Shown piece by piece: positions 1 to 25,158 of a DNA stretch of 25,158 nt (position 1 is its first letter; every line of letters starts with the position of its first letter). The stretch spans positions 1 to 25,158 of the forward strand of contig CAYZRF010000025.1 in assembly GCA_964480775.1 (NCBI GenBank), in the 5' to 3' direction. Made by a program: the position numbers and the translations under genes. The DNA comes from an uncultured Nitrososphaerota archaeon (lineage in GTDB: Archaea; Korarchaeota; Korarchaeia; Korarchaeales; Korarchaeaceae). The notes under the pieces were generated by a model, which saw only the letters and a list, made by a program, of their open reading frames with translations, made no database searches and was not told the origin of the DNA.

Positions 1-1
1 T

Positions 2-433
2 GGGAGTCTTACTGAAGACGAAAAAGAGGAATGGAAAAAGCTAATCAAAGAGTTCAAATCAGATAGATGGACGTACAAGAAGGAATTTGAACATGAAAAG
101 CTCTTAGAAATCATAACTGGAAAGTGCACTAAAGTTTCTGAGGATGTACAGGTTTGTGAGGTAACCTATAAAGCAGAGAAACTTCTTAGGATAATTATAG
201 AGGTTTCTCAAGGTAGAATAACCGATGTAGTCATCTCTGGAGATTTCTTTATGGAGCCTTACACAGCATTGAGGCTATTGGAGAAAGAAATAGTTGGAGC
301 TAAATTAGAAAGGAACGAGATCTCAGAAAGAGTAAAATCCTTCTTTGAGAAGGTTGGAGTAAGGTTGGTAGGGGCTAAACCTGAGGACTTAGTTGAGGCA
401 TTAATGAAAGCTAGCGAGAGACCTCACCTATAA
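2..433 (+). CDS. lplA: Lipoate-protein ligase A, C-terminal part (5'-truncated by the window edge)
   Basis: The frame is open from position 2 with no stop until TAA at 431..433. The translation GSLTEDEKEEWKKLIKEFKSDRWTYKKEF...VVISGDFFMEPYTALRLLEKEIVG resembles the end of the LplA catalytic domain plus the lipoate-ligase C-terminal domain (SxxW..Y and GDFF..P...L...L.G patterns). Recognised from memory only. Confidence 0.6.
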   Translation, partial: GSLTEDEKEEWKKLIKEFKSDRWTYKKEFEHEKLLEIITGKCTKVSEDVQVCEVTYKAEKLLRIIIEVSQGRITDVVISGDFFMEPYTALRLLEKEIVGAKLERNEISERVKSFFEKVGVRLVGAKPEDLVEALMKASERPHL

Positions 434-768
434 AATCCATGCTTCGATCTCTTATATGCTAAAAGAAATTCATTGGCAAATCTGTTAGCGTGTTTTTCGG
501 TTCCTCTGTGCTTACCAAACATTATTCTAATGTGATGGTAAAACTCGTGTAAGATCACGTAAGGATTAGTATATAAATCGCCATCGGACAAATATATGGT
601 CCTATCTTTTGCTGAGTATACAGCAAGTGCCTTAGAATGGCCTTTAACATGTTTTATCTTTATCTTTGGCTTATCAACTTCAAACTCCATTGCAAGCATT
701 CCTATCGCTTCCTCTGCCTTTCCCTCTAGAATTAACTCTACAATCCTAGCTCTGTATTCATCATCCAT
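424..768 (-). CDS. Small putative zinc metallopeptidase (HExxH motif, SprT/YgjP-like layout)
   Basis: 114-aa ORF with an ATG start. It has an HEFYH motif (ILHEFYHHIRIMFGKHRGTEKH) preceded by a 'KIKIKHVKG..ALAVYSAKDRTIYLS' segment, as in minimal HExxH peptidases. It overlaps the lplA 3' end by 10 nt in convergent orientation. Confidence 0.5.
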   Translation of the reverse strand: MDDEYRARIVELILEGKAEEAIGMLAMEFEVDKPKIKIKHVKGHSKALAVYSAKDRTIYLSDGDLYTNPYVILHEFYHHIRIMFGKHRGTEKHANRFANEFLLAYKRSKHGFYR

Positions 769-887
769 TTTAATTCTCCGAGCGTAATTTGTTGGTTATT
801 CCAGTTCAATTCATAATAAATATCTTCAAACGATAAGGATGTTCATAGGTAGCGAGTTGATCTCTATATGGGTGGCTATTAGATCCT

Positions 888-1447
888 TTAATCTCCTGAG
901 CCCGGAAGAAATATCTTGTTAATGAATCTAATGAGTTCTGGTCCTATTATGGAAAATAAAGCAGCATTTGAAAGCATGTGAACCAACGAAAAAGGAATTC
1001 CAGCTAGAAAAGTTGCACTTAGAGGCATGTTAAATGTCAGTGCAAATGCGATGTTTGTGATGAGGTCATAGAAAATGGTACAAGTCAAGCCAAGCAAAGC
1101 CAGTTCTGGCCTTCCTACTCGTGAAATATGTTTCTCAAGATTCCGCCCGAGATCCCATATACGGTTTCAGCTAGCGTAGTTGCTATCAAAATTGTGGGAA
1201 TCCAACCTTAGGGGTTGAGAAAACCATATACAACCCAACTTAAAGCTCCCACCAAGGCCCCGTCCAAAGTTCCGGATATAAACCCTCCAATAAAGACTAG
1301 TAAGTCCATTAACTTGACATTAGGTATCCATACCATGGCATAATTGGAAGAAACTGAAAGAGCTACTAAAACGGCTATCAGTGAAGCCCTGATAGATGTG
1401 TTTATGGTTTTGGAAGAGGGCTTTGTGAAGTATCCTCGTAATACCAA
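888..1447 (-). pseudogene. ECF-transporter S-component-like membrane protein, disrupted by an in-frame TAA and a frameshift
   Basis: Two hydrophobic ORFs (1208..1447 and 888..1097) lie in different frames. After the TAA at 1208..1210 the same frame continues as GWIPTILIATTLAETVYGISGGILRNIFHE and then hits TAG. The downstream ORF frame reads ...ISRVGRPELALLGLTCTIFYDL. Joined, the three pieces give a single plausible multi-TM S-component (NVKLMDLLVFIGG...YGFLNP*GWIP...). Confidence 0.5.
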
Positions 1448-1848
1448 AGCAAAACCTCCTTCTCGCTAACCACATACTTGTCAGCAGCTACCGGGCCTTC
1501 GACCCAACCCTCCCAATCTGTCCACATCCACCACATCCAATAGAACGGGTTTTCATTCTTTACACCATTTATTGACTCTACAAGAACGCCCATTCCGGGG
1601 TATACTGTGTAATTTACGTCTGCTATGCCTGTGGTCACGTCGAGTAATGTTGAACCAGAACGAACTTTGGTGTTGTTATACCATTTTGTGGTTCCATTCC
1701 AATACTTTATTCCTATGTTTACTTCGATAATTTTTCCTGACAAGGTTCTTTTAGCTTCTTTAAGCTGATAATGGGCATATATAGCTAGCAAACTTGAAGA
1801 AATAGCCCATATTAACAATAACGCGCTAAGTAGGGGTATTCTATTCAT
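1402..1848 (-). CDS. Membrane-anchored DUF4430 (transcobalamin-like) domain protein
   Basis: Internal ATG at 1846..1848 of the 315-aa track ORF. It encodes an N-terminal TM helix (MNRIPLLSALLLIWAISSSLLAIY) followed by STLLDVT...GVLVESINGVKNENPFYWMWWMW...YVVSEKEVLLWYYE, the DUF4430 pattern. The part of the track ORF upstream of 1848 is antisense to a better-supported gene. Confidence 0.6.
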   Translation of the reverse strand: MNRIPLLSALLLIWAISSSLLAIYAHYQLKEAKRTLSGKIIEVNIGIKYWNGTTKWYNNTKVRSGSTLLDVTTGIADVNYTVYPGMGVLVESINGVKNENPFYWMWWMWTDWEGWVEGPVAADKYVVSEKEVLLWYYEDTSQSPLPKP

Positions 1849-1872
1849 TGGTTGGATTATCCATCCAACATG

Positions 1873-1880
1873 TTTTAAAG
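1873..1880. promoter_or_regulatory. Shared, near-palindromic TATA element (TTTTAAAG / CTTTAAAA) between divergent genes
   Basis: This is the only TATA-like element in the 61-nt gap 1849..1909. Its centre is about 28 nt from the minus-strand ATG (1848) and about 33 nt from the plus-strand ATG (1910). Confidence 0.35.
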
Positions 1881-1909
1881 TTTTTTCACGACCTATAGTC
1901 TTGCTAAGA

Positions 1910-2557
1910 ATGGAAGATGTCTTCAAAGCAGTTAAGCAGCTTAGATATTTCCTAAAAGCTATTAAACCCGGGATTGGACCTTCTCCAAAATTCACACCCT
2001 CGCATGTGCTCATGTGCCTATACATTATTTCAGAAAAACAGCCGATCGGTAGGAAAAAGCTATCAGCCGAATTGGGAATCGGTGAAGGAAGCGCAAGAAG
2101 TCTGTTAGCTAAATTAAAGAATGCGGGACTGTTAGAAATATCTAAAAAAGGACTTAGGCTAAGTGAACAGGGAGAAGAATTTCTTAAGAGGCTTAAAATC
2201 ATAATGAGCCCCCCAAAACGTGTTGACGTCAGGAGCATAGCTGTTGGTAGATCATCTGTAGCTATCTTGGTAAGAGGAGCAGCCAATAAGGTCAGTAATG
2301 GTATGAGAGTTAGAGATGCGGCAGTTAAACTTGGGGCTGCCGGCGCCACTACATTAGTATTTGTGGAAGGTAAACTAAGAATACCCGGAGTTAGTCAAAA
2401 TGTCAAGATAGACTATCCTGAGGAAGCGGGACTTTTATTTGATGAATTAAGACCAAAAGAAGGAGATGTCATCATATTGGGAACAGCTGAGCGGCTGAGA
2501 GATGCTGGGCTCGGAGCCATAGCCGGTGCTCTTTCTTTATTGAACCTAAGTTGGTAA
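1910..2557 (+). CDS. Winged-helix regulator-like protein (resembles the archaeal DUF4443 family)
   Basis: ATG at 1910; the track start at 1901 is a TTG. wHTH-like segment: PIGRKKLSAELGIGEGSARSLLAKLKNAGLLEISKKGLRLSEQGEEFL. The C-terminal domain reads VAILVRGAANKVSNGMRVRDAAVKLGAAGATTLVF. The family name is recalled, not searched. Confidence 0.6.
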   Translation: MEDVFKAVKQLRYFLKAIKPGIGPSPKFTPSHVLMCLYIISEKQPIGRKKLSAELGIGEGSARSLLAKLKNAGLLEISKKGLRLSEQGEEFLKRLKIIMSPPKRVDVRSIAVGRSSVAILVRGAANKVSNGMRVRDAAVKLGAAGATTLVFVEGKLRIPGVSQNVKIDYPEEAGLLFDELRPKEGDVIILGTAERLRDAGLGAIAGALSLLNLSW

Positions 2558-2655
2558 GACCTAAAATCATGACAGAATCTCACCTAAGAAGATGGAAACA
2601 CCTTTCAATATTACCTATATTAAGTCCTTTCTAGCAAGAAATCATGACCAAGCTG

Positions 2656-3531
2656 TTAAAAGCTGATAACCATCCCTGATCTTGTCCTATGAACGACATC
2701 CGCAAAAGTAGACTTGAATATTCTTATCGCTTTCTCTCCTGTACAGTGACCTATGTAAAACTCCTCAATTCCAAGTTTAGCAAGTTCCTCTACCGTTCTT
2801 GAAATCCTCTTCTCACTAACTGCTATCAGATGAAGTCCTCCGATCAACGCTCTAACCCTTGAAATTCCAGTAACAGATATGGCGTTTTTAACGGTGTTTA
2901 CAACTCCTCTATGTGAGCAACCGCTTATCACTATCAATTTTCCTCTTAAATTAATTATCAAAGACAGTTCTTCTTCCATTTCGTCCTGAACCATGCTAGG
3001 AGGGATTCTATACTTTGGAGGGGGGGCCTCGAACTCAGTAACTAAAGGGATCTTCCCTGAAAGAAAGATTCCTGGCGCAAACTCTATAGGAGCCCAGATA
3101 GGAGTTAACATGCCCTTTAACTCAGTAATCTTCCTTTTGAGGAACGGCATTCTTGTGGTGTGTCTTAGGTATGGATCAATAGCTATGCTTGGTTTAAAGA
3201 ACTTTTGTCCATGTAATACGTATATCCAGTTATCTCTTGTCCTTAAGATCTCTAAAAGGCCACCAGTGTGATCCCAGTGCTTATGTGACAGGACTATGTA
3301 CGAAAGCTTTGAGAGATCCAGATTCATCTTTTCTGCATTTGATAGAACCTTTTTTCCTGTAATTGATGTGTCAAATAGGATATTTAGGTCTCTTTTTGGA
3401 TAGTGTGCCCTAACTAGAATAGATAGACCCTTTTCCTTTTGTAACTCGTGGGATTCGACTTCATCGTCCATAACTATGAAAATATCGACTCCTTCTAATT
3501 CAGGTTGCGAGGACACGATGAACAAACACAT
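2656..3531 (-). CDS. Metallo-beta-lactamase-fold protein, COG1237 / MJ0301-like family
   Basis: HxHxDH motif (SHKHWDHTGG) and the family-typical ISGCSHRGVVN and GGLHL motifs. The first ATG is at 3531; the longer track ORF starts at a TTG at 3561. Confidence 0.75.
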   Translation of the reverse strand: MCLFIVSSQPELEGVDIFIVMDDEVESHELQKEKGLSILVRAHYPKRDLNILFDTSITGKKVLSNAEKMNLDLSKLSYIVLSHKHWDHTGGLLEILRTRDNWIYVLHGQKFFKPSIAIDPYLRHTTRMPFLKRKITELKGMLTPIWAPIEFAPGIFLSGKIPLVTEFEAPPPKYRIPPSMVQDEMEEELSLIINLRGKLIVISGCSHRGVVNTVKNAISVTGISRVRALIGGLHLIAVSEKRISRTVEELAKLGIEEFYIGHCTGEKAIRIFKSTFADVVHRTRSGMVISF

Positions 3532-3620
3532 AGGTAAAATTTTAACCAATCGTTTTGGCAATTGTCAATTTAGGGATTCTTGAGCATTTAACTGGTGTTT
3601 GTATGAGACTAGATAACGAA

Positions 3621-4151
3621 ATGAAAAGTGTTGTAGTTGCTTTAGGATCTACTAATCCTGTTAAGAAAGAGTCAACGGAAAGAGCCTTTAAGAAGGTTTT
3701 TGGTGATGTCAATATAATTCCTGTTGAGGTAGATCCTGGAGTACCACCTCAGCCAGTTGGGGAGCAGGCCGCAATTGGGGCTTTGAATAGGGCCTTAGCT
3801 GCCTTGAAATATGTTCCTGAGGCCAAATTTGGCGTTGGGATTGAAGGAGGTCTCTTCATTTTTTCAGAAAGATATTACCTTGCAGGGTTTGTTGCAATCA
3901 TTGATAGATCTGCAAAAATATCAACAGGGATGTCTGGATGGTTTGAATGCCCAAAGGCCTTCGTTTCTAGGCTCTTGAAAGGTGAAGAGCTTGGAGACCT
4001 TATGGATGAGCTAACTGGTCTTAAAGATACAAAGAAGAAGGAGGGTGCTATAGGCTTCTTTACTCGAGGAATTGTAAACAGGAGCGATCTTTATGAGTAT
4101 GGCGTTCTTATGGCTTTAACAAAATTTATTTCACCTATTTGGCCTGAGTAA
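3621..4151 (+). CDS. Inosine/xanthosine triphosphatase (YjjX / COG1986 NTPase family)
   Basis: MKSVVVALGSTNPVKKESTERAFKKVF...PPQPVGEQAAIGALNRA...GVGIEGG is the typical YjjX-like N-terminus and core. Alternative starts are the ATG at 3603 and the track start at 3555. Confidence 0.7.
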   Translation: MKSVVVALGSTNPVKKESTERAFKKVFGDVNIIPVEVDPGVPPQPVGEQAAIGALNRALAALKYVPEAKFGVGIEGGLFIFSERYYLAGFVAIIDRSAKISTGMSGWFECPKAFVSRLLKGEELGDLMDELTGLKDTKKKEGAIGFFTRGIVNRSDLYEYGVLMALTKFISPIWPE

Positions 4152-4428
4152 GTTGAGTTTCGCAATTATTTCTCACCGATAAAAGGGATAATACTGCTTA
4201 TTGAGAGTTATGTGTAGGTAATTTCAAGCCAAAAAGTCAGCTTTCCCTTAAGTTCACCTTTGATCTCGTCCTACAGCTCTCCAACCAATTGAACAAGTTT
4301 ATTATCCTTATATCGCTCATTCCACTATTAATTTAGCTTTTGTAAAAGGATGTTTCTATTTGTTAATACTGAGCATTCCGCTAAAGCTATGAACACATTA
4401 ACTCTTTAAGAGAACTTTTATCAAACTT

Positions 4429-5259
4429 TTGGATAATTTAATTGATAGCACCTTGGAAAAAATAGAACGCCTCTCTACTGGGATCAGAAAGCTAGATGAG
4501 ATGCTAAGCGGAGGAATACCTAAAGGCTTTTTTGTAGCCGTTGCAGGCGAACCTGGAACAGGCAAAACTGTGTTAGGTCTTCATTTCTCTTGGCAAGGAG
4601 TTAAGGATGGAGATAAAGTCATTTATGTTACGACTGAGGAGTCAAGGGATTCCGTGATAAAGCAAGCATCTGAATTTGGGATGGATCTTGAGTCCGCAGT
4701 ATCTGAGGGAGCGGCCATAGTCATAGACGCACTCATGGGTTCTGACAAGTGGACTCTTACGAGCTTGGATCCTGAACAACTTGTTCAGAAGGTAATTGAG
4801 GCAAAGAAAGTCTTAGGATATGGAAGAGCAAGACTTGTGGTTGATAGTATGAGCGCATTTTGGCTAGACAGACCAGCAATGGCCAGGAAATACAGTTATT
4901 ACATGAAAAAGGTTCTCTACAAATGGGACTTCACAGTTCTAGCTACCACCCAATATGCAATTACAACGGCATCTGCCTTTGGATTTGGGCTGGAACACAT
5001 CGCAGATGGGATAATAAGGTTTAGGAGAGCGGTAAGAAATGGCGTCTTGAAAAGATACCTTCTAATTGAGAAAATGAGGCAGACTCCTCATGACCTAAGG
5101 ATGTACGAGATCATGATAGTCGATGGGAAAGGTTTGGTAATACTTAGACCTACATCAGAAAGGGTAGAAGATGTTGCTCTGCCAAGGAGTGTTACTAGGA
5201 GAATAGTTGAAGCTCAAAAAAGGGCTGAAGAAGAAATTCCAGATAGTAGTCAGGAATAA
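4429..5259 (+). CDS. KaiC-like single-domain RecA-superfamily ATPase (COG0467)
   Basis: RLSTGIRKLDEMLSGGIPKG, then Walker A GEPGTGKT, Walker B-like RLVVDSMS, and a KaiC-family C-terminal part (LLIEKMRQTPHDLRMYEIMI). The start appears to be the TTG at 4429; there is no upstream in-frame ATG. Confidence 0.8.
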   Translation: MDNLIDSTLEKIERLSTGIRKLDEMLSGGIPKGFFVAVAGEPGTGKTVLGLHFSWQGVKDGDKVIYVTTEESRDSVIKQASEFGMDLESAVSEGAAIVIDALMGSDKWTLTSLDPEQLVQKVIEAKKVLGYGRARLVVDSMSAFWLDRPAMARKYSYYMKKVLYKWDFTVLATTQYAITTASAFGFGLEHIADGIIRFRRAVRNGVLKRYLLIEKMRQTPHDLRMYEIMIVDGKGLVILRPTSERVEDVALPRSVTRRIVEAQKRAEEEIPDSSQE

Positions 5260-5392
5260 AGCTCCAGTCAAGACTCCAGTTTGAGGCGCTGTCCATATTC
5301 AATTTCCAAAAGATATCTTCCATGCGGCATAAAGAACTGATATTTTTATATCCTCGGAGGAAATTCCAGATTGAACCCTTATTCCATAGGTG

Positions 5393-6088
5393 ATGAAAAT
5401 GCAAGAACTTACTAAGGATACAGATGGATTTGTCTCTAGGCACATAAACAGAAAGTTTTCTACCAAGATAAGCCTCTTCCTAGTAAACTCTGGAGCTAGA
5501 ATATCTCCTACTGGCATGACAGTGATAAGCTTCTTTATCTCAATTCTAAGCGCAGCCCTCTTTTGCTTAGATAAGCCTCTTCTTGGGGGAATTTCTGCTC
5601 AGCTCTCAAGCATCTTAGATGGCTGTGATGGAGAAATAGCTAGACTCACTAACAGAGCGTCTAGGAAAGGAGAGATACTGGATTCTATCCTAGACAGACT
5701 GGGTGACGGTGCGATAATCATGGGTATAACAGTGCTTGCATACAGGTACTCTCATCTCTGGAAAAACATACTTTATGGCATTGATTTCGGAATTATAGTA
5801 ATAATCCTCGGCTTTCTAGCTCTAATGGGATCCTTTAACATAAGCTATTCAGCATCTAAGCTAAAAGCAAGTGCTGGTCTTGAATACAGAAGAATCTGGG
5901 CAGGAAGGGACATTAGATTGTTCTTAACGATGCTATCAGGGATTTTCGCAGAATTTTTCCCAAGGTCTTTGCTTATATTCCTTCTTCTGATGATTCTTCT
6001 TACATTCTATGAGTTGGCTTATAGAATCCATAAACTGGATTACGTGGAAGAACTCCTCAAGAGAGGTGAAAAAAGACTAGTTACTTAA
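5393..6088 (+). CDS. CDP-alcohol phosphatidyltransferase family protein
   Basis: Signature D-G-x2-A-R-x8-G-x3-D-x3-D, seen as LDGCDGEIARLTNRASRKGEILDSILDRLGD. Multi-TM protein. ATG at 5393, immediately preceded by a GTG at 5390. TATA-like TATTTTTATA at 5341..5350. Confidence 0.8.
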   Translation: MKMQELTKDTDGFVSRHINRKFSTKISLFLVNSGARISPTGMTVISFFISILSAALFCLDKPLLGGISAQLSSILDGCDGEIARLTNRASRKGEILDSILDRLGDGAIIMGITVLAYRYSHLWKNILYGIDFGIIVIILGFLALMGSFNISYSASKLKASAGLEYRRIWAGRDIRLFLTMLSGIFAEFFPRSLLIFLLLMILLTFYELAYRIHKLDYVEELLKRGEKRLVT

Positions 6089-6101
6089 TGCTGAAGGTAC
6101 G

Positions 6102-6118
6102 TCTTCTTTTTTCCTTTT
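6102..6118 (+). terminator. Oligo-T tract downstream of the CDP-alcohol phosphatidyltransferase gene
   Basis: TCTTCTTTTTTCCTTTT starts 14 nt after the stop codon. Archaeal termination typically occurs at T-runs. Confidence 0.35.
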
Positions 6119-6138
6119 ATACTGATTAAGTGGTTTTC

Positions 6139-6672
6139 TCAACCTATTTTTATTAAATCCTCAATTTTTGACAAGGATTTCTCTATATCTTTCCAGTCCC
6201 ATTCCTCGAACTTCAGATCTCCGAGTTTATTCCTAAGTTCTTCCATGAAGATCCCGCTTTTCTTTGCTTTATTGTACTCTTTAGCCTCATATGGGGGACC
6301 TATCCAGCTTTCTGAAGACCCTGATTCAGTAACCCCACAAGAAGGACTACCTTTTATGCCAATAATCCCGATTATATCATAACCATTTCTAATATATTCT
6401 CTAACAAGATTTTCAATCTCTGAAGCCAGTCTCCTACAATAATTCCTAAATCCAGGATTATCAAATTGTTCTCTTACCCCCCAAAATCTTCTTAAGCCAT
6501 AATAACAAGTTTCGGGGCATGGTAGTTGAACGATGCCTATTCCTTCTCCAATGACAGCTTGTAGCAGCTCTTCAACTGGTCCTCTTCTTCTAGCTAGCCC
6601 CATAACCACAGAATTTTGATTTAACAAACAATGAGCGAGGAAAATGATCTTTTTAGATCTAAGATCTTTCAT
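6139..6672 (-). CDS. DUF523/TudS-related putative [4Fe-4S] desulfidase-like protein
   Basis: Three conserved-looking Cys contexts, IFLAHCLLNQNS, VQLPCPETCYYG and KGSPSCGV, match the layout of TudS-related proteins as I recall it. Confidence 0.55.
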   Translation of the reverse strand: MKDLRSKKIIFLAHCLLNQNSVVMGLARRRGPVEELLQAVIGEGIGIVQLPCPETCYYGLRRFWGVREQFDNPGFRNYCRRLASEIENLVREYIRNGYDIIGIIGIKGSPSCGVTESGSSESWIGPPYEAKEYNKAKKSGIFMEELRNKLGDLKFEEWDWKDIEKSLSKIEDLIKIG

Positions 6673-6726
6673 TGGAACTCAGAACTCACATACTTGTATA
6701 GAATAAAGCCATATCGCATGGACTCT

Positions 6727-6734
6727 TTTATAAA
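6727..6734 (+). promoter_or_regulatory. TATA box (TTTATAAA) for the dolichol-kinase-like gene
   Basis: A consensus archaeal TATA followed by GG, ending 34 nt upstream of the ATG at 6768. This favours 6768 over the TTG at 6750 as the start. Confidence 0.4.
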
Positions 6735-6767
6735 GGAAAACATGATGTTTTGATTTTGAAGGAAAGA

Positions 6768-7457
6768 ATGCTAACGTATGGCGATGTTCTAAGGAAGGTA
6801 GTACACTTTTTGCTGATCGTTGCTTTAGCAATGCCACTATATTGGAGGGAGATTGTAGAAACAATCTTTCAAAAACCATACCCACCGGAAATAAGGGCTT
6901 TTGCAGATCCCGAGGTAATATATGCAACAGTAGTTATAGGTGCAGCATTCTTCAATGCATTCAGGATAAGAAGTCCCATTCCAAGGGAAAAGCTCCTCGA
7001 ATTCAGAAAAAAGGCTGCTGAGATCGGACCCTTTGGGAAAAAAATAGAAGAACTCTTGGAAACAATGGACTCTCTTATCAACACAATGCAGCGAGAGTAT
7101 GAAAAGAGAGCGGGCTATTTAGGCTTAGTTTATGGCACCATTGGAGTTTTTACTGCATACACCTTGTTTGGATACGAGGTTGTATACGGCATAGCCGCGA
7201 TGGCCACGACGGATATTTTTTCTTCTTTGGTGGGAATGGCTTTCGGTAAAAGGAAGATTCCTTTCTCCAACGGCACACTAGAAGGCATGGTCGCTGGCTT
7301 TTTCTCGTTCTTCCTCCCCCTCCTTTTGGTTGAGCCCATGTGGCGAGCATTAATAATAGCTTTGTCCGCTTCTTTTGCTGAAATTTATGGAGTCGAGGAT
7401 AATCTTTCAATTCCTGTTTTCGTATCCTTCGTATCTTGGCTTCTAAGGAATTTTTAG
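6768..7457 (+). CDS. Dolichol kinase / phosphatidate cytidylyltransferase-family membrane protein (COG0170-like)
   Basis: Multi-TM protein with SSLVGMAFGKRKIPFSNGTLEGMVAGFF and SFAEIYGVEDNLSIP, the C-terminal signature region of the CTP-dependent polyprenol kinase / CdsA family. The track ORF starts at a TTG at 6750. Confidence 0.6.
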   Translation: MLTYGDVLRKVVHFLLIVALAMPLYWREIVETIFQKPYPPEIRAFADPEVIYATVVIGAAFFNAFRIRSPIPREKLLEFRKKAAEIGPFGKKIEELLETMDSLINTMQREYEKRAGYLGLVYGTIGVFTAYTLFGYEVVYGIAAMATTDIFSSLVGMAFGKRKIPFSNGTLEGMVAGFFSFFLPLLLVEPMWRALIIALSASFAEIYGVEDNLSIPVFVSFVSWLLRNF

Positions 7458-7486
7458 GATCAGAAATTGAACTTCGCTAATCAATA

Positions 7487-7495
7487 TTTCTTTTT
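7487..7495 (+). terminator. Oligo-T tract (TTTCTTTTT) downstream of the dolichol-kinase-like gene
   Basis: T-rich run 30 nt after the stop. A second T6 run lies at 7521..7526. Confidence 0.3.
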
Positions 7496-7560
7496 GATGT
7501 AACTGCCTACGTCAGACTTATTTTTTATTGAAGCGCGCTTAATGATTAGTAGGTGTACGT

Positions 7561-8760
7561 TTGAGAACTCCACCACATTTATTAATAAGAGGTCGTCGGG
7601 CAGAGCCCGAATTTGAATTAGCTACCTCTCTGGCATATGTTGCTTCTAAAAGAAAAAAATCAGGCTTCATAAGGAAAAGACCCGCTGAACAACTGGATTT
7701 TCTCATTAAAGTGTATTGGCCAATTAGAACCTTGACGTTTTACGGTAGAACCTATCTGTTTGATCCTTTAGGCTTATTTAGCATGACACTAGAGGTAGAA
7801 CCATTGGAAAAAATAAGAGAAGTAATGCAACAAATTTCTGGACCCACATTCTCGCTAGAAGAATTTATGATAAAACTAGAAAAAGCTGAACAGCAGATTC
7901 CAGAACCAGAGTTACTATCCAAGATAGAGGGGCTTGTTCCTGCATCAATGGCTAAGGATATCTACAGAGAGCTTATTGAGGACGAAAATATACCTGGTAT
8001 CAAACTGGAAGATAGAATGAGTGAGAGAGAGTTCTCAGAAGAACTTAGAGAAGCCATCAGACTGGTGGATCAACTAAAATGGGAGATCAATGAAATTGAA
8101 GGATATGTGAACTCGTTAACAAAGCTAAGAGATTCCTGGGAGAAGGAATTAAAGGAAAGGGAGGATGAGATTAGAAGAATCTACGAAACAAGAGTTGAGG
8201 ATGCCAAGCGTTACTTGGGTTCGAAGGCCGAAAAAGAGGTGGAAAAGCTCATGGTAGAAATGGAAAATGAATTAGGAAAGTTAAAAAAATCCATTGAAGA
8301 TCCGTTAAAAGTGCTAAAATCCCTAATAGAAAGGCTTGAAGCCGCCAAAAATAGGCGGGCTTTGTTCGTAAGGTCGTTAGAAGAAAATACTCCCAAGGGT
8401 CCCAATTTAGAGATACCGTTTATGGTAGCTTCTCTCTCAGGAAAAGCTGGAAGGAGATTTCTGGTAATTCCTCCTTCGAATCTATCAAGAGTAGGCATCG
8501 GAGGAAAGATTAAGAAAGCATTTGGAGCCATTGTAGTTCCTATAGAAACTAGGTCTTTGCTTTACGATAGAATGGCTGATCTATTAGAGAAAGAACTGCT
8601 CAATAACTTACAACTCTCTGCTTACGTTACAGAAAGAGGACAGGAAGCAAACCTCATCAAAAAGTACTCGGACTTGATCATGAGAGGCATTACTAGGCTA
8701 AGAGACATGGAGATCCTTGATGAAGACGATGCCACAGAAGTTATGTCAATGGTTCTCTAG
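7561..8760 (+). CDS. Hypothetical protein with a globular N-domain, a central coiled coil and a globular C-domain
   Basis: 399-aa ORF starting at TTG. Composition is coding-like throughout. The central region (about residues 150-270) is strongly E/K/R/L-rich with heptad-like spacing. I recognised no family. Confidence 0.6.
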   Translation: MRTPPHLLIRGRRAEPEFELATSLAYVASKRKKSGFIRKRPAEQLDFLIKVYWPIRTLTFYGRTYLFDPLGLFSMTLEVEPLEKIREVMQQISGPTFSLEEFMIKLEKAEQQIPEPELLSKIEGLVPASMAKDIYRELIEDENIPGIKLEDRMSEREFSEELREAIRLVDQLKWEINEIEGYVNSLTKLRDSWEKELKEREDEIRRIYETRVEDAKRYLGSKAEKEVEKLMVEMENELGKLKKSIEDPLKVLKSLIERLEAAKNRRALFVRSLEENTPKGPNLEIPFMVASLSGKAGRRFLVIPPSNLSRVGIGGKIKKAFGAIVVPIETRSLLYDRMADLLEKELLNNLQLSAYVTERGQEANLIKKYSDLIMRGITRLRDMEILDEDDATEVMSMVL

Positions 8761-8761
8761 C

Positions 8762-9766
8762 CTAAGAAGGAGAGGTACCTAAAACTACCTCTAGTTTTAC
8801 AAGCTGGTTCCTTCTAACGACAGAAATATCAATTGTGCTACCTGGGAGCTCTTCCCAAAGCTGTCCTATTAGATCATCCATTCCTTTGACCTCAGCTCCC
8901 TTAATTGAAACTATAACGTCTCCTTTTCTTAGGCCAGCATGCCATGCAGGTCCTCCTCTTATCACATTTACAACAAGCGCACCTCTGCTTACATTCAGCC
9001 CATAATGTCTTGCCATCTTGGGATCGACGTCGATACCATTAATTCCGAGCCATGGTCTTCTAACTCTACCCAGCCTTATCAAATCCTCTGCTACTCTTGA
9101 AACCAAATTTATAGGAATGGCAAATCCGATTCCTTGAGCATAGGGGATTATCGCTGTATTCATGCCGACAACTCTTCCATCCAAGTCTACTAACGGTCCA
9201 CCGCTGTTTCCAGGGTTTATAGCTGCATCTGTTTGAATTAGACCAGCAAGGAGAGGTCCTCTCTGGGTTTTTATGTGTCTCCCGAGTGCGCTTATTACCC
9301 CAAAAGTAACCGTAGGACCTCCTGCAAGACCAAATGAATTTCCTATAGCTATGACGAATTGTCCTACAGACAATTTGTCGGAATCGCCCAATTTGACTGG
9401 CTCTATATCATTCCTCTTTATTTTCATGACAGCCACGTCTGTCCATGGATCTCTTCCTATGAACTTTGCTTCCACCATGTCTCCGTTATTCAAATAGATT
9501 TCCGCTTTTCTTGCTTCAGCTAGGACATGAGCATTTGTAACAATATGCCCTTCTTTATCTATAATGAATCCAGTTCCAACTCCTTTTACAGGAACAGGAA
9601 GAAGGAATACGCTTGGCAAGAGACGCGTAGTGGTTATGTTAACTATGCTTCTCGTCAACCTATCAACGATTTTTGCCACCTGCTCCTGCATTTCACCTAA
9701 TGTCGTCAACATCCCATGTGATTGAAACTTCTGCATCAAAAAAGTTAGTACCTCAGGCTTGGTCAT
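8762..9766 (-). CDS. HtrA/DegP-family trypsin-like serine protease with a C-terminal PDZ domain
   Basis: Catalytic triad contexts TNAHV, WTDVAVMK and GNSGGPL. PDZ-like segment: GALVVNVIRGGPAWHAGLRKGDVIVSIKG. No obvious signal peptide. Confidence 0.9.
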   Translation of the reverse strand: MTKPEVLTFLMQKFQSHGMLTTLGEMQEQVAKIVDRLTRSIVNITTTRLLPSVFLLPVPVKGVGTGFIIDKEGHIVTNAHVLAEARKAEIYLNNGDMVEAKFIGRDPWTDVAVMKIKRNDIEPVKLGDSDKLSVGQFVIAIGNSFGLAGGPTVTFGVISALGRHIKTQRGPLLAGLIQTDAAINPGNSGGPLVDLDGRVVGMNTAIIPYAQGIGFAIPINLVSRVAEDLIRLGRVRRPWLGINGIDVDPKMARHYGLNVSRGALVVNVIRGGPAWHAGLRKGDVIVSIKGAEVKGMDDLIGQLWEELPGSTIDISVVRRNQLVKLEVVLGTSPS

Positions 9767-9827
9767 GTGTTGTTTGAAGTAAGATCTTAAAGTAAACCTA
9801 TATCTTTCAATTGCTTAAGTAATTGCG

Positions 9828-10712
9828 ATGGCATCCTCGACTTACCAAATTCTTGAACACTACAAAAAGGGGGAAGTCAGAAGAGAAATAGCATATTTCT
9901 GTCGTAAGAGGTGGGTTGCCCTATTTGGAAAGAGAGTAGTTAGATATGACGAAAAAGGTGCCCCTCTATGCATCGAAAGACCTAATCAAGTCATTGAATT
10001 ATTGAAACGTTTTTCCTTAATGGAGCCTAGATCCATTCATGCCACATCGGCCACGTTCCTTAATCTCTCCCAAAGAGAAGATGTGGAGTCTGAAACAAAT
10101 GTTATTTCATACACTCCTTATTGGGATATAGATAACGATCGAACGAAGTGGAAAGCAACTGTTGAAATAGCGCAAGGTATCTTGGACAGCTTGGAGAGGG
10201 AAGGAATAAGCAACTCCGTGTATGTGATGTGGACGGGCAGGGGGATGCATGTTAATTTAAATCAAGGATCGATTTCCCCAGAAATTACAAGGAAATACGG
10301 CGCGCTTGATGCTGCTTGGGCTATAGTGGAGTATATCATTGGAAAGATTACTGATAAACTTCAGAACATACGAGAAAGGTACGAAGCTTTCGAGTTAAGA
10401 GTGGATAATGAAATTAAACCCAAGAATTTGTTTTCTGTTCCACTAAGTTTGCATAGGAAGGTAAATTCTGTGGTGATATGCATACGCCCAGATGATTTGA
10501 GTTCTTTCAATCCTTCATGGTCAAATCCTAGCTTTTTCAAGCATAGCACAGATTGGAGAATGTTTTCAATCGGAGAGGCAGATAATCTAGTTAAAAAAGC
10601 CATTAAGATATATGGGGGCTACCCGTACCCCAGAAGAAGGAGCTATCGTAGAAAAGAACCCAAAGTTGAGGATATGATTCGTAAATGGATGAAAAAGAAT
10701 AACTTGTTATGA
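9828..10712 (+). CDS. priS: Compact archaeo-eukaryotic primase (AEP) catalytic-subunit-like protein (PriS-like)
   Basis: AEP motif I as YWDIDND (DxD), motif II as WTGRGMHV (sGxGxH), and motif III as LRVDNEIKPKNLFSVPLSLHRK (D...R/K..P.SLH). The N-terminal REIAYF...PRSIHATSATF resembles the PriS N-terminus. Only 294 aa. Confidence 0.6.
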   Translation: MASSTYQILEHYKKGEVRREIAYFCRKRWVALFGKRVVRYDEKGAPLCIERPNQVIELLKRFSLMEPRSIHATSATFLNLSQREDVESETNVISYTPYWDIDNDRTKWKATVEIAQGILDSLEREGISNSVYVMWTGRGMHVNLNQGSISPEITRKYGALDAAWAIVEYIIGKITDKLQNIRERYEAFELRVDNEIKPKNLFSVPLSLHRKVNSVVICIRPDDLSSFNPSWSNPSFFKHSTDWRMFSIGEADNLVKKAIKIYGGYPYPRRRSYRRKEPKVEDMIRKWMKKNNLL

Positions 10713-10722
10713 TATCTTTAAA

Positions 10723-10747
10723 CTGGAATTTGTTCTAAATTTTCCAG
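10723..10747 (+). terminator. Hairpin containing a T4 run, immediately after the PriS-like gene
   Basis: CTGGAATTT-GTTCT-AAATTTTCCAG forms about 9 bp of stem with a 2-nt bulge. It starts 11 nt after the stop codon. Confidence 0.3.
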
Positions 10748-10823
10748 ATCAAAGCTGAAGCTATAAGAGGTTCTAGATTGCCTCCACATCAAAGTTTTAG
10801 CTTTTAGCTGGGATGATATCCTA

Positions 10824-11774
10824 ATGACCAAGCTCTGTCTAGTATTTGGCAAGGAACTTCTACTCTATTCCTTTGGTCCTGGACACCCCATGAGGTCTGA
10901 TAGAATAGCCTATTTCTGGGAGGAACTTGAAAGAAGGGGTTTATTGAAAAACCGAGAAATAGAGGTTTGTACACCAATAATGGCCCAGAAGGAAGATCTT
11001 CTCCTGTTTCATGATGAAGATTATGTAAATTTTGTAAAAGTGGTTTCAAAAAGAGGGATTGGCGTCTTGGACTATGGAGACACGCCAGCTTTCCCAGGGG
11101 TTTTCGAAGCCTCATGCTATGTCGTAGGCTCAACTTTACTTGGCCTAGATAAAGTCATGAAAAAGGAGGCTATCCATGCCTTTAACCCCATGGGGGGTCT
11201 CCATCATGCGAGAAGGAATTCTGCGGGAGGTTTCTGTGTTTTTAATGATGTTGCTATCGCAATCTCTAAGGCAATAAGAGACTATGGCATTAAGAGAGTA
11301 TTGTATGTAGACCTTGATGCTCATCACGGAGACGGGGTTCTGTATGGCTTCTACGATGATCCAAGGGTATATATTGCCGATATACATGAGAGTGGCCGTT
11401 TTCTATATCCGGGGACAGGATTCAGAGAGGAAAAGGGTACTGGAGAGGCAGAAGGAACGAAACTAAACATCACTCTTAACCCAGGAGAGGGAGATAAAGA
11501 GTTGCTTCTTGCCATAGATGAGGTAAAATCATTTGCGAGAAAAGCTAGACCTGAGCTAATTATAATTCAATGCGGAGCTGACGGGCTTTCTACTGACCCT
11601 TTAACTCATCTCCAGTATTCTCATGATGGACATCGTTTAGCAGTTGAAGCCGTCCATGAATTAGCCCATGAACTCTGCGAAGGAAGGCTTGTGGCCACAG
11701 GAGGAGGGGGATACAATAGGATAGACACAGCGATCGCTTGGGTAAACGTAATTGATATATTGACCTCCTGTTAA
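10824..11774 (+). CDS. Histone deacetylase-superfamily protein (AcuC / acetylpolyamine amidohydrolase-like)
   Basis: GGLHHARRNSAGGFCVFNDVAIA, YVDLDAHHGDGV and GGGGYN are classic class I/II HDAC-family active-site motifs. Confidence 0.9.
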   Translation: MTKLCLVFGKELLLYSFGPGHPMRSDRIAYFWEELERRGLLKNREIEVCTPIMAQKEDLLLFHDEDYVNFVKVVSKRGIGVLDYGDTPAFPGVFEASCYVVGSTLLGLDKVMKKEAIHAFNPMGGLHHARRNSAGGFCVFNDVAIAISKAIRDYGIKRVLYVDLDAHHGDGVLYGFYDDPRVYIADIHESGRFLYPGTGFREEKGTGEAEGTKLNITLNPGEGDKELLLAIDEVKSFARKARPELIIIQCGADGLSTDPLTHLQYSHDGHRLAVEAVHELAHELCEGRLVATGGGGYNRIDTAIAWVNVIDILTSC

Positions 11775-11782
11775 TGAAAGCA

Positions 11783-13138
11783 CTATCTTTTCTTCTTTAG
11801 AATGAAAAGGACAAGAGCAACTAAACTGATAGATGTCGCCAATAAAATAATGTACGTTGTCTTTCCACCAGCTAACTTCTTCGCTTGAATAAGCTCCTCC
11901 AAAACGACTGTCATGTTAGTTACCCAATCGACAGGGTTTTCTGAATTTTTTGCCCGTTCCAAAGCAGTATTTGCCTTGTCTATGTGTTCTCTTACCTCTA
12001 TATTTTCTAAGGCGCCAATCTCTGTAATTTCTTTTTCAACCTCATTCATCAAAGGTTTCATCTGGTCTTTAATTGAATTGACTAATTGCATTCCCTTTTC
12101 AGCATGTTCAAGCGCCAATTTGTCGTCTCCAGTTAATAAAGCCCTTGTCCCTTGATCATATTCATCTTTTATTGACAATAGATCAATGTCCTTTATTTTG
12201 ATCCCTACTTCTTTTGATAGGTTTACCAAGCCCTCTATTTCTTTTAAGAATCTGTCTATGAGATCCAGTTTCTCTTCTGCTTCCTCAGAATAGGATTTCA
12301 AAACTGTAAAATTCAGTATTTTTGTGTCTTGAGGAACCTGACCGCTTACTATCAAAAGGGTAATGTTATGGGATCCAAGCGAGTAGTTTTCTGGAATTTT
12401 CCAAAATAGTCTGACCCGCACACCTGAGGGAACGCCTTCGGAAAGGAAAAGCAAAGGGTAGGGTTGTATCATTCCGCTGTAAATATTAACAGGTTTTGTA
12501 CCTGCTATGATCTCTCCAAGGTCGTTTCTTAGCAAAGCATGTATCGATGGAACATAATACTTACCTACGTTTCCTAAGTTAACCCACACAGTTAGAAACT
12601 CTCCTCTTCGCACCTTCTCTGTGTAATTGTACACATCCCAATACAAGATGGGGACATTCCCTTCTCCTATAGGATGTCCGATTGAAAGGAGGTACATCTC
12701 ATGGCCGAACTCCCTCTGATCCATGGGGTCTGGTACTCTGATCCCTCCCTGAATCCACCTCCCTCCCAACTTCCCCGTATAATATACGGCCGCTGCATAT
12801 CCATACCACCCAGCTTCAACGTTAGGTATCGTAAAGTTTAGGCTACCTACAACAACTGGTGTGTATTGGCTAACCGAAACGTTTAATCCAATCAAGCTAA
12901 TCGATTCATTCTCATTCATCCAATCAAAATGAATGAAGATTGCTCCTATGTATAATGGAGCGTCAACCCAAGAGATGACCCATATCTTTACGTTTCCAGT
13001 TGAGTTTGGCTCATAATAGAACTTGTCGAACTGAAATCCAACAGCAAAGGGGTTTCTTGTTTTTTCTTGAGAACTAACTGTAGAAGCGGCGCTAGCAATT
13101 ACAGCTACAATCAATAACAGCGTTGCTACCTTCTTCAT
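11783..13138 (-). CDS. Secreted, C-terminally membrane-anchored surface (glyco)protein
   Basis: N-terminal signal peptide (MKKVATLLLIVAVIASAAS). The first ~280 aa are beta-rich with about 10 N-x-S/T sequons across the protein. Then comes an E/K-rich helical stalk, a C-terminal TM helix (TTYIILLATSISLVALVLFIL) and a KKKR tail. Confidence 0.65.
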   Translation of the reverse strand: MKKVATLLLIVAVIASAASTVSSQEKTRNPFAVGFQFDKFYYEPNSTGNVKIWVISWVDAPLYIGAIFIHFDWMNENESISLIGLNVSVSQYTPVVVGSLNFTIPNVEAGWYGYAAAVYYTGKLGGRWIQGGIRVPDPMDQREFGHEMYLLSIGHPIGEGNVPILYWDVYNYTEKVRRGEFLTVWVNLGNVGKYYVPSIHALLRNDLGEIIAGTKPVNIYSGMIQPYPLLFLSEGVPSGVRVRLFWKIPENYSLGSHNITLLIVSGQVPQDTKILNFTVLKSYSEEAEEKLDLIDRFLKEIEGLVNLSKEVGIKIKDIDLLSIKDEYDQGTRALLTGDDKLALEHAEKGMQLVNSIKDQMKPLMNEVEKEITEIGALENIEVREHIDKANTALERAKNSENPVDWVTNMTVVLEELIQAKKLAGGKTTYIILLATSISLVALVLFILKKKR

Positions 13139-13206
13139 ATCGATCTTTATCCAAACATAAGATGACCAAAAAAAGGTTCACAATATAATGCTAAGGGGTC
13201 CCATGT

Positions 13207-13638
13207 ATGACAAATGAAGATTCAAAACAAAAGAAAGAAAACGAATTGAGCCTTGAATCAATGAGAAATAGTGTACAAGAAGTTCTTTCTTATGTTTCTC
13301 TCATCTTATCAAAGTCTGCAATGAATCCTTTCATCTTAACAAGAATAGAAAGTGAAATTGGTCTGAACTTGCCAGCTGTGAGATCTATTCTTCAAAGGGT
13401 AGACGAGATCATAAAAATTACAATAGATGAGCGCACAAGATATAAGAAAGTTTCAATAAAAGAGGTTTTGTCTTGGATTCCTCTCTTAAAAAGATTTCAT
13501 GTTGTATTAGAAAATCTGCCTATGGTTCTTGGACCTTACAGAGATTTAGAGATCTTTAATCGCTCTCTTTATGCTAAAGAGAACTTACTGAACATCATAG
13601 AGTTTCTAGAAGTTTTTGTTAAAAAAGCAACAAGGTAG
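13207..13638 (+). CDS. Hypothetical small protein (possible HTH segment)
   Basis: 143-aa ORF with an ATG start. TATA-like CAATATAAT lies about 20-25 nt upstream. RIESEIGLNLPAVRSILQRV looks HTH-like. No family recognised. Confidence 0.5.
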   Translation: MTNEDSKQKKENELSLESMRNSVQEVLSYVSLILSKSAMNPFILTRIESEIGLNLPAVRSILQRVDEIIKITIDERTRYKKVSIKEVLSWIPLLKRFHVVLENLPMVLGPYRDLEIFNRSLYAKENLLNIIEFLEVFVKKATR

Positions 13639-13639
13639 A

Positions 13640-14455
13640 TTAAGCGCCAAACCTTCTACTTCTCCTTTGGTAGTCCCTAATAGCCCTAAGAAGATCGATC
13701 TTCCTGAAGGCTGGCAAATAAGCTTCGCAGAAATAAAGCTCAGAATATGCAATGTGCCAAAGAAGGAAATTGCTAATTCTCTCCTCTCCTGAGGTTCTTA
13801 TAATTAAATCTGGATCTGGAAGATCTTTAAGATATAAGTGGGATCTGAAAGCCTCTTCATCAATATCATCGGGTCTCATCTTTCCTTCTCGAACTTTTTC
13901 AGCTATTCTTTTTACTGCGTCCAAGATCTCCATTCTTCCTCCATAAGCGATCGCCAAATTGATAGTTTTTGGCCCAAAGTCTGCGGTTTTATGTTCTAAC
14001 TCGCTAGCAAGCTCTCTAAGATCTTCAGGCAAGAGTTGCAGCCTACCAATAATCCTAACGCGAACTCCTCTACGTCTAAATTCATCTAAACTAGAAAGTG
14101 CCTCCTCTAGTTGGCTCTTTATCACTTTAAGGATAGTTTGCACTTGGTCTTGGGGTCTTCTAAAGTTCTCAGTGCTGAAGGAGTAAAGGGTTATGTGTTG
14201 AATGCCTAGTTCTTCACACCAGTCTAAAATCTGTTTCACTTTGTTTGCTCCTAGCATGTAGCCTTTCTCAATCGGAAGATTCTTTATTCTGGCAAAACGT
14301 CTGTTTCCATCAAGTATAATGGCTACATGTTTGGGAATGGGTCCTCTTCGCACAGTTCTCTCCAGATATTTTTGGTATACTGGTATCTGGATAGAAGAAG
14401 CCATCCCGTAAAGCAGATCACTAAGTTTGTCTATGAATCGATCCAGCAGTTGCAT
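13640..14455 (-). CDS. uppS: Undecaprenyl/di-trans,poly-cis-polyprenyl diphosphate synthase (cis-prenyltransferase)
   Basis: HVAIILDGNRRFA, TLYSFSTENFRRP and IRTSGEERISNFLLWHIAYSELYF are canonical UppS motifs. The ATG at 14455 is preferred; the longer track ORF starts at a TTG at 14521. Confidence 0.9.
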   Translation of the reverse strand: MQLLDRFIDKLSDLLYGMASSIQIPVYQKYLERTVRRGPIPKHVAIILDGNRRFARIKNLPIEKGYMLGANKVKQILDWCEELGIQHITLYSFSTENFRRPQDQVQTILKVIKSQLEEALSSLDEFRRRGVRVRIIGRLQLLPEDLRELASELEHKTADFGPKTINLAIAYGGRMEILDAVKRIAEKVREGKMRPDDIDEEAFRSHLYLKDLPDPDLIIRTSGEERISNFLLWHIAYSELYFCEAYLPAFRKIDLLRAIRDYQRRSRRFGA

Positions 14456-14587
14456 CGTGATGATACATTCTTCAATTTTAAAAAACACCGAATAAGTTGG
14501 CTTGTCTATAAGGTTAAACAAGAAACAGTAGAATGAACTTCCTTACAGTAGAAACGAATAAAAGCGGTCGGACAGAAATTGTATGAA

Positions 14588-15313
14588 ATGACAAGACGTC
14601 TTTACTATGAAGATCAATATATGAAAGATTTTGAGGCTGTCGTCGTAGACCTCTTGGAATTTCCAGATAACCTTGGACTTGTCTTAGATAAAACTGCATT
14701 TTATCCAGAAGGTGGAGGACAGCCAGCAGACACGGGACTTATAGAGGCGAGGAAATTTAGGTTCAAAGTCGCTTGGGTCAAGGAAGAGGGTAAGGATATT
14801 ATCCATCTTGGGAAAATGGAGGGTAAAATTTCGCCTGGCAGCATTGTAAAAGGCGCAATAGATTGGAACAGAAGATATAGGCTTATGAGAATGCATACAG
14901 CCGCACATCTTCTGGAAACAGCCGTGGAAAGAATTGTGGGTAGTGCAATCGTTTGGGGGAGCGGTATTAATGTGGATGACGCAAGGCTAGATTTTAAGGC
15001 CCGTATTTCATCTGATGAACTTCCGAGAATAGAAGAAGAGATTAACACGCTGGTTGAGATGGATGCTCCAGTTATGGCAAGGTTTGTTGAAAAAGAGGAG
15101 GCAGAGGATATCTTGAGAAAATATGGCTTAGAACTCGGCAAGCAGTATCTCGCCCTAGAGCAATTAAGAATCGTAGAGATTAAGGGAATTAGAGCTGATC
15201 CGTGTGGGGGGACTCATGTCTCTAAAACTAGTGAAATAGGCCAGATAAAACTTCTTGGCAGGAAGAGTAAAGGGGCAGGAATTACTAGAATACGATTTAC
15301 AGTGGTTCCGTAA
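14588..15313 (+). CDS. alaX: AlaX-M-type alanyl-tRNA editing protein
   Basis: MTRRLYYEDQY N-terminus, FYPEGGGQPAD, zinc motifs HTAAHLL (HxxxH) and CGGTHV (CxxxH). The ATG at 14588 lies 9 nt inside the TTG-initiated track ORF. TATA-like AATAAAAG sits about 30 nt upstream. Confidence 0.85.
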   Translation: MTRRLYYEDQYMKDFEAVVVDLLEFPDNLGLVLDKTAFYPEGGGQPADTGLIEARKFRFKVAWVKEEGKDIIHLGKMEGKISPGSIVKGAIDWNRRYRLMRMHTAAHLLETAVERIVGSAIVWGSGINVDDARLDFKARISSDELPRIEEEINTLVEMDAPVMARFVEKEEAEDILRKYGLELGKQYLALEQLRIVEIKGIRADPCGGTHVSKTSEIGQIKLLGRKSKGAGITRIRFTVVP

Positions 15314-15318
15314 GAAGT

Positions 15319-15537
15319 TTATTTCTCTTCTTTTGATTCTTTCTCTGGTACTTTAACTTCCTCTATCTTCATCGGTAATGGTATTACTTCAGGTTTCTTC
15401 TTTATTGTATAGAATACGGCTCCAAAAGCCTTTACAAATAGCCCTAATACGGACAGGAGCAACCCAGCTACTATTGCCACAACAAAGATAGATAAGACAA
15501 GCACTAAAATTATTGGAAAGAATTTAATCAAGAACAC
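15319..15537 (-). CDS. Small membrane protein with an acidic/lysine-rich C-terminal tail
   Basis: 72-aa ORF starting at GTG, with two predicted TM helices. The same frame stays open and hydrophobic up to 15621 (see findings), so the real start is uncertain. Confidence 0.4.
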   Translation of the reverse strand: MFLIKFFPIILVLVLSIFVVAIVAGLLLSVLGLFVKAFGAVFYTIKKKPEVIPLPMKIEEVKVPEKESKEEK

Positions 15538-15610
15538 AGCCGTTATGACGCCAATGGATGCTATAGTAATGAAAAATAAAAGAAGAGCAGCTATATCCTT
15601 ATGACTCAGC

Positions 15611-16324
15611 CTAACCTCCTCCTAGGGAAACCGTAAAGCCACCTCTCCCAGAGCTTGAAGTATAGCGAGCAAGGGTATTGGCCAAGGCTCTTACGTTCAT
15701 TGATTGAATTATTACCTTGCCTGGTCCTTTCATTTTAGCTAAGAAAATACCTTCACCAGCAAAGAGCATCGATCTGATACCTCCAATGCGCTCTATATCA
15801 TACTCAACAGTAGATTCAAATCCAACGAGCTGACCAGTATCTACCTTTAGAACTTGTCCTGGCTTCAAATTATACTCTACAAAATCCCCTGCGGCATGAA
15901 TAAAGACGGTACCTATTCCTGTAATCTTCTCTAATATTATCCCTTCGCCACCAAAGAGAGCTGCACCGAGCTTTTTTGTTAATCCAGGAGTAATATCGAT
16001 GCCTTCTGTTGCTGCTAAGAAGGCACCTCTTTGAACATAGTATTCCTTTGATCCGTCTAGCTCAAGGGCGGTTATCTTTCCAGGAACTACTCCGCTGAAA
16101 GATACTATTCCAGATCCGCCGATTGGAGTGAATTCCGTCATAAAGAAGCTCTCTCCCGCTATTTTCCTGAGAAATCCTTTTGCAATGCCTCCTCTTGCCT
16201 TAGCCTCTATTTTTACGTTCCCTGACATGTGATTTAAGGCCCCTGCTTCTGCTATTATTTTTTCACCTGGATTTAGCTCGATCACTACAGTCTGAAGGTT
16301 GTCCCCAACTATTCTATATTTCAT
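15611..16324 (-). CDS. TIGR00266 / AIM24 (DUF124) family protein
   Basis: MKYRIVGDNLQTVVIELNPGEKIIAEAGALNHMSGNV... together with repeated GGEG/AGEGIF segments is typical of this family. Confidence 0.8.
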   Translation of the reverse strand: MKYRIVGDNLQTVVIELNPGEKIIAEAGALNHMSGNVKIEAKARGGIAKGFLRKIAGESFFMTEFTPIGGSGIVSFSGVVPGKITALELDGSKEYYVQRGAFLAATEGIDITPGLTKKLGAALFGGEGIILEKITGIGTVFIHAAGDFVEYNLKPGQVLKVDTGQLVGFESTVEYDIERIGGIRSMLFAGEGIFLAKMKGPGKVIIQSMNVRALANTLARYTSSSGRGGFTVSLGGG

Positions 16325-16474
16325 AACATATCAGATAGAGTTTCGCTAATTTAAACTAAACTCTTCGTCCAGGGCAACAGGGACATTTACAACACAAACT
16401 ATTCCTCTTTAGGGATTAATTTTTGCATACGCCGGTATTATCAATTTCCAGCTGGAAGGTTCATAGTTCTTAGC

Positions 16475-16481
16475 TTATAAA
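16475..16481 (+). promoter_or_regulatory. TATA box (TTATAAA) for the MscS-like gene
   Basis: Ends 26 nt upstream of the ATG at 16507, implying a leaderless or near-leaderless mRNA. It has the same TTATAAAGGAA context as the element at 6727. Confidence 0.4.
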
Positions 16482-16506
16482 GGAACACAATTTCCTATGC
16501 CATAGA

Positions 16507-17469
16507 ATGGTAGCTCTGAATAAAACTCGCTTAGGAAATCTTCTGAAAAAAGAGCTGTATTGGATTCTCTTCAGAATATTGACAATAGCCCTCTTGCAAG
16601 CATTTATTTGGCTATTGATTTATGGAAATTGGCTATCTTTTCTCGGAAACTTACAGAATACTGTCCAAGATCTTTTGCAAAAGCTTGTCTATTCGCTCAT
16701 TGTACTGTTTCTCTTACAGGCATTTAACAGATTTCTCGTATCATCAATAAGGAGGTTATTCTTTCCTATTGTCAAGGGCTTTACCAAGGAGCCTTTAGTT
16801 AGAAGAAGAATGCTCGGTCAGCTAGAACGCTACATAAGTTACTTCGGATATGTGCTTGCGTTACTAGGTATGATGATCATATGGTACTCAAAAGTGGGCC
16901 CATGGTTGGCTAGCTTTCTATCAAACATTTTTGTCTTGATAATGTCGTTTATGATCGGTCTATTTACATCAAGTGTTTTAGGCAATGTTTTAGCATACTG
17001 GACATTAAGCCATGTGGATGTCTTTAAGAAAGGTGACAGAATTCAAATAGGAAATGCTTTTGGAGATGTAATTGACTTTGGTTTCTTTTTTACTAAAATA
17101 AAGACATCGAAAAACGAGATCATAAGCCTACCTAATCTATATGTAGTCGAAAATGGATTGTCAAATTATAGTGCTCTCGACATGGTTCTGGTCCATGTCC
17201 CAATTACTCTAAATTATGACATAGATAAGGAGGTAGTAAAGGACATACTGATAAAAAGTGCGATGAAAACAGAGGGAATAATAAAGAAAGAGGACAAAAA
17301 GCCGTTTGTACTCTTCATAGATATTTCGTACTCAAAAGAAACAGGGAAAACCGCGATTACATATGAAATAAACGCTTACACTGATAGACCGAACGATCTT
17401 GCTAAAATTAGAAGCGAATTAATAGAAAATATGCTTGAGGGATTTAAAGAAGCTGGGATAGAGATATAA
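16507..17469 (+). CDS. Mechanosensitive ion channel (MscS family)
   Basis: N-terminal TM helices followed by the MscS beta-domain signature FKKGDRIQIGNAFGDVIDFGFFFTKIKTSKNEIISLPN. Confidence 0.8.
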   Translation: MVALNKTRLGNLLKKELYWILFRILTIALLQAFIWLLIYGNWLSFLGNLQNTVQDLLQKLVYSLIVLFLLQAFNRFLVSSIRRLFFPIVKGFTKEPLVRRRMLGQLERYISYFGYVLALLGMMIIWYSKVGPWLASFLSNIFVLIMSFMIGLFTSSVLGNVLAYWTLSHVDVFKKGDRIQIGNAFGDVIDFGFFFTKIKTSKNEIISLPNLYVVENGLSNYSALDMVLVHVPITLNYDIDKEVVKDILIKSAMKTEGIIKKEDKKPFVLFIDISYSKETGKTAITYEINAYTDRPNDLAKIRSELIENMLEGFKEAGIEI

Positions 17470-17527
17470 CCGAAAGGATAGTTTTGAAAAGAAATTAGAT
17501 TAATCAATATCTGAAATGGGGCTTCTA

Positions 17528-18451
17528 TTAAGGTTCATCAAAAGGATCCTCTTTCATCTTAAAGAATAGCCAATAGTTTTCCCTTCCCTTCCAACCTGTT
17601 CTAATGAGAGCATATTTCCCTTTGAGTTTGATCCCGTTTATCTCAAATATGATTTTGTTCTCACTTACTTCCAGAGGCCTATACGTCCCCCTATCCCATA
17701 TTTTCACGAGTCCAGCCCCATACTGGCCCTTAGGAATTGAGTTTGATACTAAGATTGATCCTGCAAAATAATTTTGATTTTGTTTAACCTCTATGTCATA
17801 TCTCTGAATATTTTCGGTTTGTACCCTCCCAGTGTATTCAACTTTTGCCATTGAAATTTTATGTCCTACTACATCCTCTAATCTCGGTTTTATTAGTACA
17901 TAGTCTCCTTTCCTAAGTTCTCTGGCCTTTTTCTTTCCAAAGGGAGTGTAGATAACATGATTTTGAGTTAAAATAATCTTTTTAGATGAAGAGTCACCCG
18001 AAATTGAAAGCTCCATGAAGTCGCTTGATACACCGTTTTTGAACCATCCTATAACTGGTTTCCACTCGATTTTTTCTTCTATCGTGTTATAAGAGAGGAC
18101 ATTTACTTTCAACCTGTTTTCTACGATTTCTCCTATGCTTAGTGGACCATTATCTGTGAGGATTATGGTCCCATACTCCAGGCATCCCTCAAAATAGGCA
18201 TATTCCAAAGGATGGTCCTCCATTTGAATTGCTAGCCTTTTTATTCCGGGCTCAACTGAGGGCTCCTTTGGAATAGCCCAACTTCTTAAGACTCCTCCCA
18301 TCTCTAACCTGAGATCATAGTGAAGCCTTCTTGCATGATGTTCTTGAATTACGTAGACTAGATCCTTCTCTTTTACTTTACTCTGCTCTGATCCAATAGG
18401 TTCTGGAGATTTTGAAAAGTCTCTCTTATCTCTATAATCTCTAAGGGACAA
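17528..18451 (-). CDS. Stand-alone LigD-type DNA 3'-phosphoesterase (PE domain) interrupted by a mini-intein
   Basis: YRDKRDFSKSPEP, VIQEHHARRLHYDLRLE, SWAIPKEPS and EDHPLEYAYFEG, followed after the insert by SIPKGQYGAGLVKIWDRGTY...KGKYALIR...WLFFK. This is the complete LigD PE signature. TTG start at 18451. Confidence 0.85.
   Translation of the reverse strand: MSLRDYRDKRDFSKSPEPIGSEQSKVKEKDLVYVIQEHHARRLHYDLRLEMGGVLRSWAIPKEPSVEPGIKRLAIQMEDHPLEYAYFEGCLEYGTIILTDNGPLSIGEIVENRLKVNVLSYNTIEEKIEWKPVIGWFKNGVSSDFMELSISGDSSSKKIILTQNHVIYTPFGKKKARELRKGDYVLIKPRLEDVVGHKISMAKVEYTGRVQTENIQRYDIEVKQNQNYFAGSILVSNSIPKGQYGAGLVKIWDRGTYRPLEVSENKIIFEINGIKLKGKYALIRTGWKGRENYWLFFKMKEDPFDEP
17741..18184 (-). mobile_element. 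Class-1 mini-intein (148 aa, no homing-endonuclease domain) inside the phosphoesterase gene
   Basis: Residues 90-237 of the ORF. Cys1 (TGC at 18182..18184) heads block A (CLEYGTIILTDNGPLSIGEIV). Block B TQNH lies at 17957..17968. Blocks F/G read RYDIEVKQNQNYFAGSILVSN, with the terminal Asn at 17741..17743 and the +1 Ser at 17738..17740. Confidence 0.8.
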
Positions 18452-18460
18452 TCCTAAGAT

Positions 18461-18490
18461 TATTTCTCTAATATATGTACGTAAAAAATT
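18461..18490. promoter_or_regulatory. AT-rich divergent promoter region between the phosphoesterase and the second AlaX gene
   Basis: TATTTCTCTAATATATGTACGTAAAAAATT contains TATA-like elements on both strands, at suitable distances from the TTG at 18451 (minus) and the ATG at 18517 (plus). Confidence 0.3.
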
Positions 18491-18516
18491 GTAGCATCTT
18501 TTGGCATAACCCTTTT

Positions 18517-19305
18517 ATGATCTGGTTAATAGCCTTTTTTGAGTTGGATATAAATAAGCTGGTTATCGGCGTTTCCCCTACCAATAAGCTGTACCTTGAT
18601 GACCCTTACCTGAGGGCGTCAAAAGCTAGGGTGCTGATTTCAAAACGAGAGAAGAAGAATGCCTACATTGTACTTGATAGGAGCATATATCATCCCAAAG
18701 GAGGAGGGCAGCCCACAGATTTAGGCTATTTTAAAGGAGATGACTTTAATATAAGCCTAAAAAAGGTGATGGAAGTCAAAGGAGTTCTTGTTCACTTTGG
18801 AAAGCTAGATGGTAGGTTGCCGCTGCCTGGCGAGGAAATCGATTGTGTGTTGGACTGGGAGAGGCGTTATCTAACAATGAGATTGCACACGGCAGGGCAT
18901 GTTCTCGATTATGCTCTGAAAGAGGTTTATGGTAAAGTTGTAAATACTCTAGGAGCTCTCCATGGACCGCCAGTCGCATTTACAGAGTACAAAGGTGAAC
19001 TTCCAAACACTAAGCAGATTGAAGTGATCCAAAAGAGAGCAAACGAGATAGTCGAAGATAAAAGAGAGGTTAAGTTCGTTTATGTAACCGCAGATGAATT
19101 ATTGACATCTGTAAAAGATGCGCCAAACATAGATAGACTGCCTAAAGCTGAGAGATACAGGCTTGTGGTTATAGAAGGAGTAAATGCAATTCCTTGTATG
19201 GGGACTCACGTAAAGAACACGATTGAAATAGGCCCGATTGATGTTAGGAAGGTCGAAGAAACTGAAAAGGGGTTCAAGCTGTACTACGCCGTTAAAGAAT
19301 TCTAA
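18517..19305 (+). CDS. Second AlaX-like aminoacyl-tRNA editing protein (Ala/Thr-tRNA synthetase second additional domain family)
   Basis: TNKLYLDDPYL, YHPKGGGQPTD, HTAGHVLD (HxxxH) and CMGTHV (CxxxH). The start is uncertain: ATG 18475 (adds a non-AlaX hydrophobic leader), ATG 18517, or TTG 18544. Confidence 0.8.
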   Translation: MIWLIAFFELDINKLVIGVSPTNKLYLDDPYLRASKARVLISKREKKNAYIVLDRSIYHPKGGGQPTDLGYFKGDDFNISLKKVMEVKGVLVHFGKLDGRLPLPGEEIDCVLDWERRYLTMRLHTAGHVLDYALKEVYGKVVNTLGALHGPPVAFTEYKGELPNTKQIEVIQKRANEIVEDKREVKFVYVTADELLTSVKDAPNIDRLPKAERYRLVVIEGVNAIPCMGTHVKNTIEIGPIDVRKVEETEKGFKLYYAVKEF

Positions 19306-19352
19306 GCTATGGGAGCCAAGACTTTTTCTCTAATCACCGCAAAGGCAACAAG

Positions 19353-20540
19353 ATGTCTAGGGTAAAACCTGATGAGTCGAGAAAAAAGAACGAATATGAA
19401 AGGATAAGAATTTATTTAGATGCTTATATGGACGAAGCTTTCTCCTCGAGTCTTTATGCGAAGCTTTCAAAAATAACAGAAGGAGAACTCTCGAAAAGAC
19501 TTGATGAGTTGGCTGAGATAGAGACCTCCCATGCAAGATTTTGGAAAGAAATCCTGGAAGAACAGGGATTTAAAGCGGGAGACATAAGAATCTCAAGAAT
19601 CAAATTAATTCTCTTCGTATTAGGGGCAAGGATCTTAGGAACTCCGCTTATAATCAAACTTCTTGAGGCTGGAGAAGTTGCCGCTATCTCACTGTACTCT
19701 AAGATACTGAAGGAAGGATTGCTCTCAGAAGATAAAAGTGTCATTCTAAGATCTGTTCTAGAGGATGAGCTGTTGCATGAGTCATTATTTCGAAAAGAAG
19801 AAGAAAAGTTCAAAGGATTTCTTAACCATGTAAGAGATGCTGTTTTGGGAATGAGCGATGGTTTAGTTGAGGTTCTCTCAGTCACAGCTGGTCTCGCTGG
19901 AGCATATGGAGATCCTTTACACACAGCCCTTGGAGGTTTGATCGTTGGTTTCGGAGGGGCTACCTCCATGGCAATTGGATCGTATGTTTCGATAAAGTCT
20001 CAGAAGGAAGTTAAGGAAGGGCAGATTGAGAAAATACGAATGGAATCCATGGTAGCAAAAGAACATAGGCTTAGAAGGATAAGCGAGATTCTAGCAAGAA
20101 GGGGGCTTAGATCCAGAACTCTAAGCCTTTTACTAAAGGATCTTAGCGAAAATGAGGATGCTCTTGCCGAGATATCTCTTAGAGAAGATCTTGGGCTTAG
20201 TGAAGAGGTCTTAGAGGATCCAAAGAGGTCAGCAGCTTACACTGGTGTTTTCTATATTATTGGGGCTCTAGTTCCGACGATCCCTTATTTGTTTATAAGA
20301 GACATGAATATAGGCCTCTTTACGTCCCTATTCCTTACAGCATTAATGCTAGGAACCACTGGAGTTATAATTGGAATCTCTGCTGGTTTAAGTCCTTTGA
20401 AAAAGGCTTTTGAAATGATCTTTTCTGGATTAAGCGCGGCAGCCATAACTTTCGGGGTCGGAAGATTTGCTTCATCACTTCTTGGCGTGGAACTAGGAAA
20501 AAATCTATCAAAAAGTCGTAAATTTCCTAAAGTTAAGTGA
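19353..20540 (+). CDS. Ferritin-like (rubrerythrin-type) domain fused to a VIT1/CCC1-family iron/manganese transporter
   Basis: The N-terminal part reads YMDEAFSSSLYAKL...EIETSHARFWKEIL...EDELLHESLF, consistent with a diiron four-helix bundle. The C-terminal part reads AVLGMSDGLVEVLSVTAGLAGA followed by TM helices typical of VIT1. Confidence 0.8.
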   Translation: MSRVKPDESRKKNEYERIRIYLDAYMDEAFSSSLYAKLSKITEGELSKRLDELAEIETSHARFWKEILEEQGFKAGDIRISRIKLILFVLGARILGTPLIIKLLEAGEVAAISLYSKILKEGLLSEDKSVILRSVLEDELLHESLFRKEEEKFKGFLNHVRDAVLGMSDGLVEVLSVTAGLAGAYGDPLHTALGGLIVGFGGATSMAIGSYVSIKSQKEVKEGQIEKIRMESMVAKEHRLRRISEILARRGLRSRTLSLLLKDLSENEDALAEISLREDLGLSEEVLEDPKRSAAYTGVFYIIGALVPTIPYLFIRDMNIGLFTSLFLTALMLGTTGVIIGISAGLSPLKKAFEMIFSGLSAAAITFGVGRFASSLLGVELGKNLSKSRKFPKVK

Positions 20541-20594
20541 TGAAGCAACGACGAGTTTATCTGTTATTATTAAATTAGACAGAGGGTTGTTACT

Positions 20595-22211
20595 GTGAAA
20601 ATAAGCAAAGTAGATTTTCTTTCTCTATCTTTGATCGTTGTTGTCCTAGTTCTCCTAATGGAGAGATTCAAGGTATTTCCCCTTTTTGTTGACATCTATT
20701 ACCATCTAAGCGTTGTGAGAGGATTTGATTTGGCTGGAGGGATTGTTCTAAAAGATTTTTGGGAATTTGCACCGACAGGCAGGACCCATCTCTATCCTCC
20801 TTTGCTTCACATTATTATGCTACTATTACATAAAGGTGGAATGGATTTTCCTGTACTTGGAGCTTTCATTAGCATAGTAATGTTTCCTTTGTCTTTAATT
20901 ACTAGCTGGTTTTCGATGAGAAAGGCCTTTGGAAGCAATGTTGCTTTCTTCTCACTTCTGATGCTAATGAGTCCACTTAGCTATCTAACTAGCCAATCAG
21001 TAGTTAGTGCAGCCACTTTGGTGTTAGTCCTGACGCCTCTTCTTTTCTACTTCTTTGAGAAAGATATGCTACTTGCAGCCATCACAACGATGACTGCTTG
21101 CCTTTACACGCATCTTAGTATGCCTCACGTAACAGCATTGGCTTTTGTGCTTTATGGAATATTCTCAAAGAGAATTGGAAAGGTGATCAAGTTCCTTGCC
21201 CCCTCCTACATTTTGTATCTTCCATGGGCTCTTCACATAGCACTTAACTCCGAGTATCTAGTTACAGGGAGGGTTTTCGGCAGGGATTTGGAGGCTCACA
21301 TGCTGCTTGTGGTATTTGCTCTGCTGGGGGCTGCTGTTTCGATAAAAAAGAGGGGATCCTACCTTTTCCCACTTGCTTACTCCTTTGCAATGATTCCTAT
21401 TGCATTTAAGTACCCTGCCAGATTTTCAGATCATTGTTTGCTCCCTCTATCTATGTTAGCAGGATTAGGCGCAGCTGAGGCTCTAAGATGGCTTAGATCA
21501 AGGAACATACCAAGCTTTGTTCTTCCATCGCTACTTCTCATATTGGTTGTTATCGTGGACCCCATCCTAATGATATCCATCAGAAGCCCTCCTGGGCCCC
21601 TTGGAGGAGGATCTTTACAACGTAAGACCGTTGTGCTTGTACCTCACGAGACTTTCATAACTAGCTTCATCTCTTTGGACCGTGCTATGAGGTCGTCTGA
21701 AAGGATGTTCTTTACAAATTGGATAACGGAGGAAAACATGAAAGTTGCAGAGCTGGTCTTAGAGAATTCTGAGTGGGATGAGATAGTATTCGTCGATAAC
21801 GGACCCTATGGCTGTTTTATCACGTCTTTCACTGGAAGGGCTCAGACAGGAGGGATGTTTCATGAGGTCTCCCCAGAGGAGGTTAGGGCCCCTCCGAAGG
21901 TGGCAAGAGTGATTGTACTAACTGAAACTAAAAAGGGATCGAAGGCCTTGAACCTCTGGGAAAATCCGCCTCCCTTTTTGGTTAGAGTAGCCAAAATAGG
22001 CAAGGTATTGATTCTAAGGAGAGAAGGTTCCAAAACCGCCAGGATTTTGATTCCAAAGCCGATCATTCCCACCAATCTAGCTTTTATCTTGCTATTATCA
22101 ATTCCTTCAGGTATTTTGATAGATATCTTGATTCAACGCAAGAAAGAAGTGGATATGCAGGCTACTTCTTCTCTAGAGTTGCTCGGGAACGACGTGGAAC
22201 ATGTTTCTTGA
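20595..22211 (+). CDS. Polytopic membrane protein, probably a GT-C-fold (ArnT/PMT-like) glycosyltransferase, with a C-terminal soluble domain
   Basis: GTG start. About 10-11 TM helices over the first ~330 aa, with an early loop reading KDFWEFAPTGRTHLYPPLLH. A soluble ~170-aa domain and a final TM helix follow. No WWDYG motif, so this is not AglB. Confidence 0.45.
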   Translation: MKISKVDFLSLSLIVVVLVLLMERFKVFPLFVDIYYHLSVVRGFDLAGGIVLKDFWEFAPTGRTHLYPPLLHIIMLLLHKGGMDFPVLGAFISIVMFPLSLITSWFSMRKAFGSNVAFFSLLMLMSPLSYLTSQSVVSAATLVLVLTPLLFYFFEKDMLLAAITTMTACLYTHLSMPHVTALAFVLYGIFSKRIGKVIKFLAPSYILYLPWALHIALNSEYLVTGRVFGRDLEAHMLLVVFALLGAAVSIKKRGSYLFPLAYSFAMIPIAFKYPARFSDHCLLPLSMLAGLGAAEALRWLRSRNIPSFVLPSLLLILVVIVDPILMISIRSPPGPLGGGSLQRKTVVLVPHETFITSFISLDRAMRSSERMFFTNWITEENMKVAELVLENSEWDEIVFVDNGPYGCFITSFTGRAQTGGMFHEVSPEEVRAPPKVARVIVLTETKKGSKALNLWENPPPFLVRVAKIGKVLILRREGSKTARILIPKPIIPTNLAFILLLSIPSGILIDILIQRKKEVDMQATSSLELLGNDVEHVS

Positions 22212-23076
22212 AGGCTGTTTGCTTCTCTCTTACAAGTTTTACTGGAGAAACAAGCCTACATGCACATTTTCTTCTTTTAGTGCTCAAGATTAGTGAGAGG
22301 AGGAAGGTTATAGAAGTTATCACTCCGATTACGGCACTCGTGGCAACGTTCGCTCTAATTGATATGAAAAAACCTGAGAGAGAGGAAATCACTGCAATAA
22401 GAACAGAGAGGGTTATCATTCTTTCTAGGCTGTGTGAGAACTCATATGCTGCCGCTGCAGGGGCTACAAGCATGACAACTGTGAGAATGGATCCTACAAC
22501 CCTTAAGGCAACAACTGTTGCGACGGCTATGAGTAGAATCATGAAGTAATGGATGAATCTTACTCTAAGCCCCATTGCCTCTGCTCCTTCTTCATCAAAA
22601 GTGATGAACTTGAACTCCTTGTAAAATATCATAACAAGGCAAATGCTAGTTATTGTGAAAGCAAATAGAATCGCAAGTTCTCCTTCTGTGACTCCTAAAA
22701 CATCTCCTATTAAGAAAGACCATGCCGCCACAGTATAGGCGCTTAACATAGATATGAACAGGATCGCGATAGAGGTAGAGAAACCAAAGCTTACCCCGAG
22801 GAGGATATCCATCCTACCTCCTCCTTCCTCACCCACATACGCTGTTGCTAAAGCGAACGCTATACTCAGGAGAAAGGCTCCTAGCACTGGTTCGATTCCA
22901 ATTATTACTCCTAACACAGCTCCTGCAAGCGAAGCGTGGGCAATTGCGGCTCCCATAGTCGATAGTCCTCTAAGCACAGTGAATGTGCCTATAACAGCAG
23001 TCATTATGGAGGATATGACTAGGGCTAGCAGGGCCCTAAGAATGAGAGGGGATGAGAAAAACTCAAACATGATCAT
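22162..23076 (-). CDS. Metal ABC transporter permease (ABC-3 / ZnuB-MntB-TroCD family)
   Basis: ILRALLALVISSIMTAVIGTFTVLRGLSTMGAAIAHASLAGAVLGV is typical of the ABC-3 family. The ATG at 23076 or 23070 overlaps the stop of the upstream ATPase gene. Confidence 0.85.
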   Translation of the reverse strand: MIMFEFFSSPLILRALLALVISSIMTAVIGTFTVLRGLSTMGAAIAHASLAGAVLGVIIGIEPVLGAFLLSIAFALATAYVGEEGGGRMDILLGVSFGFSTSIAILFISMLSAYTVAAWSFLIGDVLGVTEGELAILFAFTITSICLVMIFYKEFKFITFDEEGAEAMGLRVRFIHYFMILLIAVATVVALRVVGSILTVVMLVAPAAAAYEFSHSLERMITLSVLIAVISSLSGFFISIRANVATSAVIGVITSITFLLSLILSTKRRKCACRLVSPVKLVREKQTAFKKHVPRRSRATLEKK

Positions 23077-23821
23077 CACCAGATAAATTGGGTAACCCAA
23101 GAATAACGGGCATTCCATAAACGCTTTGAATTAGTTCTGGTTTGAGTACATCATCTTTACTTCCAAACGCCATAACTTCGACATTTAACAATAGTACAAG
23201 ATCAGCTATTGAGGCCGGTTCAGGGTTATGAGAGACCACAATTGCTCCTACACCTTCTTTTACTTTGTCTCTGATAACATCCAATATTAAAGATCTAGAG
23301 GTTAAGTCTACACCAGCAAAGGGTTCATCGAGCAGTAAAAGCTTTGGGTTGGAAGCAAGAGCTCTAGCTATTAGAACTCTTTGTTGCTGACCTCCGGAAA
23401 GATGAATATAGGGTTCGTCCCAGTAATTTTCCATTCCAACCAGGCTTAGTGCTTCTTTTGCTGCTTCAAGATCTATAGTCCTAAACCAAGCACCTAGAGG
23501 TAATTTCGGAGTTCTCCCCATTAACACTACATCTTTGACGAGAACTGGCATTGTAGGATCTATTCTCTCCCTTTGCGGGACGTATCCAATTATCCTTCTT
23601 ACTTTGGCTCCTTCCTTGAAGGGATTCATTCCTAAAATCTCAACAGTGCCAGAAATAGGTTTTAAGAGACCAAGCATGGTTTTGAGTAAAGTAGTTTTAC
23701 CAGCGCCATTAGGACCTATAACTGCCAAAAGAGCAGGATTTTTCATTTCGAAGCTAACGTTTTGAAGAGCTATCCTCTCTGGATATGCAACTGTCAGATT
23801 GCTAACTTTTAGGACGACCAC
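23063..23821 (-). CDS. Metal ABC transporter ATP-binding protein (ZnuC/MntA/TroB-like)
   Basis: Walker A GPNGAGKTT, signature LSGGQQQR, Walker B LLLLDEP, and H-loop VVSHN. Confidence 0.9.
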   Translation of the reverse strand: MVVLKVSNLTVAYPERIALQNVSFEMKNPALLAVIGPNGAGKTTLLKTMLGLLKPISGTVEILGMNPFKEGAKVRRIIGYVPQRERIDPTMPVLVKDVVLMGRTPKLPLGAWFRTIDLEAAKEALSLVGMENYWDEPYIHLSGGQQQRVLIARALASNPKLLLLDEPFAGVDLTSRSLILDVIRDKVKEGVGAIVVSHNPEPASIADLVLLLNVEVMAFGSKDDVLKPELIQSVYGMPVILGLPNLSGDDHV

Positions 23822-24804
23822 TTAAAACACCTCGCTAACAGGAAAGTTTGGAAAATCAAGAGAACTGCTAATATCAGAATTGCGATCCAATAAGGCCTTG
23901 TAGATATAGATTTAGAGCTTCCTCCAGCCGTCCTTCCTGCTTGGATTCCAGAAACAATTTGTAATATAGTATATTTTATGAATTCAACGTAAGTGTCTCC
24001 TTCATCGATGGTTACTCCATGAACATAAATTACTGGAATTCCTGTTTCCCTTGAGATTTGATCCGCAAGTCTCCCTTCATTGCCCTCTTTTTGCGTTGCA
24101 AGAGCAATTATCACTCTTGCTCTTCCCTCACTCGCTAGCTTTTCTATTTCTACTATCTCCGAAGGGCTTGGAAGCTTCTCTTCTCCCTTTATTATTATTC
24201 CGAGAACATTTAGCCCCAGAATCTCTGTTATAGGCTCAAAATGAGCGCCTCCTAGCAGGACCCTTTCGCCTTCTATGCTATATTGCGTTTTTACTAGGGA
24301 GATCCAACTCTTTAAGGAATCTATCTTCTCCTCGAAAGTAGCCAAATTTGAGGAGTAGTACTCACTATTTTCAGGATTCAGCAGAATCAAATTATTAGCA
24401 ATGACCCTAGCAATAATCTTGGCGTTCTCTGGGTACATCCATAAGTAATGCGGATTTCCCCTCCTTATGTAAACACCAGCATTGATCCAGTCGCTCCAAC
24501 CCAAGGATAATCCTAACTTGTTCTCAGGAAACTGACCAAGAAATGGTTCCTTTCCTATAGATATGAAGAGGTCACAGGTCCTTACAAGTTCTGCTTCCAT
24601 TGGTTTTGGGGCATATTGGTGAGGATCACTTCCGCTTGGAACAAGAACCACTACGTTGGCTTTTTCTCCACAGATCTCCTTAGCAATAGATCCTAATGGA
24701 GCTATTGTTGCTACTATTGTTAATTTTTCTCCTTCGCAAGAGATTTTTAGGGCTGCTGTTAAGGAGAGCGATATTAGGATGAGTATCCCAAGTTTCAGTT
24801 TCAT
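23809..24804 (-). CDS. Cluster-9 (ZnuA/TroA-family) metal-binding protein with a signal peptide and a C-terminal TM anchor
   Basis: GSDPHQYAPKP and GNPHYLWMYPENA are metal-ligand His motifs of the TroA/ZnuA family. N-terminal signal MKLKLGILILISLSLTAAL; C-terminal helix YWIAILILAVLLIFQTFLL. The gene overlaps the ATPase gene by 13 nt. Confidence 0.8.
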   Translation of the reverse strand: MKLKLGILILISLSLTAALKISCEGEKLTIVATIAPLGSIAKEICGEKANVVVLVPSGSDPHQYAPKPMEAELVRTCDLFISIGKEPFLGQFPENKLGLSLGWSDWINAGVYIRRGNPHYLWMYPENAKIIARVIANNLILLNPENSEYYSSNLATFEEKIDSLKSWISLVKTQYSIEGERVLLGGAHFEPITEILGLNVLGIIIKGEEKLPSPSEIVEIEKLASEGRARVIIALATQKEGNEGRLADQISRETGIPVIYVHGVTIDEGDTYVEFIKYTILQIVSGIQAGRTAGGSSKSISTRPYWIAILILAVLLIFQTFLLARCFKWSS

Positions 24805-24866
24805 TACAACCGTACACCTTAATTCAACAGACCAAGATCTTAATGGTTAGCAAACAACAAGAAAAG

Positions 24867-25158
24867 TCATCTGATAATGAACCTTGGAGGTTCTATCCTT
24901 TCGCTCTTACACTTAGGGCACCTATGAGGTTGCCTGGCTCTTCTCATATTATTAAACACGTATCCACACTCTTTGCATCTTGGAGGCACCATAAGAAGTC
25001 TCTTTCCGTTAGATCTAACACTCTTAGCTACATGATCTAGGTGATTATATACCGTTTTTACTTCTTTTGCCTTCAATCCTAAATCTTGTGCTATTTCTTT
25101 GGCGCTTATAGGTTCTTTAACCTCAGACAGGAGCTTTATTATCTCTTTTCTTCTAGTT
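24867..25158 (-). CDS. Transcriptional regulator with an HTH domain fused to a C-terminal zinc ribbon (COG3357-like); 5' end lies outside the window
   Basis: The frame is open to the window edge. The translation reads ...TRREKEIIKLLSEVKEPISAKEIAQDLGLKAKEVKTVYNHLDHVAKS... (wHTH), then CKECG...x13...CPKCKS (a four-Cys ribbon). The track 'M' at 25076 is an internal TTG (Leu). Confidence 0.6.
   Translation of the reverse strand, partial: TRRKEIIKLLSEVKEPISAKEIAQDLGLKAKEVKTVYNHLDHVAKSVRSNGKRLLMVPPRCKECGYVFNNMRRARQPHRCPKCKSERIEPPRFIIR

Follow-up and report, generated by a model that had tools for sequence, protein, structure and literature searches.

LigD-type 3'-phosphoesterases (PEs) are Mn2+-dependent enzymes that heal DNA 3' ends. 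The window (the whole stretch of 25,158 nucleotides that was analyzed) contains a gene for a protein of this kind in which the residues FEG and SIP are separated by 148 codons. The question raised by this locus is whether the segment in between is an intein, whether it could still be removed by protein splicing and how it came to be there. We have re-translated each block of the gene and found an intact ORF of 307 amino acids on the minus strand with a TTG start. The motif KRDF..PEP, conserved at the beginning of the N-extein, supports this start, and the alignment with the PE of Pseudomonas aeruginosa LigD (PaePE) begins at residue 3. A protein in the public collection (P0001) is identical to this precursor. 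The original prediction had given coordinates for the ORF and the insert that were borne out to the base, and the motifs that it quoted (KRDFSKSPEP, QEHHARRLHYDLRLE, SWAIPKEPS, TQNH and YDIEVKQNQNYFAGSILVSN) were all found in the translation. The features are listed here, named according to the reading that we favour.

17528..18451, minus strand: precursor gene of a predicted stand-alone LigD-type 3'-phosphoesterase with a mini-intein; stop codon at 17528-17530.
18185..18451, minus strand: N-extein, residues 1-89, ending ...HPLEYAYFEG / ...EDHPLEYAYFEG (re-translation).
18308..18340, minus strand: extein metal/phosphate-binding motif HHARRLHYDLR, with H38, H44, D46 and R48 corresponding to His42, His48, Asp50 and Arg52 of PaePE.
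18200..18214, minus strand: extein motif HPLEY, with H80 and Y84 corresponding to His84 and Tyr88 of PaePE (PaePE alignment).
17741..18184, minus strand: putative mini-intein, residues 90-237, 148 codons, CLEYGT...SILVSN (HMMs, structure, re-translation).
18146..18184, minus strand: intein block A, CLEYGTIILTDNG; Cys1 is residue 90, the predicted nucleophile of step 1 (invariant C1).
17942..17971, minus strand: intein block B, LTQNHVIYTP; the TxxH residues are Thr162 and His165 (invariant T73 and H76).
17837..17893, minus strand: linker IKPRLEDVVGHKISMAKVE of 19 aa, a probable deletion scar, placed where relatives have a LAGLIDADG endonuclease domain of about 200 aa.
17741..17803, minus strand: intein blocks F/G, RYDIEVKQNQNYFAGSILVSN, with block-F Asp219, penultimate Ser236 and terminal Asn237.
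17738..17740, minus strand: Ser238 at position +1, the first C-extein residue and predicted nucleophile of the trans-esterification (re-translation).
17531..17740, minus strand: C-extein, residues 238-307, SIPKGQYGAG...WLFFKMKEDPFDEP (re-translation, PaePE alignment).

Two profiles for the host enzyme were compared before and after removing the insert in silico. With the precursor, the LigD_N profile of Pfam (PF13298) gave E=8.7e-37 broken into two stretches, while the spliced protein of 159 aa was matched in a single piece over positions 1-107 of 107 (E=2e-40). The NCBIfam PE model (TIGR02777 LigD_PE_dom, cut-off 144 bits) rose in parallel from 180.8 to 195.9 bits. Thus removal of the insert does leave a PE of 159 aa, as had been proposed, with one full-length LigD_N match, and in the precursor the two pieces of the PE match flank the matches to the intein N- and C-terminal models, again as anticipated and with both Pfam and NCBIfam. 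When aligned with intein-less PEs the window protein showed a clean indel of 148 aa exactly between FEG and [S/T/V]IP, agreeing with the claim of a clean insertion, and in the P. aeruginosa enzyme the sequence ...DYADFEGSIPQGHYGAG... was uninterrupted, so that FEG and SIP are contiguous there as the original prediction had stated. End to end, the spliced sequence aligned to the archaeal PE 3p43 with E=5e-50 and to PaePE with E=9e-48.

The structure prediction gave a similar picture. In the AF2 model of the precursor (alignment of 25 sequences, mean pLDDT 83.7) the exteins were predicted to form the eight-stranded beta-barrel of PEs, and Foldseek superposed them on 3p43 across the insertion with a TMt of 0.90 and on 3p4h with a TMt of 0.88. 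His42, His48, Asp50, Arg52, His84 and Tyr88 are essential for both activities of PaePE (PMC3300020). The six catalytic columns were all intact in the window protein and invariant in the homologue alignments. The insertion point corresponds to Gly93|Ser94 of PaePE, five residues downstream of the catalytic Tyr, in a segment that forms a short strand and is disordered in solution (PMC3300020). The insertion had been described as splitting an active-site motif. It does lie in a conserved loop close to the active site, but FEG and SIP are not documented as a catalytic motif, and the description goes too far on this point. After splicing, the product of the gene is predicted from these similarities to be a LigD-type PE active in Mn2+-dependent 3'-end healing, with the 3'-phosphomonoesterase and diesterase activities of the family.

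The insert was recognized independently by intein profiles. The Intein_splicing profile of Pfam (PF14890) matched residues 96-237 with E=3.4e-9 and 37.1 bits, barely above its cut-off of 35.8. TIGR01445 (intein_Nterm) matched residues 90-169 with 37.2 bits (cut-off 24.5) and TIGR01443 (intein_Cterm) residues 218-238 with 18.5 bits (cut-off 15.6). Among solved inteins the best match by sequence was the Spl DnaX mini-intein (E=1.4e-8), followed by PI-MtuI (E=5e-7), and NrdJ-1 was matched too. The model of the insert superposed on the NrdJ-1 intein 8ubs (the best Foldseek match, TMt 0.86, rmsd 1.9 A, E=2e-10) and on the Mtu RecA mini-intein 2in9 (TMt 0.91, rmsd 1.8 A); matches with TMt between 0.86 and 0.91 comprised the NrdJ-1, Mtu RecA, NpuDnaB and Spl DnaX inteins, in line with the Hint fold that had been expected for the insert. 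The Pfam profile search found no LAGLIDADG or HNH endonuclease domain within the 148 aa, which upholds the description of a mini-intein devoid of endonuclease.

Inteins of class 3 are marked by a WCT signature and those of class 2 by an Ala at position 1. The window intein has neither, and it has Cys1, the block-B Thr and His, the block-F Asp, the terminal Asn and the +1 Ser, pointing to class 1. Taking sequence, profiles and model together, the gene very probably codes for the precursor of a stand-alone LigD-type PE with a class-1 mini-intein between Gly89 and Ser238. BIL and Hedgehog-type Hint domains were also considered and ruled out by the +1 nucleophile, the terminal Asn, the intein HMMs and the existence of same-site relatives that bear an endonuclease.

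We have searched a protein collection for these relatives. There were 6545 PE homologues, and among the best 120 of them the intein carriers were the top 26 or so, the others being intein-less. Two kinds of carriers were found. Short precursors of 276-310 aa (P0002-P0007) had an intein of 145-148 aa and came from MAGs labelled Thermoproteota and Korarchaeota. Precursors of 468-530 aa (P0008-P0025) had an intein of 347-349 aa that included a LAGLIDADG_2 domain (PF03161), and their source labels were Bathyarchaeota BA2, Promethearchaeota, Nanoarchaeia and Nitrososphaerales. A full-length relative from Bathyarchaeota BA2 is KPV64140.1. In the alignment the mini form was the long form minus the endonuclease domain of about 200 aa. 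In total about 28 homologous PE inteins shared one insertion site and all ended in LVSN|SIP, and in an alignment of 15 of the intein sequences C1, T73, H76, Y129, D130, S147 and N148 were invariant. Among species-representative genomes the PE intein was present in Thermoproteota (L001, L003), Nitrososphaerota/Nitrososphaeria (L002, L006, L008, L010), Bathyarchaeia (L004, L005), Promethearchaeota (L007) and Pacearchaeota (L009). One more carrier (L011) was a lone contig of 3.3 kb binned as Saccharibacteria. Outside the PEs, the closest relatives in the species-representative genomes were bacterial RecA inteins at the site MFG|C...HN|SPETT, with 34-43% identity over the N-terminal splicing domain. 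Viral contigs were inspected as well. None of 80 loci had a PE-type junction, and the only inteins there were distant (at most 43% identity) and in other host genes, so the idea of a virus as carrier of the PE intein was rejected.

The residue at position +1 was Ser in every intein-bearing PE, whereas the intein-less PEs had Thr (37), Val (28), Ile (7) or Ser (2). The presence of this Ser tracks that of the intein, as would be expected if it were needed as a splicing nucleophile. The same data bear on the idea that the insert is a domesticated Hint domain that does not splice, kept as a 148-aa domain on a surface loop of a full-length precursor that would itself be the active enzyme. The AF2 model is compatible with such an arrangement, folding the whole PE barrel around the insert as a separate domain, and the loop involved is disordered in solution in PaePE (PMC3300020). 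However, Cys1, the terminal Asn and the +1 Ser matter for splicing only and yet are invariant across phyla, Thr or Val predominates in intein-less PEs where the carriers have Ser, and the homing endonuclease of the same-site relatives is the hallmark of a mobile intein. We regard a domesticated insertion as extremely improbable, and the splicing mini-intein remains our reading.

We have compared the copies to reconstruct the history of the one in the window. The eight mini-inteins of its group formed one clade with 100% bootstrap in the neighbour-joining trees (116-148 columns) of both the intein and the exteins, and this monophyly in both trees suggests a single loss of the endonuclease. The linker, which would be the scar of this loss, was the part of the intein with the lowest conservation and lowest model confidence (pLDDT 69 at residues 191-200), and its nucleotide identity to the Thermoproteota locus L001 was 61-68%. 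The ancestor would have been a homing intein of 349 aa with a two-motif LAGLIDADG endonuclease, at the same PE site and spread over several archaeal phyla; the clade to which the window belongs would have lost the endonuclease domain by a single deletion in its common ancestor, and the resulting mini-intein would have been passed on since then together with its host gene, in a chromosomal neighbourhood that stayed conserved. This neighbourhood is common to the window, L001, L002/L025 and L003, in the order ZnuA-ABC-ABC3-AlaX-PE-MscS-AIM24-AlaX-UPPS, that is, genes for ZnuA, an ABC ATPase, an ABC-3 permease, an AlaX-like protein, the PE, MscS, AIM24, a second AlaX-like protein and UPP synthase. 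The comparative data thus support an origin of the mini-intein by endonuclease deletion followed by probable vertical inheritance. The deletion appears to have happened more than once in the family. A PE of 303 aa (P0126) had an intein of 155 aa at the same site; its extein was closest (75%) to that of P0018, a bearer of a full-length intein, and its intein had only 35-39% identity to those of the window's clade, indicating what appears to be a second, independent endonuclease loss.

The flanking genes were 92-99% identical to those of 'Thermoproteota archaeon B15_G15'. We also looked for genes of non-homologous end joining (NHEJ) around the PE. No Ku, ATP-dependent ligase or primase-polymerase was present among the ORFs of the 25-kb window, nor were these partner genes found in the syntenic locus of 21 kb (L025), and a complete NHEJ system (Ku, ligase, polymerase and PE) at the locus was discarded on these grounds. 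Regarding base composition, the GC fraction was about 0.35-0.38 in the intein and about 0.39-0.46 in the exteins, with no sharp discontinuity. A recent foreign acquisition of the intein was rejected, as composition gives no sign of it.

The mini-intein has diverged considerably, with 63-72% intein identity. Against three relatives the dN/dS was approximately 0.1-0.2 for the intein and 0.05 for the exteins, although these values are rough because dS was near saturation for most pairs, and non-synonymous change was two to three times faster in the intein than in the exteins. Both intein and exteins are under purifying selection. Selection would keep the intein splicing-competent, since a copy unable to splice would inactivate the PE. 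One departure could be taken as a sign of decay. The TxxH of the window intein is TQNH, and all its relatives, including the cluster mate P0121 with more than 90% identity, have TPNH. Together with the missing penultimate His (see below) and with the truncated, apparently decayed allele found in an Odinarchaeia contig (P0026), this could be read as a dead copy that no longer splices, in a PE that is inactivated and turning into a pseudogene. However, the residues between the Thr and the His of TxxH are non-catalytic, the ORF is intact with the nucleophiles, the block-B Thr and His and the catalytic extein residues all kept, and the dN/dS is far under 1 in intein and extein with respect to the three relatives. 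A dead intein seems to us very unlikely. Residue conservation and purifying selection argue instead for a window intein probably competent for autocatalytic splicing.

By analogy with the established chemistry of inteins (PMC4031507), we infer that the window precursor would be processed in four steps. Cys90 would start with an N-to-S acyl shift at the bond Gly89-Cys90, helped by Thr162 and His165 of block B. The hydroxyl of Ser238 would then attack the thioester, giving a branched ester by trans-esterification. In the third step Asn237 would cyclise to a succinimide, freeing the intein of 148 aa, and a final O-to-N shift would leave a peptide bond between Gly89 and Ser. The expected product is a PE of 159 aa with a contiguous ...YAYFEGSIPKGQYGAG... 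loop, as in characterised PEs.

The third step is where the window intein is unusual. The original prediction had pointed out a Ser at the penultimate position instead of His, and the re-translation confirmed it as Ser236. A penultimate His (G:6) is common but not obligatory in inteins. In addition, the residue in register with the block-F His of Spl DnaX (NHNF) varies: the window intein has a Gln there (Gln227, in KQNQNY), some of the mini relatives a His and most of the long ones an Asn. The two positions assist the cyclisation of Asn (PMC4031507). With both of the usual helper residues absent, cyclisation might proceed slowly or only under certain conditions. Nevertheless, inteins without penultimate His can splice, according to the works that PMC4031507 cites on this point (Chen, Benner & Perler 2000 and the Ssp DnaE structure). 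We also found related viral inteins, in other host genes, that end in LISN|S and LLVSN|S and therefore have the penultimate Ser too. Its invariance across phyla, and its presence in viral inteins, make it a trait of the subfamily and not a defect of the window copy. From the sequences compared, the penultimate Ser is compatible with long-term persistence and no mark of a broken intein.

A different reading of the same residues is that Asn cyclisation has become rate-limiting because of the unusual C-terminal set (Ser at G:6, and Gln or Asn in place of the block-F His), with the mature PE being formed only under particular conditions, for example at high temperature or in the presence of a metal or a DNA substrate, and the intein gating end-healing. 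All members of the family have Ser at G:6 and they differ at the block-F His position, both being assisting positions according to PMC4031507, and the mini-intein has persisted without endonuclease, under purifying selection, through the divergence described above. Such persistence, however, is fully accounted for by the cost of an imprecise deletion, the works cited in PMC4031507 attribute splicing to inteins that have no penultimate His, and a redox trap by a disulfide is impossible since Cys90 is the sole Cys of the 307-aa precursor. We consider this slow or conditional splicing quite unlikely. That non-canonical Asn cyclisation makes splicing rate-limited or condition-dependent and turns the intein into a post-translational switch on the PE in hydrothermal archaea is, in our estimate, unlikely.

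Inteins favour enzymes of replication and repair and conserved sites near active centres. The LigD-type PE fits this known bias and joins the DNA-repair hosts of inteins, with the Archaea as the expected domain. A full-text literature search gave no description of an intein in LigD or its phosphoesterase, and the main text of the 2016 survey of prokaryotic inteins (PMC4760082) does not mention one in the LigD PE. The original prediction knew of none either, and this part stands; the allele is not unique, however, but a member of a family present in several archaeal phyla. Pre-computed Pfam annotations already put PF13298 with PF14890 on intein-bearing PEs, so that the feature is visible to automated pipelines and apparently undescribed. 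The LigD PE is apparently a new host family and a new insertion site for a well-known kind of element, and the current picture of intein and PE function is unchanged by it. The set of PE inteins is a small natural record, with homing forms in four or more archaeal phyla, at least two probable independent losses of the endonuclease and a mini-intein that seems fixed and vertically inherited. As a series for the study of the homing cycle, the family would offer intact and point-inactivated endonucleases, the two deletions, one truncated allele and a second place of insertion within the PE. The window intein could also be a possible tool for protein engineering, having 148 aa, a single Cys, Gly at -1 and Ser at +1 and no penultimate His, and coming from an archaeon of probable hydrothermal sediment origin.

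Among known systems, the Mtu RecA intein (PI-MtuI and its mini-intein, 2in9, 2imz and 3ifj) is the best structural match of the window intein, with TMt 0.89-0.91 and rmsd of about 2 A. Both are of class 1 according to their residues, with Cys1, TxxH, the block-F Asp and the terminal Asn. The host of the RecA intein is also a protein of DNA repair and recombination, and this intein carries a LAGLIDADG endonuclease as do the full-length PE relatives. In contrast, the host protein and the site are different in the window, position +1 is Ser and not Cys and the penultimate residue is Ser and not His. The mini form would be in the window the result of natural deletion, and it was obtained by engineering in the case of Mtu RecA. 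The Spl DnaX (7cfv) and NrdJ-1 (8ubs) mini-inteins are similar to the one in the window in their size (about 137-150 aa), Hint fold and lack of endonuclease, but their hosts are DnaX and ribonucleotide reductase, of bacterial or metagenomic origin, and their C-terminus is the canonical HN. The inteins of the Ssp DnaE type, as cited in PMC4031507, also have no G:6 His and are reported to splice; what sets the window intein apart from them is an invariant Ser in place of that His, together with a residue other than His at the block-F His position. Finally, the stand-alone archaeal PEs (3p43, 3p4h, 5dmp) and PaePE (3n9b, 2lj6) have a contiguous FEG-x-IP loop, like the predicted spliced product of the window gene. 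These characterised PEs have no intein at all, whereas the window PE would need protein splicing to reach that same form.

We compared the neighbourhood of the stand-alone LigD-type 3'-phosphoesterase (PE) gene with that of its syntenic relatives. The genes of the window that enter this comparison are the following:

14579..15313, + strand, AlaX-like gene (tRNA_SAD / alanyl-tRNA-synthetase editing domain)
18475..19305, + strand, AlaX-like gene (tRNA_SAD / alanyl-tRNA-synthetase editing domain), adjoining the PE gene
19353..20540, VIT/rubrerythrin gene, adjoining the 538-aa ORF
20595..22211, + strand, 538-aa ORF, no Pfam match

Between the window and L001 (Thermoproteota B15_G15), the genes flanking the region around 17500-19800 shared 92-99% protein identity, and the PE gene and the adjoining AlaX-like gene just 79%. 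The same drop was apparent at the nucleotide level, with identities of ~72-85% across this AlaX-PE block (~17500-19800) and 90-97% beyond it. In both genes the distance between the window and L001 was about equal to that between L001 and L002, another syntenic relative. The drop in identity looks like the trace of a recombination tract by which the segment, mini-intein included, would have been replaced in one of the two lineages, the window's or that of L001. The two AlaX-like paralogues are ~32% identical, lie 3 kb apart and are both kept in the syntenic relatives. At the corresponding place in L001, L002/L025 and L003 nothing matched the 538-aa ORF, which is therefore an insertion or deletion relative to these close relatives; the neighbouring VIT/rubrerythrin gene was missing from L002 and fragmentary in L003. 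Elsewhere in the window, four ORFs of 177-399 aa (in 6139..8760 and 9828..10712) gave no Pfam match at E<=0.001.

The PE homologue P0126 (303 aa) carries a 155-aa mini-intein at the same FEG|SIP site as the window's, and its extein is nearest to that of P0018, whose intein is full-length. The P0126 mini-intein is independent of the window's, the endonuclease having been lost naturally a second time. Three full-length PE inteins have one substitution each at the presumed catalytic Asp of a LAGLIDADG motif (LGNAHL in P0022 versus the intact LGDAHL, WYMDNG in P0016 and in the locus L008 versus the intact WYMDDG), suggesting that point-inactivated endonucleases exist beside intact ones. In P0026, a 207-aa protein from an Odinarchaeia MAG, the N-extein and the N-terminal splicing half run into unrelated sequence that ends at a stop. 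Either this allele has decayed, or a frameshift or a fault in the assembly accounts for it. As for the window's own intein, its block B (17957..17968) reads TQNH; P0121, its cluster mate at >90% identity, and all other family members have T[P/S/A]NH or similar. This Pro-to-Gln replacement, at a non-catalytic position, is a recent change.

The representative search gave a second PE insertion site, in P0129 (1143 aa), whose divergent PE domain is joined to a LigD primase-polymerase domain. Its 379-aa LAGLIDADG intein (residues 82-460), related to the window's and ending LLVSN|S, is inserted between the two metal-binding histidines (QKHNAKRAG|C...LVSN|SHLDFRL), and the FSG|RIP site is unoccupied.

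The sole bacteria-labelled PE intein is that of L011, a 3.3-kb contig binned as Candidatus Saccharibacteria. Since the contig is short and its protein, like P0025, clusters with archaeal sequences, a binning error and a genuine presence in bacteria are equally likely. In two IMG/VR viral contigs (L027 and L028), inteins 38-43% identical to the window's lie in large ORFs (949 and 1088 aa). With their ends LISN|S and LLVSN|S, they show that the penultimate-Ser trait reaches beyond PE hosts. Outside PE, the intein's nearest relatives are hosted by bacterial RecA genes (L012-L024), at ...GVMFG|C...VHN|SPETTTGG. This target and that of PE (FEG|SIPEG) loosely have in common F-(x)-G|S-(x)-P-E, which could hint at ectopic intein transfer between these two repair genes.
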